In this document: positions 1 to 64,000 of the stretch, in pieces | How the letters are laid out: each line of letters begins with the position of its first letter | Position numbering within the stretch: the first letter of the stretch is position 1 | DNA from: a virus | Direction: 5' to 3' (one strand) | IMG/VR virus record: IMGVR_UViG_3300044259_000094 | Span: 31,734 to 95,733 of that record | Length of the DNA stretch: 64,000 bases | Position numbers and translations under genes: made by a program | Notes under the pieces: model-generated | The model's input: the letters and a program-made list of their open reading frames with translations, nothing else | What the model was told of the DNA's origin: nothing | Databases searched by the model: none

Positions 1-3
1 CGA

Positions 4-225
4 TCATTGCTGGTTCTCCAGATTGCATACACGCTCGTGCAGAGCGTTGTCGGCCGCATTAACGACCGAAGAAAGGGTCGCAACAGAGGTATTCAGCGAG
101 TCGATGCTGACCTTGAAACGACTGTTCTCGGCCTTGAGCGATTCGATTGCCGCGTGCAGCTTGATTTGCTGCCCGGCGAGCCAAATGACCGATATGGCAA
201 TAGCGATGACAAGCAGTGTAGCCAT
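4..225 (-). CDS. small membrane-anchored coiled-coil hypothetical protein
   Basis: 73 aa; hydrophobic N-terminus then heptad-like region; start overlaps the upstream stop by 1 nt. Confidence 0.6.
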   Translation of the reverse strand: MATLLVIAIAISVIWLAGQQIKLHAAIESLKAENSRFKVSIDSLNTSVATLSSVVNAADNALHERVCNLENQQ

Positions 226-1433
226 TACTTGCTCTCCAGTTGGGACAGAGCGCGCTCGCCGGCATGTTCTTTCATGCGAAGTTCACCCTGCTTCTCCAGG
301 CGAAGGTCTGCACCTACCTGAATCAGCATGTCCTTACGGTGACGGAAGCTGTCCGCCGCAGATGCAACCATCGAGGCGATTGCTTTCGCTTCGTGGGCAC
401 GTTCTTGTGCAGCTTGGTAGCTGCTGTCCTGGATGACCAGCGCGTCGATGGACTTCTCGGTGAACTTGGTACCGGATGCAATCATCGCATCGCGGAACTT
501 CTGGTTCAGCTGCGCTTCCAGAAGGTCGACTTGCTGCTTGGCACGGTCGGACTGATAGGTAGCATCGGCCGACAGGCGAGCGTAGTGGGCAAACAGCGCC
601 GCTTGACGGGTCATGCCGTCGTTGATGGTTGCTTCGGTGAAGTGCAGGTCACGCTGCAACTGATCGGCGTCGATGAAGGTGTTCAGAGCACCGGCTTTAC
701 GACCGGCTGCACCGACCGGAGTTACAGCTACCGGCTTGCTTGGTGCGGAAACGACTGGCGCTGGAGCAGGTTCAACTTCGACGGTAGCGAGCAGAGCTGC
801 CAGCTCGTCTTCATCGGACTTCGCAGAGCCGCTGTTGATCACCCGCTCGGCCGTCTCGACAGTTTCGACCAGCTCAGCCAGCTCGGCGTCGGTTACGTCT
901 TCGACAGTGCGGGGCTTTGCTTCGTCAGGCTCGAACGGCTTGTCAGCCAGCTTGTCATGCTCTTGCTTGCGGACCAGGAGACCCAGCATCTGCTGATGCA
1001 CCGAGTCGATGTCGGACGTATCGTCGATCTGGGCGATGACAGGCGCTACCACATTGGTAACCAATTCTTCGGTCATGGCGAACTTGATTGCCAGCGAGCC
1101 GATCAGGTCGATCACTTCGACAGCGAAGGCTTCGAGTTCGGCCGCGTTCATCGCTGCCTTCGAAGTTGCAGGTGCAACAACTGGCGCCGAGTCCAGATCT
1201 TCCAGACCGGCCAGGTCATCTTCGGTTACGACTGCTTGAACCGCCGGCGCTTGAGTAGCGACAGGCTCGTCGAAGTCTTTCAGCGGCTTGAGGTTACGCT
1301 TGCGAACAGGCTTTGCAGAAGCTGGTGCTGCAGCTACAGGCGCATCCAGTTCTTCGAGTGCCGCAAGGTCGTCGTTGTCCAAGCCGGCGAGCATCGCTTC
1401 CAGCTCGTCAATGTCGTTCACTTCTTTTGCCAT
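225..1433 (-). CDS. acidic low-complexity N-terminus plus UvsY-like (recombination mediator-like) C-terminal domain
   Basis: Likely start MAKEV at 1433, downstream of a promoter motif. C-terminal ~130 aa (DLHFTEATINDGMTRQAALFAHY...FTEKSIDALVIQDSSY...SFRHRKDML) resembles UvsY-type helical proteins. Confidence 0.5.
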   Translation of the reverse strand: MAKEVNDIDELEAMLAGLDNDDLAALEELDAPVAAAPASAKPVRKRNLKPLKDFDEPVATQAPAVQAVVTEDDLAGLEDLDSAPVVAPATSKAAMNAAELEAFAVEVIDLIGSLAIKFAMTEELVTNVVAPVIAQIDDTSDIDSVHQQMLGLLVRKQEHDKLADKPFEPDEAKPRTVEDVTDAELAELVETVETAERVINSGSAKSDEDELAALLATVEVEPAPAPVVSAPSKPVAVTPVGAAGRKAGALNTFIDADQLQRDLHFTEATINDGMTRQAALFAHYARLSADATYQSDRAKQQVDLLEAQLNQKFRDAMIASGTKFTEKSIDALVIQDSSYQAAQERAHEAKAIASMVASAADSFRHRKDMLIQVGADLRLEKQGELRMKEHAGERALSQLESK

Positions 1434-1472
1434 TTGGGTTGTCTCGCTGTTTATGTGAGTGAGTCGAGCGCT

Positions 1473-1508
1473 ATTAAAGCACTCGCTCACAGGGTTTACG
1501 CGGGGTTT
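1473..1508 (-). promoter_or_regulatory. putative phage-specific promoter (AAACCC-N8-CCC-N13-TTTAAT)
   Basis: Same spacing recurs at four other intergenic sites; -10-like hexamer lies inside an inverted repeat. Confidence 0.5.
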
Positions 1509-1509
1509 G

Positions 1510-4500
1510 TTAGCTGAAAATGTCAGCTACCTGCTGAAACACTTGGTCGAGCAGGGCTTGTTTGGACCCGTCGAAGCAAATCATAGCCGGGTTGAAGCCG
1601 GATACAACCGTGCAGTCGGACTTTGGATCGAAGAAGGACTTGCCACAGTTGTCCTCCCAGCCACCCTTGATATCCGGGACGAGCTGTCTTACAGATTTGC
1701 TACCCAGAGCTACGATCACCGGTGGTTTCAGAAGGGCAATCTCCCGCTCAAGGAACTTGCCACAACCGTTCGCAGTGACGTTGGTAATCTCCTCGTCTTT
1801 CAGCTTGCGGGCTTTGATGTAGCTGGTCACATAGACTTCGGACATCTTGAGACCTGCTTTGGTCAGGGACGCCTTGATGAAGTTCGCGGTGTCACCCACC
1901 ATCATCTGACCCTTCTCTTCCTCTTTGTAGGATGGGCCATCCACGACGATCATGACTTTGGGTTTCTTACCCAGGACTGGTTGAGGGTGGTTGCGACCAA
2001 TGAACGGACACCCGTCACAACCCTTGTAGGTCTGGTAGTCCTCAACGATCTGAACCAGCTCAGCACTCACAGCGCCGGTGACATCGATCACCCGTTCGGC
2101 TTTGACGTTGCTAACCACAATCCCGGGTAGCAGCTCCTTCTGGTCACGCAACCGATCTGGGTGACGGCTATCAAGTTGCCCGGGTTCGATCTTGCTGAAT
2201 GCACCGATCTTGTCGAGTTTCTCCTGTGCGGTCTTGTTGCACGCACGACGGTCGACCTCAAGAATCATTTCGGCCTTGTTCTTGAAACCACGACCAAGCT
2301 TCTTGCGTGCAGCCAGAATAGCTGCGGCCGACTTCTCAGACAGACCCTTCACAGACTGGAACGGTGCATAGAGGATCTTCTGACCCCGTGCGCTATCGAA
2401 ACCAATCTCATAGCGGTCAGAGCTATGGTTGATATCAGGAGGGACGATGTAGATGTCACTGGCTTGAGCGTCTTTGGCAAGACCAGGCAGCTTCTGCTCA
2501 TCCAGAATCGACAGACAGGCTGCATAGAACGCTTCTGGGTAGTACACCTTCACCCACATGGTCATGTAGCTGATCAGGGTGTACGCCACAGAGTGAGACT
2601 TGTTGAAGCCATAGCCGGCGAACTTCTCGATCTGCTCGAAGATGAAGGTCGCGGTCGCATGATCCAGCCCGGACGTAGCGATACAGCCGTCAACGAACTT
2701 GTCGCGTTGCTCAGCCATCTTCACCGGGTCTTTCTTACCCATGATCTTTCGCAGGCCGTCTGCTTCTGGGAAGGTGTAACCCGCAAGGTCACGGGAAATC
2801 TGCATGACCTGTTCCTGATAGACCATGACGGACATCGTAGGCTCAAGCGCAGCTTTCATGTTCGGGTGAAGATACTCGGGTTCCTGGAACTCCTTCTTGA
2901 TGGCGACGTACATTTCCATCAGACCCGCTTGCATTGGACCCGGGCGATACAGAGCTGTTGCGGCTACACAGTCCTCGAATGTCAACGTACCGGTTGATCC
3001 AAGCTCCTTGAGAAGCTTCCGCATACCGCCGGATTCAAACTGGAATACGCCGTAGGTCTTAGCCTCTGCGAACGCCTGCAAAACCTTCTTGTCATCAAGA
3101 GGCAACCTGGTGAAGTCTACAGACACGCCAGAGCTTTCGTGGATGTAGTCTTTGCAGAGACGGAGAATGTCCAAGTTGGACAGACCCAGTACGTCGAGCT
3201 TGATCAAGCCAAAGTCTTCCACGACCCGCTTGTCCCAGTTGACGATACCCACACCTTGTCTGTTGTTGACTACGCCACGATGGACGATCTTGTCGCCGGC
3301 TACAACGACACCAGCTGCGTGCTTGGCAAAGTTCTTGAACGTACCTTGCAGACCCACAGACGTTGCCCAGACTTGAGGATGGTTGAGCGCAAGCTTCTCA
3401 AGCTCCGGGACATACGCGACCGCTTTCTCAAGCGGAACAGGTACACCAGATTCTTTGGGCACCAGCTTGGAACAATCGTACTCGCTCTCATGCAGGCCAT
3501 ACGCTTTGCCCACCGCTTGAATCGCACCAGCGCCAGCAAGGGTGTTGTAGTTGGCGATCTGGACAACGTGATCGTTGCCGAACTTGCTTACAAGGTGGTC
3601 AACGATATCCTGGCGTCGGCTGGACATGAAGTCCAAGTCAACGTCTGGCAAGTCGATACGTTCCGGGTTGATGAAACGTTCGAAAATCAGGTTGAAGCGG
3701 ATCGGGTCAACGTCAGTGATGCCCATGAGATACGCGACAAGGCTACCGCCGACAGAACCACGACCCGGGCCTACCATGATTTCGTTTGTCTTCGACCAGT
3801 TCACGACATAGTGAACCAACTGGAAGTAGGCTTCGAACTTCATCTTCTGGAGGATGGACAGCTCGTACTTGAGACGGTCTTGATACTTCGGCAGATCAGC
3901 AGACGCCGGCTTGTAGCCGAAGACTTCCGTACCCAGGCGATCCTTCCAGCCTTGCTTACAGATGGCTACGATATCTGCCATTGGTGTAGCGGACATCGTA
4001 GGGAGACTGGGCTCAAGTTTCTTCCATTGGTACGGATGATCCTTGAAGTAGTCGTTGGTCTTCGCCAAAGCATCGTTGAGCCACTCAGTAACGTTGTCAC
4101 CGTCGGCTCCGTCATCCACGCGATTGCAGATCCGGTCGACAGTCTTCGCTACTTGGTCGAGCCACTCAGCTTGCTCCAAGACATAGAGGTCTTCTGGAGG
4201 TTCACGCCGCCACATGCTGTCTGCTTTGTCGTGGGACAGGATCGAGTTCATCGTCGACCGGAAGCTGGACTCGCCTTTCTGATTGAGGGTCGGTCGAGTG
4301 ACGATAGCTTTGATGCCCCGTTCCTCGAATGCTTTGTAGCTCTGCGCATTGTGCGCGTCGTAATACATTGAGTTGACTGGGACGACTTCTGCGAGCACTT
4401 GTGACACGTCCAAATGATCGCACAGCATGTCTAGTAACTTATCTTTGTCTCGCAGCGTAAACGCGCTGTAAGCGCTTCCCAGAGTCATCGTCAGGTTGCC

Positions 4501-4908
4501 CCGAGACACGAACTCGATCAGCTCTTCGCGGCTGATTTGTGCGCGTGCAGGCTTGGTGCAGTAGTGGTCTTCCTGCTGTGCGAGGGTCATGAGTTCACAC
4601 AGGTCACGGAAGCCTTGTTCGTTGCGGACAAACAAGGTCGTGACGAACACCGGGTTGGGCTTGCGTTTCGGCTCACCACGCTTGGCTGCTACCCAGGTGA
4701 GGTCTTCGACCACAGCCATTTGCACGCCCAGTCCGATACGCAGGGTCTTTGCCTTGCTCATGAGAATGGGCATGGCGTCGATCGACTCAACGTCCGTTAC
4801 CACTAAGCCATCATACCCAGCAAGCTCAGCCTTTTTGACTAGAGCTTCTGGGTCATAGATGCTTTCGCCAAGACTGAAATGTGTCTTGGCTCCTAGCAGG
4901 TTATTCAT
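1510..4908 (-). CDS. dnaE: DNA polymerase III alpha subunit (family C) with C-terminal family-4 UDG-like domain
   Basis: GPGRGSVGGSLVAY, DLPDVDLDF, KLDVLGL, GVFQFES, ALYRPGP, YGFNKSHS motifs; degenerate PHP domain; C-terminal CDGC...VDGPS...LEREIALLKPPVIVALG...NPA. Confidence 0.95.
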   Translation of the reverse strand: MNNLLGAKTHFSLGESIYDPEALVKKAELAGYDGLVVTDVESIDAMPILMSKAKTLRIGLGVQMAVVEDLTWVAAKRGEPKRKPNPVFVTTLFVRNEQGFRDLCELMTLAQQEDHYCTKPARAQISREELIEFVSRGNLTMTLGSAYSAFTLRDKDKLLDMLCDHLDVSQVLAEVVPVNSMYYDAHNAQSYKAFEERGIKAIVTRPTLNQKGESSFRSTMNSILSHDKADSMWRREPPEDLYVLEQAEWLDQVAKTVDRICNRVDDGADGDNVTEWLNDALAKTNDYFKDHPYQWKKLEPSLPTMSATPMADIVAICKQGWKDRLGTEVFGYKPASADLPKYQDRLKYELSILQKMKFEAYFQLVHYVVNWSKTNEIMVGPGRGSVGGSLVAYLMGITDVDPIRFNLIFERFINPERIDLPDVDLDFMSSRRQDIVDHLVSKFGNDHVVQIANYNTLAGAGAIQAVGKAYGLHESEYDCSKLVPKESGVPVPLEKAVAYVPELEKLALNHPQVWATSVGLQGTFKNFAKHAAGVVVAGDKIVHRGVVNNRQGVGIVNWDKRVVEDFGLIKLDVLGLSNLDILRLCKDYIHESSGVSVDFTRLPLDDKKVLQAFAEAKTYGVFQFESGGMRKLLKELGSTGTLTFEDCVAATALYRPGPMQAGLMEMYVAIKKEFQEPEYLHPNMKAALEPTMSVMVYQEQVMQISRDLAGYTFPEADGLRKIMGKKDPVKMAEQRDKFVDGCIATSGLDHATATFIFEQIEKFAGYGFNKSHSVAYTLISYMTMWVKVYYPEAFYAACLSILDEQKLPGLAKDAQASDIYIVPPDINHSSDRYEIGFDSARGQKILYAPFQSVKGLSEKSAAAILAARKKLGRGFKNKAEMILEVDRRACNKTAQEKLDKIGAFSKIEPGQLDSRHPDRLRDQKELLPGIVVSNVKAERVIDVTGAVSAELVQIVEDYQTYKGCDGCPFIGRNHPQPVLGKKPKVMIVVDGPSYKEEEKGQMMVGDTANFIKASLTKAGLKMSEVYVTSYIKARKLKDEEITNVTANGCGKFLEREIALLKPPVIVALGSKSVRQLVPDIKGGWEDNCGKSFFDPKSDCTVVSGFNPAMICFDGSKQALLDQVFQQVADIFS

Positions 4909-4910
4909 GG

Positions 4911-5342
4911 TCAGTACCTTAGTAAGATCCTTCCACCTTCCACACTGGCAAGGTTGTTTGTTAACAGCACACCGACGGTTTCTTTTGCCGTCTGCACAGC
5001 CTCATCCTTTTGCCATTTCAGCTTTTGCATGAGGGTTTGAACGAGAACACCCGGCGTGGGGCTCTCCAACGTCATCAGAATCCCAACAGCTTTTTGCTGT
5101 CGAGAGTTCATTGTAGCGACGATGCGCTCGGTAGAGTCAGGTAGTCGCTTCTGTGCCTTCTGTGACGCGCTGTGAGACATTTTCAGCACCGAGTCGACGC
5201 TCACCATTGCTCTGAGTTCCTCGATGCGCTGTAGCGCTGCCAGAGCGCATGACTGGCTCTCGTCACACTTGGCACATGCAGGCGACTTGTTGCTGTAGGT
5301 GATGGCGTTGCCGTAGCAACCGGGTTTGTCGTACATCGCCAA
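4911..5342 (-). CDS. hypothetical protein, Cys-rich N-terminus, possible winged-helix C-terminus
   Basis: PGCYG...CAKC...C; AGGAG RBS upstream. Confidence 0.65.
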   Translation of the reverse strand: MAMYDKPGCYGNAITYSNKSPACAKCDESQSCALAALQRIEELRAMVSVDSVLKMSHSASQKAQKRLPDSTERIVATMNSRQQKAVGILMTLESPTPGVLVQTLMQKLKWQKDEAVQTAKETVGVLLTNNLASVEGGRILLRY

Positions 5343-5359
5343 CTCCTTTCTTTGGAAAC

Positions 5360-5386
5360 AAAAAAGCAGGTCCGAAGACCTGCTTT
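5360..5386 (-). terminator. intrinsic terminator
   Basis: minus strand AAAGCAGGTC-TTCG-GACCTGC-TTTTTT. Confidence 0.85.
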
Positions 5387-5405
5387 CGCTAACGAGCTAC
5401 CGATA

Positions 5406-6653
5406 TTAGCTCAGGATACGCTTCGCAACACCCAGTGCTGCTTCTTTTTCTGCTTCTGGCAGACGGTTGCAGTAGGCGTACATCGCGCCTTCTACGAAGT
5501 CCGCTTTCATCATGCCGATGCGAGCGATGTTGATGGCAACACGCGGGCCGATGGTCAGCGACACGATGTTCGGGAACGACTTGTGACGAATCTCGTCGGC
5601 GAACTGACGGATCTTCTTCGCGTCGGCCTCGTTCAGACCAGTCGCAGCAGCGATCATGGCGATTTCTTGCTTCTCTGGTGGGTAGTCCACCATCGCTACG
5701 ACACCGAAGCGTTCGATGGTCGCGGCGTCCTGGGTCAGCGTTGCTTGGTACAGACCGGACTGGTCACCAGTACCGTTCGTGTTACCAGTAGCAGCGAACG
5801 TGAACAGCGGGTGAGGCTTGATGACACGCAGGTGCGGCGGAGCGTTCTTGATGATCAGCGGCTCACCTTCGAGAATCGCCTGGTAGGCCGACAGGACAGT
5901 CGGAGACGAACGATCGATTTCGTCAGCGAGGTAGGTCCAGCCGTTCAGCATCGCAGTAGGCAGTGGGCCGAGTTCGAATTCGGTCACCGATACAGCGTTG
6001 CCGTCCGGGTTAACGTGAGGCTTGACGACCCACTGACCGACGATGTGGCTTTCTTCGGTATCGACAGTGTGCTGGAAGCGGAACAGACGACGATTCAAAC
6101 CGGCGCACATTTGCTTGAAGATCGAGGACTTGCCCACACCCGAGTGGCCGAACAGGAAGATCGGGGTACGCAGTTCCATCGCCATCATGACGGTCTTCGT
6201 CAGATCAGGGTTCAGGATGTAGTTGTCGCTCCAGGCCGGGATCATGTGACCGTAATCACCGGAAGCAGGACGAGCGTCAGCGGTGCAAGGAATGCCCTGG
6301 CCCGACTTGGTGTACGCAGACTTCGTGCTTTTCGGGAAGCGGAAGGCTTCGTGGAAGAACACTTTGGTCAGGTCAGGGTTGCCGGTCTGAGCAGGCTTGG
6401 CGCCTTCGGCCGGTGCATTCGCAGCGACTGCGGATTCTTCCGCTTCACGCTTGGCTTTCATTTCGGCCATCTTCTTCTTGGCCGTTTCGGACAGCAGCTC
6501 AGGGCTCTTGCCATCTTCGGTGGCGTAAGTGCTGATGTAGGTTTCCAGATCCATCGGCTGAGCAGAGTCCTCGCCGTGCGCGGTTTTCAGGTGGTTCGCG
6601 ATGCTGTGTACTTCTTCACCGCAGATCAGGCACTTGATTTTGTCGTTGCTCAC
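5406..6653 (-). CDS. CobS-like MoxR-class AAA+ ATPase with N-terminal C2H2 zinc finger
   Basis: CLIC...HLKTAH; Walker A GHSGVGKS; Walker B YLADEIDR; ATGNTNG; DAATIERF. Confidence 0.9.
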   Translation of the reverse strand: MSNDKIKCLICGEEVHSIANHLKTAHGEDSAQPMDLETYISTYATEDGKSPELLSETAKKKMAEMKAKREAEESAVAANAPAEGAKPAQTGNPDLTKVFFHEAFRFPKSTKSAYTKSGQGIPCTADARPASGDYGHMIPAWSDNYILNPDLTKTVMMAMELRTPIFLFGHSGVGKSSIFKQMCAGLNRRLFRFQHTVDTEESHIVGQWVVKPHVNPDGNAVSVTEFELGPLPTAMLNGWTYLADEIDRSSPTVLSAYQAILEGEPLIIKNAPPHLRVIKPHPLFTFAATGNTNGTGDQSGLYQATLTQDAATIERFGVVAMVDYPPEKQEIAMIAAATGLNEADAKKIRQFADEIRHKSFPNIVSLTIGPRVAINIARIGMMKADFVEGAMYAYCNRLPEAEKEAALGVAKRILS

Positions 6654-6709
6654 AGGTTGTATCCTTGTTTACGTTAATTTGTACTGCGTTGTTTTGTTTC
6701 AGTGAGCGC

Positions 6710-6745
6710 ATTTTGTACGCTCACTGATGGGCGTTCAATGGGTTT
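6710..6745 (-). promoter_or_regulatory. putative phage-specific promoter (AAACCC-N8-CCC-N13-CAAAAT)
   Basis: Motif match; -10 sits in the loop of the 10-bp inverted repeat TCAGTGAGCG/CGCTCACTGA (6699-6727). Confidence 0.5.
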
Positions 6746-8811
6746 TAGCTGGCCAGCAGCGCGTCCCGGAGTTGCTTGAGGACGATGCCCGGCAGGTCCG
6801 CAACGTTGTCCAGCTTCACGTTTTTACGGTAGAAGTGCTGAACGGAGTTGGACATGATGCCGACGCCAACAATGTTGGTGCCGTCCTTCTCGATACGCTG
6901 GACGACCTTCTTCAAGTGGGCATTCAGCTTGCGGCCATCTACACCACCCGCCGGCTGACCGTCACTGAATACAATCATCATCTTGCCTTTCTTCTTGCCC
7001 TTGTTGGCATGTCGGCACAAGGACTCGTAGGCATACTGCACCGATTCGCCGTCGATGTTCGATGCCATCGAGGACTGGACGTGTGCATACGACGCCATAC
7101 GCTTCTTGACCTCGATGGAGAACTTCTCCTGGAAGGTCTTGAACATCGGCAGCATGAGAGGCTCACAGCGGTCGAAGTGTTTGCCGGCGTTGTAAGCGTC
7201 CTGCATTTCGCGATACAGGTCTTGCGAGCGATTACTGCCGAGATAACCGGTAGTGAAGCCCATGATTTCGCAATCAACACCCAGGCGGCCGAGTACGTCT
7301 GCAAGCACCCACGCAGCGCACATTGCGGTGTGGATCTTCGAACCGCCCATCGAACCCGAACAGTCGATCACCAACGACACTGCGATTTCGCGGGTCTTGT
7401 GTTCGATCTTATTCTTGTAGATATGATCGTCGCCGGCGGTCAGACGATACAGGTTGTTCGAGGACAGCTTGCCCTTGCGCAGACCCTGCTGGGTGAGCGA
7501 CTTGTTCCGGGCTGCGAACGCACGTTCGAGTTGGCGTGCAACCGGGCCAACCATACCAGCGATGGAGTTTTCGAGGTCGTCCATCCACTTGGGACTGTAG
7601 GACGATGGGATTTTTGGCGGTTCGAGAATGTCCCACTCACGGGTGAACACCGTGTATTCCTCGTCTTCCATTTCGGTAGAGCAGAGGTCAGACACGTATT
7701 GACCGAACTCGGTGCCGATATCCTGCACCTTGTCCCAGTCAAAGTTCTTCATGTAGTTGGCGCCACCGTATTCGGACTGAGCCGATTCGGTGTCTTCGGT
7801 CGCTTTGTCGCGCTCGCTTTGCTTGGACTGACCGTCAGCACCTACAGCGGCGTCTTCTTTGCGAGGGTCTTTGTCGCCGGCTTCGTCTTCGGACTCGTCG
7901 CCTTCGTCGTCGCCGTCAGCAGCGTCGTCGGCTTCATCGTCCTCTTCCGCTTCTTCGTCACCAGGCGCACCGCCACCACCAGCTTCGTCTTCTTCCTCTT
8001 CTTCCTCTTCGCCTTCGAGGTCGCCGGCACCTTTACCCTTGTTCGCTTCGGGCTTACCGCCACCGCCCTTACCCTTGCTTTTACCGCCACCGCCACCCCC
8101 GCCACCTTTGCCTTTCTTGCTAGGGTCTTCGTCACCGTAAGGGTTGTCGCCATCACCTTCTGGCGGCTCACCCATTACGATGTTGCGAATTTCCTTCGCC
8201 ATGTCGTAGCAGTCGGACGCTTTGGTCATGGACTGCATCTTCTTCTGGATAGGCTCCAGCTGTTTCTGAATGCCGGCGATCAGCGACCACTTGTCGCTCA
8301 TGTAATCCTGGAAGAACTTCTGACCGCCCCAGGCACGCAGCGCAGGCACTGCGAGAACTTGGAACAGCTCTTGCTCTTCCGCGCCGTTTGCGAGCGCTTC
8401 TTTCAAGCGAGGCGTGATGAACTTGTCCACGAAGGTCTGGTGCATGTTCGCCAGGTTATGACGAGAGCCAGAGAAGTTCTTCACCATTTCCTTCTCGCAG
8501 AAGAAGGATTCGAGCGGGTTGTACAGAGAAGCCATGTTCTCGTGCGCCGCTCGCAAGTTGGACTTGCCGTCAGCGTACAGAACTTTGGAGATTTCGCTGT
8601 CAAGGAAGCCCTGTACCGCTTCGATCAGCTCTTCGCTGGCATCGTCAGGGATCATAGGCAAGTTGACGCGAGTGGCCTTCATGGTGCGTTCGTCGTACTT
8701 GACGAAGGCTTTGACGCCGGACTGGGTTACGAGAACTTTGCCATCAGAGAGGATCTGAGCAATCTTGGTGATTGCCTCCCTCATGATGACGATGCGTTGA
8801 GTGCGATCCAT
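6745..8811 (-). CDS. CobT-like protein with acidic/Gly linker and C-terminal vWA domain
   Basis: MIDAS DCSGS, IVFSDGQP, NIDGES; long E/D/G-rich linker; adjacent to the CobS-like ATPase. Confidence 0.9.
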   Translation of the reverse strand: MDRTQRIVIMREAITKIAQILSDGKVLVTQSGVKAFVKYDERTMKATRVNLPMIPDDASEELIEAVQGFLDSEISKVLYADGKSNLRAAHENMASLYNPLESFFCEKEMVKNFSGSRHNLANMHQTFVDKFITPRLKEALANGAEEQELFQVLAVPALRAWGGQKFFQDYMSDKWSLIAGIQKQLEPIQKKMQSMTKASDCYDMAKEIRNIVMGEPPEGDGDNPYGDEDPSKKGKGGGGGGGGKSKGKGGGGKPEANKGKGAGDLEGEEEEEEEDEAGGGGAPGDEEAEEDDEADDAADGDDEGDESEDEAGDKDPRKEDAAVGADGQSKQSERDKATEDTESAQSEYGGANYMKNFDWDKVQDIGTEFGQYVSDLCSTEMEDEEYTVFTREWDILEPPKIPSSYSPKWMDDLENSIAGMVGPVARQLERAFAARNKSLTQQGLRKGKLSSNNLYRLTAGDDHIYKNKIEHKTREIAVSLVIDCSGSMGGSKIHTAMCAAWVLADVLGRLGVDCEIMGFTTGYLGSNRSQDLYREMQDAYNAGKHFDRCEPLMLPMFKTFQEKFSIEVKKRMASYAHVQSSMASNIDGESVQYAYESLCRHANKGKKKGKMMIVFSDGQPAGGVDGRKLNAHLKKVVQRIEKDGTNIVGVGIMSNSVQHFYRKNVKLDNVADLPGIVLKQLRDALLAS

Positions 8812-8870
8812 GTTTCCAACCTGTGTTAATGGACTGTTAGTTGCGCTTTGCTACTGCGCACATTATGCAG

Positions 8871-8900
8871 AAATGAAACTGGGAGCTTTCGGCTCCCAGT
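8871..8900 (-). terminator. probable intrinsic terminator
   Basis: ACTGGGAGC-CGAAA-GCTCCCAGT followed by TTCATTT, just after the ligase stop. Confidence 0.65.
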
Positions 8901-8909
8901 GAGGTAGTT

Positions 8910-10325
8910 TCACTTGATAGCGTTCTCGAATTGGCGCTCGACCTCAGCGAAGCTGTCGGCGAACTGCTTGTCGAAACGGCGCTCAACGAAGATCGGCAGG
9001 AACAGGCTGTGTTCGATCTTGCCGCGCTTGGCGTACATGATTTCGTTGGCCTTGACGGTGATGATTGCGCCGATCCAATCCCAACGGTTCTCGTTGATTT
9101 CACGGCGCTGTTCATCGGTGAAGCCGGAGCCTACGTTGACTTTCAACATGCCGCAGGACGTCTTGCACTTGAGTGAGCCGAAGGTATCAGCGGTCTTGCC
9201 ACCTTCCTTGCCCTCTTCGAAGTCATAGACTTCCAGCTCGACAGGCACTTCCTGCTTGAGCTTCACCTGATCTTTGGAAGTACCGTCCTTCCAGATCTTG
9301 CCAGGCTTCTTGGCGATCGTACCTTCAAGCTTGCGCCGACGAGCATCGTAGTAATGCTCCATCGCCTCTTCGTAGCTACGGACGACCCGGGTTTCGATGA
9401 CGCTGATGGGATGATTCAAACGCTTGGCTTGAACCAAGCTGATTGCGGCGTTCAGCGTGCGCAGGCGCGTCACATAAGGCTGATCAAACTGGCCCTTCTT
9501 GACCGCTTTGTCTTTGGGGATGACATCCCACAGAACTGCGGATAGCTCGTAACCTTTCGGCAGTAGTGTGCCTTTGATCAGCTTGTTGATCAGGCCGTTG
9601 CCTACTTCGCGAGCGCAGACATTACCTTCTGAGTCGAGGACAAGCAGCTCGCCGTGAGTGTTCAGACCGTTGGCGAACTCAGGGTGACTGGTCAGTAGAG
9701 GCTTGAAGGTCTCGTAGAACGCTTCCATAAGCCCTTCGAAGCCTTCTGTTGGGAACGGCTGACCCTGGCGACTGGTGAAGCTGACCAATGTAGGCTCAAC
9801 AATGCCGTTGAAGAACATGCCATCAGCTTTGATCTGGCTGATTACACCTGTTGCCCAGGGCCAGGCTTCGAAGTCTACGTCCTTCGGCAGAGAGCAGCGC
9901 TCGTAAGGTGAAGAAGGGATGAAGTCCTTGCTGACCTTGTTGATGGAGTTCTCAGTGAAGCCGGCCTTCATATCCTTGTTCAGGACACGCCACAGCAACT
10001 CGGCCGAACGAACATCAAGTGCCGAATACTGATCGCCGATGGCGGACAGCGCTGCGTTGCCGGTGAGCTTGCGAGTGGCAAGGTCGTCAAGCATCTGCCA
10101 AGTTTCGTCTGTCCAGACACCGGTGTACATCGGATGATCCGGGCAATGCTCACCGGTGAAACGCGCTGGGCGAACACCAAAGGTAATGAACGGGCTGTAG
10201 GCGTACAGCATGGTCTTACCGAACTGGCTATCTTCCATAGCCAGGCTGAGGAACGCTTGCTTGTCGTTCTTACCAGGAGTCAGCGCGATTGAGCTGATAC
10301 ATTCCATGATTTGATTGGAGTTCAT
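8910..10325 (-). CDS. ATP-dependent DNA ligase
   Basis: Motif I QIKADG, HGEL, WDVI, EGTIAK, VKLK, VGSGFTD, LFLPIF. Confidence 0.93.
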   Translation of the reverse strand: MNSNQIMECISSIALTPGKNDKQAFLSLAMEDSQFGKTMLYAYSPFITFGVRPARFTGEHCPDHPMYTGVWTDETWQMLDDLATRKLTGNAALSAIGDQYSALDVRSAELLWRVLNKDMKAGFTENSINKVSKDFIPSSPYERCSLPKDVDFEAWPWATGVISQIKADGMFFNGIVEPTLVSFTSRQGQPFPTEGFEGLMEAFYETFKPLLTSHPEFANGLNTHGELLVLDSEGNVCAREVGNGLINKLIKGTLLPKGYELSAVLWDVIPKDKAVKKGQFDQPYVTRLRTLNAAISLVQAKRLNHPISVIETRVVRSYEEAMEHYYDARRRKLEGTIAKKPGKIWKDGTSKDQVKLKQEVPVELEVYDFEEGKEGGKTADTFGSLKCKTSCGMLKVNVGSGFTDEQRREINENRWDWIGAIITVKANEIMYAKRGKIEHSLFLPIFVERRFDKQFADSFAEVERQFENAIK

Positions 10326-10990
10326 TTGCCCGCCTTGAGTTTCATTGCGGCCCGACGCTTGATGAAGTCCGCAGTGGACTCACCTGGCAGTGGACGAGTG
10401 GATGATTGATCAGCTGCTGGGGTTGCAGCGACAGTAGGAGTAGGTGCCGCCTTGTTCTCTGCGTGCTCTTTCATAAGCACGTTGACTACATCGGCCATAC
10501 CCTCTTCAACAAACCCGGACTTCTTGATCGGGCCAATGTTGCGAGTGGGTCGTGGAGCTTGACGCTTTGGAATAGGCTTGTCAGTGCTGTAGCCTTCACG
10601 ACCGCCGATAGCCCAACCGCGTGCGTAGCTCGGGTTCGACATATCGTATTTGCCGCTGCTTACTGCGCCATCGACAGCTGCTTGCTTCTTAGCAGACTCG
10701 TACACATGACGAGGGCGCTCCTTGAAGTACAGAGCGTGACCGGCTTTACGCTCTTCCTCCCGCATACCCTTTGCGGGGCAAGTGTTATGGCAGTAGTAGC
10801 GCTGGCAGTCGGTGAACTGATCGCGAGCCAAACGATCTTCTTCGATGGCCTTGAGCGTGTGCAGGCATACAGCGTAGTTCACCTGCTGCTGGCGAGCGTC
10901 ACAGAACTGGTAGAAGGCGTTGCGGCCGCTCATGCTTGCCTCTACGGGGAGGATAGCAATCAGCTCCGGGTCTTCTTTGACTTCGGACAT
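10322..10990 (-). CDS. hypothetical protein (Cys-containing)
   Basis: Likely start MSEVKE at 10990, downstream of a promoter motif; ATGA overlap with ligase. Confidence 0.7.
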   Translation of the reverse strand: MSEVKEDPELIAILPVEASMSGRNAFYQFCDARQQQVNYAVCLHTLKAIEEDRLARDQFTDCQRYYCHNTCPAKGMREEERKAGHALYFKERPRHVYESAKKQAAVDGAVSSGKYDMSNPSYARGWAIGGREGYSTDKPIPKRQAPRPTRNIGPIKKSGFVEEGMADVVNVLMKEHAENKAAPTPTVAATPAADQSSTRPLPGESTADFIKRRAAMKLKAGK

Positions 10991-11022
10991 TGGGAGACTC
11001 TCTCGTTTGTTGTCGCGCTTGC

Positions 11023-11058
11023 ATGATACAAGCGCGCTGGAGGGCTTATACGGCGTTC
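11023..11058 (-). promoter_or_regulatory. putative phage-specific promoter (GAACGC-N8-CCC-N13-TATCAT)
   Basis: -10 TATCAT is the loop of the inverted repeat CGCGCTTG/CAAGCGCG. Confidence 0.55.
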
Positions 11059-11832
11059 TTATGCGAACCCACCCCAACCGCTACCGTAGACCTCTTCGCG
11101 ATCAATAACGGGCACTGGGGTCTTTGGAGCGACTGGTGGTTTGCCCTTCTGAGCGCCGAACATCATGGCTGTCATGGCTGACACGATGTCCTGGCTGACA
11201 CGATCCTTTGGCGCCAATTCCATTTCAGATTGAATCGATAGACCCTTACCTTCGAGGAAGGTGATGAAGTCTGCAGTTGGGAAGATGTCTTCGGCGATCG
11301 CCTTACCAATCAGAGTACCAATCTTGGATTCGGTACCCATCTGGATAAGACTGGCAGCTTGAGCTGGGCAGAACCCCATAGCCGGCAGTCTGCCGGCGTC
11401 TTCATCGGCGAGAACGTCGTAAACGAACTGGTGATTTGAGTCGATTGGAATGTATCGACCAATGTACTGCTCGATCTTGTAGTCCTTGCCCACAGCCTTC
11501 GACTTGACTACGCCGTACCACTCCTTCTCGCTCACAATCTTGGCTTGAGCTTGACCCTTTACGCCGAGATTCTTGCCCCACCAGGTTACGGATATACCGG
11601 TAGAGCCAGACTTGTTCAAAGCGATGAACATGGACTTCCAGATCTTGCCTTCCGGGTGATGACAGGACACGAACGACGAGCTGTAGACCGCGCCACTGGT
11701 TTCAGAAATGGCGGTGAACGAATCAGCCAGAGATTGCCGGCCGGCGTTGTCGTAAGTGGGCCAGGCTACCCTGTGAGACACGGTTTCAAGGCTAAGATTC
11801 GTGGTAGAAAAGGGAGTGAATGGGATGGTCAT
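11059..11832 (-). CDS. hypothetical protein, possible WGR-like domain
   Basis: KIWK...VTWWGKN..KGQ...KSKAVGKDY pattern; weak resemblance. Confidence 0.55.
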   Translation of the reverse strand: MTIPFTPFSTTNLSLETVSHRVAWPTYDNAGRQSLADSFTAISETSGAVYSSSFVSCHHPEGKIWKSMFIALNKSGSTGISVTWWGKNLGVKGQAQAKIVSEKEWYGVVKSKAVGKDYKIEQYIGRYIPIDSNHQFVYDVLADEDAGRLPAMGFCPAQAASLIQMGTESKIGTLIGKAIAEDIFPTADFITFLEGKGLSIQSEMELAPKDRVSQDIVSAMTAMMFGAQKGKPPVAPKTPVPVIDREEVYGSGWGGFA

Positions 11833-11857
11833 GTGATCTGCCTATGAATGTGCGCTT

Positions 11858-12964
11858 TCAAAGTGTGAATTTTGACATCACAGATGCGGCATAGAGCGGG
11901 GTAAGCTCTTTAGCCTTTACGAATGCCTGTCGTACTACTTCGGTTTCTACTTCGTTGGGGTCTTTGTCCAACGGCAGGATTGCCAGCTTTACTTTGAACC
12001 CGAAGGTTCTCAGCTTAACGCCGGTCTTCACAGCGTTCAGGATTGCACTGGGTGATCCGTCCCACATCATGGTGATTTCACGGAGACCCTTCTCTCGCAT
12101 CGCTTTGAGGTCGCTAAGCTGATCCTTCTCACCGCCAGACTCGGCGATAGAAAGGTGCATACCGAATGTCCCGCAGATACCCACATCCTTGAAGGTGATG
12201 TCCTCGTCGAACGCCTTCTTGATTGCGGCTACGTCAAACACGCCCTCCCCCAAAACAAGCTCTGACAATCCTAGGGAATTGTGGGCGTTGTATATAAAAC
12301 GACCAGCTCCAGCTAACCCAGGTGGGAACAGGTACTTCTGGAATGGGTTTGCTTCTATGCTTCGACCCTGGAACGTAACGAGCTGTCCGTCGATGCCATA
12401 TACAGGAATGACAACTCGGTTTGCCCAGTCCTGAGACTTCTCTTCGCCGCCTAACGTGTAGCTGTAGGTTCCGGTCTTGCTGAATCGCCAACCAAAATAC
12501 TCGGCAAGGTCAGGGCCAAACCCACGATCAGAAAGGTACTTGAGAGTTTTGCCGTTGATTGGCAGAGGGTAGCTGTCCGGGATCACAATTTCATCCGGGT
12601 TCTCGTCAGCTGGTCTTGGGGCGCGTTTGCGGGTTGCTGTCCACCCAAGAGTCTTGGCGTATCGCTTGAGATTCTGGATCGTCTCGCGATGGCTCTTGTC
12701 GTTACGGTGGAACATATAGCTGTACTTGTTGAAGCCTGGCTCACCTGAGCATGACCCATGAAAGCAACTACCCAAACCTGTCTCAGCGTTTAGGTAGACC
12801 TTCCAGCCAGTACCCCCACAACGGGGGCACTCTTTAAGGTTCAACTGTGTACCGGATCGCCCGCGAGTGACCCGGTAGTCGATGCTTTCAAAGCTCAGGA
12901 AGTCTTCCATGTCGACCAGATCGAGCAGGTCTTCAATCTCGGAATCATCCTTTGCTTTGGTCAT
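11858..12964 (-). CDS. DNA primase (Zn finger + TOPRIM)
   Basis: CPRCGG...CFHGSC; VIPV...FQGR; EGVFD; MWDG; DKDPNE. Confidence 0.9.
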   Translation of the reverse strand: MTKAKDDSEIEDLLDLVDMEDFLSFESIDYRVTRGRSGTQLNLKECPRCGGTGWKVYLNAETGLGSCFHGSCSGEPGFNKYSYMFHRNDKSHRETIQNLKRYAKTLGWTATRKRAPRPADENPDEIVIPDSYPLPINGKTLKYLSDRGFGPDLAEYFGWRFSKTGTYSYTLGGEEKSQDWANRVVIPVYGIDGQLVTFQGRSIEANPFQKYLFPPGLAGAGRFIYNAHNSLGLSELVLGEGVFDVAAIKKAFDEDITFKDVGICGTFGMHLSIAESGGEKDQLSDLKAMREKGLREITMMWDGSPSAILNAVKTGVKLRTFGFKVKLAILPLDKDPNEVETEVVRQAFVKAKELTPLYAASVMSKFTL

Positions 12965-12965
12965 G

Positions 12966-13223
12966 TTAGTGCGCCTGGGCCAGGGCCTCTGGGTGGTCGT
13001 GAATAGTTGCCAGCAGAAGCTTCATGACCGGCTCGTCCTCACGAACAGAGGCGTTGCTGCCGCCGCGAGCGATGCGGCCGTCCATGTACTTCACAGCGGC
13101 CGAATCGTCACCGAAAGCCAGACGAGCAAACTCGCGCCAGTTTTCGTTGGTGCTTTTCATACCGTTGCTCAGCTTTTTGGGCTTGTGGACAACGATGTCG
13201 AACTTTGCTTTTTTCTTGGCCAT
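12966..13223 (-). CDS. hypothetical protein
   Basis: GAGGAG RBS; tight gene packing. Confidence 0.7.
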   Translation of the reverse strand: MAKKKAKFDIVVHKPKKLSNGMKSTNENWREFARLAFGDDSAAVKYMDGRIARGGSNASVREDEPVMKLLLATIHDHPEALAQAH

Positions 13224-13226
13224 GAC

Positions 13227-13433
13227 TTACTCCTCGCTATACAGATCGATGCCGGCCGCTTTCAGATCGAGGTCGTCAGGCAGAGTCAGAGTGCGAGAGT
13301 AGCCTTCGTTCATACCGAACCATTCAGGCTGTTCCTCGCACAGGCGATCCAGAAGATCGTAATCGGTGGTGAAACGCACAGCTGAGCTGCCGTCACCCAA
13401 GTCTTCCGCGAACAGATAAACTTTTTGAGCCAT
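13227..13433 (-). CDS. hypothetical protein
   Basis: 68-aa acidic ORF; start overlaps the upstream stop by 1 nt. Confidence 0.7.
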   Translation of the reverse strand: MAQKVYLFAEDLGDGSSAVRFTTDYDLLDRLCEEQPEWFGMNEGYSRTLTLPDDLDLKAAGIDLYSEE

Positions 13434-13879
13434 CAGATTTTCCTTACGTTTGCTTTGTTCAGCTCAGCATATGCGAGTTGAACTGGGGTGTAATAGGGTT
13501 TCGACAGTACCACTTCGGCTTCTTCGACTGTCATTCCCGTGTGATGGGCCATGAACTCCGCATAGCTGGAGAAACAAGTCTCATGGTCCGGTTCGTGGGT
13601 GAGCAGTGTATCCCAAGCCTTGCCAGTTCCACGCTTCTCATTCATGCCGAGATTCGCACGGAACGTGGCAGTACCTGCACACTGCGGCGTCTGACCTGGG
13701 CCGGCTTTCAGCTTCCATTCCGGGTCGTTGAAGTCGCAGTGGAGGTGACAAGGGATCGAGAACGGTGCATACACTTGACCGATATACACCGTCACATCGC
13801 TGCCACCCAAAGCACCAGGTTCACACTTGCGGTTGAATACGCACTCTGCGCAGGCTTTCTTTGGGTTGCGGCAGCTCAT
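13433..13879 (-). CDS. Cys/His-rich hypothetical protein (DUF6283-like)
   Basis: CAECVF, PCHLHC, QCAG motifs. Confidence 0.65.
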   Translation of the reverse strand: MSCRNPKKACAECVFNRKCEPGALGGSDVTVYIGQVYAPFSIPCHLHCDFNDPEWKLKAGPGQTPQCAGTATFRANLGMNEKRGTGKAWDTLLTHEPDHETCFSSYAEFMAHHTGMTVEEAEVVLSKPYYTPVQLAYAELNKANVRKI

Positions 13880-14232
13880 ATCATTTGGCCGAAACGTTTC
13901 TTGTGACCCAGGTGACGAGTCTGGATAGGGATGGTCGACTGAGGTCTTGGTTTGAACCAGCCGATGTAGGTGAGCTGCTCGATGAACAGAGAGCCGTTGG
14001 TTCGATACTGCGGCGAAAGATCCTTGATCATGTTCGGAACAAGAGCCTTCTTGAGGTTGCGATGAAACGCAAGCTCATTACGGTCAGTAACGCTCATGGT
14101 CATTGAGTTGGTCACATAGCCCGTATTTGGGACACCCGGGTTCATGTTGTAGCGGAACGTCACATGATAGTTCCAGGTACGACCAGTGAGCTTGTGAATC
14201 AGCTTGTCGAAGGAGAACTTTGGTAGCTTCAT
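13876..14232 (-). CDS. hypothetical protein
   Basis: ATG ORF overlapping both neighbours. Confidence 0.65.
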   Translation of the reverse strand: MKLPKFSFDKLIHKLTGRTWNYHVTFRYNMNPGVPNTGYVTNSMTMSVTDRNELAFHRNLKKALVPNMIKDLSPQYRTNGSLFIEQLTYIGWFKPRPQSTIPIQTRHLGHKKRFGQMI

Positions 14233-14585
14233 CAGAAGTGTTGCTCCATATCTTCGAGTGGAATCAGATCGCTTTCGTTCGCGGTAGAGGCGCGTTCAGC
14301 AATCGCTTCATCCGGGAACATGCTGTTGACCTGCGAAATGGTTGGGTCGATCAGCTTGCGAACGGTTTCTTCGGTCAGGCCATCGAACGCCTTTTCAGCG
14401 TCGTCCCAGCCCTGATCGCTGTCCTTGAAGGAGGTGATCAGTTGAGTGATGCCGAACATCTGGTTGCCGGTCATGAAGCTGAAACGCAACTCCGGGCCTG
14501 AGCGGGTTTCAGCGTCGCTCTCGTCAAGGACAACGAGAACCTGGCCGATGTCGTCAAAGCGGAACAGCTTGGCGAAGTCTTTCAT
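14232..14585 (-). CDS. hypothetical protein
   Basis: ATGA overlap; common phage FAKLF...GQVLV-type N-terminus. Confidence 0.7.
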   Translation of the reverse strand: MKDFAKLFRFDDIGQVLVVLDESDAETRSGPELRFSFMTGNQMFGITQLITSFKDSDQGWDDAEKAFDGLTEETVRKLIDPTISQVNSMFPDEAIAERASTANESDLIPLEDMEQHF

Positions 14586-14878
14586 TTTTCATCCTTTTGT
14601 GCGGCACGCAGAAGGCATACCTTGTTCTCGCTGCTGCCATCGAAAGCGCAGTAGGCGTCGATAGGATTGGAGCCAGCTTTGATAGCCGCTTCCATCTTGG
14701 CGTTTGCATCCAGGTTGTAGGAGGTGACACCCCAGGCGATCGAGCCAACGATCGCTACAACGGACAAGCAGGCGATGATCTTGGTCATCTCCTCCCAGTC
14801 GATCACAAAGGGGTGCTTCTCGACGGTGTGAGTGTGGTAGTTGTTTACCACGCCTTCTTTCGGTGCTTCGTCGCTCAT
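14582..14878 (-). CDS. single-pass membrane hypothetical protein
   Basis: Start MSDEAP at 14878 with GAGG RBS; TM segment IIACLSVVAIVGSIAWGV. Confidence 0.7.
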   Translation of the reverse strand: MSDEAPKEGVVNNYHTHTVEKHPFVIDWEEMTKIIACLSVVAIVGSIAWGVTSYNLDANAKMEAAIKAGSNPIDAYCAFDGSSENKVCLLRAAQKDEK

Positions 14879-14900
14879 TACGTTTCCTCTATGAATGAAA

Positions 14901-14948
14901 AGACTCAAGCGCGAGATTACACGCTTGAGTCTGGGGTGTAGCGGGTTT
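14901..14948 (-). promoter_or_regulatory. putative phage-specific promoter (AAACCC-N7-CCC-N13-TAATCT) within a hairpin that may also terminate
   Basis: Inverted repeat AGACTCAAGCG/CGCTTGAGTCT around the -10; short T run follows on the minus strand. Confidence 0.55.
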
Positions 14949-14950
14949 GA

Positions 14951-15355
14951 TCAGTCTGCCCAAATAGCGTTCGGATCTACCCAGTCCGGGTCTTTCTCGA
15001 AGCTCACATCCACGCTCTCGCTGTAGTAACCATTGGACTCACCCAGCCAGCGAATGACCACGAACCCATGTTCGGTAGCAAGCCTGTAAAAAGTCCAGGT
15101 GGAAGTTCCATAATTCTCTTCATCACCAGACTGGGACGACTCTTCTGCGAGGACGAGAGGCCCATAACCAATGAGGTCACCAATATCGCCCTCAACATCC
15201 GAAACCGATACAGACTCACAGCAATCCTGCTCGTGATGCATACGAATAACCAAACCGTCACTGGTGTGGATTCTGATTTCCTCACTGTCCTTACTCGCTC
15301 CGTCAATCTTGACGATGGTTTTACCTACAAGGTCTTCAAACTTCATTCGTTCCAT
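14951..15355 (-). CDS. conserved phage hypothetical protein (DUF7448-like)
   Basis: HEQDCCESV...TWTFY...IRWLGESNGYYSE signature. Confidence 0.8.
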   Translation of the reverse strand: MERMKFEDLVGKTIVKIDGASKDSEEIRIHTSDGLVIRMHHEQDCCESVSVSDVEGDIGDLIGYGPLVLAEESSQSGDEENYGTSTWTFYRLATEHGFVVIRWLGESNGYYSESVDVSFEKDPDWVDPNAIWAD

Positions 15356-16827
15356 TAGCTAATCTCCAAGATGCCAGTCATGAACCGCATCTTGCTCAAG
15401 TCCTGGCTGATTTTGAGGGTGAATTCACCAGCTTGGTTCCGGGATGCTGCGAAGTAAAGGCGAGCTTCACCTTTGGCCTTCTCTTCATCCGTGCGGTTGA
15501 TGGTCAACACCAAGTCGGCGATGCGGATTTTGTTGAAGTCTTCTGCGGCGTGCTCTGCTTTCGCTACGTCAGCAGTGAAGCCGGCACGGTTCGTCTGTGT
15601 TGCGGTCAGTACAGCGGCGTTCTCTTCGTGGGCGATTGCACGCAGACCCAACCAGACCTGCTTGGACTCGTTGATGTCGTTACCCGATTTGATTTCGGCC
15701 GCCATGATGTCGGCGTAGTCGACTACGATCAGGTCGAAGATGATGCCTTGTGCGCGGTAGAACTCGATGACTTTGCGCAGGTCTGCACAGGTCATTGTAC
15801 CCGATGGATACTCAACGACTTTCAAGACGCCAGGCTTACGCATGGATGCCCGATTCTTGACGCCCTTCTCGACTTCGTTACCCTTGGCTGCCAAGTCAGC
15901 CATATCAACGCCGGACACGTTTGCGTCCATACGTTCCATGATGATCTTGGCTGCTACTTCGAGGGTGACATACAGCACGTTGTAGCCGGCGCTAGAAGAA
16001 GCGATTGCCCAGTGAAGCAAGCCAGTGGACTTACCCTTCTTGGCACCACCCATGACAACGGACAGTTCCTTTCGGCCCCATCCATCGTGGTACAGCATCT
16101 TGTTCAGTTTCGGCAGACCCGTGGTCACACCGTCTTTCTTAATCAGACCGGCTTCAACGTCACGACGGTACTGAGTACGGGACTCGATGCTGTTCCAGTA
16201 GTCGTTGTCTTGAACCACAGCCTGCGCGCCTGTAGCAAACGCCTTCTGCATGATTTTTTCGGCTTTCGCATGTTCTCCCTTCTCCACAAGCGGGATGGTC
16301 ATCATGTAAGCCGCGCTGATTGCTTGCTTCTTGGCGAACTCAGCAACCTTATCTACAGCGTAGTCACGGCTCGGCAGACCCTCTTTCAGGATTTTCTTGA
16401 GAGCGACGACCATATCCGGGACGTCATCGTCACGAATCGCCTTCTCTGCTTTCGCATCCTTGATCAGCTCTGCCCACTCGCCGCGCTCGGGTAGACGACG
16501 GTACTTCTCATGATAGGTTTGGCTGATGTGAACCAGTGCCGACAGACTGCGGTCTTCGAAGTATTCAGGTTTGACCAACCCGTCTACGCGACGATAGAAA
16601 GCTTCATCGCGTAGGGTCAGTGCCGCGATCTTCTGTTGGAAGTCTGCTTCGAATTGGAAAGCCTCAGCACCCTCTTCCAGGGTTGGGAGCGGCTTGATCC
16701 GGGTGCTCATTTGCATGACGGTTTCGATTTCGTCATCCAATTCTTCGTCTGGCTCGGGTTCGACCATGCCCATCTGTCTCGCCAATTGATCGGCGAGACT
16801 ATTCTTAATTTCGGATTCGTCAGACAT
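15355..16827 (-). CDS. replicative DnaB-like (SF4) helicase
   Basis: GVTTGLPKLN; Walker A GGAKKGKS; YVTLE; IVVDYAD; TATQTNR; ASRN; likely start MSDESE. Confidence 0.92.
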   Translation of the reverse strand: MSDESEIKNSLADQLARQMGMVEPEPDEELDDEIETVMQMSTRIKPLPTLEEGAEAFQFEADFQQKIAALTLRDEAFYRRVDGLVKPEYFEDRSLSALVHISQTYHEKYRRLPERGEWAELIKDAKAEKAIRDDDVPDMVVALKKILKEGLPSRDYAVDKVAEFAKKQAISAAYMMTIPLVEKGEHAKAEKIMQKAFATGAQAVVQDNDYWNSIESRTQYRRDVEAGLIKKDGVTTGLPKLNKMLYHDGWGRKELSVVMGGAKKGKSTGLLHWAIASSSAGYNVLYVTLEVAAKIIMERMDANVSGVDMADLAAKGNEVEKGVKNRASMRKPGVLKVVEYPSGTMTCADLRKVIEFYRAQGIIFDLIVVDYADIMAAEIKSGNDINESKQVWLGLRAIAHEENAAVLTATQTNRAGFTADVAKAEHAAEDFNKIRIADLVLTINRTDEEKAKGEARLYFAASRNQAGEFTLKISQDLSKMRFMTGILEIS

Positions 16828-16867
16828 TGTTGGCCCTTTGGGGTGATTTGTGCGTTGCAGCACTCGA

Positions 16868-16890
16868 AGTATACGCGCTGCGAAGTGGGG
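16868..16890 (-). promoter_or_regulatory. putative promoter (CCC-N13-TATACT)
   Basis: -10 TATACT flanked by GCAGCGC/GTGCTGC; same 13-nt spacing as the other motif copies. Confidence 0.5.
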
Positions 16891-16895
16891 TAAAA

Positions 16896-17612
16896 CTAGC
16901 TAGACAGAGCTACCGCACGGCGAATCAGATCACTACCGGATCGAGGGAAGGCGAACATGATTTGTTCGCGGGAGATTTGACCCTTCTCCATGATGGTCGC
17001 GAGCACACCTTCCGGGTAGCTTGAGCCTTTGATCCTGTTGAACAGCCAGTTCAGATACTTGATCTGCTCCTGCCCACCCTGATAGTTCTCTGCCAGATAC
17101 GCTTCGTGGGCTGCGTAGAACGCGCTGTGAGACGTCCGGGCTACCCAGCGCTCTACGACATACTCGACAAGCGATGGCAGCCCTTTAAGACGCTCAGGGA
17201 CGGTCTGGGTGTACATCTGCGACGTAGTGGGCAAGAAAGTCATGCGAGCTTTGTCGGCAAACTGCATCGCGTGCTCGCAATAGAAGTCATAAGGGCAACC
17301 GATGCGATCTGCCATCTGACGACCACGCCATAGGCCGTTGAGAGCGCGGGCTGGCAATTCGAAGATGACGTCCTTTTTGAGGCCCTTCATGTTCAGACCG
17401 ATCCACAGATCAGTACGCCGGGACACTGCACGTTTCAGAGCGGACGCATAAGCCTCAGCGTAAGCCTGGGTAGCTTGAGCCGGGTGCATGAAACGGTAGT
17501 CCCAGAATTTGGTTTCGTTTAGCTCAGCCTCTTCCTGGAGAAGGTTGAGAGGAATGTACCGGAGTGACAGTGCGTCACATTGGAGTGGGGTCCATTCTGC
17601 GCTGTTAACCAT
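16896..17612 (-). CDS. hypothetical protein upstream of DnaB (candidate helicase loader/initiator)
   Basis: Likely ATG start MVNSAEW at 17612; function inferred from position only. Confidence 0.6.
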   Translation of the reverse strand: MVNSAEWTPLQCDALSLRYIPLNLLQEEAELNETKFWDYRFMHPAQATQAYAEAYASALKRAVSRRTDLWIGLNMKGLKKDVIFELPARALNGLWRGRQMADRIGCPYDFYCEHAMQFADKARMTFLPTTSQMYTQTVPERLKGLPSLVEYVVERWVARTSHSAFYAAHEAYLAENYQGGQEQIKYLNWLFNRIKGSSYPEGVLATIMEKGQISREQIMFAFPRSGSDLIRRAVALSS

Positions 17613-17691
17613 GATGGGTAGCTCTGTGCGTTGCTGAGCTGTGAATGATGAAGCGAGGAGACCGGGTTTGCAAGAAGGTGGGTCAGTGTGT

Positions 17692-17765
17692 CCACATCCA
17701 ACCCTTCCCTTATATAAGACTTCTAACAAGAAGAATTGTATTAAATAGGGAAGGGTAGGATGTGG
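17692..17765. repeat. 19-bp inverted repeat (1 mismatch) around a 36-bp AT-rich core
   Basis: CCACATCCAACCCTTCCCT (17692-17710) / AGGGAAGGGTAGGATGTGG (17747-17765). Confidence 0.85.
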
Positions 17766-17770
17766 CTGTA

Positions 17771-18556
17771 TCAGTTGTCGCGGTAAGCCAAGACTACATC
17801 GCGGACCAGAGGATCGCGCTCGATGTCATCCACATCGAACTCAAACATGGCGGCGGCTTTGCTGTTGCGGAGACGGTGGGTAGCGTCAGCCAGGCCATTT
17901 TCATCGCCGGCACGGTCAGACTGCTTCAAGTCACCGGTCAGAACCACAGTGCTGTCTGCACCGATCCGGGTCAGGAACATCTTCATCTGGCCCTGGGTCG
18001 AGTTTTGAGCCTCGTCCATGATCACGAAGGCGTTACGGAAGGTGGCACCACGCATCATCATCAGTGGCTTGCCGATGATCAGGCCGTATTTCACATAGCT
18101 CTCGACCTTGCTGCGACCGAGCTTGCCTTCGAGGACTTCCAGCGCTGGACCGATCCAGGCTTGGAACTTCTCCCACTCACTACCCGGGAGGAAGCCGATG
18201 TCCTCGTCACAGCCGACCATTGGGCGAGTGATGATGATCCGCTCGATTTCACCAGCTTCGAGGGCTTCGCAGGCCAGGCTCACGCTCAAGAAGGTCTTGC
18301 CGGTACCAGCGGGGCCGGTCAGGAAGATCAGGCGGTTGTTCTCGATCAGGTTGATAGCTCGGGATTGCGATTCGTTCCGTGGCTCCAGCTTGCCGAAGCG
18401 GGTTCGATTCGCCTGGTACTCCAGGTGAGCTTCCAGGTCTTCCTGGTTCTGGTGGTTGGCGTTGCTCAGCTCGGGGAATTTACCCCCATGTTTTTCCTCG
18501 CGGCGAGTTTGACGACGGTTTTCACGGCGTTTTTGGCGAGCTTGATTACCAGACAT
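17771..18556 (-). CDS. phoH: PhoH-family ATPase
   Basis: GPAGTGKT, IIITRP, IGFLPG, MRGATF, IMDEAQN, LTRIG, TGDLKQSD. Confidence 0.95.
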   Translation of the reverse strand: MSGNQARQKRRENRRQTRREEKHGGKFPELSNANHQNQEDLEAHLEYQANRTRFGKLEPRNESQSRAINLIENNRLIFLTGPAGTGKTFLSVSLACEALEAGEIERIIITRPMVGCDEDIGFLPGSEWEKFQAWIGPALEVLEGKLGRSKVESYVKYGLIIGKPLMMMRGATFRNAFVIMDEAQNSTQGQMKMFLTRIGADSTVVLTGDLKQSDRAGDENGLADATHRLRNSKAAAMFEFDVDDIERDPLVRDVVLAYRDN

Positions 18557-18566
18557 AGGGCTTTCC

Positions 18567-18848
18567 TTACTTCAAAGGACTGGGTTTGACTTGCTGGGTT
18601 TTGATGCACTCAAGCACTTGTGTGGCGCACAGCTTGAGTTCGGCTTCCAGAACGTTAGCTCTGGAAATCCAGTCTTCATTGCTTCGAGGTTGATTGAATC
18701 CCGGGAGTGGGCATGGTGTCAGAGCGCACCGTTCCACCTTGCTCTCCGATTCCGTATAAACGGGGATCGGTTGTGGCTTCACGGATGAACAGCCGACCAA
18801 GAGCATCAGGTACAGGCTGAGCGAGGTAATCGCGGACTGCTTGGTCAT
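18567..18848 (-). CDS. o-spanin (Rz1-like lipoprotein)
   Basis: Lipobox LLVG-C; Pro/Cys-rich; overlaps the 3' half of the i-spanin gene in another frame. Confidence 0.85.
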   Translation of the reverse strand: MTKQSAITSLSLYLMLLVGCSSVKPQPIPVYTESESKVERCALTPCPLPGFNQPRSNEDWISRANVLEAELKLCATQVLECIKTQQVKPSPLK

Positions 18849-19146
18849 TCTCTTTTACCTGCTGGATGGCTTGATCGAGCTTGCGGCCTTGGCTACGAAT
18901 ATCGCCCTTCAACGCCTCAAAGTCCACACGAATTTCTTGAACCTGGCTGATGACCGACTCTCTGTCGGTGTACAGTTTCGTTTGCGACTCTAGCGCAGCT
19001 TGAAAACTAGCGCTCTGAGTCGCTAGAACGCTGTTTTTAGCGCGTTCAACGTCGAGCGCTGATCTGTAGTAGATAATTGCAGCGCTAAGCGCTATGAGCA
19101 CGCTAAGCGCTGCTAGCGCAGCTGTGATTTTCGCTTGAAGATTCAT
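18676..19146 (-). CDS. i-spanin (Rz-like)
   Basis: N-terminal TM plus coiled coil, ...VRDYLAQPVPD; follows the endolysin. Confidence 0.85.
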   Translation of the reverse strand: MNLQAKITAALAALSVLIALSAAIIYYRSALDVERAKNSVLATQSASFQAALESQTKLYTDRESVISQVQEIRVDFEALKGDIRSQGRKLDQAIQQVKENDQAVRDYLAQPVPDALGRLFIREATTDPRLYGIGEQGGTVRSDTMPTPGIQSTSKQ

Positions 19147-19637
19147 TGGTAGGGACTCAGGCAGAGTTCTTGTTCACGAAGCCGGCGCTCCCATACTCCC
19201 CAGCAGTTGTTCGAACGGACAGAGCAGTCTAAGCCGCCTGCGAACTTCCAACGTGGGAGCTGATTGCAGGCTCCGATTATGTCGCCTGAGTTGGCTTTCT
19301 TGAGAAGAGTTGAGGACTTGAAATTACCACCACCGGCGTTGAAGACAAAGCTGGTGAAGCTAACCAGTACGGGTTCAGGCAATTCAACCTTTGTGTTCTG
19401 GAGAACGACTTGCATCGCCTTCCAGATGTCGGTGCGGAACAAGGTTTCGCACATGGCGTTCGTGTAGACCAGACCCTTCTTGACCTCCGGGCCAGTATGA
19501 CCCCGACAGATAGTCCAGACCTTCACGCTGTCTTGATAGGCTTTGAGACTGATACCTTCTTCTGGACCGATGAATGCCGCCGAAGCGGCAATAGCACCGG
19601 TGAAGGCGGTAGCAAGTAAGGTCTTTTTAACGTCCAC
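19143..19637 (-). CDS. SAR endolysin, GH24 lysozyme
   Basis: Ala/Gly-rich N-terminal SAR segment; E-X8-D-X5-T triad (EGISLKAYQDSVKVWT); FNAG; SSTLLKK. Confidence 0.92.
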   Translation of the reverse strand: MDVKKTLLATAFTGAIAASAAFIGPEEGISLKAYQDSVKVWTICRGHTGPEVKKGLVYTNAMCETLFRTDIWKAMQVVLQNTKVELPEPVLVSFTSFVFNAGGGNFKSSTLLKKANSGDIIGACNQLPRWKFAGGLDCSVRSNNCWGVWERRLREQELCLSPYQ

Positions 19638-19657
19638 ACTTCACCTCCACTAAGGCG

Positions 19658-19867
19658 TTAGCCTTTCTTTTTCTTGAACTTGGCGGCCCATTCGCCGATC
19701 TGAACCCAATACTTCGGGATCAAAAGGCCGATAGACATCACCAAATACAGCAGAGTAAGGACCGTGATCCACTCTGTAGGGGTCATGCCCATTAGTACCG
19801 CTCCCGTAACTGCAACTGGTGGTGCTACTTTCAAGCCCTCCACCCCAATTTCTACTGCGGCGCTCAT
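19658..19867 (-). CDS. holin (class II-like / pinholin candidate)
   Basis: 69 aa, APPVAVTG...EW..LTLLYL, basic C-terminus; directly upstream of the endolysin. Confidence 0.8.
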   Translation of the reverse strand: MSAAVEIGVEGLKVAPPVAVTGAVLMGMTPTEWITVLTLLYLVMSIGLLIPKYWVQIGEWAAKFKKKKG

Positions 19868-19987
19868 CAGGAAATTACCATCTGAGGTTTAGAGCTGAGG
19901 TTCTTTTTCATAGTCTTGCGCCTCTTATGGTTGGCTAAGTGCTAGCACGGAATATTCTATTGCAAATTTTACTTTTTCACCTGATAG

Positions 19988-20015
19988 AAAAAGGCCAATC
20001 TCGAAAGATTGGCCT
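19988..20015 (-). terminator. intrinsic terminator ending the tail operon
   Basis: AGGCCAATCT-TTCG-AGATTGGCCT-TTTT. Confidence 0.9.
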
Positions 20016-20052
20016 GATTTTTGATCGATGGCGCTAAAGTTTAGCGTCGTTT

Positions 20053-20286
20053 TTATTCCACCGGATCGGGTTCAGCAGGGACGACCGGAGCCGGGTCAGC
20101 CTTGGTGATCACAACGGCGGCGGTGTAGGTCTTCTGAACCTGGGCAACCGCGAGCTGAGCTTTCGGGTTGGTGTTCAGGAAGGCTTCTGCGGCTGCTTCG
20201 GCTTCCAGGAAGGTACCGTACTCGACGCCAAAATTCGGCGAGAACGGGTTTTCTTTGTTCAGAACGATGAAGGTCATTTCTTCCAT
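20053..20286 (-). CDS. hypothetical protein (tail region)
   Basis: AAGGA RBS; 77 aa. Confidence 0.7.
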   Translation of the reverse strand: MEEMTFIVLNKENPFSPNFGVEYGTFLEAEAAAEAFLNTNPKAQLAVAQVQKTYTAAVVITKADPAPVVPAEPDPVE

Positions 20287-20348
20287 TTCCTTTCAGTTAC
20301 CACAAGTGGACAAGCCGCCGGGATGGTGGCTTTTTCCAAGTGTACCAG

Positions 20349-20540
20349 CTACGAGTTCAAATCACCCTGAAATCTCTTTGGGTATTTGTCCTTGACAGCT
20401 TTGATCCTTGAGTACATAGGCTCTATCTTTGGGATCATGCCTTGATCCATGGCGTGCCAGATGGAATCCATCTGCTCCTCGATCGAGGGGTATTCCTCGG
20501 ACCGGCGCTTCCTGTGGTCCGATTCGTGCTTAATTTTCAT
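20349..20540 (-). CDS. small tail-associated protein
   Basis: RRSEEYPSIEEQMDSIWH...IKAVKDKYPK motif typical of tail-fibre chaperone-like proteins. Confidence 0.7.
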   Translation of the reverse strand: MKIKHESDHRKRRSEEYPSIEEQMDSIWHAMDQGMIPKIEPMYSRIKAVKDKYPKRFQGDLNS

Positions 20541-20883
20541 ATAGTAACTCCATCGGCATATACGGCCAGATCTTTATTTCGATTTTGTGAGCCGCTTCAA
20601 TAGAGAAGCTCAGTTCGATGTCCGAGCCATCCGCTTCGTACTCCATATCGTCAATGATTACCGACGCACCCTCGGGTACACCACTCAGGATGTTGCCATT
20701 CAGAGTAGCGTTCAGGATAGGGCGATTGACAACCTCGCCCATGCTGACGTACTGCCGAGTCATATCGGCTTCCTTTTCGACGAACGACTTGGCTTCCTGG
20801 TTCACTAGGCGGATGGAGCCTGGAGACGAATGCGTCTCCAGGATCTCACCAGTGACCGGGTCGTACACGGTCAGGTAGTTCAT
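20530..20883 (-). CDS. tail-associated hypothetical protein
   Basis: VYDPVTGEIL N-terminus; coupled to the tip protein stop codon. Confidence 0.7.
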   Translation of the reverse strand: MNYLTVYDPVTGEILETHSSPGSIRLVNQEAKSFVEKEADMTRQYVSMGEVVNRPILNATLNGNILSGVPEGASVIIDDMEYEADGSDIELSFSIEAAHKIEIKIWPYMPMELLYEN

Positions 20884-23800
20884 TACTTCATCGCTCCAAT
20901 AATGGTGATGCCGTAGGACGACTGGGCATCACTGTCGACGGTTACATAGTAGCTACCAGCGCCAACATAGAAGCTATAGCTTGCGCAGGAGGTAGACGGG
21001 TTGTAATCGCCTTGGTAGTAGAAGCCATTAGTGTAACCCCCAACGACACGGCTAAGAAGGGTGCCGGCGGAGTTATACAGGTTGATGTAGATCGGCTGAC
21101 CACCAATGTATTTCGACGACCGGTTAGCCGTCACGATGATCGCCAGGTTAACGGCAGCTGGGTACGAAATCACAGCAGTCGCACCGCCGTTGCCGTTAAC
21201 TTGAGCGTAGTACGGGATCGTTACCGCGTTACCCGCAATCTTGATCGTATCGACAGCCAGATCCTGAATTTTGGCATTGGTAATATGCCCGTTCATGATG
21301 TGGGTGTCGGCGATCTGAGCCGTACCAATCTTCGCGTAGGTGATAGCCGCATCAGCGATGTGAGCAGTGGTGATGGTTGCTGCAGCGATAGTGGCTACGT
21401 TCAGACGCACGATCCCGCCAACAACTTGGAACGGAGCAATCGCGTTGCTGTTGCCCGGGTTGATCATCACAATCCGATCCGCCTGGAAGGCGATCTGAGA
21501 CTGAGTGATACCCTGACTGGTGTTCTGGATACCAATACCCATACCAGCGAAGTATTGAGTGCCGTCAGAGGACACCTGAACCTTAGCAGTCCAAGAGGCG
21601 CTCAACTTGCCATCCAGCGTAGACAATGCGGTCGATGTGGTGGAAATCGAAGCGGTGTTGGTACCCACGCTGCTCTGGAGAGTGCTAATCGAGGACGCCT
21701 GAGAGGTGATGTTACCCTCGGCAGTAGTCACGCGAGTAGTCAGGCTGTTCAGAGCGGTCGCTTGAGCCTGTGCCTGGGTGTAGCTGGTACCGGCTTCGAA
21801 GGTCGAAGGGGTGGTGTTGGTACCGATCTGCTTCTCGATCATGATGCGGTCGAAGAAGATATCGCGGCCAGAAACACCCGATACGTTAGGCTGTAGCGCT
21901 ACAGCCATCTGAGTGCCGGAGAAGGTGGTAGCGTTGGTCATATCAATGACCATCGAGTAGCGCACCCAGCCAGTGGTCAGGGAGAACAGAGCCGAAGTGG
22001 TGCTACCCACAGTAGCGGTCGAGGTCACATACCGGGTGAAGGCCCGGATCTGATGACCAGCAACGCTCGCCTTGGCGTAGAACGACAGGATGTACTTCGA
22101 GTTGTCGTAGCTGATCGGGAACGAGCCGACCGCACCAACCACGTTAGAGGTATGCAGATAGCAGGCGACGGTGGTGCTGGTGCTAGAGGTCGCAAACTTC
22201 AACGCATAGCCGCCCAGAGCAGCGCTATCTACAACGGTATCGTAGGTGAGACCGGTGCTGATTGCGCCAATGGTAGGCTTGTTTGGACCGAACACGGAGT
22301 ATTCGGACGGGTTCAAGTTGCTACCAGAACCACCGATACCACCCACAGTGCTTTGCAGCGCGGTCACGGCGTTACCCTGAGAGGTGATGGTACCCTCAGC
22401 AGTGGTTACACGAGTGGTCAGCGCGTTCAGAGCACTGGTGTCTGCCTTGTTGGCTACGGTGTTGTTCAGGCTGGTGATCGCAGAACCCTGCGAAGTCAAA
22501 GTACCTTCGGCAGTGGTTACGCGAGTATCCAGAGTCTGGATAGCGGCAGCCTGAGCGCTCAGCTGACCAGAACGTTTGGTGAACGACGGTTTGCTGATGT
22601 AGAAGTCACCAGCAGAGCCAGCTGAAACCCGGAGGTTCATGGCTACACGCAGGCAGTCCGGGGCGACAGTCCAGGTACCAGTCACCTTAACCCAAGCGTT
22701 TGCGGTCTGGCTTGTCTGAACACCGTCGCCACCAGTAGTTGCCCAGGTATGCCCGATAGAGGCGTTAGCGGCATCGTATTGCTGAACCCAGATACCGAAT
22801 ACCCGTGCGGCTACGGTGCTGTAGATGTAGACCTCGAAGTCGTAGACCTCACCGCCGGTGGTCATCATGTCGTGAAGCCGGCTGCCACCGAAGCGGACGT
22901 TAGGCGACACAATGAAACCGCTGTAGTTGTTGCCGGTCGACTGGGCTACAGACCACTTAACAGCTCGACCACTCGGGCAGCCTACAGGAGCGTCAGCTCT
23001 CTGAACTACCGTTGCGGAAGACGTGTTAGTCATACCAGTGCTTGTCGCGAAGGTTGGATCTTCAATGAAGTTCTCGGTCGCGATGTTGCCCAAGCTGCTA
23101 GTCAGGTTGGTAATCGAACCACTTTGAGAGGTGATGTTGTTCTCAGCGGTGGTTACACGAGTGGTCAGAGCGGTCAACGCCGAAGCGTCAGCCTTACCGT
23201 TCACAGTCGTGGTCAGGTTGGTGATCTGAGTTGCCTGAGTGGTGTTCACACCTTCGGCCGCAGTTACGCGAGCATCCAATGCAGTCTGCGCAGTTGCCAG
23301 GCCAGCTACTTCGGCTGCGATTGGGCCGGCAGCAAACACAGAAGGCTCAGTGCCGCCGGCGATCTGACGCTCGATCATCACCGAGTCGATGGTTACTTCG
23401 GTACCAACTACACCGTTCCGGTTGAAGAAGAAGGTGTAGCCAACCTTGGTTGCAGCGGTAACGGTGATTACACCGGAGTAGCGAGCGCGAGTCGTACCGA
23501 TGTTGAAGGTCGAGGTCATGCGCTGAGCACCGTCATACATGCTCAACTGCACCTGAGAGCCGTTTGGCGACGAGGCGTAGAACGAGCAGATGTAGGTACC
23601 CGGGTCCAGAGGCAGGTTCCAACCGGCAGCGCTGTTGCTTGGCGCCAACATCAGGTACGCACCGCTGTTAGTGGTGGTAGACGTGGCCTTATAACCGAAC
23701 CCGCTAGTTGCTTCCGCTACAGCTACCCCAACTCGGCTTGCGTTCGAAACGGTAGTAGCCGGGATAGAGGTGGAGGTCACCCAGCTGTAGGTCGAAGCCA

Positions 23801-26800
23801 GCAGGTTAGAGCCGTTACCAGCGATGTTACCCAGGGTAGCCGAGACGTTGGTCAGGGAAGTACCTTGGCTGCTGATAGTACCTTCTGCGGTGGTTACGCG
23901 AGTGGTCAGCGCATTCAGTGCCGATACATCAGCCTTGTTACCAATGCTGTTGTTCAGGCTAGTAATCGCGGTGCCCTGCGAAGTGTTCACACCCTCGGCA
24001 GCAGTAACTCGGGTAGTGAGAGCAGTTACAGCCGACGCATTCAGAGCGCTCTGACGGAAGCTATTGCCCGGCTCAAATACCGACGGAGCGGTGTTAGAAC
24101 CAATAGCCTCTTCGATCATGATCTTGTCGAGCCAGAAGGTGCGACCAGAAGTGACCGATACGTTGGTCTGCAAGCAGAGCATCATCAGATCACCAACATG
24201 GGAAGCGGAGGTCATATCAATGACCGCGCTGTATCGTACCCAATCGGTAGTCAGAGCTTGGTTTTGACTGGAGATGGTCGAGTTCACACTCGCATTATCC
24301 GAGGACCGGATGGTCTTCAAGAACGGAGCGATGGTGTGACCAGCTACAGCAGCTTTCGCGTAGTAGGACAGGATGTATTTGGTGCGCTTGAACCCCATGT
24401 TGGCGTGAGCATAGATGATGCTCGAACCAGCAGAAGGCGCGAAGTACATGGTGCTGTTGGTGGTGTTGTTGGTGGTGACCTTGAAAGCGTAACCGCTAAA
24501 CGCTGCAACATCAGCCTCAACACCGACGGAGTACGCCGAGTTGGTCGAGGTTACAGGCGCGTCAGAAGTGAAAGCGGAGTATTCGGCCGGCATCATGTTA
24601 GAGCCGGTACCACCGATAGCATTCACCGAGTTGTTAAGGTTCGTGATGCTGGTGCCTTGAGAGGTGTTAACCCCTTCGGCAGCAGTTACACGGGTAGTAA
24701 GAGCCGTCAGAGCCGAAGCGTCAGCTTTTCCGGTCAGGCTGTTGTTCAGGTTGGTGATCGCAGAACCCTGAGAAGTCAGGGTGCCTTCTGCGGCAGTTAC
24801 CCGGGAGTCCAGCGACTGAGTTGCAGCACCCAGAGCAGCAGTCTGGATGTAAGAGCTACCAGGAACAAACACAGATGGATTCGAGTTCGAACCAATCATT
24901 GGCTCGACCATGAATCGGTCCCAGTACACAACGCGACCACTTACGCCAGATCGGTTGAACTGGATACCCAGGCTCATCCGGTCTTTGTTGTCGTAGGCAG
25001 AGGTGTCGTGGTCAACCACTACGCTGTAGCGAGCCCAATCAGTGGTCAGAGTGTGAACCACAGTAGTCGGGTTAGCGGTGCCGCCGGCGGCGTCCTTAGC
25101 GCGCAGGAACAGAGACACCTGATGACCAGCAGTCTCAGCCTTGGCGTAGAACGAAATGATGTACTTACCGCGCTTGAACGGCATACGGTAGTTTTCATAC
25201 ACGTCGGTACCATTTACGGTGTAAATGGTCACACTGTTGGTGGTGTTCACCGAAGTGGTCTTGTAAACAAACCCGCCCAAGCCTTGAGGGTCAGCTACCA
25301 CAGTACCTACGTTAGTTGCGTAGGTCATTGGCGGTACAGTCGCATCCATGAAGCAGGCGTACTCTGCTGGCACCAGGTTGGTACCGGCACCGCCAATCGC
25401 GCTCACCGAAGTGTTCAGGTTGGTGATGGAAGTACCCTGCGAGGTGTTCACACCTTCGGCGGCAGTAACCCGGGTAGTCAGGGCATTCAGCGCGGAGGTA
25501 TCCGCTTTACCTGCTACGGTGTTGTTCAGCGAGGTGATCGAGCTACCTTGAGAAGTCAGGGTACCTTCCGCTGCGGTAACGCGAGTATCCAGAGCCTGAG
25601 TAGCAGTTGCCAGCGAGCGCTCAGCGGCGTTCTGGCGGGAGAGCGACAGGTTGGCAACCCACATCTTGAAACCGACAACTGCAGGCGCGTCTGGTACCAG
25701 ATACAGGGAAACCTCAGTGGTCTGCGCAGGAACTGTGACCTGCACAGACAGCTTCTGCCAACCACCTGCGGCCATATCATAGCCCAGGATGCGAACGTTG
25801 CCGTTTACGCTTGTAGAACCGTTGATCCAGTAGGTAATAGCGATTTTGCCCGCGTTCAGCGTGGCGTTCTCGCAGTACATCTGGCACTCAACATTGAGCA
25901 CTTCACCCGGGGTTGCTGCGGTACGGTTACTACCGTTGGTGAAGTACAGCGCGTTACCACCCCAGCCCGATACGTTACCTGCTTTCGACATGCACAGCAG
26001 ACGGTTAGCGGGGGCAGCGGCGGGTACACCGGCGTCGGTCTTGCTGAAATACTGAATTGGGAAGTCAGCAGTACCGCTGATCAGGTCGCCGGCCGCGTTG
26101 AAGTCTGGGTTGCGCAGCAGGTTGTCCTGACTGGTGTTAGCCATGCTGGTGTTCAGGCTGGTGATCGAGTTCGCCTGAGTAGTGTTCACGCCCTCAGCCG
26201 CAGTAACTCGGGTAGTCAGAGCAGTCAGAGCAGAAGCATCGGCCTTACCAGCCAGCGAGCTGGTCAGGTTGGTGATCGAGGTAGCCTGCGAGGTGTTTAC
26301 ACCCTCTGCACTGGTCAGACGGACATCCAGGGCCTGAACGGCAGAGCCAAGTGCAGCTGCTTGACGCAGGCTGTTACCAGGCACGAATACCGAAGGAGCG
26401 GTGTTGCTGCCAACCATTGGCTCCAACATGAAGCGATCAAGGTAGATAACTCGACCTGCTACCCCGGATCGGTTGATCTGGATGCCAACGATCATCTTGT
26501 CTTTGTCGGCAAAGCCAGAGCCAGTCAGATCCACAACGCTCGAATACCGCTGCCAAGAGGTTGTCAGAGCATCTTGTGGAGCGCCGGCGGAGCTTGCAGC
26601 GGAACCAGCGGAGTTACGAGTGCGTGCGAACACCGCAATGGTGTGACCTGCAGTATCGGTTTTCGCGTAGTAGGACAGGATGTACTTACCCGGCTTGCAC
26701 GCGATGTTAGCGGAAGCATAGTCCTCTGGGGTTGGCGACAAGTAGATCGCAGCACTGGTGCTGGTGTTTGCGCTCGTTACCTTGAGTGCATAGCCATTGA

Positions 26801-29800
26801 AAGCCTGTGCATCAACCACAGTCTCGGACAGGGAAGTTGCATAGACGATATCCGGCTTGGTAGCACCGAAGGTCGAATACTCTGCCGGAACAAGGTTAGT
26901 ACCGGTACCACCGATTGCATCCATGGATGCAGTCAAGCTGGTGATCGAGTTGCTCTGCGAGGTGATCGAGTTCTCAGCAGTGGTTACACGGGTGGTCAGC
27001 GCATTCAGAGCGGTAGTGTCCGCTTTACCCGCTACCGAGTTGTTCAGCGAGGTGATCGAGTTACCCTGGCTGGTGTTCACACCCTCAGCTGCGGTCACGC
27101 GAGTAGTCAAAGCGGTCAACGCGCTAGCGTCTGCTTTGCCGGCCAGGCTGTTGTTCAGACCGGTGATTGCGGAACCCTGGCTGGTGATCGTGCCCTCGGC
27201 ATCGGTGACGCGAGCGGACAGAGCGCTGGTGGCATCCGCTTGGTTGCGAGCCTGTACCGAACGACGCTGAATGACTGGTCGACCAACCCATACGGTGAGT
27301 GGTTCAGCGTGAATGCTTGCGCGCAGGGTGATGTTCAGGCTGACAGCAGTCGCCGGGATGGTGATCGAGCCAGAGATAGTAACCCACTGACCGTTTACGC
27401 CAGTGATGCTGGTCGACGAAGGCGTCAGCCAACCGTGGTTAATCGAAGTGCCATTCAGGCTGTACGGCTGTACCCAGATACCGAACTGACGATCACTGGT
27501 GCCTTCACGATATACGGTGAAGGATACGTCGTATACCTCGCCTTCCTGAACAGCCAGGCGACCAGTAGTATCACGCAGCAGCACAGGCCAAGCGGTGCGC
27601 TGATAGATATTGCCGGTGGAGCTTGCCGCATAGACGAACTTCAAGAGACGTGGCGAAGGTGCAGCCGCAGGCGCCGATGCGTCAGTGCGATCAACGTTGG
27701 TGATGGTGACATTGGACACGGTAGGGAAAGCGTTGCGGCCATCCGTGAAGTCCGGGTCATACATCAGGTTCTCTTGCGGCAGAGCATTCAGACCAGTCTG
27801 AATAGTCGTGATCTGCGAACCCTGAGCGGTCAGCGTAGAGCCCTGCTGAGTAACGGTGTTGTTCAGCGCGGTCAGAGCACTGGCGTCAGCTTTATCGGCC
27901 AGGTTGTTGGTCAGAGTGGTGATCGAACTGGACTGGGACGTGTTCACACCCTCAGCCGCAGTTACGCGAGCCTCAAGAGCGGTGTTCGCGGTAGCGTTGG
28001 TCAGAGTTTGACGGAAGCTATCACCCAGAACGAACGCAGATGGCGAAGTGTTCTCACCGATCATAGGTTCGATCATGATCTTGTCGAGCCAGAAGATGCG
28101 GTTTGCTACTGCGGACACGTTGGTCTGCAGACACAGCAGCATCATGTCGCCAACATGAGTAGCGGAGGTCATATCGATGACCGCGCTATAACGAGTCCAG
28201 CTGGTGGTCAGCGCTTGGTTCTGAGTAACGATGGTCGAGTTGACGCTCGAACCGTCGGACGAAATCGACTTGAGGAACGGTGCGATGGTGTGACCAGCTA
28301 CTGCCGATCGAGCGTAGTAGGACAGGATGTACTTGCCACGCTTGAAGCCCATGTTCGCGTGAGCATAGGTGATCGACGAAGGGCCGGATGGTACGAAGTA
28401 CATCGCACCGTTAGCGGAGGTCAGTGCGGTGATCTTGAGAGCGTAACCGTTGAACGTCGCAGCATCCGCATCACCGACAATCGAGTAAACGGCGTTGCTC
28501 GACAGAACAGGCGGGTTCGCCGCGAATACGTTGTACTCAGCCGGCAGCATGTTCGAACCTGCGCCACCGATGTTACCCAGAGTTGCTTGTACGCTGGTCA
28601 GGCTGTTGCCCTGAGAAGTCAAGGTGTCTTCCGCAGCAGTAACCCGGGTGGTCAGCGCATTCACCGCAGAGACATCAGCTTTACCAGCCAGGCTGTTGTT
28701 CAGCGAGGTGATGCTGTTGCCTTGAGAGGTGATGTTCCCCTCAGCGGTAGTCACTCGGGTAGTCAGAGCATTGAGTGCAGAAGCGTCGGCTTTGGTAGCC
28801 AGAGCGCTTGCGTCAGCCTTGCTAGCCAGCGAAGTGTTCAGGTTGGTGATCGAGGTAGCCTGAGACGTGTTAACGCCTTCTGCTGCCGTTACACGCGCAT
28901 CCAGAGCAGAGGTAGCCGAAGCCAGACCTGCAATCTGCGAAGCAGTCGGGCCAGCTACAAACGGGGAAGCTACGTTGCTTTCACCGATACGCTTCTCCAG
29001 CATCACCGAGTCAATGATGACCTCAGTACCAGTTACACCACCAACGTTTGGATACAGGGTAACTGCGATCTTGGCCGAATCAGTGACAGTAACCGGCAGA
29101 GAGTAGCGAGTGCGGGTCGCGCTCAGAGCGGTAGTGGTGGTGTAGCGGCTTGCACCGTTCCACAGGTTCGCACGGATCGAGGCACCGGTAGTGGTCGAAG
29201 CGTAGAACGAAACCAAGTAGATGCCGGGTTCAATCGGGATGTTGTAGCCAGCAGCGTTGTTGCTTGGGCACAGCATGAAGAACAGGCCAGCGCTGTTGGA
29301 GCCTGCGGTGAACTTGTAACCGAAACCGCTGATAGCTTCTGCCACAGCCACACCCACAACGGTAGTACCGGTGTTCAGCGGAGTGGTTGGCAGGGTAGCG
29401 CTGGTCAGCCAGGAGTATTGAGCCGGCACCATGTTGCTGCCGTTACCCGCGATGTTACCCAGAGTGGCTTGCACGCTGGTCAGCGAGTTGCCTTGCGAGG
29501 TGATGGTACCCTCAGCCGCAGTGACACGGGTGGTGAGTGCGTTAACGGCGCTCGCATCTGCTTTACCAGCAACACTGTTGGTCAGGTTGGTGATTGCAGT
29601 GCCTTGCGAAGTGTTCACACCTTCGGCCGCAGTTACACGGGTCGTCAGAGCCGTCAGAGCGGAAGCGTCAGCTTTGCCGTTCAGAGTGGTCTGAATGCCA
29701 TTGATGGTCGACGCCTGAGAAGTCAGGGTGCCATTGATGGTACCGATGTTGGTTTCAGCGGTGGTTACACGCGCAGCCAGGCCGTCGGCCGAAGACACAA

Positions 29801-32800
29801 CTGAGCCGGCGTCACGCCAGTAGGTACCGTTTGGTGGAGCGTTGGTACCGGCAGCGTTTGCTGGAACGTTGATCTTGGCTTGATACAGAGAGCGACCAAC
29901 ACGGATGAACTGATCTTTCGTGTACGCCTTGTTCTTGTCGTACTCGGTTGCATCCAGAATGGTGTTCACCTGGGTTTGCAGACCGGCCGCAGTCGCTTCG
30001 ATAGCGGTCTTGTTGTTCGTTACCTGAGTTTGCAGACCGCTGACGGTGCCTTCGATCGCCGTCTTGTTGTTGTTCACCTGAGTCTGCAACGCGGTTGCGG
30101 TGTTCTTGACGTTGGTGATTTCAGTGTTGACGTTGCCGATCGCCGTGTTGGTCGCAGCCAGGTTATTGTTAACCTGAGTTTGCAGAGCGGTCGCGGTGTT
30201 CTTGATGCCGGTAATCTGACCGTTTACATCAGTCAGAGTAGCGTTCACGCCGGCCATCTGATTAGCTACGTCAGCCTGAATGTTAGCCAGGTCGCCCTGA
30301 ACCAAATCAACTTCGGTGTTCAGGTTGTCGAGAGCGCTGTTGGCGTTAGCCATTGCCTGCTCAAGTTCTTCCTGGCCGATCTTGATGTCGGAGATGTCTT
30401 CGATTGGCTTAGCCAGTTCTTCTTCGAGGTCAGTCTTGGCAATCAGACCGGCAATCGCAGACACGCCGGCCTCGGAGTTGAAGTCCGAAACCATGCCACG
30501 CTTGTTGACGGTACGCACCCAGTACCAGTATTTCATCAGACCCGGGATACCAGTTCGGGTGTAGGTGTTGCTCGGGGTACGGTCGAGGTAGTAGGCGGTA
30601 TCTACGTCATCAACGGTGTTCTCGAAGATTTCCACATAGTCGAAGTCAACGTCACCGCTGTTCACCCAGTTCAGGATGATCTGACGGAAATCGCCCACTG
30701 CGGTCAGGTCAGTAGGAGCCTTCGGTGGGTTCAGAGTGCCAAGGGTCGTGTAAGTCCCTACAAGCTCGCTAGAGAGCTTTCCGGTCACAGAGATACCTAC
30801 GACCTTGAAGTCGTAGATCACGCCACCAGAGACGTTCTCAAGCGTGAAGGCTGGCTTGCTGACCTTCGTGCGCACCCAACCCGATGCACCTGCACCAGAG
30901 TTTGCACGCCAGCTGACGTAGTAGCTTGGCGACTTGCCTTCCCACGATACTTCCAGCTTGGTACCCAGCTGACCAGGAGCTACCAGATAGGTGAACTCCT
31001 CGATCTTGATGAACTCCGGGTTGGAGTTGGTTGGGTCGAGGATGGTGGTCGGCTGAGATTCGAGGTTCAGACCCTGTTCAATCGAGGCGTACTTCGAAGG
31101 GTTGTGGTCGACCACGCTGATCACAAATTGACCAGGGGTATCCGACTGCGACACACCTACGACACGCGCCAATTGAGGAACGAGGTTTGGCTCAGTGATG
31201 ATCCAGGTAGCGTTTGGCTTTGGCTCTACGCTGAGCTGGGTCACGAAGGTCAGAGTATCGGTCTCGCCAATCTGGTTGACGGCCACTTCTTCGAACTTGC
31301 CATCGGGCATCTTGATGGCGATCTTGCTACCGCCCGCAACATTGACAGTCGCATCCAGCGTGCAACCGGTACGGCTCGAAGCTTTCAGACGACCGCCGTT
31401 ACGCTTGCCGGCCTTGTACTGGTCTTGAATCTTGACGATATCGCCAGGCGCGCACTGTACGCCCTCGAAGCCCACTTCGAAGGTCATGACGTTGGTTTCT
31501 ACGGACTCGGTGTACAGAATCCACAGACCAATACGGTGCGCTTGTGCGCGACTGGTGCAACCGAAAGCTACGGTGTCGAGCTTGCGGTAGCCCAGCTTGT
31601 TGATGAGGTCTTTGTCCTCAACGTACTCGATCTTCTGCTTGTACTGGTCGAGAGGGTCGTTCCAGGTTACATGCACGACGCTGTGACGGTCCTTACGAGC
31701 AGAACCGGTACGGTTGAATACGCCATCGATGACGTTGGAGTTGTTGTACAGGAACTGAGCGTCAGCAGGGGAGTCCTGAGTCACCTGTACAGCGCCGTTC
31801 GCCCAGTACGACATACCCCGGAATACAGAACAGATGTCCTGAATAACCTTGTAGGCGTCACGCTGTGCAGCGATCACGGTGTTGATAGTGAAACGAGGCT
31901 CTTGGCCGCCCTTGCCGTCAGTCACCATACCGTCGCAGTAGCGAGCAATGGTGTACAGCTTGGCGGAGTTGACCTGAGAGGCGTTGATGAACTCACCCAG
32001 ACCGTAGCGCTTGTTTAGCAGCAGGTCACGGAGAATCCACGCAGGGTTGTTCGTGTAGCCGATCTTGAACGAGCCATCCCAGATGCCGGTGTAGGTACGG
32101 GTATCCGGGTTGTAGTTCGAAGGGATCTGAACGTACAGACCGTCAACCAGATACGACCGGGACGGGTTGTCATTCAGCTGCTCGGCGTTGATCTTGATCC
32201 CGCACATTACCGAGTTAGGGTAGGTGAGCTGGTGATCCAGAACCTCGTAGTACGAATCGATGTAGGTATCGTTCAGCAGCAGAGAGCTGGTCGAATCAGG
32301 GGTGATTCGAGTGATTCGGATACGGTAGTTCGACCCTGGCTTTGGCAGAGGGATGTTGTGCTGACGCTGGTACTTCGACCGCGACTTGTCGTTGATGATC
32401 ACGGTACCAGAAGTGGTACCCGCTACGTTGATCGGGTTGAAAGGCCCGTTATCAACAGACATGGTGAACTGGTACTGGACCTGAGTGGCACTCACATCAC
32501 CGGTGGTAGCGTTCTGAGACGACAGCGCCGGGATGGTCATGATCACGTTCACGAAGTCGGCGTCATTATCCGATACGGTGAACGTGTATGGAGTAGCCTG
32601 CTTGATCTGCACCCCGATGTTGAACGGAGTGGAGACGTTCGGGAAGCCGGTGATCAGATCCTGGTCCTGTTTACCGTCGCGGAAGTCCCAGGAGAAGCCC
32701 TCGAAGTTCTTGGAGCCGTCAGGGTTCTCCAGCGAAGTTCCGTTCAGGAAGATCGACTGCGCGCCGTTTACCAGACCCTTGATCTGACCTTCACCCAAGA

Positions 32801-32921
32801 GGTCAAGGATGGACAGCAAGGCCCGGGATTGAATCGAATCAGGTGCTACTACTGGCTCTCGCGTAGAGCTGGACGGCTTGCTACCGCCTGCACCCTTAAT
32901 ACGGGAATTGTCTTTCATCAT
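20883..32921 (-). CDS. giant central tail tip / host-specificity protein (lambda J-like) with FN3 domains, coiled-coil spacers and ~10 carbohydrate-binding-like modules
   Basis: J-like N-terminus (IKGAGG, LLGEGQIKG, NNPAWILRD, EPRFTIN, FGCTSRAQAHRIGLW); repeated ALTTRVTAAEG spacers; DUF1983-like YFAGMGIG..FQADR; ITNAKI beta-helix repeats. Confidence 0.9.
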   Translation of the reverse strand: MMKDNSRIKGAGGSKPSSSTREPVVAPDSIQSRALLSILDLLGEGQIKGLVNGAQSIFLNGTSLENPDGSKNFEGFSWDFRDGKQDQDLITGFPNVSTPFNIGVQIKQATPYTFTVSDNDADFVNVIMTIPALSSQNATTGDVSATQVQYQFTMSVDNGPFNPINVAGTTSGTVIINDKSRSKYQRQHNIPLPKPGSNYRIRITRITPDSTSSLLLNDTYIDSYYEVLDHQLTYPNSVMCGIKINAEQLNDNPSRSYLVDGLYVQIPSNYNPDTRTYTGIWDGSFKIGYTNNPAWILRDLLLNKRYGLGEFINASQVNSAKLYTIARYCDGMVTDGKGGQEPRFTINTVIAAQRDAYKVIQDICSVFRGMSYWANGAVQVTQDSPADAQFLYNNSNVIDGVFNRTGSARKDRHSVVHVTWNDPLDQYKQKIEYVEDKDLINKLGYRKLDTVAFGCTSRAQAHRIGLWILYTESVETNVMTFEVGFEGVQCAPGDIVKIQDQYKAGKRNGGRLKASSRTGCTLDATVNVAGGSKIAIKMPDGKFEEVAVNQIGETDTLTFVTQLSVEPKPNATWIITEPNLVPQLARVVGVSQSDTPGQFVISVVDHNPSKYASIEQGLNLESQPTTILDPTNSNPEFIKIEEFTYLVAPGQLGTKLEVSWEGKSPSYYVSWRANSGAGASGWVRTKVSKPAFTLENVSGGVIYDFKVVGISVTGKLSSELVGTYTTLGTLNPPKAPTDLTAVGDFRQIILNWVNSGDVDFDYVEIFENTVDDVDTAYYLDRTPSNTYTRTGIPGLMKYWYWVRTVNKRGMVSDFNSEAGVSAIAGLIAKTDLEEELAKPIEDISDIKIGQEELEQAMANANSALDNLNTEVDLVQGDLANIQADVANQMAGVNATLTDVNGQITGIKNTATALQTQVNNNLAATNTAIGNVNTEITNVKNTATALQTQVNNNKTAIEGTVSGLQTQVTNNKTAIEATAAGLQTQVNTILDATEYDKNKAYTKDQFIRVGRSLYQAKINVPANAAGTNAPPNGTYWRDAGSVVSSADGLAARVTTAETNIGTINGTLTSQASTINGIQTTLNGKADASALTALTTRVTAAEGVNTSQGTAITNLTNSVAGKADASAVNALTTRVTAAEGTITSQGNSLTSVQATLGNIAGNGSNMVPAQYSWLTSATLPTTPLNTGTTVVGVAVAEAISGFGYKFTAGSNSAGLFFMLCPSNNAAGYNIPIEPGIYLVSFYASTTTGASIRANLWNGASRYTTTTALSATRTRYSLPVTVTDSAKIAVTLYPNVGGVTGTEVIIDSVMLEKRIGESNVASPFVAGPTASQIAGLASATSALDARVTAAEGVNTSQATSITNLNTSLASKADASALATKADASALNALTTRVTTAEGNITSQGNSITSLNNSLAGKADVSAVNALTTRVTAAEDTLTSQGNSLTSVQATLGNIGGAGSNMLPAEYNVFAANPPVLSSNAVYSIVGDADAATFNGYALKITALTSANGAMYFVPSGPSSITYAHANMGFKRGKYILSYYARSAVAGHTIAPFLKSISSDGSSVNSTIVTQNQALTTSWTRYSAVIDMTSATHVGDMMLLCLQTNVSAVANRIFWLDKIMIEPMIGENTSPSAFVLGDSFRQTLTNATANTALEARVTAAEGVNTSQSSSITTLTNNLADKADASALTALNNTVTQQGSTLTAQGSQITTIQTGLNALPQENLMYDPDFTDGRNAFPTVSNVTITNVDRTDASAPAAAPSPRLLKFVYAASSTGNIYQRTAWPVLLRDTTGRLAVQEGEVYDVSFTVYREGTSDRQFGIWVQPYSLNGTSINHGWLTPSSTSITGVNGQWVTISGSITIPATAVSLNITLRASIHAEPLTVWVGRPVIQRRSVQARNQADATSALSARVTDAEGTITSQGSAITGLNNSLAGKADASALTALTTRVTAAEGVNTSQGNSITSLNNSVAGKADTTALNALTTRVTTAENSITSQSNSITSLTASMDAIGGTGTNLVPAEYSTFGATKPDIVYATSLSETVVDAQAFNGYALKVTSANTSTSAAIYLSPTPEDYASANIACKPGKYILSYYAKTDTAGHTIAVFARTRNSAGSAASSAGAPQDALTTSWQRYSSVVDLTGSGFADKDKMIVGIQINRSGVAGRVIYLDRFMLEPMVGSNTAPSVFVPGNSLRQAAALGSAVQALDVRLTSAEGVNTSQATSITNLTSSLAGKADASALTALTTRVTAAEGVNTTQANSITSLNTSMANTSQDNLLRNPDFNAAGDLISGTADFPIQYFSKTDAGVPAAAPANRLLCMSKAGNVSGWGGNALYFTNGSNRTAATPGEVLNVECQMYCENATLNAGKIAITYWINGSTSVNGNVRILGYDMAAGGWQKLSVQVTVPAQTTEVSLYLVPDAPAVVGFKMWVANLSLSRQNAAERSLATATQALDTRVTAAEGTLTSQGSSITSLNNTVAGKADTSALNALTTRVTAAEGVNTSQGTSITNLNTSVSAIGGAGTNLVPAEYACFMDATVPPMTYATNVGTVVADPQGLGGFVYKTTSVNTTNSVTIYTVNGTDVYENYRMPFKRGKYIISFYAKAETAGHQVSLFLRAKDAAGGTANPTTVVHTLTTDWARYSVVVDHDTSAYDNKDRMSLGIQFNRSGVSGRVVYWDRFMVEPMIGSNSNPSVFVPGSSYIQTAALGAATQSLDSRVTAAEGTLTSQGSAITNLNNSLTGKADASALTALTTRVTAAEGVNTSQGTSITNLNNSVNAIGGTGSNMMPAEYSAFTSDAPVTSTNSAYSVGVEADVAAFSGYAFKVTTNNTTNSTMYFAPSAGSSIIYAHANMGFKRTKYILSYYAKAAVAGHTIAPFLKTIRSSDNASVNSTISSQNQALTTDWVRYSAVIDMTSASHVGDLMMLCLQTNVSVTSGRTFWLDKIMIEEAIGSNTAPSVFEPGNSFRQSALNASAVTALTTRVTAAEGVNTSQGTAITSLNNSIGNKADVSALNALTTRVTTAEGTISSQGTSLTNVSATLGNIAGNGSNLLASTYSWVTSTSIPATTVSNASRVGVAVAEATSGFGYKATSTTTNSGAYLMLAPSNSAAGWNLPLDPGTYICSFYASSPNGSQVQLSMYDGAQRMTSTFNIGTTRARYSGVITVTAATKVGYTFFFNRNGVVGTEVTIDSVMIERQIAGGTEPSVFAAGPIAAEVAGLATAQTALDARVTAAEGVNTTQATQITNLTTTVNGKADASALTALTTRVTTAENNITSQSGSITNLTSSLGNIATENFIEDPTFATSTGMTNTSSATVVQRADAPVGCPSGRAVKWSVAQSTGNNYSGFIVSPNVRFGGSRLHDMMTTGGEVYDFEVYIYSTVAARVFGIWVQQYDAANASIGHTWATTGGDGVQTSQTANAWVKVTGTWTVAPDCLRVAMNLRVSAGSAGDFYISKPSFTKRSGQLSAQAAAIQTLDTRVTTAEGTLTSQGSAITSLNNTVANKADTSALNALTTRVTTAEGTITSQGNAVTALQSTVGGIGGSGSNLNPSEYSVFGPNKPTIGAISTGLTYDTVVDSAALGGYALKFATSSTSTTVACYLHTSNVVGAVGSFPISYDNSKYILSFYAKASVAGHQIRAFTRYVTSTATVGSTTSALFSLTTGWVRYSMVIDMTNATTFSGTQMAVALQPNVSGVSGRDIFFDRIMIEKQIGTNTTPSTFEAGTSYTQAQAQATALNSLTTRVTTAEGNITSQASSISTLQSSVGTNTASISTTSTALSTLDGKLSASWTAKVQVSSDGTQYFAGMGIGIQNTSQGITQSQIAFQADRIVMINPGNSNAIAPFQVVGGIVRLNVATIAAATITTAHIADAAITYAKIGTAQIADTHIMNGHITNAKIQDLAVDTIKIAGNAVTIPYYAQVNGNGGATAVISYPAAVNLAIIVTANRSSKYIGGQPIYINLYNSAGTLLSRVVGGYTNGFYYQGDYNPSTSCASYSFYVGAGSYYVTVDSDAQSSYGITIIGAMK
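21700..29780 (-). repeat. degenerate intragenic repeat array of coiled-coil linkers alternating with ~180-aa globular modules (approximate bounds)
   Basis: Recurrent KAD(A/T/V)SAL(N/T)ALTTRVT(A/T)AEG...SQ linkers; module starts G(S/T)N(M/L)xP(A/S)EY or (E/D)N(L/F)xxxP(D/T)F. Confidence 0.85.
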
Positions 32922-33493
32922 TACCCCATCAACTGTTCAATGGTGATCAGCGCATTCACAGCTTGGCTACCAGTCAGGCAACGGCCGTAGATAAGAGGTA
33001 CTGGTACACCTTGAGTCGTGGTGTTCACAGCACCGTTGAAGTAGTAGGACGTTCCGTCATCCTCAGTACCCCCGTCATTTGTCTTGGGGAGAGGGGAGAG
33101 AACTTCGATGAGGCCGCCTACGAACATACTTGCGCCGGCAAAGAACGCCGACGGGCCAAGCCAGATTGCGGAGATCATCAGGGCTACACCCACAACCATT
33201 CGGGCTACAGCAGAGGCGCCTTTCGTGATTGGGGTGAAACGGATGATAGCAGGTCGAGAGCGATTGAGGCCGAACGTGGAGTCGTTCAGCGTCATCTTTT
33301 TGCCAAACATATCGGTGACGGTCACGCGATAGCTGGCGTACTGCGAGCTTTTGGTGCGAATCCAGGCGCCGAACCCTGGGCTGTTCGCTTCGATCAGTTG
33401 TAAGGCTTCGGTAGGAGTGGAGACGGCCAAGTCCCACTCCTTACCGAACCGGCGGCCCATCGGACCATCAAGGATTACCCTCGTCAATGCCAT
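32921..33493 (-). CDS. tail assembly protein I-like
   Basis: LDGPMGRRFGKEWDLAV...SYYFNGAVNTTTQGVPVPLIYG. Confidence 0.9.
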   Translation of the reverse strand: MALTRVILDGPMGRRFGKEWDLAVSTPTEALQLIEANSPGFGAWIRTKSSQYASYRVTVTDMFGKKMTLNDSTFGLNRSRPAIIRFTPITKGASAVARMVVGVALMISAIWLGPSAFFAGASMFVGGLIEVLSPLPKTNDGGTEDDGTSYYFNGAVNTTTQGVPVPLIYGRCLTGSQAVNALITIEQLMG

Positions 33494-34253
33494 TTGTTTT
33501 GCCTACCTCTGGATGCCGGTAATGCCGGATCGTGTGCTTGTGCCAATAACCACCGTAGATGGTTCGGCCGGACAGCCTGTTTTCACAGTGATGGAGAATC
33601 ATATCATCTCCAATGTACACGGCGACATGGTTGGCCACAGAACCCTCAGTTTGAATGAGGAATAGGTCACCAATTTGTGGTTGATCACCATCTACGCGGT
33701 CAAGACCGATACTTTCGCAAGCCTCTTCCATGAGTGCTTTCGGCGGGTTCTCTTCCCAGAAGCGAGTAGCGCGGTTCTCGGGCAGCCGGGGTAAGACGAT
33801 CCCGAACTCACGCTTGTAGTAATCCACAACAAGGGAGTAGCAGTCGATCACGCCGTAAGAGTACGGTCGACCGATATAGTCCAGCTCGTACCCGCTTGGC
33901 TCAGTTGTACTGGTGTCGGTAAACATGAACGACCCGTCGTCGCACTGAGACACACCGGTGATGAACCAGGGTACTTCCGAGTTCTCACACTCAACCAGAT
34001 CAATCTCGGACGGCTGACTGTTGATGTTCACATGCGAGTGCCAGATAGCGATGATTTCGCCTACCTCAGATGCCCGCTGATACTCTTCTGGGCTGATTTC
34101 AAACTCGTTGCTAGGGCTAGCTGAGCTGTTCACACACGGAACGAACTGTTGCTTCTTCCCTTTCGCTACAACGAAGCCGCACGCTTCATTTGGGTACTGA
34201 CGCGCAGCTTCGTCTTGGAACGCTTGTACGAGCTTAGAGAGCTTAGGCTTCAT
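33468..34253 (-). CDS. tail assembly protein K-like (JAB/MPN + NlpC/P60)
   Basis: PNEACG, WHSH..PSEID, GVIDCYSLV, NHVAVY; start MKPKL at 34253. Confidence 0.92.
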   Translation of the reverse strand: MKPKLSKLVQAFQDEAARQYPNEACGFVVAKGKKQQFVPCVNSSASPSNEFEISPEEYQRASEVGEIIAIWHSHVNINSQPSEIDLVECENSEVPWFITGVSQCDDGSFMFTDTSTTEPSGYELDYIGRPYSYGVIDCYSLVVDYYKREFGIVLPRLPENRATRFWEENPPKALMEEACESIGLDRVDGDQPQIGDLFLIQTEGSVANHVAVYIGDDMILHHCENRLSGRTIYGGYWHKHTIRHYRHPEVGKTNGIDEGNP

Positions 34254-34941
34254 AGCGAGTTGCTCCTGGGTAGCCACCGAATGGCCACGGGTTTTTACCA
34301 AACCGGCATCTGCAGCCAGACTGCTGCTTCGAGCAGGCGTCATCGGTTGCGATGATGGTCGGGTTGTCAAAGCGGTCGTAGAAAGGACCGGTCCAACCAC
34401 ACTCTGGTCCGCGATACTTCCATGGGCACGCAGACTTGAGCACCTGACGATATGGGAGCTGTACGCCCATCAAGTCGAACACGGATGCCAGTTCGAACTC
34501 CAGCTGGTACCGGTTCTCCGAAGTCTTCTGGTCGATGTACCAGATGTCATCAGCAGCACCCTGGTTAGGGTCGGCATCCGGGTTCACGCCACCTGCGAAG
34601 TTGATGCCGTCCAGGAAGCGAGCGAACGTTCGCTTACGGATCAGCTTGCAACCCAGCAGGTCATCGTTCGCAGCAACCTCAGCAGAGAACAGACCACCGG
34701 TGTTAGCAACCTTGAGCTTAGGCCGTGGGAGCGCGCCAGAGGTGTTCTGATCGAACCCGGTAGCCTCGATAGGCCAAGGAGAGTAAACGTTGCCCTGCCA
34801 TACGACAGGGGCGTTCAGACCGTTTGTTCCTGCGTGGAAGTACAGGATGCCACCACTGGTGGTGTTGCTCATATCCAGTACGAACAACTCCAGCCAGGAA
34901 GAGGGCTCCAGAGATTGAAGCTCCTCGGTGAATTTACTCAT
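34243..34941 (-). CDS. minor tail protein L-like
   Basis: VVWQGNVYSPWPI, RKRTFARFLD, CPWKYRGPEC, C..CRCRF, PFGGYPG. Confidence 0.93.
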   Translation of the reverse strand: MSKFTEELQSLEPSSWLELFVLDMSNTTSGGILYFHAGTNGLNAPVVWQGNVYSPWPIEATGFDQNTSGALPRPKLKVANTGGLFSAEVAANDDLLGCKLIRKRTFARFLDGINFAGGVNPDADPNQGAADDIWYIDQKTSENRYQLEFELASVFDLMGVQLPYRQVLKSACPWKYRGPECGWTGPFYDRFDNPTIIATDDACSKQQSGCRCRFGKNPWPFGGYPGATRYEA

Positions 34942-35279
34942 TGCTCGAATACCTCATCAAAGGTCACTTTGATTGTGAGGAAGCCTTGCTCGGTGGATAC
35001 AGTCCATTTGCGAGCCACATAGCTGCCAGTTTCGTTGAGGGGTGATGTCCAGGTGAAGGACAAGACACCCCGGTGTTGTCGAAGGAACGCTCTGATAGCA
35101 GAGACCTGTCCCTTCAAACGCTGTTCGGTGAACGTCAGAGACCAGCTCTGACGATTCACGTTGATGGTATCTGAGACGCGAGCCTCATAGCCATCGCCGA
35201 ACTTGATTGTTTTTACCGCTGGCTCCTCTGTGTTGGTTGCAGAGAACTCAGGGAGCCAGGTGAAGACTTGCTTAGCCAT
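34938..35279 (-). CDS. minor tail protein M-like (distal tail)
   Basis: KFGDGYE, FLRQHRG..SFTWTSP, TFDEVF. Confidence 0.92.
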   Translation of the reverse strand: MAKQVFTWLPEFSATNTEEPAVKTIKFGDGYEARVSDTINVNRQSWSLTFTEQRLKGQVSAIRAFLRQHRGVLSFTWTSPLNETGSYVARKWTVSTEQGFLTIKVTFDEVFEQ

Positions 35280-35289
35280 TACTCACCCC

Positions 35290-38200
35290 TTATTTCCGTT
35301 TGTCGATGATGCCACCAGGGCGAGTTTCGGTCAGCAAGACTTCTTTCACCAGCGTCTTGATCTTACCGGCCATTTCGTTGAACTGAGCGGAGTCACTATC
35401 GTTGGTGACCTCGGTACCATCCTTGTTCACCACGATGCTGATGTTCACCGGCATGTTGTTCATCTGACCGCCGGCGTTGCCCTTCATCGTGACAGGGATA
35501 GAGCGACCATCTGGCAGCGGTACAAACGCTTCGTTCATATCGCCTTCACCGTAGATAGCCATCTGAGGCCGATCTGCGATGCCACCTTTGGCGTACTTAC
35601 GGAGAGCCATCTCACCGAACTCAGTCATGATGCCGCCGTTGGCGAACTTGAGGTATTGGCTACCATAACCAGCAGCTGTCGCACCCAGAGAGGACGACTT
35701 CTCAGCGATGGAACCAAGTTGGAACCCATTCGCCCCGGTACCATTGAACGCGCCGGCGATGCTCGAACCTACAGACATCAGACCGCTCAACCAGCCACCG
35801 CCACTCGAACCGCCAGTCATAGCGTCAGCTGCGAATGCCATGGTACGTGCAACCTGAATCCGCAGGAACTCTTTCAGGACGTACACCACAAAGTCCTGGA
35901 AGTTCATCTTCGCTCCAGACAGACCATCGACAAGAGTGTCGGTGAACTTGTCCATCGCGGAGCCCCACAGGCTCTTGTACTGATCAGTCGCATCCTTGTT
36001 CAGACGAATCCATTGAGCCAGACCGGATTCTTGCTCGCGGGCATACTGCGCATCGAGAGCCTTCCGGTATTCGTCGTACTGAGCGTAAGCCTCAGAATCC
36101 TTGTCCAGCTGCTCTTTGTGGTTGGCGTAGAACTCGTCGGCCCATGCGGTCTGACGGTCATACTCCATCTTCGCCTTTTCGCTGTTGGACGCCAGAGCAT
36201 TACGAATAGCCTGCGAAGCAGTCTCCATCGCTTTGCCGGTGTCTACAACCTTCAAGCGCTCAAGGCTTGCTCGGGTGTCATCGACAGCTTTCTCAGCTTC
36301 GCGTGCAGCCTGCTGGAGCTTCTCCATCTGACCTGGTGCAATGTTGCCAGCCTTACCACTTGCAGCCAGCTGAGCCTCGTTCATCTTGACGATCAGGTCG
36401 TTCAGCTCCTCCTCGTAGCGCTTGGCGTCAGCAGAAGCATTCTCCCAAGGGTTGGTGTTCTCAACCTTGGCCAGCTTGTTGTTGACGGTACGCTCGATCT
36501 GCTCGATTCGCTCCATCGAATCTTTGTAGGTGTTGCCGGCCGCAGTCAGAGCCTTCTGAGCCTTCTCTTGCTCCCAACGCAGTTCAGCAAGCTTCTTGCC
36601 TTCGGCATACACGGTGTCGAAGTTAGGCAGCTTCTTACCGCCCAGCGATTCAACGGTTGCATCTAGCTGAGCCAGGTACGGGTTAGTTTCTTCCAGCTTG
36701 GCGCCCAGACCAGCTACGGACTTGCGCAGACCATCAACGTACATGGTCATTGCGTCGAACATAGGCTTCTGAGGCTTACCGTCCCCACCCGGGTCGACCA
36801 GGGTATTCGGCAGCTTCACTTTGCCCAGTTCAAGCAGAGAGTCTTTGGCTTCGCTGATCTTCAACCGATACTCGTCCATTGCTTTCTCGTTCGCTTTCAC
36901 AGCGGAGAGATTGCCGATGTCGGTGTCTTCGGTAGAGCCGGCCTTACCGTTGTTGGGTTGAAGCTCCTTTTGCTTCTCTTGGAGCTTGGTCAGAGCGCCT
37001 TCGTACAGGTCGATTTCAGCCTGAACGCGGTTCTTCTGCTCAGCCACAAAAGCTTCGGCCAGCTTGTCTTCGTCAAGCTTCTTACCGGAAGTCTTCGCTT
37101 CGTCTTCCATCTTCTTACGAATGGCTTCCTTGTCGATCACATACTTCCGGGAGATTTCAGCCAGTCGTTTAGAGTTGGACTGAATCTCGTTCTGAGCCAG
37201 GATGTTAGCTTGGTTGTCAGAAACGTTCTGACGAGCCTTGAGCATGTCACCGCTAACCTTGGTGATTTCATCCTCAGCTTTTTTCTTGGCTGCAAGGTAG
37301 GCTTCCATCGTCCCGTAGGTGTACAGGATCATAGCCTTGTTGTTGTTGACGAAGTTTTCCTTGTAGTCGTTCTCCAGGCGCTCCTTCACGGTACCAAGAG
37401 TTTGCAGCTGAGCCATGGTGGTCAACGCACCCTGCATACTCAGGACGGCCTTCTCGGCGTCGTTGATGCCCTTCTTGTACTCGTACCAGGCAATACCGCC
37501 ACTGATCGCGAGAGCGGTGACCATACCGATTGGACCGGCGAGCACACCCAGCGCACCACCCAGCAAACGCACAGCGGTACCGGCCGCAGTAGAGCCGGTA
37601 GCAATCTTGACTGCGCCGCCGGCAGCAACAGCAGCTGCACTGTTCCAGCCAGTCATAGCGGCAGCCATCGTCCCGAAGGTGCCGATAGCGCTCTGACCCT
37701 GCATACGCATCTGGATCAGCTTCATCGCAAGGCCCTGCGAGGCCGCACCAGCTGCGCTCAGCACGCCACCAATGATCGACGCGCCCTTATAGGCGGCCCA
37801 GAGGTACAGCAGAGCTTTACCCCACTCGTAGATGGCTTCACGGTGTTCGATGATCCATTTGGTACCGGTAGCTACAGTCGTGACCATTTCGGCGATGGAC
37901 TTACCAAGCTCCTTGGCGCTCTCCATCATCTCCGGGCTTGCGAGAACCTTGTTCAGCTCTTTCAGCTCGTTGGTTACGGTCTTGAGGTAGCCGTCTTCCG
38001 AGTAGCCAGTCTCTTCGAGGCCACCAAAGGCCACAGCGAGCCGTTTAGCGCCCGTTTCGAACTGAGCTACCGCACCACCCCAGGTATCCATCATCGCGCC
38101 AGCAGAGCCTGCGAACGAGCGCTCCAACTCTTGCATCATGGCGATGATTGCAGGTTTGGACAGCACCTTACCCTGGCTGATTTCTTTAACCAGTTTCTGG

Positions 38201-38844
38201 TAGGTGGTACCCAGGCCGTCAGCCATTGCGTTGATGGCAGTCGGGACCGCTTCACCGAGTTGCTGACGAAGTTCTTCCATCGACACAACACCCTTACCGG
38301 CCATCTGCTGAATAGCAACGCCGGCACGCTTCAACTGCTCGCCACTACCACCAAAGGCAGCTACGGAGTCGATAAGGGTATCCATCGATTTGAATGCAGG
38401 CTCAACGCCGCCCACACGGAGCTTTACGAAAGCGTCAGTGATGGCAGTCAGAGAGAATGGAGAGGTAGATGCTTTAGTTAGCAACCGGTTTACGTCAGCA
38501 ACCGCTTCGGTGGTCGCTTTGACGCTATCGGTTTCTTTGGAGAAGTTTTTCATCAGCATGATGGATTTCTCCATCGAGCTGTTCACATCGATGATGGACT
38601 TCTGCCAGCCTACCGTTACGGCCGCGAGAGTCCGAATAGCATCCCGGGCCAGCGCAAAGCCGATGATCGTGTCACGGATGACTCGACCCCAGGAATAGGT
38701 AGAGCGCTCAGCTTGCTTGATTACGGTGTTAGCACGCTGAGCGCCAGCAACGAATTGGCCCAATTGACCCGAAGCTGATTTCAGCCCCACGGTAAATTCG
38801 TTGCCGTTGAGCTTTAGCTCCAGTACCAGTTGACCCAAACTCAT
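35290..38844 (-). CDS. tape measure protein
   Basis: 1184 aa helical; AIQQMAGKGVVSMEELRQQLGE; C-terminal FANGGI..GEGDMNEAFVPL. Confidence 0.93.
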   Translation of the reverse strand: MSLGQLVLELKLNGNEFTVGLKSASGQLGQFVAGAQRANTVIKQAERSTYSWGRVIRDTIIGFALARDAIRTLAAVTVGWQKSIIDVNSSMEKSIMLMKNFSKETDSVKATTEAVADVNRLLTKASTSPFSLTAITDAFVKLRVGGVEPAFKSMDTLIDSVAAFGGSGEQLKRAGVAIQQMAGKGVVSMEELRQQLGEAVPTAINAMADGLGTTYQKLVKEISQGKVLSKPAIIAMMQELERSFAGSAGAMMDTWGGAVAQFETGAKRLAVAFGGLEETGYSEDGYLKTVTNELKELNKVLASPEMMESAKELGKSIAEMVTTVATGTKWIIEHREAIYEWGKALLYLWAAYKGASIIGGVLSAAGAASQGLAMKLIQMRMQGQSAIGTFGTMAAAMTGWNSAAAVAAGGAVKIATGSTAAGTAVRLLGGALGVLAGPIGMVTALAISGGIAWYEYKKGINDAEKAVLSMQGALTTMAQLQTLGTVKERLENDYKENFVNNNKAMILYTYGTMEAYLAAKKKAEDEITKVSGDMLKARQNVSDNQANILAQNEIQSNSKRLAEISRKYVIDKEAIRKKMEDEAKTSGKKLDEDKLAEAFVAEQKNRVQAEIDLYEGALTKLQEKQKELQPNNGKAGSTEDTDIGNLSAVKANEKAMDEYRLKISEAKDSLLELGKVKLPNTLVDPGGDGKPQKPMFDAMTMYVDGLRKSVAGLGAKLEETNPYLAQLDATVESLGGKKLPNFDTVYAEGKKLAELRWEQEKAQKALTAAGNTYKDSMERIEQIERTVNNKLAKVENTNPWENASADAKRYEEELNDLIVKMNEAQLAASGKAGNIAPGQMEKLQQAAREAEKAVDDTRASLERLKVVDTGKAMETASQAIRNALASNSEKAKMEYDRQTAWADEFYANHKEQLDKDSEAYAQYDEYRKALDAQYAREQESGLAQWIRLNKDATDQYKSLWGSAMDKFTDTLVDGLSGAKMNFQDFVVYVLKEFLRIQVARTMAFAADAMTGGSSGGGWLSGLMSVGSSIAGAFNGTGANGFQLGSIAEKSSSLGATAAGYGSQYLKFANGGIMTEFGEMALRKYAKGGIADRPQMAIYGEGDMNEAFVPLPDGRSIPVTMKGNAGGQMNNMPVNISIVVNKDGTEVTNDSDSAQFNEMAGKIKTLVKEVLLTETRPGGIIDKRK

Positions 38845-38847
38845 TTC

Positions 38848-39189
38848 TTAACCCCCGGTGAATTTCGCGAATTTTGCTGCTGCGCCGGGTTCTGGAGCGA
38901 CTACGATGTCCCGTCGAACCGTTACCTTATCGCCAATCTCAAGAGTCAATCTGCCGATGTGCTCGTTGATCGCGTTTAGGGCGTCCTTGGACTGTGGAGG
39001 TGAGGTCAGGTTTGCAGCTTGAATTTGACGGATTTCATTCTCCGCCTGAATTCGACTGATCTGTCGCTCCATCATCCAAAACCGACGTGCTGGCATTGCC
39101 AGCACATGGGTATCCGTCCAACCGTAAAACCAGCAGAAACGGGAGAAGGCGTAGGAAAAGTCGATCGCCTCGACGGTTAGACCTTTCCC
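38848..39189 (-). CDS. tail assembly chaperone T segment (-1 frame of the GT fusion)
   Basis: Open from the slippery site: GKGLTVEAIDFSYAFSRFCWFYGWTDTHVLAMPARRFW... Confidence 0.85.
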   Translation of the reverse strand, partial: GKGLTVEAIDFSYAFSRFCWFYGWTDTHVLAMPARRFWMMERQISRIQAENEIRQIQAANLTSPPQSKDALNAINEHIGRLTLEIGDKVTVRRDIVVAPEPGAAAKFAKFTGG

Positions 39190-39557
39190 GGCTCTACTAC
39201 TTTGGAATCGTTGACGCTACCAGTGTTGCCGGCAGCCTTTGCTTCTGCGACAGCCTCTTCGGCCATCTGATTTGGATCTTGGTTGCAGAAGTCCAGGATG
39301 GCCATCATTTGTGGCATCGACAGACCTCGTACAACTTCTTCGGGACACTCCGGCAGAATCGTGCGCAGTGTCTTGATGATATTGGTGAAGAAGGTTTCTT
39401 CGTCAACCCGGTTCTTGTTGCCCTTGGTTTGTTGCTTCACAGCGCGAATGCTATCCAGCATCAGACCGACACTGCGATCAACCACAGAGTATTCGACACC
39501 ACGAATGGTTACGCGACGCTCAGGGCCAGACAGTTCGTCGATGTTCAGAAGTTCCAT
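39177..39557 (-). CDS. tail assembly chaperone G
   Basis: Between major tail and tape measure genes; ends ...EPGKV*. Confidence 0.88.
   Translation of the reverse strand: MELLNIDELSGPERRVTIRGVEYSVVDRSVGLMLDSIRAVKQQTKGNKNRVDEETFFTNIIKTLRTILPECPEEVVRGLSMPQMMAILDFCNQDPNQMAEEAVAEAKAAGNTGSVNDSKVVEPGKV
39183..39189 (-). other. programmed -1 ribosomal frameshift site G GGA AAG
   Basis: Lambda-type heptamer in X XXY YYZ register; the -1 frame runs without a stop into ORF 38848-39105. Confidence 0.9.
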
Positions 39558-39624
39558 TGTATTTCTCCAAGTCAGCGGCCCGATATGGGCCGCTTATTTG
39601 TGGTGAGATTACACCGTTTGTGGA

Positions 39625-40461
39625 TTAGACGACAGTCTTGTCGCCGTAGATGAACAGCACGCCGGTTGCAGCATTCGGGTAGCCTTTGAACTCGCAGTCA
39701 AACACGCGCTCGGCGTCGTACTTGTACGCGAAGTTCATGGCACCAGCGGTAGCAGCCAGTGGGATCACCAGGTCTTCGCTGGTGTCGTTGGTATCCTTGG
39801 CGATCGGGTGAAGCACCAGCTCCTTGGCGACCGACAGCAGAGAGATACCGGTGCCGGAGCTTACCGATACCTTACGCTTGGTAGCGTCAACACCGCCGGT
39901 CAGGGTCGCGCCCGAAACGGTAGCGGTGGTGCCCGACTTAGCCAGGGTCACGCTGTTGGCTTCTGCACCTTGCTGAGCACCAGTGATGGTCAGAACGGTA
40001 GCGGAAGCGGAGACAGTGACCAGAGCGATCTTGGCGTCGATCTTGATCGCGGCTGCAGCCAGGGTTGCAGCCAGGTTGGCGCCGATCACCAGGTCGGTAT
40101 CCAGAACAGCGGATGCCTTGAAGGTGAAGACAACACCGCCAACGGTGATGGTGTCGTTCGCCGACGGTTGACCCGAGAAGGTGATCGAGCCGGTGGCTTT
40201 CACGCCGTCACCGGTCAGCACAGCGCCCGGGATGATCTTGGCCATGTTTTCCAGGGTGGTTTCAACCAGCGGCGCTTTTACGCTGATGGTACGACCCATC
40301 ACGTATTCGTTCGCCACGGTGTCACCGAACTGGTCAACCTTGGTTTCGTGGGTGGTGGTGGCAACGGTAACTTCAACGCCACCGCTGGTGAAGCCCAGGT
40401 CAGTGCCGTCGTAAATTACGCGGCAGGTGCCCATGCGGATGTTTTCGGTAGAACTCGTCAT
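39625..40461 (-). CDS. major tail tube protein with inserted Ig-like module
   Basis: DLGFTSGGV, VDQFG, PLVETTLEN, AYKYDAERVF; insert KATGSITFSGQP...GATLTGG. Confidence 0.85.
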   Translation of the reverse strand: MTSSTENIRMGTCRVIYDGTDLGFTSGGVEVTVATTTHETKVDQFGDTVANEYVMGRTISVKAPLVETTLENMAKIIPGAVLTGDGVKATGSITFSGQPSANDTITVGGVVFTFKASAVLDTDLVIGANLAATLAAAAIKIDAKIALVTVSASATVLTITGAQQGAEANSVTLAKSGTTATVSGATLTGGVDATKRKVSVSSGTGISLLSVAKELVLHPIAKDTNDTSEDLVIPLAATAGAMNFAYKYDAERVFDCEFKGYPNAATGVLFIYGDKTVV

Positions 40462-40466
40462 CTGGT

Positions 40467-40847
40467 TTAACTCCAGTCAGCTGCAAAATTGTAATTTACG
40501 GAAGCCTCAAATTGACCGCCGTCGGTGCGTGGAAACACCAGTGGTTCATGGGCAGGTTTGATGAACATGAATCTCACCATACCTTGGACTACACCCTCGG
40601 AAGCTATCGCTTTCATGACTGCGGTTGCGCGGTCATGCGCATCCACAATCTTTAGATCACGACAGATTACTTGAAAGGTGCCTTTTCGTACACCGTGGTA
40701 AGGATCTACCCCGATTGGAACCCGGGTCATTACAAGAATTCCCGTTTTCGCTTCGGCCGGCATATGAGAGTGGAACAGCGTCTTCCCGAGAATCAAGCCT
40801 GGGACGTTCGCTGCGATTCTTCCAACGATAGCGTCTTCCAGTTTCAT
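40467..40847 (-). CDS. tail terminator / completion protein
   Basis: Size and position; FQVICR motif. Confidence 0.7.
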   Translation of the reverse strand: MKLEDAIVGRIAANVPGLILGKTLFHSHMPAEAKTGILVMTRVPIGVDPYHGVRKGTFQVICRDLKIVDAHDRATAVMKAIASEGVVQGMVRFMFIKPAHEPLVFPRTDGGQFEASVNYNFAADWS

Positions 40848-41296
40848 GAAATGCCTCGTCTAATCGCTTCTTCAACTGCTCGCTGCACCTTCGCTTGGTT
40901 CTCTTTCAGTGCTCGCTCAAGGTACTTGTACCCAACGGTGTTACCGAGAGCTGCCTGTTTTTCCTCTGATCGAGGACCAAGGTTGTATGAGCTATCTTCG
41001 TGCATCCTGATCGAGTAGTCATATCCACCATGGGCTTCTAAATCCAGTTTGGATACGTCTACACCGACCCGGATAGTTGTTTGCCCGAATCGACCGAGTA
41101 GGGTTCGCTCACGCTCCTCAACGGCAACGATTGCGTTCTCCAGATCACCGGTGTCAACGGGAGCGTTGCGTCTGGCCTCTTCTACAACAAGTTGAGCCAT
41201 CGCACGCAACGCACTCAGCGAGCCGTCCATCACTCGCTCCTCAGAACGAGCAATACGAGCCTGGACGGCCGCTAAGCCTTTGATCGTCAGACCCAC
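40844..41296 (-). CDS. HK97 gp10-like neck protein
   Basis: IKGL, ARRNAPVDTGDLENAI, HE, KYLERA. Confidence 0.85.
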   Translation of the reverse strand: MGLTIKGLAAVQARIARSEERVMDGSLSALRAMAQLVVEEARRNAPVDTGDLENAIVAVEERERTLLGRFGQTTIRVGVDVSKLDLEAHGGYDYSIRMHEDSSYNLGPRSEEKQAALGNTVGYKYLERALKENQAKVQRAVEEAIRRGIS

Positions 41297-41637
41297 GTTG
41301 CCAACTCAACTTGGTAGTGGTCGACTTTGCCGTACATATCGTAGACGGGTCGCACGCCTTTTACTTCGTGCTTGTCGTCACCGATAGTCAGCAGGTCATT
41401 TATCTTTGGGCGAATGCGTGGGTGCATCAGGCACCGGCCTTGTTCGACTTCTTCGTCTGCAAAGGATTTGGAGCCAGAGGTATCCGCACGCACGGAAGTA
41501 GGCTGTACATCATCGGTTACCCGAATCACGGACAGTCCCACTTTGACAGGTTCGCTGTATAGGCGATCGCCAGTTACGGTGAAGTCAACACCAGCAGCTT
41601 GCAACCAACCCACAGTCGTTGGGATAAATGCGCTCAT
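41287..41637 (-). CDS. head closure / stopper protein
   Basis: Start MSAFIP at 41637; beta-rich; position in the neck cluster. Confidence 0.7.
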   Translation of the reverse strand: MSAFIPTTVGWLQAAGVDFTVTGDRLYSEPVKVGLSVIRVTDDVQPTSVRADTSGSKSFADEEVEQGRCLMHPRIRPKINDLLTIGDDKHEVKGVRPVYDMYGKVDHYQVELATWV

Positions 41638-41644
41638 GCCAATA

Positions 41645-42352
41645 TTATATTCCGACGTCAAGTGGTTGGAGAAGACTTTTCGAGTTGTGATGGAAGATTC
41701 TGGCCTGCGCAACATCGTAGGTCAGCAAATTCATCTCCTCGCCGTCATGACTGCCACCATCAATCCGAGCAACATCGGTATCCAGACCCAACAGCACATG
41801 AACCATGATGGTGTTGTACTGCTGACGATATGCCCAGTTCACTTCCCGGGCTACGAAGTCCTGGGTAGCGAGGTTCATCTTGCCGGTCTGGATGTTGAAC
41901 TCAAGCTCATGGGTCAGCTGTTCAGTGGTAGCAACGAACCGACCTTGAATCATCTGGTTGCGGATGAACCACTGTGCAGCTTTGACATCGGCCGCTACAG
42001 CTCGCTCCAACGATTTTTCAACTTCGACCGCGAAGCCCTTGTAGAGCGCGTCTGCGACGACCAAAGCTTTACTCACTACGTCGCTGTCGGTTTCTGCTCT
42101 GGACGTCTTGAGCGCGCTCTCAGACACGTTCCCGAGGTCTTCCAGCGTGTGCTCGCGAGCACTCGACAGATAAGCGTCAGCGACAGCATCGATGGGGCGA
42201 TTCATGTTCCCCAGGTTGTAAACACCATTGCCCAGGCCATTCAGGACTTCCGCTACAGCGCCCCGTAGAGTGGTCTCGAAATTCGCATAGCCCGCACGGA
42301 TGCGAGCTACACGCGCCGTTAGTTGTTGGTTATCCGGCGATACGAGTGACAT
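41645..42352 (-). CDS. putative minor head / morphogenesis protein
   Basis: C-terminal FHHNS resembles the HPNC motif of Mu F / SPP1 gp7-like proteins. Confidence 0.5.
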   Translation of the reverse strand: MSLVSPDNQQLTARVARIRAGYANFETTLRGAVAEVLNGLGNGVYNLGNMNRPIDAVADAYLSSAREHTLEDLGNVSESALKTSRAETDSDVVSKALVVADALYKGFAVEVEKSLERAVAADVKAAQWFIRNQMIQGRFVATTEQLTHELEFNIQTGKMNLATQDFVAREVNWAYRQQYNTIMVHVLLGLDTDVARIDGGSHDGEEMNLLTYDVAQARIFHHNSKSLLQPLDVGI

Positions 42353-43142
42353 AGCTGATAATTCCTTTCATGGCCAAAGCCGTTGCTCGACTGACTGGCA
42401 GCTCAAGCGGTTTCACAGTGCGGTAGAAGTGAGCAGATTCGCCGGCCGAGTGAGACAGCAGACCAGCCAGGCGTTGTTTCTCGGGCGTCATATCAGCCAA
42501 CAGGAAGTCGGCTTCGATCAGCTGTGCTCGCATCAGCTTTTCTTTGGTCGATTGGGGGAGACGATCCCAGGTTTCCTGAGTGAGCATTCGGGTCGAGTAG
42601 ATCTTCTCCAGCTCGCTCTCGAATACACCAGTGTCATCCCACATACGCGACTGATTGTGCCAACGACCACGACGATGGGGCGGACAGAAGTCCACATGCA
42701 CATCGGCGATGTTATGGTAGGCGTTGATCAGCGCAGCTTTCTGTTCTTCTTCCGTGGCGAACTTGTAGAACTTGAGACTGACCATGTTGCGTTCCAGCAG
42801 AGCAAGCTCAGGCCAGGTGCCAAAGCTGTTCTCCAGAACTCGGAGCAGGTCGTCAGACTCGATGATGACCGGGTAGTTGAGCTTCGCCAGCTCAGCATCT
42901 GCGGCGTCGAGAACATGGATCGAGAAGGTTGCGTAAGCTTGAGCGTCGGTGATTACCGAAGCCGCAGCAGGGAAGGCTACACCATCAGCGATGGCATCAG
43001 CCCACAGGATTTTGGTTGGGTCTTCCCAAACCGTGACACCACCGATGCTGACAGACCGGGTAACAGAGTCCGTGTTCAACGGACCCTGCCCCTCCGTCAC
43101 AGGAAAGGTGATGGCGGCGCCACTTTTGATGACACTCGCCAT
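42330..43142 (-). CDS. putative head-tail adaptor
   Basis: ENSF...QKAALINA...AQLIEA...SAGES pattern; position. Confidence 0.6.
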   Translation of the reverse strand: MASVIKSGAAITFPVTEGQGPLNTDSVTRSVSIGGVTVWEDPTKILWADAIADGVAFPAAASVITDAQAYATFSIHVLDAADAELAKLNYPVIIESDDLLRVLENSFGTWPELALLERNMVSLKFYKFATEEEQKAALINAYHNIADVHVDFCPPHRRGRWHNQSRMWDDTGVFESELEKIYSTRMLTQETWDRLPQSTKEKLMRAQLIEADFLLADMTPEKQRLAGLLSHSAGESAHFYRTVKPLELPVSRATALAMKGIISYVTRIAG

Positions 43143-43148
43143 TACCTA

Positions 43149-43769
43149 TTACTCCTGAACTTCTTCGGCTTGAGCAGCTGCGGCAGCTTCGAGTTCAGCA
43201 AGCTTGGCTTTTTGCTCTTCGGTCAGGTCTTCGACCTCTTTTTCGACCTCTTTTTCGACCACAGGCTCTTCCTGAGCAGGCTTGTCGAACTCGGCTTTCA
43301 GGGCCAGCAGCTTGGCGATCAGGCCGCCGATCGACTTGTCGTTGACCTTGTACTTGTCGGCAAACGCACGCAGGCCGGCGATACCTTGCTTGTCAGCCAG
43401 AGCGGCCAGGTCATCGGCAGTGAAGTCGTAGGTCAGCTCGCTGCGAACAACGCCTTCTGGCGCTTTCGGAGTGGTGATCGAAGCCTGTTCGATGACTTCC
43501 GGGCTTGCTTGTACTTCGCCAGGAACAACCTTGCGCAGACCAGCTTCCTTGATACCCAGCTCTTCCAGGTTCTTGTGATGCAGGTCGACCATCAGCTGAG
43601 TGGTGGACGGGTTGATACCGGTATCCACTTCTTCGATAGCCAGAATGGTGCCCAGGCGAGCGGCTTCGGCTTTGGAGACTTCATCAACGGATACGCCGTC
43701 AACGAACTCGACCTGGCCCAGCAGACCAGTCAGGTTGGCAAAGCCTTTATCGGTAATGCGAATTTTCAT
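43149..43769 (-). CDS. hypothetical virion-associated protein
   Basis: Start MKIRIT at 43769, after the MCP terminator; GFANLTGLLGQVEFVDGVS; C-terminal helical domain. Confidence 0.7.
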   Translation of the reverse strand: MKIRITDKGFANLTGLLGQVEFVDGVSVDEVSKAEAARLGTILAIEEVDTGINPSTTQLMVDLHHKNLEELGIKEAGLRKVVPGEVQASPEVIEQASITTPKAPEGVVRSELTYDFTADDLAALADKQGIAGLRAFADKYKVNDKSIGGLIAKLLALKAEFDKPAQEEPVVEKEVEKEVEDLTEEQKAKLAELEAAAAAQAEEVQE

Positions 43770-43793
43770 GTTTGGTACCTTATCGAGGGTAAT

Positions 43794-43824
43794 AAAAAAG
43801 GAGCTTGGTTTCCCAAGCCCCTTT
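43794..43824 (-). terminator. intrinsic terminator after the major capsid gene
   Basis: GGGGCTTGG-GAAA-CCAAGCTCC-TTTTTT. Confidence 0.88.
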
Positions 43825-43852
43825 ATAGCAGATTGCCGAGGCAACCTACCAC

Positions 43853-44761
43853 TTACACGTTGGTTACACCAACGACGGCCGCCAGCGAAACGGTCGATTT
43901 CAGCGCCAGACCGCAGTACCACTTCAAGCGGGTACGGGTGGCGTCTTTGTTCTGCACGGTACCGATGTCTTCGACACGGATACCAGCCGACTCGCCACCG
44001 TACAGGCCGTGCAGACCGTCCACTTCGTTCAGACGCAGAGCGTAGATCGAGCAGGTGTTCGGGGCGGTACCCTGGGCAACGTTGCCTGGGATGAAGTCGT
44101 TGATGATGATCGGGATACCGTCGTGTGCTGGAACCGACAGGCCGAAGTTGTCGATTTGCAGCATACCACCGGTGTTACCACCAGCAGCGCGCCACAGGGC
44201 TTTCAGCGCACGCAGGGTGCCGGAACGCATCATCAGGGCATCGGGACGACGACCTTGCAGTTTGTCGATCAGCTCGTCCAGCATGGACAGGCTGATGGCA
44301 GCGCCGTTGGCACCAGCTTCGAAGAAGTTACCGGTGTCGGCAACCAGCTTCTGGATACCGTCGAACTCTTTCGGGTTGACGCTGTTGTTACCCAGCACCA
44401 GAGCGCGGCGGAAGGTGGTGGCCATACCTTTGGCTTTCATGGCGATTTGAAGAGCCAGCTGGCTGTTCTTGTCGCTCATGGTCTCGTCCAGGAATTTGTC
44501 GACGTCCACGTCGCCGGCGATGATGCGCAGCTTGGTGACGACTTCTTCCACGGTCGAGGTGCCTTCTGGCACGACGTCGTTGACTTCCAGGAAGGTACCT
44601 TCGCTGTTGGTCAGTTCACGGATGTACACGAGGGCTTTACCGTCGGTACGGGCAAATGGCAGCAGACCGAGCAGGTCATCGCGATGGATGATTTCTTCGA
44701 TCACGCCACGCAGCATGTCCTCTTGGGACAGCGTTTCGGCTACAGCGCGCAACAGAGGCAT
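43853..44761 (-). CDS. major capsid protein (HK97 fold)
   Basis: GVIEEI..LLGLLPF, IIAGDVDVDKFL, EFDGI, LDELID, RLKWYCGL; strong codon bias; followed by a terminator. Confidence 0.9.
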   Translation of the reverse strand: MPLLRAVAETLSQEDMLRGVIEEIIHRDDLLGLLPFARTDGKALVYIRELTNSEGTFLEVNDVVPEGTSTVEEVVTKLRIIAGDVDVDKFLDETMSDKNSQLALQIAMKAKGMATTFRRALVLGNNSVNPKEFDGIQKLVADTGNFFEAGANGAAISLSMLDELIDKLQGRRPDALMMRSGTLRALKALWRAAGGNTGGMLQIDNFGLSVPAHDGIPIIINDFIPGNVAQGTAPNTCSIYALRLNEVDGLHGLYGGESAGIRVEDIGTVQNKDATRTRLKWYCGLALKSTVSLAAVVGVTNV

Positions 44762-44802
44762 TCGACTAACTCCTTAGTTAGCTTATAAAACATGGTTTGC
44801 AT

Positions 44803-44831
44803 TACATTACCAGTAGCACCGTCCTTTGTCA
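44803..44831 (-). promoter_or_regulatory. sigma70-like promoter for the capsid gene
   Basis: CTGACA-17 nt-TAATGT. Confidence 0.45.
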
Positions 44832-44844
44832 GGCCCTCTACTGA

Positions 44845-45732
44845 TTATTTTTTGCTCAGACCATGAGCGATACGGGAGACGCCGGAGAGAACTTGAGTCT
44901 GTTCGTTCTGCGGCTTCTTACCCTGATCCGCGCTATGCGAACCTGCACCTGGCTTGCCCTGTGCTTTGATCAGCGATTCGTGGTCCGGGTGTGCAGCGTA
45001 CAAAGCAGCCAGACCTTCATCGAAGGACTTCGGCTTGCCATCGGCGCCCACGAACGGAGTACGTTCGGCAGCACCACGAGGCTTGTCGTACACGACAGCG
45101 GCACCATCTACGAGGTCAACATACGCGCCGAACTGGTTACGGGCAATCGAGGCCGGCAACACAGACTTCTCGCGGATGAAGGCACTTTCACTGAACGAGC
45201 GGCCAACGGTCAGTTCCACAAGGGATTCGTCGCGCTTCGAGACTTCGAGCTTGTATTGATCCAGCTCGGCTTTCAGCTTGTCGAGTTCCTTCGCGTGCTC
45301 GGTCTTCACTTGCTCCAGGATGCGATCGTACTCGCCGCGCTTTTCGAGTGCCTGGCGGTCAGCCTCTTTCTTGGCATCGATCAGTGCTTTCAGCTCGTCA
45401 GACTTCAACTCGCCGGCAGCGTCCTTGAACGCTTTCAGTTCGGCGTCGGCCTGTTTGGCCTTGTCTTTCAGAGCCATCAACTCTTTCAGCAGTTTCGCTT
45501 CTGCGTCAGAGGGCTTGCCGGGTTCGCCAGTTGGCTGCTTGTTCTTCTCTGCTTCGGCAGCGGCAGCAGCGTCCGCATCGGCTTTGGCCTTTGCGTCAGC
45601 TTCTTCTTTCGCTTTGGCAGCGGCTGCGATTTGCTCAGCGGTTTGACCGCCTGGCAGATCATTGCCTTCGCCGTTCGCCTCTTCCAGGTAGACACCTGCA
45701 CGACCAAAGAGCTTGATGAAGTTACGGTGCAT
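44845..45732 (-). CDS. capsid scaffolding protein
   Basis: Coiled coil rich in A/E/K, GKPGAGS near the C-terminus; between portal and MCP. Confidence 0.8.
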   Translation of the reverse strand: MHRNFIKLFGRAGVYLEEANGEGNDLPGGQTAEQIAAAAKAKEEADAKAKADADAAAAAEAEKNKQPTGEPGKPSDAEAKLLKELMALKDKAKQADAELKAFKDAAGELKSDELKALIDAKKEADRQALEKRGEYDRILEQVKTEHAKELDKLKAELDQYKLEVSKRDESLVELTVGRSFSESAFIREKSVLPASIARNQFGAYVDLVDGAAVVYDKPRGAAERTPFVGADGKPKSFDEGLAALYAAHPDHESLIKAQGKPGAGSHSADQGKKPQNEQTQVLSGVSRIAHGLSKK

Positions 45733-45762
45733 TGTATTTCTCCTCGGCTGTTCTCTTAGCCT

Positions 45763-47361
45763 TTAGGTTTTGCCGTTCGCTCGGCTTTGGGTATCGCTTT
45801 TCTTTTGGGAAGCATCAGCTCGGTTGCGCTTGGCTTCCTCAACAGTACGCTTGGCAGCAGCACTACCGGGCTTATCACCTGCACCCTGATTCTCTTCGGG
45901 TGGAGGCTCATTGGCCCATTCGTGAACTTCCTTGCGCATCTTGTCCACAATCTCTTTCCCAAGGTCCGGGAACAGCTTGAGTACGAGACGGTTGACTTGT
46001 TCTTCAACCACCATCGGTGGCAGACCCATCAAGCGGATCTTCATGCCGACATCAAGATCGTCATACATGGTGCGAACGTCGAACTGGCTTTCTACAGGGT
46101 AGCTAACCAATTCATTGTCCTCTGGCAGCTTCTCTCCTGCCCAGGCGCAAACGATCTGCATCATTTTGTACTCGACCACTTCCAGCGCATCAGCTTTGGA
46201 CGAGAGCAGAGCAACCACTCGCTCGAAGTCCGCAGCTTTGGCAACGCCGGAGCTGTTGTCGATACCCTTGCTGTTGTCCTGCTTGGTCCGTTCACCGGCC
46301 AAGCCAACAGAGTGGTAAATCTCGTTGATCAGCTGACCGATAGCGGACAGGATCAGTGTAGCCTGACGAGGGTCTGGGCTCAGGAACTGGGGTGCAGCTC
46401 CACCTTCGCCGTCATACAGGAATACACGCTTGGTTCCCATTTCGAGAACCTTGTTGTAAGCATCGTCACCAGGAAGTACGCCCTGAGCTGGCATAGCCAG
46501 TTGGGAGAACGCTTGGTCTTGGATAATGGCATCGAGGTTGCTCGCATAGTTGGACACCGCTCGGTCGAGGTATGCAACGTCAGCGATCAACGCAGGACAG
46601 TCCCATTTATCGCTCACGATACTGTTGTTGGCAGGGATAACAGGAACCAGACCCAGATCGTGAACACCGGATCCAGTCTGTTCCCAGCGACCGCCCGATT
46701 TGCCCGGGCCTTTGACGAACTCGATCAGAGTCCAGTCAAAGCGGGTCCACAGACGGTAGCGTTTGCAAATCTTGCCAGTGCCGTTGATTGGGTCGGCATC
46801 GTCACGGACGTGTTCTTCGATCAGCACCCACAGCAGCTCGCCGGCATCATCGAATGCGTAGTCGGGAACCTGTTGAGGTGGTACCAGATAGGCGTACAGA
46901 TCAACACCTTTGGTGTCAGCCTGGCTCGCGTTCACTGGAATTTCAGTTACACGGTTGTCGATGACAATCCATGGACGGCCGAGGATCGACTGTTTCAGGG
47001 ACACAACGCGCATGAACTCGTCAATGTCCAGACCGGTGCTGTCGATCTTCTTCCAGAAATTCTGGATGGCCTTCGGCGCATCATCGATCTTGCGAGCGAT
47101 AGGCGCACGGAAAAGGTATTTGTTTACCAGGTCTACGGTTTCGCGGGTGTGGTTGAAGCGATAGGCACGCTCAACGCGGTCCTTATACTCCCGATCACCC
47201 TCTTTGATGTAGCGGAAGATGTTCTCTTTGAACCAACCGCGACCGCCCTTGTAGCTGGCTTCGAGGAACTCCCAATGAGGCACAAGTTCCTCATACAGAG
47301 GATGCTTGCGTTCAACGATTGCCTTTGCTGTTTTACTATCAATTGGCATGGGAGTATCCAC
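45763..47361 (-). CDS. portal protein
   Basis: 532 aa after TerL; HPLY..W, YKDRVERA, HDLGLVPVIP, SGVAK. Confidence 0.88.
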   Translation of the reverse strand: MDTPMPIDSKTAKAIVERKHPLYEELVPHWEFLEASYKGGRGWFKENIFRYIKEGDREYKDRVERAYRFNHTRETVDLVNKYLFRAPIARKIDDAPKAIQNFWKKIDSTGLDIDEFMRVVSLKQSILGRPWIVIDNRVTEIPVNASQADTKGVDLYAYLVPPQQVPDYAFDDAGELLWVLIEEHVRDDADPINGTGKICKRYRLWTRFDWTLIEFVKGPGKSGGRWEQTGSGVHDLGLVPVIPANNSIVSDKWDCPALIADVAYLDRAVSNYASNLDAIIQDQAFSQLAMPAQGVLPGDDAYNKVLEMGTKRVFLYDGEGGAAPQFLSPDPRQATLILSAIGQLINEIYHSVGLAGERTKQDNSKGIDNSSGVAKAADFERVVALLSSKADALEVVEYKMMQIVCAWAGEKLPEDNELVSYPVESQFDVRTMYDDLDVGMKIRLMGLPPMVVEEQVNRLVLKLFPDLGKEIVDKMRKEVHEWANEPPPEENQGAGDKPGSAAAKRTVEEAKRNRADASQKKSDTQSRANGKT

Positions 47362-47370
47362 TTTTGAATG

Positions 47371-47403
47371 GCACTATGGTAAAGGACAATTTCACCATAG
47401 TGC
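47371..47403. promoter_or_regulatory. 10-bp inverted repeat overlapping a possible promoter
   Basis: GCACTATGGT/ACCATAGTGC; minus strand TTGCAC-18-TACCAT. Confidence 0.45.
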
Positions 47404-47409
47404 AAGCCT

Positions 47410-48678
47410 TTATAGGGAATGTCCGTGAAGGACGATTTTCTTGACTGGGTGTTCCAATTCAACACAGTAACCCATTGCATCAGTGATGTGCTCCATCGAC
47501 TGAGCCTTGTCGATGTCTCGACTACCAGCCTTATACAGCGTCTGCTCCAGGGATTGAACCACGTTTGTGCAACCCGGGTTCACCTTGAGGGTTATCTTGC
47601 CGGACGCATCCAGCAGCAAACGGTTAACGCTGTTCACACGGTCGGCGATCAATGGGTGCTTCCGACGGAACTTGATTCGGTTGAATCCCTTCTGTCGGAA
47701 AATCTCCAAGTCCGACTCACCACGGGCGTGCTGACGAGCTGCGCCGGCGGGGTCAGGGAAGATCGTGATCTGGCTCATGTATCGCCAATATCGTTTCTCC
47801 AACTCCTCACACACCTCTAAGGTGTTCGAGTTGTGCAGGAAGATTTCATCGACGACCCACAATTCACCATTGGTCTGTGGCTGCATGATACAGGCAGACA
47901 TAGGGTCAATGTTGAAGTCCACGCCCACGAAGATCGGTCGACCCGGGTTGAACTTGATGTCAGGGTCGCAGTGTACGCGCCGATCGAACGGGTAGTAGAC
48001 ACGACCACTCATTGTCTCGAAGGACGCCTCAAACTCCTGTCTGAACGTGCGAGGGTCCATATCCCGACGAGCTTCCGCAATCTCCGATTCAGGGATGAAA
48101 GGGGATGTGATCGTAGGGAACTGGTAGCTCGACCAGGCTTTGCGCTGAGGATCTTGGCCGAACTGGTAGACCTCATACAACTGGTTGTAAGCCTTCGGCG
48201 TACCAATGAACAGAGCTTCACCACGGTCTTTCGCCAAGGTAGGTCGAATGATCGTAGTCCAAGTATCTGGTCGAATATCCTGGAACTCGTCCATTACAAC
48301 GAAGTTCAGACCAACACCCCGGAGTGTGTCAGGGTTATCCGCACCTTTACACTCGATGACGGACCCGTTTTTCAGGGTGATCGACATCTCCGTCTCATGC
48401 TCGCGCACGATCCACTTACGGGGAATCGAAGCCTTGAGGTCGTTCCACATGATCTGCTTCGCCATCCGATAGGTCGGGGCGATGTACCAGATCTTCTGGT
48501 TCGGCTTCTTGGCTCGCTGAATCATCTCCGTCTTGGAGAGAGCTGTCTTACCCCAACGTCGGCCGGCGACTACAACCCGAAACCGGGCTGTATCCAGGAA
48601 GACTTCGGCCTGCTTTGGATGTAGGCCAATCTTCACCGCCATAGCGATGGGTGCAGGTGCGGCGTTCTTGATTTTCAT
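47410..48678 (-). CDS. terL: terminase large subunit
   Basis: Q motif LHPKQ; VVAGRRWGKT; VVMDEFQD; FIGTPK; GVDFN; HITDAMGY. Confidence 0.95.
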   Translation of the reverse strand: MKIKNAAPAPIAMAVKIGLHPKQAEVFLDTARFRVVVAGRRWGKTALSKTEMIQRAKKPNQKIWYIAPTYRMAKQIMWNDLKASIPRKWIVREHETEMSITLKNGSVIECKGADNPDTLRGVGLNFVVMDEFQDIRPDTWTTIIRPTLAKDRGEALFIGTPKAYNQLYEVYQFGQDPQRKAWSSYQFPTITSPFIPESEIAEARRDMDPRTFRQEFEASFETMSGRVYYPFDRRVHCDPDIKFNPGRPIFVGVDFNIDPMSACIMQPQTNGELWVVDEIFLHNSNTLEVCEELEKRYWRYMSQITIFPDPAGAARQHARGESDLEIFRQKGFNRIKFRRKHPLIADRVNSVNRLLLDASGKITLKVNPGCTNVVQSLEQTLYKAGSRDIDKAQSMEHITDAMGYCVELEHPVKKIVLHGHSL

Positions 48679-49412
48679 CAGGACACCGCCGGCTCATCGC
48701 CCTCGACAACGATTTCGTCTTCTTCGGCAGCCTCTTTGTCGAGAGCCTCATCCAAGGCGTCGAGGTCATCGGCACTCAGTTCGGTACCAAGAAGATCCTC
48801 GTCATCGATTTCGCCATTGGCTTCCGCTTCTTCTCGGCGCTGCTGCTCGCGAAGGTCGGCGACATCGTTCTCGGTCATCAGAGTGATCTGGAGTTCCGGC
48901 AGGGTGTCGTCGATATTCAGGTCTTTGTCGAGACCCAGGATACGAGCGCCGGTGCCGTAGTTCATCGAGACGATTTCAGAGGCGATCTTGAGAGCTTTCA
49001 GGTCACCCTGAATCTCAGCAAGAGGTCGATTGTCACGGATGCACTTGGCGACATCCGAGTAACCCTTCTTGTTGAATAGCTCAATGGACTTGAGCGCCAG
49101 CATCTTGATGTCGTGTGCGGCCGTTGCCAGTTCTTCTGCCTGTGCAGCACTGGTTTTTTCGATGGCACGCTTCACTGCGGCAGAGACTTTCTTGGCGTCA
49201 CTACCTTTGGACACGCTGTCGCGTTTGAACCGGCGACTCAATGCGGTTGCACTGACGCCGACGGCATCCGAAATTTCCTTGAGGCTGTAGTCACCGGACT
49301 GCCACATCGTCTTGGCCCGGGCGTATTCCCGTGGTGTCAGACGCTTGGACAGCTCCTGTTCTTCGACAACCGGAGTAGGTGCGGCAGTATTTTCAGTCAT
49401 AGGGTCCGTCAC
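48678..49412 (-). CDS. terS: terminase small subunit (HTH)
   Basis: HTH SLKEISDAVGVSATALSRRF; directly upstream of TerL; acidic tail. Confidence 0.75.
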   Translation of the reverse strand: MTDPMTENTAAPTPVVEEQELSKRLTPREYARAKTMWQSGDYSLKEISDAVGVSATALSRRFKRDSVSKGSDAKKVSAAVKRAIEKTSAAQAEELATAAHDIKMLALKSIELFNKKGYSDVAKCIRDNRPLAEIQGDLKALKIASEIVSMNYGTGARILGLDKDLNIDDTLPELQITLMTENDVADLREQQRREEAEANGEIDDEDLLGTELSADDLDALDEALDKEAAEEDEIVVEGDEPAVS

Positions 49413-49654
49413 AAAGTGCGTGGCTAAGGCTGTGCCACGATAGGAAACATTGACTTCATTGGATCAGCGCCTCAGAAAAATGTCAAATCGACCACATTTC
49501 TGAGGCATTACGACGGTATTCCGGGTTTATTTGAAGATGCCACTTGCTTCGGGTCTTGCTCTGTAAGATTATACTGCTTGTCCCTCTTAACAACTTGTAA
49601 GAAACAAGGTTAGTAGAACAAGCTTAATAAAGGGAAAAGCAGGCACCCGGAGTG

Positions 49655-49996
49655 CTAGACAAGCTCCAACAAAACCACGTCATCATCCCCCTCGACTTCT
49701 ACATACTCCGGTTCCTTTACAGGTTCTGGTGGCGTGATAACCCGGATCGCTACAGGTGTGGGTTGCAAGGTCTGCTTCATGCGACCATCCCGGTACACCT
49801 TCCCTCCATTCACGATCCAACCCTGCTTTTTTAGGATCGCCAGGCTACACATCAACGACTCCCGGGTCGTCTCATAAGGCAACCGATTCTGGAGTTGGTA
49901 GACGTCAACGTCTGACTCCCGGTCTCCTTTCGAATCCAGGTTCCCCATTACCACAACCTTCACGATGTGGCGCTGCTTACTGGTCAACGGTTTCAT
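49655..49996 (-). CDS. winged-helix DNA-binding protein (candidate late regulator)
   Basis: LTSKQRHIVKVV...TRESLMCSLAILKKQGWI pattern. Confidence 0.6.
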   Translation of the reverse strand: MKPLTSKQRHIVKVVVMGNLDSKGDRESDVDVYQLQNRLPYETTRESLMCSLAILKKQGWIVNGGKVYRDGRMKQTLQPTPVAIRVITPPEPVKEPEYVEVEGDDDVVLLELV

Positions 49997-50901
49997 AACA
50001 GATCAAGCCTCAATGGTTCATTTGGACCTTGTAGATCAAAGGCCCGGAGTGGAAGAGATTGTGGGATCGGCCGGCCCAAATCTGGGTTCGTCCAAATCCC
50101 GTAAACAGGGCTGGCGAAGACGAGCTGTTGAAGCTCCCTGAGCAGGTGTGCTGCGTCCATCGACTGGACCTTGCTGGTACCCGCGTTGAGGTTCGAACCG
50201 GTCTTCTCGCGTGCGCTGTGGCGGTAGTAGAAGTCTTGCATAGCGGTCATCACACGCTTGCGATGGGTCGGGCTGAAACTATCAAGCTCAGTCATGACCG
50301 CCTGGTGATCCGCAGGGTGCGCTTCGAACTGCGACCGCATGAACTTCAAGCCTTGCTCGTAGGCTGCAGCAGGTCGCAAATGGGCGTGCTTGAAGCCAGC
50401 CTTCACGTCGAATGGGTTGAACTTGGACATCGAGGACTGAATCTCGATGAACCGCTTACCCTCCATTCGCATCGCCAGGTTCACCATTCGATACGCAACA
50501 CCGATACCCCGGTACATTGTGTCCGTGACGATACGAGCTGCTCGCCTGAAATTCGCGTTCAGGAAGGTAGCCCGGTGTACGTTGGTGAAGTTGCTGTCTT
50601 GTCCCGGCTTGAGTTTCGGGAATACAGCGTGGCGAGGAGCCAGCAAAAGACTCACCGTCGAGAGCACGACGATGCCTACCAGGTCTCCATCGGCAGTAAC
50701 GCAGCGCCAATAACGGGGGCCAGCAGGGAGATTTTCGGACTTGTAGTGCAGGTCATGGAGTTGATCCCAGTCTTCCTTCGAACCTGGTTCAACTCGCATC
50801 CCATCCAGCAGAGAGAAACGGGGTTTAGCACCCGGGTTTCTCTCAACCACAATTTCATATTCAGGCAGGTTCGGGTTCACCCTCTTCTCCTTGGACTTCA
50901 T
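49993..50901 (-). CDS. GNAT-fold acyltransferase of the ABC-ATPase-associated phage type
   Basis: LHDLHYKS; ARIVTDTMYRGIGVA (acetyl-CoA motif A); SSMSKFNPF..KAGF. Confidence 0.8.
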   Translation of the reverse strand: MKSKEKRVNPNLPEYEIVVERNPGAKPRFSLLDGMRVEPGSKEDWDQLHDLHYKSENLPAGPRYWRCVTADGDLVGIVVLSTVSLLLAPRHAVFPKLKPGQDSNFTNVHRATFLNANFRRAARIVTDTMYRGIGVAYRMVNLAMRMEGKRFIEIQSSMSKFNPFDVKAGFKHAHLRPAAAYEQGLKFMRSQFEAHPADHQAVMTELDSFSPTHRKRVMTAMQDFYYRHSAREKTGSNLNAGTSKVQSMDAAHLLRELQQLVFASPVYGIWTNPDLGRPIPQSLPLRAFDLQGPNEPLRLDLL

Positions 50902-51187
50902 GGTCGACCTTGCTACAGGCCATCATCAGAGCATCCGAGACTTCCTCGTTACCCCAGGTTTTTTCGTCCCAAATAGCGAGACAGGTGTCACCCTCTTGGG
51001 CAACGATAACCATACGACGCCAGTTACGGCCGTTTGCGTGCATGTGTTCGGCTACATGAACCATGCCTTCTACGAATCGTTTGAACCCGGCGTCCTTTGC
51101 CGCACTCCATTCAGGTGCTGGCTTCTCCAGATCGGTGCGTTTGACCACTTCACGTTTCTTGAAGTCCACCAGAATCAATTCCGACAT
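50861..51187 (-). CDS. hypothetical protein
   Basis: GGAG RBS; 108 aa. Confidence 0.7.
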   Translation of the reverse strand: MSELILVDFKKREVVKRTDLEKPAPEWSAAKDAGFKRFVEGMVHVAEHMHANGRNWRRMVIVAQEGDTCLAIWDEKTWGNEEVSDALMMACSKVDHEVQGEEGEPEPA

Positions 51188-51205
51188 CGTTATGCTCCAG
51201 ATAAG

Positions 51206-51232
51206 AAAAAGGTACTCCGCGAAGAGTACCTT
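51206..51232 (-). terminator. intrinsic terminator
   Basis: AAGGTACTC-TTCGCG-GAGTACC-TTTTT. Confidence 0.75.
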
Positions 51233-51267
51233 ATTTTGGTTCGCTGTGTAAGGTTACTCAGCTTTCG

Positions 51268-51660
51268 TTACCCGAGAGATTCTAGGGTAGTGATCGGTGT
51301 TGCTTGAGAGGTAATGGTGCCGCCGGCAGAAGTCACCTTATTGACCAAGGCAGGTATCGAAGAGGTGTGCGCTGTACACACGGAATTCAGATGATCACTC
51401 ATGCGAAATTCGGCGCTGCGAGCAATGGCACCACCGGTATTACCCGCAAGACCGCCACCACCCCATTTGCCATAATCAGGGTGAGACGAGGATGGCGGGG
51501 CTACAGTGACTTTTACAGGCGCAACATTAACGCCGGCGGGTTCATCGAAGGTCTCGGCCAGGCGCTCAACAATCAGCTCCCACTGTTCCTTGGTGGGCTC
51601 TTTACCCATGTTCAGATCAGCGAAACCGGACAGCCAGACTGCGAATTTTTCAAAGCTCAT
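51268..51660 (-). CDS. hypothetical protein
   Basis: FAVWLSGF...PTKEQWELI..L conserved phage N-terminus; ATGA overlap with the ATPase. Confidence 0.7.
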   Translation of the reverse strand: MSFEKFAVWLSGFADLNMGKEPTKEQWELIVERLAETFDEPAGVNVAPVKVTVAPPSSSHPDYGKWGGGGLAGNTGGAIARSAEFRMSDHLNSVCTAHTSSIPALVNKVTSAGGTITSQATPITTLESLG

Positions 51661-52289
51661 GGTGTTACCTCTACGTTGATTTTGTCCTTGAAGCGCTTGT
51701 CCACATAGATCGTGGGTGCGAGTTCTTCTCGGAGGTCTTTGTGAGTGGTCGCTACGATCACCGTAGCACCTACTTTTGCAGCTTGCTTGCGAAGGTTGAA
51801 TGCCACCACCTTCGCGGTAACACGGTCAAGCACAGCGCCGAATTCGTCTGCTACCCAGACACGGCACCCAGAGGCGATCAGGAGCGCGATACGGAAGCGA
51901 TAGCGCTGCCCGTCACTCAGCTCGCTTGGTTTGCGAACGAGCAGATAGGCGTCATTCAGGCCGGCCAGAGACAGCATCTGAATGGCTTCATCGGTGTTCG
52001 ACCCGACTTGATCGATCAGAGGCTTCTCTTCGTACTGAACCTTGTCGATATCGGCTACCGGCTCATGTTCGGCGATCTGTTTCGCCAGCTCTTTGAGCAG
52101 GAGAGACTTACCCGACCCGGACTGGCCGGTGATATACACGACATCGCCCTTCTCGACATCCAGTTCGAAGTTGTCATAGACGGTGAAGTCCTTGTCTTCG
52201 AGGCCCAGACCGAATGCTTCTGCTACCTCAAGCACCCGGTTGCTGCGAACCACGTTGCTCTTGAAGGTCTTGCTGACGGTGTACTTCAT
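51657..52289 (-). CDS. stand-alone ABC-type ATPase (no transmembrane partner)
   Basis: GQSGSGKS; signature LSDGQRYR; VWVADEF; H-loop ATTH. Confidence 0.92.
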   Translation of the reverse strand: MKYTVSKTFKSNVVRSNRVLEVAEAFGLGLEDKDFTVYDNFELDVEKGDVVYITGQSGSGKSLLLKELAKQIAEHEPVADIDKVQYEEKPLIDQVGSNTDEAIQMLSLAGLNDAYLLVRKPSELSDGQRYRFRIALLIASGCRVWVADEFGAVLDRVTAKVVAFNLRKQAAKVGATVIVATTHKDLREELAPTIYVDKRFKDKINVEVTP

Positions 52290-52978
52290 TTCAGGTCATC
52301 CAGATCGCGAGCCTGGCCATCGTGCCAGTCACTGAGGGCACGCAGCAGAGCTTCTGCCGGCTCTACACCGTAGAAGTCTTGAGCTTCGCCAATGAAGCGC
52401 TTGAGTTCACGGGACTGGGCACCACTGATACGGCTGATACCGATCGCCTTGGTCAAGGAGACTTCTTCCTCGTCCTTGTTTTCGATTTCAGCTTCGGTGC
52501 GAGCAGTCTGAGCAGTCACTTCGGGGGCGATATCAGGAGATAGGCTATCCAGATCCATATCGCCCAGGTCGTCAATGGCGAACGAAAGATCGCGTACATC
52601 GAAGAAATCACCCATGTCGATGCCTTCATCGAGTACCAGCTCCTTCAATTCCTGGCTGAGCAGAGCGGTGTCATGACCGCCTTCGTTGGTCTTGTTGTCG
52701 ATCAGACGCAAAGCCCGGGCCTGTTCTTTGCTGATACCGTGCAAGACGGTGACCGGCACCTTCTCTTGCATCAGGTCGATAGCAGCGAGACGACGACCGT
52801 GACCTGCAATGATAGTGCCATCAGGCTCAACAATAATCCGAGTAGTCCATCCATGCTTGGTAATAGACGCCGCAATTTTCGCCACCTGCTTAGGGTCGTG
52901 TTTCTTGCTGTTCATGGCGTAAGGAACGAGGCGATCGATCGACCATACCTCGTCCTTCTTTTGGTAAACCTCAGTCAT
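52286..52978 (-). CDS. ParB/Srx N-terminal domain protein
   Basis: LVPYAMNSKKH..QVAKIAASI..GW, IIAGHGRRLAA, LRLIDNK. Confidence 0.9.
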   Translation of the reverse strand: MTEVYQKKDEVWSIDRLVPYAMNSKKHDPKQVAKIAASITKHGWTTRIIVEPDGTIIAGHGRRLAAIDLMQEKVPVTVLHGISKEQARALRLIDNKTNEGGHDTALLSQELKELVLDEGIDMGDFFDVRDLSFAIDDLGDMDLDSLSPDIAPEVTAQTARTEAEIENKDEEEVSLTKAIGISRISGAQSRELKRFIGEAQDFYGVEPAEALLRALSDWHDGQARDLDDLK

Positions 52979-53150
52979 TTTCGTAATCCTTGAAGTCAGT
53001 GTTTTCCCAGGAGAAGTCCTGGTCAGGGCTCATTGGACGGGCATCCTCATTTTCGCGCCTCATCCGTCGAGCTATTCGTTTGGTGAGTTCATCCCGCTCT
53101 TCCGGGCTGAGGTCTTCGAGTCGAGCGGAGCTATATTCACCTCCCCTCAT
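52971..53150 (-). CDS. 59-aa hypothetical protein (absent from the ORF track)
   Basis: MRGGEYSSARLEDLSPEERDELTKRIARRMRRENEDARPMSPDQDFSWENTDFKDYEND*; ATGA overlap upstream and 8-nt overlap downstream fill the gap exactly. Confidence 0.7.
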   Translation of the reverse strand: MRGGEYSSARLEDLSPEERDELTKRIARRMRRENEDARPMSPDQDFSWENTDFKDYEND

Positions 53151-53932
53151 TCGAACATATCCCGGATCATGTGAATCAGGGCATCACCGTCGTTGGTGAG
53201 GTCATCGGAAGTCACATAGCCTTCCTCGATCTTCACCTGCTTGATCAGTTCGGCCAGTTTCGCTTGGTCTTCGATAGACACCCGGAAGCGAATGATGGTG
53301 TGAGTACGCAGAGGCTTACCGGTAGACAGATCGACCGTCTCGTCTTCCTCTGGCTCTTTTTCAGAACCGTCATCGAGGGCCGCTTCGATATCCAGGTCGA
53401 TGTTCTCGGAAGTGATGTGGCTGAAATACTCTGCCAGCTCTTCCTCGTCGATCGGCATGGTGTCCAGCAGAGTGGCAGCATCACCGATATCCGGGTCGCT
53501 CAGCAGAGCTGACAGGCGATCCAGGTTGTCGGAGCCGTAGCGGTAGTTGTCCAGAAGGGTTTCCTTCTTCGCTTCGGCATCGCTGATCTTGCCTCGATTG
53601 ATGATAGGCACATGCTTCATGCCCAGCTCGATTGCAGCTTCGGTGCGATGTTGGCCGCCGATGATCTGATAGTCGCCGTTGTCGAGCTGACGAACCACGA
53701 TTGGGCGCTTGATGCCGTCACGCTTGATGCTGTTTTCCAGCTTCGTTTGGTTGACCGGATCGACAGAGTTCGGGTTCCAGGGGTTGGGTAGCAGATCATG
53801 CGGGTTGACGTACTCAACTTCCATCGAAGTGGTCGGAGTAATCTCGGCCGCCTTGAGAGCTTCGTCGACCGCGTTGAGGTCATTCAGCTCCATTTCGAGG
53901 TCGTCGAGGTCGGAGAAGTCATTAGTGGACAT
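53147..53932 (-). CDS. second ParB/Srx domain protein
   Basis: LLPNPWNPN, LENSIKRDG..PIVV, IIGGQHR. Confidence 0.9.
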   Translation of the reverse strand: MSTNDFSDLDDLEMELNDLNAVDEALKAAEITPTTSMEVEYVNPHDLLPNPWNPNSVDPVNQTKLENSIKRDGIKRPIVVRQLDNGDYQIIGGQHRTEAAIELGMKHVPIINRGKISDAEAKKETLLDNYRYGSDNLDRLSALLSDPDIGDAATLLDTMPIDEEELAEYFSHITSENIDLDIEAALDDGSEKEPEEDETVDLSTGKPLRTHTIIRFRVSIEDQAKLAELIKQVKIEEGYVTSDDLTNDGDALIHMIRDMFE

Positions 53933-54011
53933 TGGTGTACCTTGATAGGGTGGTTGATAACCTTACAGTAAGAGTACAATAGCGGTTGACACCAAATAGT
54001 GGAAGTGATCT

Positions 54012-55700
54012 ATGTCCAAAACCTTGAAAATCGTCCACAACGCAGTGCGGGCGAAACTGATTGAACCTGATCGCAACGCCAGGCTGATTGTGAACGAACT
54101 CCTGTCCTACAAGATAGAGACGGGTGTTAAAGGCATGGGCGTCGCTCACGGCTCCATGTTCGATATGAATAAGGACTTCTTCCCGACAGGGTTCGTCCGC
54201 CTCGTTCGCAGCACACTGGAGAAGCACGGGTACCGGATCATCGTGCAGGGTAAAGTCGTCCCTCCACCTGGCGGCCCGGAGTTCCCTGTTGTGAGTGGGT
54301 TCGCACCTGACCCTCGATACGACTACCAGAACAAAACCATGCAGCGTTTGGTTCAACTCCAGCGCATGACTGCACAGGTAGCAACTGGCGGTGGTAAGTC
54401 CGAAATCTTCAAGCTGTGCTGTGAGCGCTTGAAACTTCCAACCCTGTTCATCACCACTCGTAAGTCCTTGATGTATCAGATGGCTAAGGGCTACAAGACC
54501 GCGATGTCGTCTCGTCCTGTAGGGTTCTTGGGTGACGGTCACTGGTCTCCACAAGAGAACGGTGTGAACTTCGCCATCGTGGATACTCTGGTATCGCGTA
54601 TGGAGAAGTCCTCGTTTGACATCGAGCTGGACCGGCTTGTTGAAAAGCACTGCACCATGATCGAAAAGGAGGTGGAGAAAGCTTACAAAGCCGCATCCAT
54701 TCCACTGAATCCCTCTCTGCTCAAGAAGGCCGACGCTGCAACCAAAGCAAAGGCAGAGAAGATCCGTCAGGCCATCACGGACAAGCACGAACCCTCGACC
54801 CGGGATATGCGTCAGAAGGCTCAGGACACCGCTGATAAGAAGGCTCGTATCCGCGCTGAGACTGTAGCCTTCCTTGAGAAGATCGGCTTCCTGTGTCTTG
54901 AAGAGGCTCATGAGGTATCCGGTACCGGGTTCTTCGACCTCTGCAACTCGATGACCAATGCTCACTACCGTTTGGCTCTCACTGCTACGCCGAACATGAA
55001 GGACTCGGAAGAGGCCAACATGCGCCTGGCTGCCGTGGCAGGTACGATCGGCATTCGTGTTACCGAGAAAGAGCTGATCGACAAAGGCATTCTGGCAACC
55101 CCGTACTTCAAGTTCGTGGAGAGTCGGATTCCAACAGGCGTAACCCGAGGCTCTGCATTCCCGGTTGCGTATGAAAGAGGGATCGTGAAGAACGCCGGCC
55201 GTAACACTCAGGTTCTCCAAGCTGTAATGGAAGCCAAGAAGTACGGTCTGACCTCGATGATTCTGGTTCAGCACACTGCTCATGGTGATCTGCTCAAGAA
55301 TCTGCTCAAGACCGCCGGTCTTCGAGTGGAGTTCATCAGGGGCGAGGACTCTCAGGAAGAACGTCAGCGCGCTCTGGATATGCTGGGCGCCGGCAAGCTC
55401 GATGTCTTGATTGGTACGACCATTCTCGACGTAGGTGTAGACGTTCCTTCCGTGGGTCAGATCATCCTGGCAGGTGGAGGCAAAGCAGAAGTAGCAGTGC
55501 GTCAGCGTATTGGTCGTGGTCTGCGCTCGAAGAAGTCTGGCCCTAACGTGTGCTGGGTGGTGATCTTCCAGGATTCCTGGAACAACCACACAAACTCCCA
55601 CAGTCGCGAGTGCCGGCGGATCGTCATGGAAACTCCGGGGTTCGCAGAGAACGTTGTGGAGAGATTCGACTTCGAGGGCTTAGGATTCACGAAAGCCTGA
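54012..55700 (+). CDS. superfamily 2 helicase (UvsW/Rad25-like)
   Basis: YDYQ; ATGGGKS; LEEAHE; LTATP; GVDVP; QRIGRGLR. Confidence 0.92.
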   Translation: MSKTLKIVHNAVRAKLIEPDRNARLIVNELLSYKIETGVKGMGVAHGSMFDMNKDFFPTGFVRLVRSTLEKHGYRIIVQGKVVPPPGGPEFPVVSGFAPDPRYDYQNKTMQRLVQLQRMTAQVATGGGKSEIFKLCCERLKLPTLFITTRKSLMYQMAKGYKTAMSSRPVGFLGDGHWSPQENGVNFAIVDTLVSRMEKSSFDIELDRLVEKHCTMIEKEVEKAYKAASIPLNPSLLKKADAATKAKAEKIRQAITDKHEPSTRDMRQKAQDTADKKARIRAETVAFLEKIGFLCLEEAHEVSGTGFFDLCNSMTNAHYRLALTATPNMKDSEEANMRLAAVAGTIGIRVTEKELIDKGILATPYFKFVESRIPTGVTRGSAFPVAYERGIVKNAGRNTQVLQAVMEAKKYGLTSMILVQHTAHGDLLKNLLKTAGLRVEFIRGEDSQEERQRALDMLGAGKLDVLIGTTILDVGVDVPSVGQIILAGGGKAEVAVRQRIGRGLRSKKSGPNVCWVVIFQDSWNNHTNSHSRECRRIVMETPGFAENVVERFDFEGLGFTKA

Positions 55701-55707
55701 AACGACG

Positions 55708-55732
55708 AAGCCCCTCACTTGGAGGGGCTTTT
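55708..55732. terminator. terminator between the convergent helicase gene and tRNA array
   Basis: AAGCCCCTC-ACTTG-GAGGGGCTT-TT. Confidence 0.8.
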
Positions 55733-55765
55733 CGTTACCTTGGCTCTTTCGAGTGGGACGGTAAT

Positions 55766-55841
55766 TGGCAGGCTAGGATGGACTTGAACCACCAACCAAC
55801 GGATTTGGAATCCGTCGCTCTCCCAATTGAGCTACTAACCT
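55766..55841 (-). tRNA. tRNA-Trp(CCA)
   Basis: 76-nt cloverleaf AGGTTAG...ACGGA-TTCCAAA-TCCGT...CTAGCCT-G-CCA. Confidence 0.93.
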
Positions 55842-55847
55842 AGAAAT

Positions 55848-55932
55848 TGGTGCCGACCGATGGAATCGAACCACGCAGTCATCAACTCGGGGGTTACAGC
55901 CCCTACCACATCCCAGTGTGGAATCAATCGGC
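55848..55932 (-). tRNA. non-canonical tRNA-Tyr(GTA), 9/3 or 8/4 acceptor/T fold
   Basis: GCCGATTGA/TCGGTCGGC-A-CCA; D stem CCACA/TGTGG; loop CTGTAAC; variable arm AGTT-GAT-GACT; T loop TTCGATT. Confidence 0.8.
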
Positions 55933-55937
55933 GTAAA

Positions 55938-56014
55938 TGGCGACTCCGAGGGGACTCGAACCCCTGACCACTTGCGTGACAGGCAAGTATTCTAACCGGC
56001 TGAACTACGGAGTC
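55938..56014 (-). tRNA. tRNA-Asp(GTC)
   Basis: 77-nt canonical cloverleaf; CTTGC-CTGTCAC-GCAAG; G73; CCA. Confidence 0.95.
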
Positions 56015-56020
56015 TTAAAT

Positions 56021-56095
56021 TGGCTCCAAGACCTGGGATCGAACCAGGGACCAAACGATTAACAGTCGTTTGCTCTACCTCTGAGCTACCTTGGA
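56021..56095 (-). tRNA. tRNA-Asn(GTT)
   Basis: 75-nt cloverleaf; AACGA-CTGTTAA-TCGTT; U1-A72; G73; CCA. Confidence 0.95.
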
Positions 56096-56098
56096 ATT

Positions 56099-56175
56099 TG
56101 GTTGCGGGCGCGTGACTCGAACACGCGACCTACGGATTATGAGTCCGTCGCTCTAACCGACTGAGCTAGCCCGCA
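56099..56175 (-). tRNA. tRNA-Met(CAT), probably elongator (Ile2 not excluded)
   Basis: 77 nt; paired U1-A72, G2-C71, C3-G70, A73; lacks the three initiator G-C anticodon-stem pairs. Confidence 0.88.
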
Positions 56176-56187
56176 ATCGACAGGGCG

Positions 56188-56217
56188 ATACTAACCGGGC
56201 TTTAGGATGACCTGCAA
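56188..56217 (-). promoter_or_regulatory. sigma70-like promoter of the tRNA array
   Basis: TTGCAG-18-TAGTAT with GC-rich discriminator CGCCC. Confidence 0.65.
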
Positions 56218-56304
56218 GCGCTTTCTCTTCTATATAGCAACGTACACGCAAATTCGCTCCCGACTCGCTGCGCTGGGCTTCGATAAAAAACTTACACAAA
56301 GCGC

Positions 56305-56333
56305 TTGCTAACCTTACACAGCGTCTGTAAAGT
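56305..56333 (+). promoter_or_regulatory. sigma70-like promoter of the SLOG/TerB/ncRNA operon
   Basis: TTGCTA-17-TAAAGT with A-tract upstream. Confidence 0.65.
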
Positions 56334-56370
56334 TCAATTCATCGAAACGCAGCAGCAAACGAGAGCAACG

Positions 56371-56907
56371 ATGAAAGCATATGTGGGCGCGGGATCAGGC
56401 AACACCCCTCCTGATGTGCTGGAACTGATGTTCAAGATTGCGGGTGTGATGTCTCAGAAAGGCATCACCCTACGCTGTAGCGAAAGCGGTATCGCCGACG
56501 AGACTTTCGTCAAAGGGTGCAAAGGCAGGTTCTTCACATACATTCCTCACGGGTGTATCGATGAATCGCTGGATAACCCGGATGCGAAACCCTACAAGCC
56601 AAGTGTTTGGGGTATCACCTCTGACCTTAGCCCGGGTAGTAGCGATGTCGCTTTCGCAAGGTCACTCGACCCAGGATTCCTCATGCTGTCTACAGCTGAG
56701 AAGCAATGGGAAGTGGTAGCAAACTCGCTGATCTACGGTCTTCCTGTGTTGGGTAAGCACAGTAGCCTAGCGAAAATGTTGATCTGCTGGTCTGAACCCG
56801 GCGATCACGTTGAACGGTACATCAAGAAGGCTGCGAAAGCCGGTGTACTAACCCTGAACCTTGCAATTCCGCAAGACAGGGCAAAAGTCGAGTCTTGGAC
56901 TCGCTGA
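56371..56907 (+). CDS. SLOG-superfamily (DprA/Smf-like) protein with divergent motifs
   Basis: YVGAGSGNTPPDVL...GITLRCSESGIADETF resembles YAGIGSRxTP...LRSGGAxGAD; LICWS; LNL. Confidence 0.65.
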   Translation: MKAYVGAGSGNTPPDVLELMFKIAGVMSQKGITLRCSESGIADETFVKGCKGRFFTYIPHGCIDESLDNPDAKPYKPSVWGITSDLSPGSSDVAFARSLDPGFLMLSTAEKQWEVVANSLIYGLPVLGKHSSLAKMLICWSEPGDHVERYIKKAAKAGVLTLNLAIPQDRAKVESWTR

Positions 56908-56924
56908 TTATTAGGAGCTACAAA

Positions 56925-57377
56925 ATGGGTCTATTGGGCGCAATCTTCGGTAAAGGCGTGAAGAAGAAAACCACCGAAATCTCGGCTGAAATCGCCAAGA
57001 AAGTGAACCGTGATCTGGTTCAGGGCACCATCTACGGCTGCTTCTTCGTCGCATCGTCTGACGGCGATCTGGGCGAGGACGAAATCAAGAAGATCGAAAA
57101 GCTGATCGCCAACGAACCTCTGATGGCCGGCTTCGGTGCCGAGTTGTCCAACCTGCTGGACACCGCAGAAGCTTCGTACACCGACGGCGGTCCTCGCATC
57201 ATCAAGCGTCGTGCCAAGCAAGAGCTGGAAGACCTCAAGCACGATCCGGAACAAGCTGATATCGCCATGACCATCATGGCCACCATTGCCGACCTGGGCG
57301 GCATCGGTGAAGCTGAGCAGAAGGCTCTGACCGAAGCTGCTCAGTGGCTGAACCTGAACGTTAAAGATTACCTGTAA
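56925..57377 (+). CDS. TerB-like protein
   Basis: VASSDGDLGEDE...IADLGGIGEAE..AL duplicated ADG-x4-E motifs; AGGAG RBS. Confidence 0.8.
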   Translation: MGLLGAIFGKGVKKKTTEISAEIAKKVNRDLVQGTIYGCFFVASSDGDLGEDEIKKIEKLIANEPLMAGFGAELSNLLDTAEASYTDGGPRIIKRRAKQELEDLKHDPEQADIAMTIMATIADLGGIGEAEQKALTEAAQWLNLNVKDYL

Positions 57378-57565
57378 TGGGTTTTCTTGCTGAGCTGGGG
57401 AGTCGCCTTCGGGCGATTCTCATAATCTTAGCGCTGTTCGGTGTTGTTGCTGTTGATGCTGCTTCCCGGATCATTAGCACCTTCGCCGACGGGTTCCTCG
57501 CCATCGTAATCTTGGCTTTGATCTGGCCCTTGATCAAAGCCAAACCTAGCGCCGAAAAGCAGTAA
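57377..57565 (+). CDS. small two-TM membrane protein
   Basis: 62 aa; TAATG overlap with the TerB-like gene. Confidence 0.75.
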   Translation: MGFLAELGSRLRAILIILALFGVVAVDAASRIISTFADGFLAIVILALIWPLIKAKPSAEKQ

Positions 57566-57767
57566 GCCTCGTTTGGGCTTGTCGAGCAGAGGTCCGTTAA
57601 ACCTCCGAGCCGACCTCTAAGCGAGGCGATGAATAGATAATTGATGACTAGAAACGTGGGCCGCCGGCGCGAGTCCACGTTTCATCGAGCGAAAGCTTAG
57701 GTCTGAACCATCGAAACCTGGCTGGCGGAGAAATCCGTCGATGGTTCAGAACCTAAGTTTTCATCAA
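57566..57767 (+). ncRNA. structured RNA candidate (three long irregular hairpins)
   Basis: GCCTCGTTTG/TAAGCGAGGC; GAAACGTGGG/TCCACGTTTC; GAAAGCTTAGGT-CTGAACCATC/GATGGTTCAG-A-ACCTAAGTTTTC with a GAAA tetraloop. Confidence 0.6.
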
Positions 57768-57785
57768 CGTAACGGGAGTTACATC

Positions 57786-58190
57786 ATGTTTGTTGGTAAC
57801 GAACGCAAGATCACGGTTCTCAAAGCTGAGCTGCTGGAAAAGCTGAAAGCCGGCCTGGCGAAGCATCAGAAGGACTTCGCCGAAGCCCATGACGATTACG
57901 TCAAGGCCGCTCAAGCTTTCGTCAAGGCCGCTGCTGAGCGCGTAGCCGTCGGCGATCTGTCCAATCTGGACTTCAGTCGCCACTGCGAGAAGCCTCGCTC
58001 TTACGCGAAGTCCTTCGACAAGGCTATCGCGATGGTTGAAATGTCCATTGGCGATGAAGTCACTCTGGACGAGAAGACCTTCGGTGAGTGGGTTCTCGGT
58101 GAGTGGAACTGGGCCGGCACCTTCGAAGCCTACGGCATGGCCGCGAAGAGTGCGATCAGCAGCCTGACCACTCGCGTAGTCGGCAGCTAA
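57786..58190 (+). CDS. conserved phage hypothetical protein
   Basis: Start MFVGNE with GGGAG RBS; strong codon bias. Confidence 0.8.
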   Translation: MFVGNERKITVLKAELLEKLKAGLAKHQKDFAEAHDDYVKAAQAFVKAAAERVAVGDLSNLDFSRHCEKPRSYAKSFDKAIAMVEMSIGDEVTLDEKTFGEWVLGEWNWAGTFEAYGMAAKSAISSLTTRVVGS

Positions 58191-58388
58191 ATGACCACCT
58201 TCTCGCTGGACGAGTTTGTAGCTGAGGTTCAGAACTCACCTGCAGACTTCAAAGCGTGGTGGCTGGATCAGCGGTCAAAAGCTGCTGATCCAGAAACTTG
58301 GCCTCTGGAGTTACCAGAGAGCAATGCCGGGACGTTCTATGAGGCGTTTGTCGACTACCTCTATCACGTTCACGGTAATGAAGACTGA
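58191..58388 (+). CDS. hypothetical protein
   Basis: 65 aa directly after the previous stop. Confidence 0.7.
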   Translation: MTTFSLDEFVAEVQNSPADFKAWWLDQRSKAADPETWPLELPESNAGTFYEAFVDYLYHVHGNED

Positions 58389-58510
58389 GAAGTCTTCATT
58401 CTTGGTAAGCAGGAGAACTTGGGTTCAACTCCCTTGATTCGGACGGCCCGCCTAACAGGGCTATTAGCTTACGCTGGTTAAAGCGCCTGCTTACCAAGAA
58501 TGAAGATTTT
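58389..58510 (+). ncRNA. circularly permuted tRNA-like RNA (T arm, looped acceptor stem, D arm) closed by a 25-bp duplex
   Basis: 3'-half elements precede 5'-half elements; 58389-58413 pairs with 58486-58510. Confidence 0.8.
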
Positions 58511-58584
58511 GGGGTATCACTGCCACATATGGGAGGCAGGGTCCGGAAGGATCGACGAGGGTTAAACTCCCTCATACTCCACCA
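58511..58584 (+). ncRNA. anticodon-less tRNA-like RNA with Ala identity elements
   Basis: GGGGTAT/ATACTCC-A-CCA (G3.U70, A73); CTGCC/GGCAG D stem; GGTCC-GGAA-GGATC; GAGGG-TTAAACT-CCCTC. Confidence 0.85.
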
Positions 58585-58589
58585 GTTTT

Positions 58590-58669
58590 GAGGGTATACG
58601 CAAATTGGGAAAGCGGTCGGGTGGTGAACCCGATGATTTTAGGCGGTTCGAGTCCCCTTGCCCTCACCA
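58590..58669 (+). tRNA. aberrant tRNA-His(GTG)-like gene
   Basis: GAGGGTA/TGCCCTC-A-CCA; TCGGG-TGGTGAA-CCCGA; bulged T stem; G at position 33. Confidence 0.7.
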
Positions 58670-58672
58670 TAT

Positions 58673-58716
58673 CCAAAAAGAGTTGGCATTCTGTAAGAGA
58701 ATGCCTTATCTTTTGG
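58673..58716 (+). other. RNA hairpin (possible processing element)
   Basis: CCAAAA..GGCATTCT-GTAAG-AGAATGCC..TTTTGG. Confidence 0.55.
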
Positions 58717-58952
58717 TTGCTCTCCCTTGGTTAGAGGGTTGGGTGTGTCGTTCTGTAGCATGCCGGATAGGTGAATGTAAGTAGCGGTGACTATGCCTTT
58801 GGTTTGTGGGTGTCACTACGAAAGATCACAGAGCCTACCGGGAGACTGCTGGTGTTGTTCCCACCTCCTGCTCCACCAGTCTTACAAATCTGTGACTCCT
58901 AAAGCCCGCACTCTGACGGGAACGAACCCTCGGTACACACCGAAGCAGAGAC
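58717..58952 (+). ncRNA. structured, probably pseudoknotted RNA candidate
   Basis: Many 5-8 bp complementary segments, several crossing (see finding); ends at the terminator. Confidence 0.55.
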
Positions 58953-58977
58953 AAAAGCCCGCGAAAGCGGGCTTTTT
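58953..58977. terminator. bidirectional intrinsic terminator
   Basis: AAAAGCCCGC-GAAA-GCGGGCTTTTT. Confidence 0.92.
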
Positions 58978-59156
58978 ATTGTCTTTGTTTTAGCACTCAC
59001 AGCGAGCAGAAACGACACGCTTGGGAAGCTCGTTTTTAAGCGATTACAGCGCGTTTCTCGATCAAGACAAGTCAGCATAGCGCTCAACAAAAAGCGCTCA
59101 AATAGAGCGCTTTTAGACAGCTTGCCAGGTCTATAGACCGTCGTACTCTTCCTTGT

Positions 59157-59660
59157 TCATCGAACATCACCTGGCTCAACGAACTGCCAGGCTTCTGTAT
59201 CGAACGCGGTCACTTTACCGCCGCTACCGCAGTCCATTTCGATAGCCGAGTACACAGCCTGCACAGCGTTCTGACCGAGACGCATGGCAGTCAGAGCAAA
59301 CGGGAACCCGGAGCCGCCAGCACATGGCGCTTCACCCATCATAGGGATCAAGGTTTGCTCCAGATCGAACACCTCTCGATCCTTGGTGATGATCATCCCT
59401 TCCCAGGAATCGGGTTGAATCTCAGGGATAGTGTGTTCCGGGTCTTGCGAGAACAGATCGTTACCCTGTTCCAGCCAATTCTTGATCAGATTGACCATCG
59501 CATAGCTGCCGGCGCCCATGTACAGGAACTCGGTTTCTTTGCCGTTGAGAACACCGTTGATCAGGAACAGCTTCTTGATGGACTTGCCGGTGATAGTGCC
59601 ACCACAGCAAGATCGGCCATCGACAGCGGCGTAACGTCCATCAAATGCGAGAGTGGTCAT
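59157..59660 (-). CDS. HslV/proteasome-like Ntn-fold peptidase
   Basis: N-terminal M-TTLAFDG..AVDGR; GSG..FALTAM; AV..AIEMD..SGG. Confidence 0.8.
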   Translation of the reverse strand: MTTLAFDGRYAAVDGRSCCGGTITGKSIKKLFLINGVLNGKETEFLYMGAGSYAMVNLIKNWLEQGNDLFSQDPEHTIPEIQPDSWEGMIITKDREVFDLEQTLIPMMGEAPCAGGSGFPFALTAMRLGQNAVQAVYSAIEMDCGSGGKVTAFDTEAWQFVEPGDVR

Positions 59661-59737
59661 ACTACTTTCCCCATGTTATTCGCGTTGTGCGTGCATTATC
59701 ATAGACCCCTAACTCACCCGAAACCAATAGGTTCGAC

Positions 59738-60004
59738 ATGACTGCTCTGTACCTCGTCTACACAATGCCAGACTGCCCCGACTGCAAGAACGCCAAGGAA
59801 TTACTGGAACGCGAGGGCGTGGCGTTTCGAGAGGTGACGAAATTCACCCCACAAGAACTGATCGAGAAGGTAGGCCCGGTGCGCTCATTGCCCCAGATCA
59901 TTCTGGATAACGCTTCCGGTCAGTATCACATTGGCGGTTTCAAAGACCTGGTTGCGTTCGTTCGTGACGGCTATCCGGTTGATGTAGCTCGGAAAATTGC
60001 CTAG
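59738..60004 (+). CDS. glutaredoxin
   Basis: YTMPDCPDC; RSLPQI; HIGGF.DL. Confidence 0.92.
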   Translation: MTALYLVYTMPDCPDCKNAKELLEREGVAFREVTKFTPQELIEKVGPVRSLPQIILDNASGQYHIGGFKDLVAFVRDGYPVDVARKIA

Positions 60005-60040
60005 TGATACGCTAGTGGCGTGCTTCGAGGAGACGCCACT

Positions 60041-60265
60041 ATGTTCTACCTGATTGTAGATGACGGGAAGGGTTTCAGACTGGTCGATTTCAGCGACCGC
60101 CAAAGTGACCTGTTTCCGTTGATTGAAGACGCACAAGACGAAAACCCCGCTTCTCAGCCAGTCATTCTTGATGACAAGGCATTGAGAGCGGGGTTTTTAG
60201 TTGATGGGTTCGGGAATGTCGTTACGGAAGGCCGGAATTACTTGGTCTCTTTGGACTCTCTTTGA
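60041..60265 (+). CDS. hypothetical protein
   Basis: GAGGAG RBS before MFYLIV; 28-nt convergent overlap with the next gene. Confidence 0.65.
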   Translation: MFYLIVDDGKGFRLVDFSDRQSDLFPLIEDAQDENPASQPVILDDKALRAGFLVDGFGNVVTEGRNYLVSLDSL

Positions 60266-60864
60266 TCCGCCTCTTTCTGGGCGGCTAACTCAGCGCCCAG
60301 GTTCATGAAGTCTTTCCACTCCTGACTATCCATGATGTCGCCAACCTGAGCGACGATCTTGATATGCTTCCAAGACGGCAGGTCACTCATACTGGCGTTG
60401 TTGACTTGCGCCCACTGCCGAATGAACACACCCACCAATTTCTCTTGAAGACCGTCGATCTTGCCAGAACCGATCTTATGTTGGCTGATCAGGTAGGTCG
60501 TGTGCGTGCGACCGATGTGTTCGTTGTACAGGTTCGCGCTCAGACCGAGCACATTCGCACCACTGCAACCCCAGAACAGCGACAGCCGGGTGGTCAGCTT
60601 CAAGGTCTTTGGCGCTTCAACCAGCTTCGAATCAGCCAGAAACTCGATAGCCTTCTGGAGAGACTTCTGCGCGTTGCCATATTGGGCGTCAGTGAACTGC
60701 CCGGACAGCACGACCTCGCCTTTACGAACGATTTTGACCTGCCAGCACTTGTTCCGATTGTTGCGCCCGATGCCTTTTGGGACGTCAAGAATGTTGAGCC
60801 CCACGTTTATCTGGCGACTTGGCATCTTGATATCGCCTACTTCGATGGTTCGTGGCATAGCCAT
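60238..60864 (-). CDS. AP2-like DNA-binding domain protein
   Basis: PKGIGR...WQVKI...QFTDAQYG..KSLQKAIEF. Confidence 0.6.
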   Translation of the reverse strand: MAMPRTIEVGDIKMPSRQINVGLNILDVPKGIGRNNRNKCWQVKIVRKGEVVLSGQFTDAQYGNAQKSLQKAIEFLADSKLVEAPKTLKLTTRLSLFWGCSGANVLGLSANLYNEHIGRTHTTYLISQHKIGSGKIDGLQEKLVGVFIRQWAQVNNASMSDLPSWKHIKIVAQVGDIMDSQEWKDFMNLGAELAAQKEADQRESKETK

Positions 60865-60903
60865 GATTGAAATCTCGTTTTGTCTGTCTGATGTGTAAAG
60901 TAT

Positions 60904-60934
60904 GCAAGCGTTTACGCGATAAGTAAACGCTTGC
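60904..60934. promoter_or_regulatory. 12-bp inverted repeat overlapping a possible minus-strand promoter
   Basis: GCAAGCGTTTAC-7-GTAAACGCTTGC; minus strand TTTACT-17-CATACT. Confidence 0.55.
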
Positions 60935-60942
60935 CAGTCGGC

Positions 60943-61281
60943 TTAGGAGAAAACGCCATACCCTTCGGGCTTAGGGGTTTCGGGAACCTTATGATCGAGC
61001 ACCGGAGTAGGGTCTTCATCTTCCAACTCTTCATCCTCAGGCTCGGCATCTTCAAGGGTGAACGGCAATTTGTCGAACAGCTCGGCGGCGACAGCAAGAC
61101 CGCCAACAAAGCCTTTGAGCTTGTCACCAGTCATCTCTACATCGCCATCAGGCGTCTTGAGCATGATAGAGCCGTTACTCTTAGTGCAGCCGTCAATGAT
61201 GCCTTGAAGCTGCTCGGATCGAGCGTTGAACCACGCCTCAACGACATCGGCCAACTCTCTGATAGCGTCACCTTCTTCCAT
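60943..61281 (-). CDS. hypothetical protein
   Basis: TAATG overlap; acidic. Confidence 0.7.
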   Translation of the reverse strand: MEEGDAIRELADVVEAWFNARSEQLQGIIDGCTKSNGSIMLKTPDGDVEMTGDKLKGFVGGLAVAAELFDKLPFTLEDAEPEDEELEDEDPTPVLDHKVPETPKPEGYGVFS

Positions 61282-61568
61282 TACAGAATCCCCTGCGTAT
61301 CGTCGCCAGTAATGTAGAAGATCGGCACGTTGGCGAACATGCCTTCGCGATTGAAGTATTCCAGATCGCTACACGCCGGCTCCAGGCTACGCATTTCAAT
61401 CAAGCCGGCTTCTTCAACGTGGCGCAGCTCCTCGCAGTCACCTGCTTCTGCACGGCGCTGACCTTCATGACGAAAGTCCACAGTGCAGACCAAAGGATCA
61501 CCACAACGGTGTTTCGCGCACTGCTCTGTCGCTTTGTCGACCAGCGCTTTCAGTTCGGACAGTCTCAT
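61281..61568 (-). CDS. hypothetical protein
   Basis: TAATG overlap; GAGG RBS. Confidence 0.7.
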   Translation of the reverse strand: MRLSELKALVDKATEQCAKHRCGDPLVCTVDFRHEGQRRAEAGDCEELRHVEEAGLIEMRSLEPACSDLEYFNREGMFANVPIFYITGDDTQGIL

Positions 61569-61957
61569 TACAGAACACCTCGTATACGCAAATGGCTAGC
61601 CAGGTGTGCCCAGGCTCGCTTCAAGCTGTTGGCAACACGCATTTCCGGCTCTCTGTGACGCAATGCGTCGTCCAAAGTGTGCCAGATAAACACGTTGTCG
61701 TCGTACTGAACCACAGAACCCGGGATCTTTGGGTTGGTATGCACGATCGGGTACTTCTTGCCCTTGCGGTTGTTCCAGCGATCAATGCAGTCCATTGCAT
61801 CAGAGCCGAGAACGGAAGCGCCGCAACCACCGCCAGTCTCGTAACAGACCAGGTTGTACACGGTTCTTTCTCGATTGACCGGGTAGATGCAGTCATCGTT
61901 CTGCTCGTCGGGCTTGAAGCCACAGAACGGGCAGTCAATCAGGTGAATCTTGGTCAT
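61568..61957 (-). CDS. Lar-like (restriction alleviation) zinc-finger protein
   Basis: CPFCG...VC...GGCGA...WNNR. Confidence 0.7.
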   Translation of the reverse strand: MTKIHLIDCPFCGFKPDEQNDDCIYPVNRERTVYNLVCYETGGGCGASVLGSDAMDCIDRWNNRKGKKYPIVHTNPKIPGSVVQYDDNVFIWHTLDDALRHREPEMRVANSLKRAWAHLASHLRIRGVL

Positions 61958-62160
61958 AGCTTTACGTCCCCTCTTTGTACGGCGTAGTCTGCAACGCCTT
62001 GTCCGTGACCGCTCAGCCAGAGCTTGAACAGGTCACTGGTTCGTTGATTAGTAAACGCGCCGGCGTCGTTCTTGCTCACGTCCAGCTTGTCGTGCATGGT
62101 TTTCTCGGCGCAGTGCTCAAACAGGCACTGCAACCGACGTAGGTTCTCTGCGTCGTTCAT
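61954..62160 (-). CDS. hypothetical protein
   Basis: ATGA overlaps. Confidence 0.65.
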   Translation of the reverse strand: MNDAENLRRLQCLFEHCAEKTMHDKLDVSKNDAGAFTNQRTSDLFKLWLSGHGQGVADYAVQRGDVKL

Positions 62161-62471
62161 ACTAGCCCCGCTTGTTCTGCCTCCACCTCGCTCTTGAGCT
62201 TGTCGAAGGCGTTAAACACGGTAATCGTCCTTGCGCTTGTCCAGATTTCTGCTGCTACGCCTTGAATCAGTTGAGCCGCCTCAGCGTGATCGATACCCAG
62301 AGCAGTCTCCATTTCTGCCACAGACATCACAACACCCGGGCCGCCAGTAAACCACTTCTCGATCTTCCGGAGCATGTGCATACGGTTCTCATAAGCCGCT
62401 TTCTCCATCAGTGCGCCGATGTCAGCTTTCTGTGGTTCGTCTTTCGCACCCCAGATATCACCCAGGCTCAT
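62157..62471 (-). CDS. hypothetical protein with N-terminal LxDIWG motif
   Basis: MSLGDIWGAKDEP; AGGAG RBS. Confidence 0.7.
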   Translation of the reverse strand: MSLGDIWGAKDEPQKADIGALMEKAAYENRMHMLRKIEKWFTGGPGVVMSVAEMETALGIDHAEAAQLIQGVAAEIWTSARTITVFNAFDKLKSEVEAEQAGLV

Positions 62472-62824
62472 ATCTCCTGCCCCTTACGAATCATGACGAT
62501 CTGGTCTTCGATGTAACTGCCAACCAAGACCTTGTACAGATGCCGGAGTTTGAAGTTCTGCATCGGACGAAGACCGCTATCGAACCATTTGTAGTCCAGA
62601 CCGCAGACGGCTCGATACGCACCAAGCGCCATGCGCAGGTGACATCGCATGACTATGCTGTCGAACTCGTCGTTGGTCATATCGTTGATAGCCACGATAC
62701 GATGGTGCAGCCAATCAACAATGTCCCGCGTGGGTATAGCCTTCAACTGCGCTTCGGTGAGATGGCAGACACCCAAAGGCTCCTCTTCACTCTTAACGCC
62801 CCAGATATCACTCAAGCTGGTCAT
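62468..62824 (-). CDS. hypothetical protein with N-terminal LxDIWG motif
   Basis: MTSLSDIWGVKSEEEP. Confidence 0.7.
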   Translation of the reverse strand: MTSLSDIWGVKSEEEPLGVCHLTEAQLKAIPTRDIVDWLHHRIVAINDMTNDEFDSIVMRCHLRMALGAYRAVCGLDYKWFDSGLRPMQNFKLRHLYKVLVGSYIEDQIVMIRKGQEI

Positions 62825-63145
62825 CTACCACCCCGTCTTGCTCGCAATCAGGTTCTCTGCGAACACCTTAAAACCATCGTTGTAGCGCAACTCCCAAGCT
62901 CGCACACGCGAGTTAGCCTCCATGACCGTCATACGATGCACCGCACGGTCATCAGTGCTCATTAAGGCATCATAGCCCTGTATGGTCAGACCCAGCTGCT
63001 TCATCAGGTCTTGGGGTTCAGCACCACGCTCTAACTGCAAATGCACCCAATACCTAACTTCTGCCCACTGGTTCAGACGATACTCTTCCAGCTTGGCCTC
63101 GCGTTCTTGCGACTCCCGGAGTTCTTGCTTCGTTGGACGTCTCAC
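62825..63145 (-). CDS. hypothetical protein
   Basis: GTG start with GGAG RBS; abuts the next gene. Confidence 0.65.
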   Translation of the reverse strand: MRRPTKQELRESQEREAKLEEYRLNQWAEVRYWVHLQLERGAEPQDLMKQLGLTIQGYDALMSTDDRAVHRMTVMEANSRVRAWELRYNDGFKVFAENLIASKTGW

Positions 63146-63239
63146 GAAATCACTCTCCCATCCTGTTATTAGCTCTTGTTTAGCTTGTCTTGCTGTTTAT
63201 CTATTAAACGCTTGCACAGCAGGCAAATCTACGGCAAAC

Positions 63240-63268
63240 AAAAAAGCCCAGCTGGTTAGGCTGGGCTT
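63240..63268 (-). terminator. intrinsic terminator
   Basis: AAGCCCAGC-CTAACCA-GCTGGGC-TTTTTT. Confidence 0.8.
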
Positions 63269-63316
63269 GTTTTATGGTCAACAGTAAGGGACTTGTCGCT
63301 CACCGGGTCAGACGAT

Positions 63317-63592
63317 TCACCCTTTCCATCCTACCTCCTTTGCACGGGCAAGAATCCAAGCAGGAACAGCCTGCTTGGGCTTGGTTCGATCACCATTGAT
63401 GATGGCGTCTATGATGTTACGGTTGACGTTGTAGAACCTGGCGATATTGCCTACACCGTTACCACGACCCCAGGCTTGGTAGATCGAGTGAGCGAGGTAA
63501 GACCAAGCAGCGTCGGTACGCTCCTTGAGGTCTGGTTCAGGAGGCTCGTCAGTAGCTCCCCAGATATCACTGAGATTCTGGTCAGATTGCAT
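63317..63592 (-). CDS. hypothetical protein with N-terminal LxDIWG motif, possible HTH
   Basis: MQSDQNLSDIWGATDEPP; VGNIARFYNVNRNIIDAIING. Confidence 0.7.
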   Translation of the reverse strand: MQSDQNLSDIWGATDEPPEPDLKERTDAAWSYLAHSIYQAWGRGNGVGNIARFYNVNRNIIDAIINGDRTKPKQAVPAWILARAKEVGWKG

Positions 63593-63965
63593 TGGTGAAT
63601 TTCTCCGCTTCCTCCACCATGTCGTAGATACGCACGGCTTTCTTGTAGGCAGACATCGACAGGCTTTTCAGCTCAAGGGTCTGGTTGACATTGATCCCTT
63701 GCTTGGTGATTTCAGCTTCCATAAGACGATAGGCGATCTGCTTGATCTGGGCTAAGCGAGCGAGGCGTTTAGCCTTGTTTCTCTCTTCCTCGACACGCTG
63801 ACCGATCTGGATAAACACCTTATCGTCCGGGTCGTTTGGGTCTAACCCATCGGGAGTAAGGCGCGCGGAGCGCGTAGCCTCCGCCTGGGCTTTCTTGATG
63901 GTTTTAAGAGCACGGCGCTCTAAGCGGTAGCTGGACAGAAAGGCTAAGAGCTTAGGTGTTTTCAT
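63582..63965 (-). CDS. hypothetical protein
   Basis: 127-aa ATG ORF with AGGA RBS. Confidence 0.7.
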   Translation of the reverse strand: MKTPKLLAFLSSYRLERRALKTIKKAQAEATRSARLTPDGLDPNDPDDKVFIQIGQRVEEERNKAKRLARLAQIKQIAYRLMEAEITKQGINVNQTLELKSLSMSAYKKAVRIYDMVEEAEKFTNAI

Positions 63966-64000
63966 GGCTATGATCCTGCGGGTTATGTGGCTATGTGGTT

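What the first reader, a model, noticed from the sequence alone, without database searches (positions are those of the whole stretch)
58389..58510. Circularly permuted tRNA-like RNA with the anticodon loop replaced by a 25-bp duplex
SEEN, 5' to 3': anticodon 3' strand GCAGG (58409-13); variable loop AGAAC; T arm TTGGG-TTCAACT-CCC (58419-33) with a 7-nt insert TTGATTC before GG; acceptor 3' strand ACGGCCC (58443-49); loop GCCTAACA, whose GCCT resembles NCCA; acceptor 5' strand GGGCTAT (58458-64); TA; D arm GCTT-ACGCTGGTTA-AAGC; G26; anticodon 5' strand CCTGC (58486-90). The ends form 21 perfect Watson-Crick pairs (58393-413 / 58486-506), extendable to 25 with G.U. The strands read TT-GGT-AA (a typical Thr loop) and TT-ACC-AA where the anticodon loop would be. 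KNOWN: this T-acceptor-D order is the topology of bacterial Y RNA-like YrlA (Ro60/Rsr partners) and of permuted tRNA genes in Cyanidioschyzon and Thermofilum. Here the stem lacks an evident bulged Ro-binding helix or BHB motif, and no Ro60 or RtcB gene is in the window. INFERENCE: either a Ro-independent tRNA-elbow mimic with no chargeable end, or a precursor cut in the duplex (RNase III-like) and re-ligated. RNase P cleavage of the next RNA at 58510/58511 would create its 3' end exactly.
Basis: partly seen in the sequence, partly recalled or inferred. Interest (0 to 1): 0.9.

Follow-up and report, generated by a model that had tools for sequence, protein, structure and literature searches.

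The report
Sealed tRNA-mimic RNA family in phages
The flagged 122 bases are a real small-RNA gene, a tRNA body in rotated order with a sealed acceptor end and no anticodon; it belongs to an apparently uncatalogued RNA family found once per genome in about 25 large phages, and no Ro60-type partner gene was detectable.

Summary
Window 58389-58510 folds as described: a 25-bp closing stem, T-like arm, sealed acceptor-like hairpin and D-like arm (-59.4 kcal/mol, z = -7.9).

It is not a one-off. I found 25 distinct homologs, exactly one per genome, in large phages of 93-325 kb infecting Pseudomonas, Salmonella, Cronobacter and Enterobacter, and in uncultured viral contigs. Most lie inside tRNA arrays on the tRNA strand, and all are unannotated or mis-called as small ORFs.

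- **Structure support:** all 10 modelled closing-stem pairs and all 6 T-stem pairs covary. The acceptor-like hairpin (GGCCC/GGGCY, loop GCC...AACA) and the D stem are invariant.
- **Closing stem:** it is usually 6-14 bp, so the 25-bp duplex is a local peculiarity, not the defining trait.
- **Relation to known families:** Rfam 15 has no model for it. The YrlA model does not match it, and my model gives a true YrlA only noise.
- **Partners:** the closing stems share no sequence, so there is no Ro-binding motif. TROVE was absent from 11 carrier genomes, DUF2828 from 5, and no other protein partner is constant.

Best reading: a Ro-independent, YrlA-style sealed tRNA mimic derived from a phage tRNA(CAU)-type gene, probably bound through its invariant acceptor arm by a conserved host factor. 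Function is inferred. Re-ligation into a decoding tRNA is rejected.

This scan has reported other phage permuted-tRNA mimics ("ACAGCAA handle" RNAs).

The parts
58389..58413 (+). P1 closing stem, 5' strand (takes the place of the anticodon stem 3' strand). The inner ~12 bp correspond to the family's usual P1; the outer ~12 bp are an extension seen only here and in phage Peetri.
   Evidence: for pairing; searches show 10/10 modelled P1 pairs covary and 95.6% of cells are paired; one search gives P1 lengths of 6-14 bp in 23 copies and 25 and 27 bp in two.
58414..58418 (+). AGAAC, a junction in the variable-loop position (family consensus AGA-N-C). It may pair with the UC of the linker, but this is unproven.
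   Evidence: Alignments. Searches show two pairing registers are compatible (about 80-96% of cells paired) but without double changes.
58418..58436 (+). T-like arm: 6-position stem CTTGGG/CCCTTG (C-G, two U.U, three G-C in this copy) and 7-nt T loop TTCAACT.
   Evidence: 6/6 stem pairs show double changes in the family. The T loop is TTCRAnn in 20 of 25 copies.
58437..58444 (+). Conserved linker ATTCGGAC (family N-TC-NN-GGA-M, with GGA invariant) between the T stem and the acceptor-like stem. It has no counterpart in tRNA or in the true YrlA that I fetched (L032).
   Evidence: G39, G40, A41 invariant; for the true YrlA lacking it.
58445..58462 (+). Sealed acceptor-like hairpin: stem GGCCC/GGGCT and loop GCCTAACA. 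The loop ends GCC and AACA are conserved (GCC invariant; AACA in 24 of 25 copies); the middle varies by 0-6 nt.
   Evidence: 4 pairs never vary and the fifth is G.U or G-C. Loop data.
58463..58466 (+). ATTA: positions equivalent to tRNA 6-7 (not canonically paired in most copies), then U8-A9.
   Evidence: TA invariant.
58467..58485 (+). D-like arm GCTT-ACGCTGGTTA-AAGC plus a G26-like base.
   Evidence: stem invariant or wobble only; the GG of the loop is kept wherever the T loop is canonical.
58486..58510 (+). P1 closing stem, 3' strand. It ends one base before the acceptor stem of the next tRNA-like RNA.
58511..58669 (+). Co-transcribed neighbours, given as context: an anticodon-less Ala-type tRNA-like RNA with encoded CCA (58511-58584) and tRNA-His (58590-58669). 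A terminator-like hairpin follows at 58685-58705.
   Evidence: (tmRNA tRNA-like-domain hit of 18.9 bits; tRNA 39.1 bits).

Best explanation
Window 58389-58510 is one gene of a phage-restricted family of small structured RNAs that I could not find in Rfam 15 or in the papers searched.

**Architecture (shown).** Each member is a tRNA body in rotated order:
- a closing stem P1 of free sequence, in place of the anticodon stem;
- a variable-loop-like AGAnC;
- a T-like arm;
- a conserved linker N-UC-NN-GGA;
- an invariant sealed acceptor-like hairpin GGCCC/GGGCY with loop GCC-(0-6 nt)-AACA;
- U8-A9, a D-like arm, and a G26-like base.

**Conservation and setting (shown).** The helices are under selection. 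There is one copy per genome. The usual position is inside tRNA arrays on the tRNA strand. The Ro60/Y-RNA hallmarks are absent.

**Fold (inferred from limited data).** The T and D loops appear to touch as in a tRNA elbow. In two members both loops were replaced together by complementary 'kissing' loops.

**Origin (inferred).** The halves most resemble phage tRNA(CAU) genes, and tandem identical tRNAs score as weak look-alikes. The family therefore probably arose from the 3' half of one tRNA copy plus the 5' half of the next.

**Biogenesis (inferred).** It is transcribed with the tRNA operon and released by the cuts that mature its neighbours. In this window that would be RNase P at 58510/58511. 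The extra ~12 bp of P1, seen only here and in phage Peetri where an ORF rather than a tRNA lies upstream, would act as an RNase III stalk that frees the 5' side.

**Function (inferred).** The RNA is a stable L-shaped tRNA mimic that cannot decode or be charged. It would act in trans through its invariant sealed acceptor arm and junction, as a decoy or competitor for a conserved tRNA-acceptor-arm-binding factor. That factor is most likely host-encoded, because no phage protein tested here travels with the RNA, and it is independent of Ro60.

**Confidence.** That this is a real, conserved structured RNA family with this architecture: about 0.95. The figure given in the confidence field (0.5) is for the functional reading.
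For: **Fold**
- MFE and centroid agree with the described fold; z = -7.87, 0 of 200 shuffles as good.

**Homologs**
- blastn against phages gives 80-86% identity over the ~75-nt core in unrelated Pseudomonas, Cronobacter, Enterobacter and Salmonella phages, with nothing annotated under the match in most records.
- Pattern scans of IMG/VR and metagenomes add more copies.
- 25 distinct copies score 77-101 bits with my model R1; the next best scores are <=38.5 bits and are all tandem tRNAs.
- Exactly one strong match per genome (77-101 bits) in 19 of 19 carrier records; the only second match, in GAP31, scores 28.7 bits, and the window's own record has a single match.

**Covariation**
- P1 10/10 pairs and T stem 6/6 pairs covary; covariation score 0.55 against 0.157 in shuffles and <=0.153 for slid partners.
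- RNAalifold independently predicts the same four helices.

**Elbow contact**
- L021 has GUGCC/GGCGU and L040 has GCGUUA/UAACGU, with two double compensations in one register.

**Context**
- 19 of 25 loci carry same-strand tRNAs; only the window's locus has any on the opposite strand. 11 copies have a tRNA within 9 nt of P1.

**Phage restriction**
- The genome-contig scan of 185,579 species gave only 3 matches. They lack the T and D arms, and R1 gives them nothing significant (best 13.9 bits, E 0.45).

**Ro independence**
- RF02553 is absent at E<=10.
- A true YrlA (69.4 bits with RF02553) gets 17.1 bits with R1.
- TROVE 0 of 11 genomes; DUF2828 0 of 5.

**No constant phage partner**
- RtcB 6/17, CCA-adding enzyme 4/17, Thg1-like 3/19.
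- Flanking genes are unrelated between loci.

**Origin**
- The U8-A9-GCUU D-stem type occurs only in tRNA(CAU) (5 of 12) and one tRNA-Phe among the ~140 tRNAs screened for it.
- Best half-match 0.77, to a tRNA(CAU) in L013.
Against: - There is no expression, end-mapping, binding or phenotype datum. Everything about function is inference.
- The acceptor-like and D stems never vary, so their pairing is supported by energy and tRNA analogy only, not by covariation.
- The conserved GCC just 3' of the acceptor-like stem, and a loop whose middle varies in length, also fit a loop that is cut out (rival 1).
- A divergent Ro-like protein that Pfam cannot see was not excluded. Earlier notes of this scan claim such proteins in other phages.
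- Two members (L009, L012) have a non-T loop and a non-GG D loop with no evident complementarity, so the elbow contact is not universal.
- The RNase III idea rests on two cases.
- The family is rare: about 12 GenBank phages (17 records, some the same phage twice), 15 IMG/VR contigs and 8 metagenome contigs matching a strict pattern. Its importance may be narrow.
Confidence: 0.5

Rival explanations
1. Split tRNA-like RNA. RNase P cuts the sealed loop between AACA and GGGC, exonucleases trim back to GCC, and the CCA-adding enzyme adds A. The mature form would be two pieces held together by P1, with a free G-CCA end, as reported for Mycobacterium smegmatis YrlA. It could then act as a substrate or decoy for enzymes or toxins that work on tRNA 3' ends.
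For: GCC is invariant exactly where positions 73-75 would lie. The loop middle varies by 0-6 nt, as expected for a disposable linker, and three copies read GCCA. There is precedent: M. smegmatis YrlA is cleaved by RNase P and receives CCA (PMC4201824; bioRxiv 10.1101/312249).
Against: The base after GCC is U in most copies, while 114 of 127 tRNAs of the same phages encode CCA. The putative leader AACA is near-invariant (24 of 25 copies) yet atypical: the local tRNA leader consensus is A(-2)U(-1), and AACA occurs in 0 of 127. The acceptor-like stem has only 5 canonical pairs, and a 7-8-nt linker separates it from the T stem, which should disturb the 12-bp acceptor/T stack that RNase P measures. 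Chen et al. ascribe the lack of cleavage of other YrlAs to stems shorter than 7 bp. G73 with G1-C72 and no anticodon matches no anticodon-independent synthetase identity that I know of (own knowledge).
Confidence: 0.2
2. A true Y RNA: it binds the host's Rsr/Ro60 or an undetected, highly divergent phage Ro-like protein, and tethers or gates it as YrlA does.
For: The overall design is the same as the YrlA tRNA-like domain. Earlier notes of this scan (unverified) report phage Ro60-shaped proteins that Pfam TROVE misses. Some hosts, such as Salmonella, have Rsr (PMC4201824).
Against: P1 has no conserved sequence, bulge or GNCGAA-like motif in 25 copies. RF02553 does not match. TROVE is absent in 11 of 11 carrier genomes and DUF2828 in 5 of 5. 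The ACAGCAA 'handle' of the scan's other phage family is absent from the RNA region and is not enriched in the window (16 matches against 10 +/- 3.3 expected). The most conserved part is the acceptor-like hairpin, which is the least conserved part of YrlA.
Confidence: 0.1
3. A cis-acting processing or stability module. The structure only punctuates the polycistronic tRNA transcript, for example as an RNase P/RNase E/RNase III entry site or as a protective cap for neighbouring RNAs. It would have no trans-acting role.
For: It is always on the tRNA strand, and its ends often lie within 0-9 nt of tRNAs. The long P1 occurs where an mRNA lies upstream.
Against: A punctuation signal needs shape, not about 30 invariant nucleotides kept across unrelated phage lineages: T5-like, rV5-like (Vequintavirinae), Chakrabartyvirus, Otagovirus and jumbo phages. 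There is one copy per genome against 10-25 tRNAs. Some copies have no tRNA nearby (L001, L017, L018, L021, L040, L043).
Confidence: 0.12
4. A circularly permuted pre-tRNA gene: the duplex is cut and the ends are ligated to rebuild an anticodon loop (Thr, GGU), and the acceptor loop is then opened to give a decoding tRNA.
For: The topology matches permuted tRNA genes. The window's P1 happens to read TTGGTAA/TTACCAA. Some carriers encode RtcB (6 of 17).
Against: P1 is 6-14 bp of unconserved sequence in 23 copies, with no bulge-helix-bulge motif and no anticodon-loop-like motif at a fixed distance. The window's phage record has no RtcB. No bacterial splicing endonuclease is known. The non-tRNA linker and the 5-bp acceptor stem would remain in the product.
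Confidence: 0.02
5. A decaying remnant of a tandem tRNA duplication, or a chance fold, with no function.
For: Tandem identical tRNAs mimic the design and score 38.5 bits with R1 and 30-42 bits with RF02553. One copy (phage FENT2) carries two substitutions in otherwise invariant positions.
Against: 25 diverged copies keep the fold through compensatory changes and keep about 30 invariant bases. There is a single copy in 19 of 19 genomes. True members score 77-101 bits, far above the tandem-tRNA noise.
Confidence: 0.02

Closest known systems
YrlA (Y RNA-like A; Rfam RF02553; Chen et al. 2014, PMC4201824; Wang et al. 2018, bioRxiv 10.1101/312249)
   Same: A rotated tRNA-like body: 5'/3' ends paired in place of the anticodon stem, then T arm, closed acceptor-like hairpin and D arm. 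U8-A9, the GG D loop and the TTCRA T loop are kept. There is no anticodon and no free CCA. Some YrlAs are encoded by phages.
   Different: It fails the Rfam model in both directions (no hit at E<=10; a true YrlA gets 17 bits with my model). The closing stem carries no conserved Ro-binding sequence. No TROVE gene is present in 11 carrier genomes. The acceptor-like hairpin is invariant here but unconserved in YrlA. An extra conserved 7-8-nt linker sits between the T stem and the acceptor-like stem. There is no V stem-loop. It is encoded inside tRNA arrays of lytic phages rather than next to rsr.
Circularly permuted tRNA genes (Cyanidioschyzon merolae, Thermofilum; Soma et al. 2007, as cited in 10.1101/312249)
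   Same: Gene order is 3' half, linker, 5' half. The acceptor end is initially closed and the termini are paired.
   Different: There is no bulge-helix-bulge motif and no recoverable anticodon loop. The closing-stem sequence is free. The hosts are bacteria without a splicing endonuclease. Non-tRNA insertions would remain in the product.
Stable RNAs of unknown function in phage tRNA clusters: T5 rna1 ('tRNA-like'), RNAI, RNAIII, RNA2H; T4 rnaC/rnaD (GenBank annotations NC_005859, NC_000866)
   Same: They are small non-tRNA RNAs co-encoded with phage tRNAs. In T5 they lie directly upstream of tRNA-His; in the window the element lies two genes upstream of tRNA-His, with the Ala-type RNA in between.
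   Different: There is no sequence or structure homology: R1 scores are <=17.6 bits on both loci, at the level of tandem-tRNA noise.
'ACAGCAA-handle' phage RNAs with a Ro60-shaped partner
   Same: They are phage tRNA-array RNAs, some of which carry a permuted, sealed tRNA mimic on a closing stem.
   Different: There is no ACAGCAA next to P1. DUF2828/TROVE-type partner genes were not detected. Here the conserved 'business end' is the acceptor-like hairpin, not a handle at the stem.

Membership tests
YrlA / bacterial Y RNA (RF02553) | Scores at or above the Rfam gathering threshold (69 bits) with the YrlA covariance model | tested here: not met
   There was no RF02553 match to 58389-58510 at E<=10, either in a 901-nt search or in the whole virus record, where the only hits were tandem tRNAs at 26.6 bits. 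Reciprocally, a true YrlA (L032, 69.4 bits) scores 17.1 bits with R1.
YrlA / bacterial Y RNA (RF02553) | tRNA-like domain in the order T arm, closed acceptor-like stem-loop, D arm, with the termini paired | tested here: met
YrlA / bacterial Y RNA (RF02553) | Conserved Ro/Rsr-binding motif (GNCGAAN0-1G, or a bulged helix) in the terminal stem (PMC4201824) | tested here: not met
   The P1 stems of 25 copies share no sequence and are plain duplexes.
YrlA / bacterial Y RNA (RF02553) | Encoded next to, or in a genome with, an rsr/TROVE gene | tested here: not met
   PF05731 gave 0 matches at E<=1 in 10 carrier genomes and 0 at E<=0.01 in the window's own record; the controls D. radiodurans and B. 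thetaiotaomicron were positive. The window's record is only 85% complete. The Rsr status of the hosts was not tested.
YrlA / bacterial Y RNA (RF02553) | Physical binding to Ro60/Rsr | not testable with these tools
   Needs co-immunoprecipitation or EMSA.
Canonical tRNA (RF00005) | Cloverleaf in standard order with an anticodon loop and a free acceptor end | tested here: not met
   ARAGORN finds none here. The Rfam tRNA hit at 58458-58581 is a chimera with the next RNA.
Permuted tRNA genes processed by splicing | Bulge-helix-bulge motif at the termini and a reconstitutable 7-nt anticodon loop | tested here: not met
   P1 is a perfect or near-perfect duplex of variable length (6-27 bp) and free sequence.
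ACAGCAA-handle phage RNAs (this scan's earlier notes) | Short closing stem followed by ACAGCAA, and a Ro60-shaped (DUF2828/TROVE-like) gene in the genome | tested here: not met
   There is no ACAGCAA in 58000-59000, and the motif is not enriched in the window. PF11443 gave 0 of 5. Folding of all proteins to find hidden Ro-like folds was not done.
New family defined here (model R1) | Covarying P1 and T stem, with invariant GGA-M-GGCCCGCC...AACAGGGC...TAGCTTA | tested here: met
   The window copy scores 95.7 bits (E 6.5e-24).

The most novel reading that the evidence does not exclude
A Ro60-independent class of viral tRNA mimics. This single-copy phage RNA would use an invariant sealed (or RNase P-opened) acceptor arm on a tRNA-shaped scaffold to capture a conserved host factor that acts on tRNA acceptor ends. 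Candidates are a tRNA-directed defence toxin, RNase P, or a 3'-end enzyme. That would add an RNA-decoy layer to the phage-host conflict over tRNAs.
Probability: 0.3. Interest if true: 0.8.

Novelty: new variant of a known kind. Interest (0 to 1): 0.62.

Why it matters
Large virulent phages carry tRNA arrays whose role in evading tRNA-targeting defences is an active topic. Their non-tRNA passengers, such as the T4 and T5 'stable RNAs of unknown function', have stayed unexplained for decades.

This element gives a sharply defined and testable example:
- about 95 nt long (up to about 125 nt where the closing stem is long);
- one copy per genome;
- about 30 invariant bases on a covarying scaffold;
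- spread across unrelated phages of Pseudomonas and enterobacteria.

It shows that the YrlA design, a sealed and rotated tRNA, also exists without any detectable Ro60 partner. The family therefore separates tRNA mimicry from Ro biology and points to another, still unknown, binding partner.

It also matters for annotation. The gene is missed or mis-called as small ORFs in GenBank records, and tandem tRNAs are a false-positive class for permuted-tRNA models.

Tried and rejected
- **Rfam 15.** I searched at gathering thresholds and at E<=10. Nothing fits except a chimeric tRNA hit.
- **Rfam YrlA on the whole virus record.** Only tandem tRNAs match.
- **Bacterial genomes.** The pattern scan gave 3 chance matches without T or D arms. 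The one 38.5-bit R1 hit, in a Halomonas MAG, is a pair of identical tandem tRNAs.
- **T4 rnaC/rnaD and T5 rna1/RNAI/RNAIII/RNA2H.** They are not homologous.
- **Candidate protein partners.**
  - TROVE 0/11 and DUF2828 0/5.
  - RtcB 6/17, never adjacent: 9-17 kb away in the four carriers I compared.
  - CCA-adding enzyme 4/17.
  - Thg1-like 3/19, adjacent only in L017.
- **Upstream ORFs in the window.** They are DprA-like/SLOG, TerB, DUF3927 and two of unknown function, with no RNA-binding candidate.
- **Extension of the T stem by AGA/UC pairing.** Two registers fit, but there are no double changes, so it is left open.
- **Reading GCC...AACA as plain tRNA end-processing signals.** This is not supported by the leaders and CCA ends of 127 tRNAs from the same phages.
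- **Literature.** Searches (YrlA + phage; permuted tRNA + phage; tRNA-like + bacteriophage + tRNA cluster; Y RNA/RtcB/Ro60; phage tRNA mimic/decoy) found no description of this family. Subscription journals are not covered.
- **More isolates.** blastn with divergent members (L009, L021) found no further GenBank carriers.
Full report
**1. The observation**

- P1 pairs 58389-58413 with 58486-58510: 21 consecutive Watson-Crick pairs plus four more, two of them G.U.
- Inside P1 lie AGAAC, a GGG/CCC hairpin with the T loop TTCAACT, the hairpin GGCCC-GCCTAACA-GGGCT, TA, and the D-like arm GCTT-ACGCTGGTTA-AAGC followed by G.
- RNAfold returns this fold as both MFE and centroid: -59.4 kcal/mol against -31.1 +/- 3.6 for shuffles, z = -7.87, with 0 of 200 shuffles as good.
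- ARAGORN finds no tRNA here.
- The Rfam tRNA hit at 58458-58581 (32.5 bits) is an artefact. It joins this element's 5' half to the T arm and CCA end of the next RNA.

**2. It is a family, not a singleton**

The window is part of a 95.7-kb IMG/VR virus record.
- blastn of 58100-59000 against GenBank phages matched only the ~75-nt core (window 58413-58486). Identity was 80-86% in unrelated phages: Pseudomonas phages Peetri, RVTF4, pf16, Astolliot, Milchi and Psa21; Cronobacter GAP31; Enterobacter EC152 and FENT2; Salmonella GSW6 (T5-like) and NINP13076. Nothing was annotated under the match in most records.
- Two records call small 'hypothetical proteins' over the element.
- A pattern built from the invariant core found 15 IMG/VR contigs and 8 metagenome contigs.
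- It found only 3 stretches among the representative genomes of 185,579 prokaryote species. All three lack the T and D arms, and my model gives them nothing significant.
- After removing duplicates there are 25 distinct copies.
- A covariance model built from 20 of them (R1) scores all 25 at 77-101 bits. It finds exactly one strong match (77-101 bits) in each of 19 carrier records of 93-325 kb and in the window's own record; one record also has a 28.7-bit hit, probably tandem tRNAs.
- The best non-member scores are pairs of tandem tRNAs (<=38.5 bits). That is the false-positive class Chen et al. warned about for YrlA searches.

**3. Structure under selection**

On the model-guided alignment of 25 copies:
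- All 10 modelled P1 pairs and all 6 T-stem pairs show changes on both sides.
- 90% of cells are paired, against 70% in shuffles and at most 52% when partners are slid.
- The covariation score is 0.55 against 0.157 in shuffles.
- RNAalifold, run without my structure, predicts the same four helices.
- The acceptor-like stem (GGCCC/GGGCY) and the D stem (GCUU/AAGC) never vary beyond wobble, so the data neither support nor contradict their pairing.

About 30 positions are invariant or nearly so: GGA-M-GGCCCGCC, AACAGGGC, TAGCTTA, and A.AGCG. Three features differ from a plain rotated tRNA:
- a conserved 7-8-nt linker (N-TC-NN-GGA) between the T stem and the acceptor-like stem;
- only five canonical acceptor pairs;
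- a loop whose ends (GCC, AACA) are conserved (AACA in 24 of 25 copies) while its middle varies by 0-6 nt.

Pairing of AGA with the linker's TC, which would extend the T helix, is possible in two registers but shows no double changes.

**4. Evidence for a tRNA-like elbow**

Twenty of the 25 copies keep TTCRAnn in the T loop and GG in the D loop. In L021 and L040 both loops are replaced. The replacements are complementary to each other in the same register: GUGCC/GGCGU in L021 and GCGUUA/UAACGU in L040. Two positions change from C-G to U-A. This suggests that the loop-loop contact, not the canonical sequence, is what is kept. L009 and L012 also have non-canonical loops, but I see no convincing complementarity there, so this stays unexplained.

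**5. P1 length and biogenesis**

P1 is 6-14 bp in 23 copies. Only the window (25 bp) and phage Peetri (27 bp) have long stems.
- In both of those cases a protein-coding ORF, not a tRNA, lies just upstream. In Peetri an intrinsic terminator follows the element.
- Elsewhere the element sits where a tRNA would sit in the array. In 11 copies a same-strand tRNA lies within 9 nt of the outer end of P1, and 19 of 25 loci have same-strand tRNAs; only the window's locus has opposite-strand tRNAs as well.
- I infer that flanking tRNA maturation normally frees the RNA. The extra ~12 bp in the two exceptional copies would be an RNase III stalk whose cleavage leaves a P1 of ordinary length.
- None of this was tested.

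**6. Comparison with YrlA and other known RNAs**

YrlA is described as a circularly permuted tRNA with a closed acceptor stem, which is the same design. Membership fails on every testable criterion other than that shared fold:
- RF02553 does not match at E<=10.
- A genuine YrlA from a gammaproteobacterial genome (69.4 bits with RF02553) gets 17.1 bits with R1. Read directly, it has the GGCGAA motif, a V stem-loop and a 7-bp unconserved acceptor stem that follows the T stem without a linker.
- The 25 P1 stems share no motif.
- TROVE is absent from the window's record and from 10 other carrier genomes, nine of them complete or near-complete, with positive controls working.

Earlier notes of this scan describe other phage permuted-tRNA mimics, carried on an 'ACAGCAA handle' beside a Ro60-shaped, DUF2828-type protein. 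Here the handle is absent and DUF2828 is absent in 5 of 5 genomes.

T5 annotates four 'stable RNAs with unknown functions', three of them directly upstream of tRNA-His, and T4 annotates rnaC and rnaD. The layout is similar, but R1 does not match them.

The literature searches available to me found no description of this family.

**7. Partners and origin**

No phage protein tested here travels with the RNA:
- RtcB 6/17, and 9-17 kb away in the four carriers I compared.
- CCA-adding enzyme 4/17.
- Thg1-like 3/19, adjacent only in L017.
- Flanking ORFs differ between loci.

High core identity across unrelated phages, with no shared phage gene, points to a conserved host factor as the partner. This is inference.

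The two halves are closest to phage tRNA(CAU) genes. The unusual U8-A9-GCUU D stem occurs only in 5 of 12 tRNA(CAU) genes and one tRNA-Phe among the ~140 tRNAs screened for it. One tRNA(CAU) in L013 shares GGGCU...UAGCUUA...GGUUAAAGC, an AGAAG variable loop and GGCCC at its 3' end. Together with the tandem-tRNA look-alikes, this suggests an origin from the junction of a tandem tRNA duplication.

**8. Mechanism**

My best reading, at confidence about 0.5 for the functional part, is a stable, sealed, L-shaped tRNA mimic. It would act in trans through its invariant acceptor arm and junction, as a decoy or competitor for a tRNA-acceptor-binding host factor, independently of Ro60.

The main rival (0.2) is that RNase P opens the loop and the RNA gains CCA, as in M. 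smegmatis YrlA.
- For it: the invariant GCC and the variable loop middle.
- Against it: the base after GCC is mostly U, while the same phages encode CCA in 114 of 127 tRNAs. AACA is not a leader used by any of the 127 local tRNAs, whose consensus is A(-2)U(-1). The short stem plus linker should be a poor RNase P substrate.

Other readings and their confidences:
- a Y-RNA role with a hidden Ro-like partner, 0.1;
- a purely cis-acting processing module, 0.12;
- a re-ligated decoding tRNA, 0.02;
- a functionless remnant, 0.02.

**9. Verdict**

It is a new variant of a known kind: a YrlA-style sealed tRNA mimic that forms its own phage-specific family and shows no sign of a Ro60 partner. The function is unknown, but the element is sharply testable.

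Noticed in passing
window 58511-58584 (+): A 74-nt anticodon-less tRNA-like RNA lies directly after the element. Its acceptor stem is GGGGTAT/ATACTCC with G3.U70, A73 and an encoded CCA. Rfam aligns its ends to the tmRNA tRNA-like domain (18.9 bits, E 1.9e-5, below gathering). Its GGAA-capped stem reads GUCC-GGAA-GGAU, which from memory resembles the tip of SRP/4.5S RNA; I did not test that.
   Followed up: partly
window 58700-58886 and 58745-58925 (+): After tRNA-His and a terminator-like hairpin (58685-58705) lies a further ~200-nt non-coding stretch ending in CUCCACCA. It is 70% identical over 181 nt to an unannotated region of Pseudomonas phage nickie, and a strong terminator follows at 58953-58976. 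It is probably another conserved phage RNA.
   Followed up: no
window 58377-58400 (+): AATGAAGAC (58377-85, the end of the 65-aa ORF, whose TGA stop follows at 58386-88) is a direct repeat of AATGAAGAT (58499-507). It can pair with GTCTTCATT (58392-400) in a -13.7 kcal/mol hairpin that competes with the outer half of P1. It may be a co-transcriptional intermediate or a trace of how the long P1 arose.
   Followed up: partly
L037 (phage T5, NC_005859 30206-30644 and 31808-31979): T5 annotates rna1 ('tRNA-like stable RNA'), RNAI and RNAIII directly upstream of tRNA-His, plus RNA2H, all 'unknown functions'. The layout resembles the window's RNA train, but there is no homology to this family.
   Followed up: yes
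L003 1390-1487 (GAP31); L002 1590-1688 (RVTF4): Non-canonical tRNA-like sequences ending in CCACCA flank the element in other carriers. ARAGORN did not call the RVTF4 one, and neither is annotated in its GenBank record. They suggest further unannotated tRNA mimics in these arrays.
   Followed up: no
L017 7227-8024 (IMG/VR contig of 211.7 kb): A Thg1-like gene (tRNA-His guanylyltransferase / 3'-5' polymerase family, PF04446, E 1.6e-31) lies about 240 nt downstream of the element. Thg1-like genes occur in only 3 of 19 carriers and are adjacent only here.
   Followed up: yes
L026 1490-1612 (NINP13076, QXL90340.1); L024 1418-1546 and 1567-1665 (FENT2): GenBank 'hypothetical protein' CDSs are called across the RNA gene. 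These are likely mis-annotations. The FENT2 copy also carries two substitutions at otherwise invariant positions, G43U and AACA to AAUA.
   Followed up: partly
L031 1297-1466; L033 1480-1650: Tandem identical or near-identical tRNA genes score 30-42 bits with Rfam YrlA and 20-38 bits with R1. This is a systematic false-positive class for any permuted-tRNA model.
   Followed up: yes
window 56305-58388 (+): The ORFs upstream of the RNA train are DprA-like/SLOG (phrog_768), TerB (PF05099), DUF3927/TciB-like, phrog_34511 (unknown function) and a 65-aa orphan. I found no link to the RNA.
   Followed up: partly

Follow-up and report, generated by a model that had tools for sequence, protein, structure and literature searches.

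When a phage carries tRNA genes, they are generally attributed either to codon supply or to escape from anticodon nucleases. Within tmRNA, the tRNA-like domain has no D stem and the space of the anticodon arm is filled by SmpB. AlaRS reportedly charges an acceptor helix that has G3.U70 and A73 whatever the anticodon, a finding credited to Hou and Schimmel in 1988 and to Francklyn and Schimmel in 1989; from the latter work, an alanine minihelix or microhelix with this pair and A73 is said to suffice. These minihelix substrates are synthetic fragments, unlike the RNA described here, which is a natural, full-size and conserved phage gene.

Small RNAs that consist of the tRNA-like domain only ('CDS-less' tmRNAs) have been described from mycobacteriophage DS6A, jakobid mitochondria and Mallomonadaceae plastids. 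The DS6A molecule has been proposed to titrate SmpB and so block host trans-translation, and one tRNA-like-domain-only molecule inhibits tmRNA in E. coli (PMC4131195; PMC11915505). YrlA and other Y RNA-like mimics (RF02553) are non-decoding RNAs with D and T arms of the tRNA type and are substrates of tRNA enzymes; in YrlA the ends lie in a long Ro60-binding stem, the 'acceptor' is a closed hairpin, and as a rule the RNA cannot be charged (Chen et al. 2014, PMC4201824). In literature searches for a phage family of alanine tRNA mimics lacking an anticodon, the sole results were this work on YrlA and that on the tRNA-like-domain-only tmRNAs of DS6A and organelles.

The window analysed here is the whole stretch of 64,000 nt, bases 31734-95733 of an IMG/VR virus record that is 95.7 kb long, with an estimated completeness of 85%. 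All sampled words of the stretch occur in two public runs, either of which may be the source sample. The closest named phage is Pseudomonas phage nickie, and the two have a common local gene order: a gene for a TerB-like protein, small ORFs, the RNA cassette and then an HslV-like gene on the opposite strand. A block of plus-strand genes ends in a train of structured RNAs, and a gene for a 74-nt RNA is part of that train (Table 1).

Table 1. Features of the 74-nt RNA gene and of its surroundings, in coordinates of the window.
Feature	Position	Strand	Basis or remark
Whole 74-nt RNA gene	58511..58584	+	Fold; leave-one-out model R2; pairs counted in alignment A1 of the family
Acceptor stem, 5' strand GGGGTAT (G1, G2, G3)	58511..58517	+	Pairs with 58574-58580
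Linker CA between acceptor 5' strand (58511-58517) and D stem (58520-58524)			Sequence read
D arm CTGCC-ACATATGGGA-GGCAG	58520..58539 (5' strand 58520-58524, 3' strand 58535-58539)	+	Holds G18, G19, G20 and A21
Anticodon-position hairpin GGTCC-GGAA-GGATC, 5 bp	58540..58553	+	GNRA tetraloop GGAA at 58545-58548; no anticodon
3-nt connector GAC	58554..58556	+	
T arm GAGGG-TTAAACT-CCCTC	58557..58573	+	
Acceptor 3' strand ATACTCC, A73 and encoded CCA	58574..58584	+	U70 = 58578; A73 = 58581; CCA = 58582-58584
122-nt upstream RNA: permuted tRNA-like module (T arm, acceptor-like hairpin, D arm) enclosed by a 25-bp stem	58389..58510	+	3' end abuts G1
Aberrant tRNA with GTG 'anticodon' and G33	58590..58669	+	ARAGORN; Rfam tRNA 39.1 bits; 5 nt past the CCA of the 74-nt RNA
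Terminator-like hairpin after the RNA train	58685..58705	+	
Stronger terminator	58953-58976		After a further conserved region
Presence/absence boundary	58515..58605	.	Contig X3 skips 91 bases and has 14 other letters instead; joint 58514 to 58606

The gene is real, far beyond chance. A covariance model made from 14 homologues with the 74-nt RNA itself left out (R2) located exactly its span in the 64-kb window (75.9 bits, E 5e-20). An earlier note, made from the letters alone, had listed G3.U70, A73 and CCA at the acceptor end, a D stem of 5 bp, the tetraloop GGAA closing a further stem, and the T loop TTAAACT; all of these agree base for base with the sequence. The same cloverleaf is the minimum free energy structure calculated by RNAfold (-30.3 kcal/mol, z = -2.97 against 200 shuffles, one of which was as good), with all four helices paired without mismatch. 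ARAGORN makes no call on the RNA. Rfam tRNA (RF00005) does not reach its gathering score on the RNA's own span, the sole match of ≥ 29 bits being at 58458-58581, and no Rfam family covers either this RNA or its relatives.

Relatives were found by pattern scans for the D loop and D arm on 12 other IMG/VR viral contigs and four metagenome contigs, which disposes of the sequencing error that the earlier note had allowed for. A pattern for the T loop TTAAACT led in IMG/VR to L085, a clear homologue with compensatory changes, and patterns on the common D loop and D arm then gave the remaining IMG/VR and metagenome members. The collections were scanned with exact patterns and the family size is a lower bound. 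A relaxed D-loop pattern gave no further true members in IMG/VR, and a 28-mer from the T arm and 3' end had no exact match there. A pattern scan of the genomes of 185,579 prokaryote species gave no true match, and blastn of the 74-nt RNA and of a member of the majority type had no match in 50,697 GenBank phage records. Four pattern matches (L112 and L113, in bacterial MAGs, L116 and L117) are chance matches without a tRNA-like fold.

In the family model, members score 76 to 101 bits and the next matches are true tRNA-Ala genes at ≤ 39 bits. A pattern for the acceptor sequence in IMG/VR found ordinary tRNA-Ala genes and several unrelated small RNAs of the tmRNA tRNA-like-domain type, and the latter reach about 23 to 32 bits. 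Because the leave-one-out model finds the 74-nt RNA and its next matches are tRNA-Ala, this RNA genuinely belongs to a discrete family that has tRNA-Ala as its nearest kin. The family appears to be new, comprising putative phage-encoded, non-decoding alanine-acceptor tRNA mimics with neither an Rfam family nor a GenBank phage match.

Alignment of the 15 distinct sequences (A1; 79 columns, 83% mean identity; models R1 and R2) supports the four-helix structure. Standard pairs occupy 97.2% of its cells and compensatory changes are found at 14 of the 24 pairs, values reached by none of 500 shuffles; registers slid along the alignment are 42 to 55% paired. The D arm is the signature of the family, with a nearly invariant consensus (CTGYC-ACATAYGGGA-GRCAG). 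Its 5-bp stem is paired in 100% of cells and has one covarying pair (U-A, C-G, U.G), while GGGA in its loop (G18-G20 and A21, as in tRNA-Ala) is invariant or nearly so. The T stem covaries at four of its five pairs. A73 is found in 14 of the 15 sequences, as is CCA, and in one member, L099, the 5' strand of the acceptor is damaged.

Two features that the earlier note had singled out are less general. The connector GAC, compared there with that of tmRNA, is not family-wide, with GGC in its place in ten of the 15 sequences. The T loop TTAAACT, called atypical, is present as described in the 74-nt RNA, but TTCAACT also occurs in the family and A56 is optional; where the T loop has A56, the G19-C56 pair is lost.

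The RNA resembles canonical tRNA-Ala (compared through RF00005) in the order of its cloverleaf, the acceptor/T branch of 7 and 5 bp, G1-C72, G2-C71, G3.U70, A73, GGGA, CCA and location in a tRNA cluster. It differs in having a 4-nt loop, GGAA, in place of a 7-nt loop with U33, a 3-nt anticodon and purine 37. The family as a whole differs from tRNA-Ala in that U8 is not conserved, nucleotide 26 is missing, the D stem has an extra pair and A56 is frequent. As U8 is unconserved and the D stem has that extra pair, the RNA may depart from tRNA in its tertiary fold.

The alanine identity set (G3.U70, A73, G2-C71 and G20) is complete in the 74-nt RNA and conserved in the family. Pairs 1:72, 2:71 and 3:70 are G-C, G-C and G.U in 14 of the 15 sequences. 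In contrast, the neighbouring pairs covary: 4:69 is G-C or A-U, 5:68 has four pair types and 6:67 has two. Since G.U persists while its neighbours change, this pattern is the signature of selection on the G3.U70 wobble pair itself. The full alanine identity and the lack of a usable anticodon, both claimed by the earlier note, are present in the sequence, and the identity pair is kept across the family. With the full identity set under selection and no usable anticodon, it is a sound inference that the RNA can be alanylated but cannot decode, as G3.U70 and A73 suffice even in minihelices. The earlier note had proposed a search of homologues for G3.U70 together with the tetraloop. The pair is conserved as expected, but the GGAA arm belongs to the 74-nt RNA and its relatives carry other loops.

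In ten of the 15 members the arm at the anticodon position is 19 nt long, with a 7-bp stem and a UAACU loop. It can be redrawn as 26.44, a 5-bp stem and the 7-nt loop GUAACUC, and this loop (GUAACUC or UAACU) is invariant over divergent stems in those ten members. The other five arms have GGAA on 5 bp (the 74-nt RNA), GAAAU, CAAAAA, AGAUC, and AAACU on 7 bp. Arm stems range from 5 to 7 bp in the family, and short arms occur in four of the 15 members, each different. The arm of the 74-nt RNA is 5 nt below the family norm. Because nine model positions are replaced in the R2 alignment by the four nucleotides of GGAA, it is a shortened-arm variant.

The earlier note had regarded close relatives with a normal 7-nt anticodon loop as the evidence that would tell against its reading. 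The relatives do have a longer arm, and GUAACUC can be drawn as a 7-nt loop; however, that loop is abnormal, with G32 and C38 able to pair and U37 at the usual purine site, and ARAGORN calls no family member. The arm would be a spacer hairpin in the 74-nt RNA and possibly has a binding role in the majority form.

The earlier note had read the RNA as a stand-alone tRNA-like domain of tmRNA. Like the CDS-less tmRNAs it is small, has a G3.U70/A73/CCA acceptor on a 7-bp stem beside a T arm, has neither anticodon nor tag frame, and is expected to be alanylated. Rfam tmRNA (RF00023) is its best clan match, but this match (18.9 bits, E 1e-4, cut-off 47) involves only the two ends of the model. The resemblance of the ends to tmRNA thus stands, and the rest of that reading does not. 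The 74-nt RNA has no open D loop of the tmRNA kind: a 5-bp D stem is followed without spacer by the hairpin, so the family has a four-helix cloverleaf with a conserved D stem and a stacked arm, and the nearest non-members in the family model are tRNA-Ala and not tmRNA. By its sequence and predicted fold the RNA is a derivative of tRNA-Ala, not a tRNA-like domain.

A role like that of tmRNA is a separate matter. With host SmpB, the RNA might enter stalled ribosomes and serve as a tag-less alanine acceptor, or it might titrate SmpB and so block trans-translation. Its ends GGGG...CTCCACCA, G3.U70 and tmRNA-like T arm are consistent with this, as is the tmRNA match (23.1 bits for member L098). There is also a precedent, in that a phage tRNA-like-domain-only tmRNA is on record and a molecule of this type inhibits tmRNA (PMC4131195, PMC11915505), and separate mini tRNA-like-domain RNAs with a D loop of the GAUUCGAC type occur in other viral contigs (L015, L042, L052). 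Nevertheless, such a role is unlikely. The conserved 5-bp D stem and adjoining hairpin occupy the place of SmpB, the score is far under the Rfam cut-off and the connector GAC varies within the family. A search for SmpB genes in the phage record and in five further records with a family member, two of which are complete genomes, found none, although host SmpB could serve.

The RNA immediately upstream (Table 1) folds very stably (-59.9 kcal/mol, z -7.5), and its module is 78 to 86% identical in records of Pseudomonas, Cronobacter, Enterobacter and Salmonella phages. In pf16 and GAP31 the closing stem differs in sequence and its pairing is kept. This permuted module is like YrlA in general kind. 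The 74-nt RNA, unlike YrlA, has free tRNA-type ends with alanine identity. Rfam YrlA had no match on the 74-nt RNA (E up to 10) or on the upstream element, and no Ro60 (TROVE) gene was found in the phage record.

The Rfam tRNA match at 58458-58581 (32.5 bits, cut-off 29) is chimeric, joining the D-arm side of the upstream module to the T arm of the 74-nt RNA. At face value it would make the 74-nt RNA half of an intron-containing or split tRNA. This is hardly conceivable: the upstream module occurs without the 74-nt RNA in pf16, GAP31 and others, and in a freshwater relative (contig X3), members of the family occur in other phages without the upstream module, the family model sets the 5' end at 58511, and the chimeric acceptor stem contains a C-C mismatch.

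Downstream, the aberrant tRNA has an orthologue in nickie with TCG at the GTG site. ARAGORN makes six calls in the window phage and none is a tRNA-Ala. The 74-nt RNA begins where the long-stem RNA ends, and the next tRNA follows after 5 nt. This position would suit a processing or punctuation element, a tRNA-shaped handle for RNase P and 3' trimming through which the long-stem RNA and the odd tRNA would be freed. Such tRNA-like handles are known (mascRNA). Yet RNase P needs no G3.U70, A73 or G20, all of which are conserved, and elsewhere members lie in dense tRNA arrays or alone with their own terminator (L085). Moreover, in relatives that lack the 74-nt RNA its place is taken by the odd tRNA, which provides a handle by itself. 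A processing role is therefore very improbable.

The gene is an optional cassette. Contig X3 (a Logan contig of 9870 nt) comes from an independent freshwater metagenome; on both sides of the boundary given in Table 1 its identity to the window exceeds 99%, and its odd tRNA directly follows the long-stem RNA. In nickie, too, the long-stem RNA is followed directly by the odd tRNA, cassette-free, and the family model found no member in the whole nickie genome. The 167-aa protein encoded downstream, used as query, led to four loci, one of which is nickie; the family model found no member in any of the four, and the three others had no ARAGORN tRNA call. The TerB-like neighbour, used as anchor in IMG/VR, gave no relatives. 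A more diverged relative from sediment (X4) has a member with an identical 23-nt D-arm stretch, the acceptor GGGACGT and a different remainder. This member is preceded by another RNA with the ends GGGGATG...CATCTCCACCA, also with G3.U70. As X3 and nickie are without the 74-nt RNA and X4 has a different member and an extra RNA, the locus is, to judge from these comparisons, a hot spot for exchange of genes for tRNA-like RNAs.

Members of the family are found in phage tRNA arrays, which comprise up to 33 genes and run in the same direction as the member; L085 instead follows an ORF by itself and has its own terminator. A true tRNA-Ala(UGC) is found at five member loci, within about 10 nt of the mimic in two of them. 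Since a mimic resembles the mimics of other phages far more closely than it does the tRNA-Ala adjoining it, the comparison points to an old separate lineage moving between phages and not to repeated local decay.

The same data bear on the suggestion that the 74-nt RNA is a decaying or neutral relic of tRNA-Ala, a functionless passenger cassette in this phage. The gene is optional among near-identical relatives and missing in nickie, its arm is shorter than the norm, the short arms of the family are all different, and the acceptor of L099 is damaged. Against this, all four helices are perfect and the arm is a stable GNRA-capped stem rather than a ragged deletion. A73 and the CCA end are intact, and the G.U pair and the D and T loops are under purifying selection across very different phages. 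A relic is accordingly quite improbable.

No partner for the RNA is apparent among the phage genes. None of the five other records with a family member, of which two are complete genomes, yielded an AlaRS gene. All-against-all comparison of ORFs from 17 family neighbourhoods showed that only spurious ORFs over tRNA genes recur, and none is common to the window, L085 and L107. As there is no phage-encoded partner in the regions and families tested, the RNA must presumably work with host proteins.

The earlier note had linked the RNA, speculatively, to a GNAT-fold enzyme encoded at 49993-50901. This minus-strand ORF matches phrog_886, an ABC-type ATPase (E 1e-127), has no Pfam match, GNAT or other, and is absent from the five other family-bearing records, so the link falls away. 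It bears on the notion that the RNA donates alanine, off the ribosome, to a non-ribosomal aminoacyl-tRNA-dependent transferase of the Fem/MprF/L-F-transferase type. In staphylococci a non-proteinogenic tRNA-Gly is kept away from the ribosome, and, by inference from known systems, alanine identity without decoding is the expected look of such a donor. With the supposed enzyme an ATPase that the other phages lack, and no ORF in common between the neighbourhoods of the window, L085 and L107, a transferase donor is nonetheless highly unlikely.

The explanation that fits best, held with somewhat better than even confidence, is that a horizontally mobile phage gene encodes an RNA descended from tRNA-Ala that has kept the acceptor end and elbow, has lost decoding, is presumably charged by the host and has a decoy-type role. 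The RNA would be transcribed at the end of the plus-strand operon, in the train of tRNA-like RNAs. Among RNA-library contigs only X6, spanning 58300-58514, extends into the locus, and wastewater 'RNA-Seq' contigs reach only the upstream module and the region after 58612; the public runs were used as Logan contigs, which cannot show RNA ends or levels. RNase P probably cuts at G1, given the tRNA-like acceptor/T helix with U at -1, and the 3' end would be the encoded CCA. Host AlaRS most likely charges the RNA with alanine, because G3.U70, A73, G2-C71 and G20 are all present. The closed 5-bp GNRA hairpin is predicted to be unable to pair with a codon; as the ribosome could not then select the RNA by codon, it would act off the decoding pathway. 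It may be a competitor or decoy for host readers of the acceptor end and elbow of tRNA-Ala and tmRNA, such as AlaRS, EF-Tu, and acceptor-end enzymes or toxins, although this role is a guess and is held weakly. Points weighed against the explanation are that the gene is dispensable (X3 and nickie are without it) and that no conserved protein partner points to a pathway.

More specific roles are possible but doubtful. Alanine-charged non-decoding phage tRNAs might act on translation quality control, as SmpB-free, tag-less peptidyl acceptors or as blockers of trans-translation or of acceptor-end toxins. Alternatively, the majority GUAACUC loop might, with AAC as anticodon, read the valine codon GUU as alanine, and the 74-nt RNA would then be a decoding-dead derivative.

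Genes of this kind are missed entirely by standard tRNA and tmRNA finders and by Rfam. The natural variants of the family comprise four arm types and have either A56 or C56, and near-identical relatives with and without the cassette make a natural isogenic comparison. The family also offers a direct in vivo test of the reading of G3.U70. A conserved, mobile tRNA of which only the alanine-acceptor half is kept fits neither codon supply nor nuclease evasion. It points instead to aminoacyl-tRNA mimicry by phages through a mechanism that has not been described, for which the literature holds one precedent, the differently built RNA of DS6A.

Immediately 5' of the anticodon-less tRNA-Ala mimic lies a long-stem RNA whose fold is far more stable than expected (z = -7.5). 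The permuted module inside its closing stem runs in the order T arm (GGGTTCAACTCCC), acceptor-like hairpin and D arm. This module, of about 75 nt, is found at 78 to 86% identity in phages of Pseudomonas, Cronobacter, Enterobacter and Salmonella, where it sits in tRNA clusters, in gaps without annotation. In phages pf16 and GAP31 the closing stem has another sequence with its pairing retained; in Pseudomonas phage nickie, the nearest named phage, the base of the stem is retained and the interior is different. The long-stem RNA has the same general build as the Y RNA YrlA. The Rfam YrlA model gave no match to it, and no Ro60 gene was found in the phage record.

Features of the window and of viral contigs (L-numbers)
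Feature	Location	Strand	Description
Long-stem RNA	window 58389-58510		122 nt; 25-bp closing stem enclosing permuted tRNA-like module
Aberrant tRNA	window 58590-58669		G33 replacing U33; GTG 'anticodon'; variable region long and irregular
Nickie-like region	window 58745-58925		70% identity to nickie; flanked by terminator-like hairpin and strong terminator
tRNA-like-domain-only RNA	L015:4213-4284	-	
tRNA-like-domain-only RNA	L042:5038-5106	-	L042 = L074
tRNA-like-domain-only RNA	L052:7703-7775	-	L052 = L056
tRNA-like-domain-only RNA	L049:1106-1185	-	T loop TTAAACT
tRNA-like-domain-only RNA	L087:7323-7401	-	T loop TTAAACT

Further tRNA-like RNAs were seen elsewhere. A diverged sediment relative (run X4), represented only by contig ends aligned to window 58377-58714, apparently has two alanine-identity RNAs in tandem 3' of the long-stem RNA: the first has the ends GGGGATG...CATCTCCACCA and the second is a family member starting GGGACGT. 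Cronobacter phage GAP31 has about 105 nt without annotation (L005:2384-2490) between tRNA-Lys and the permuted module, with a T arm and CTTCGCCCACCA at the 3' end, a further tRNA-like RNA without a tRNA call. On a metagenome contig, a family member with a damaged 5' acceptor strand (L099:1380-1456) comes straight after a long, perfectly paired hairpin (GCTCGAATACCT...AGGTATTCGAGC), much as the mimic follows the long-stem RNA.

The five RNAs from viral contigs (69 to 80 nt) combine a G3.U70/ACCA acceptor, a T arm and a single hairpin with a tmRNA-type open D loop, such as GATTCGAC. They are tmRNA-like, tRNA-like-domain-only genes, separate from the mimic's family, with which two of them have the T loop in common.

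Downstream of the RNAs, window 58670-58885 folds no better than shuffled sequence (z -0.9). Nickie is the sole blastn match for 58745-58925, but it does not conserve the CTCCACCA motif (about 58870-58877). The gene after the RNA cassette (59157-59660, minus strand) matches an HslV-family peptidase (phrog_1040), and the plus-strand block opens with a gene (56305-56907) that matches the DprA-like/SLOG family (phrog_768). The minus-strand ORF at 49993-50901, earlier read as a GNAT-fold enzyme, instead matches phrog_886, a family of phage ABC-type ATPases (E 1e-127); Pfam gave no match.

The aberrant tRNA 3' of the mimic, which may itself be a further tRNA mimic that does not decode, has an orthologue in nickie with C33 and TCG at the anticodon place. 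In a near-identical relative (run X3), pair 2:71 of this tRNA differs by a compensatory substitution.
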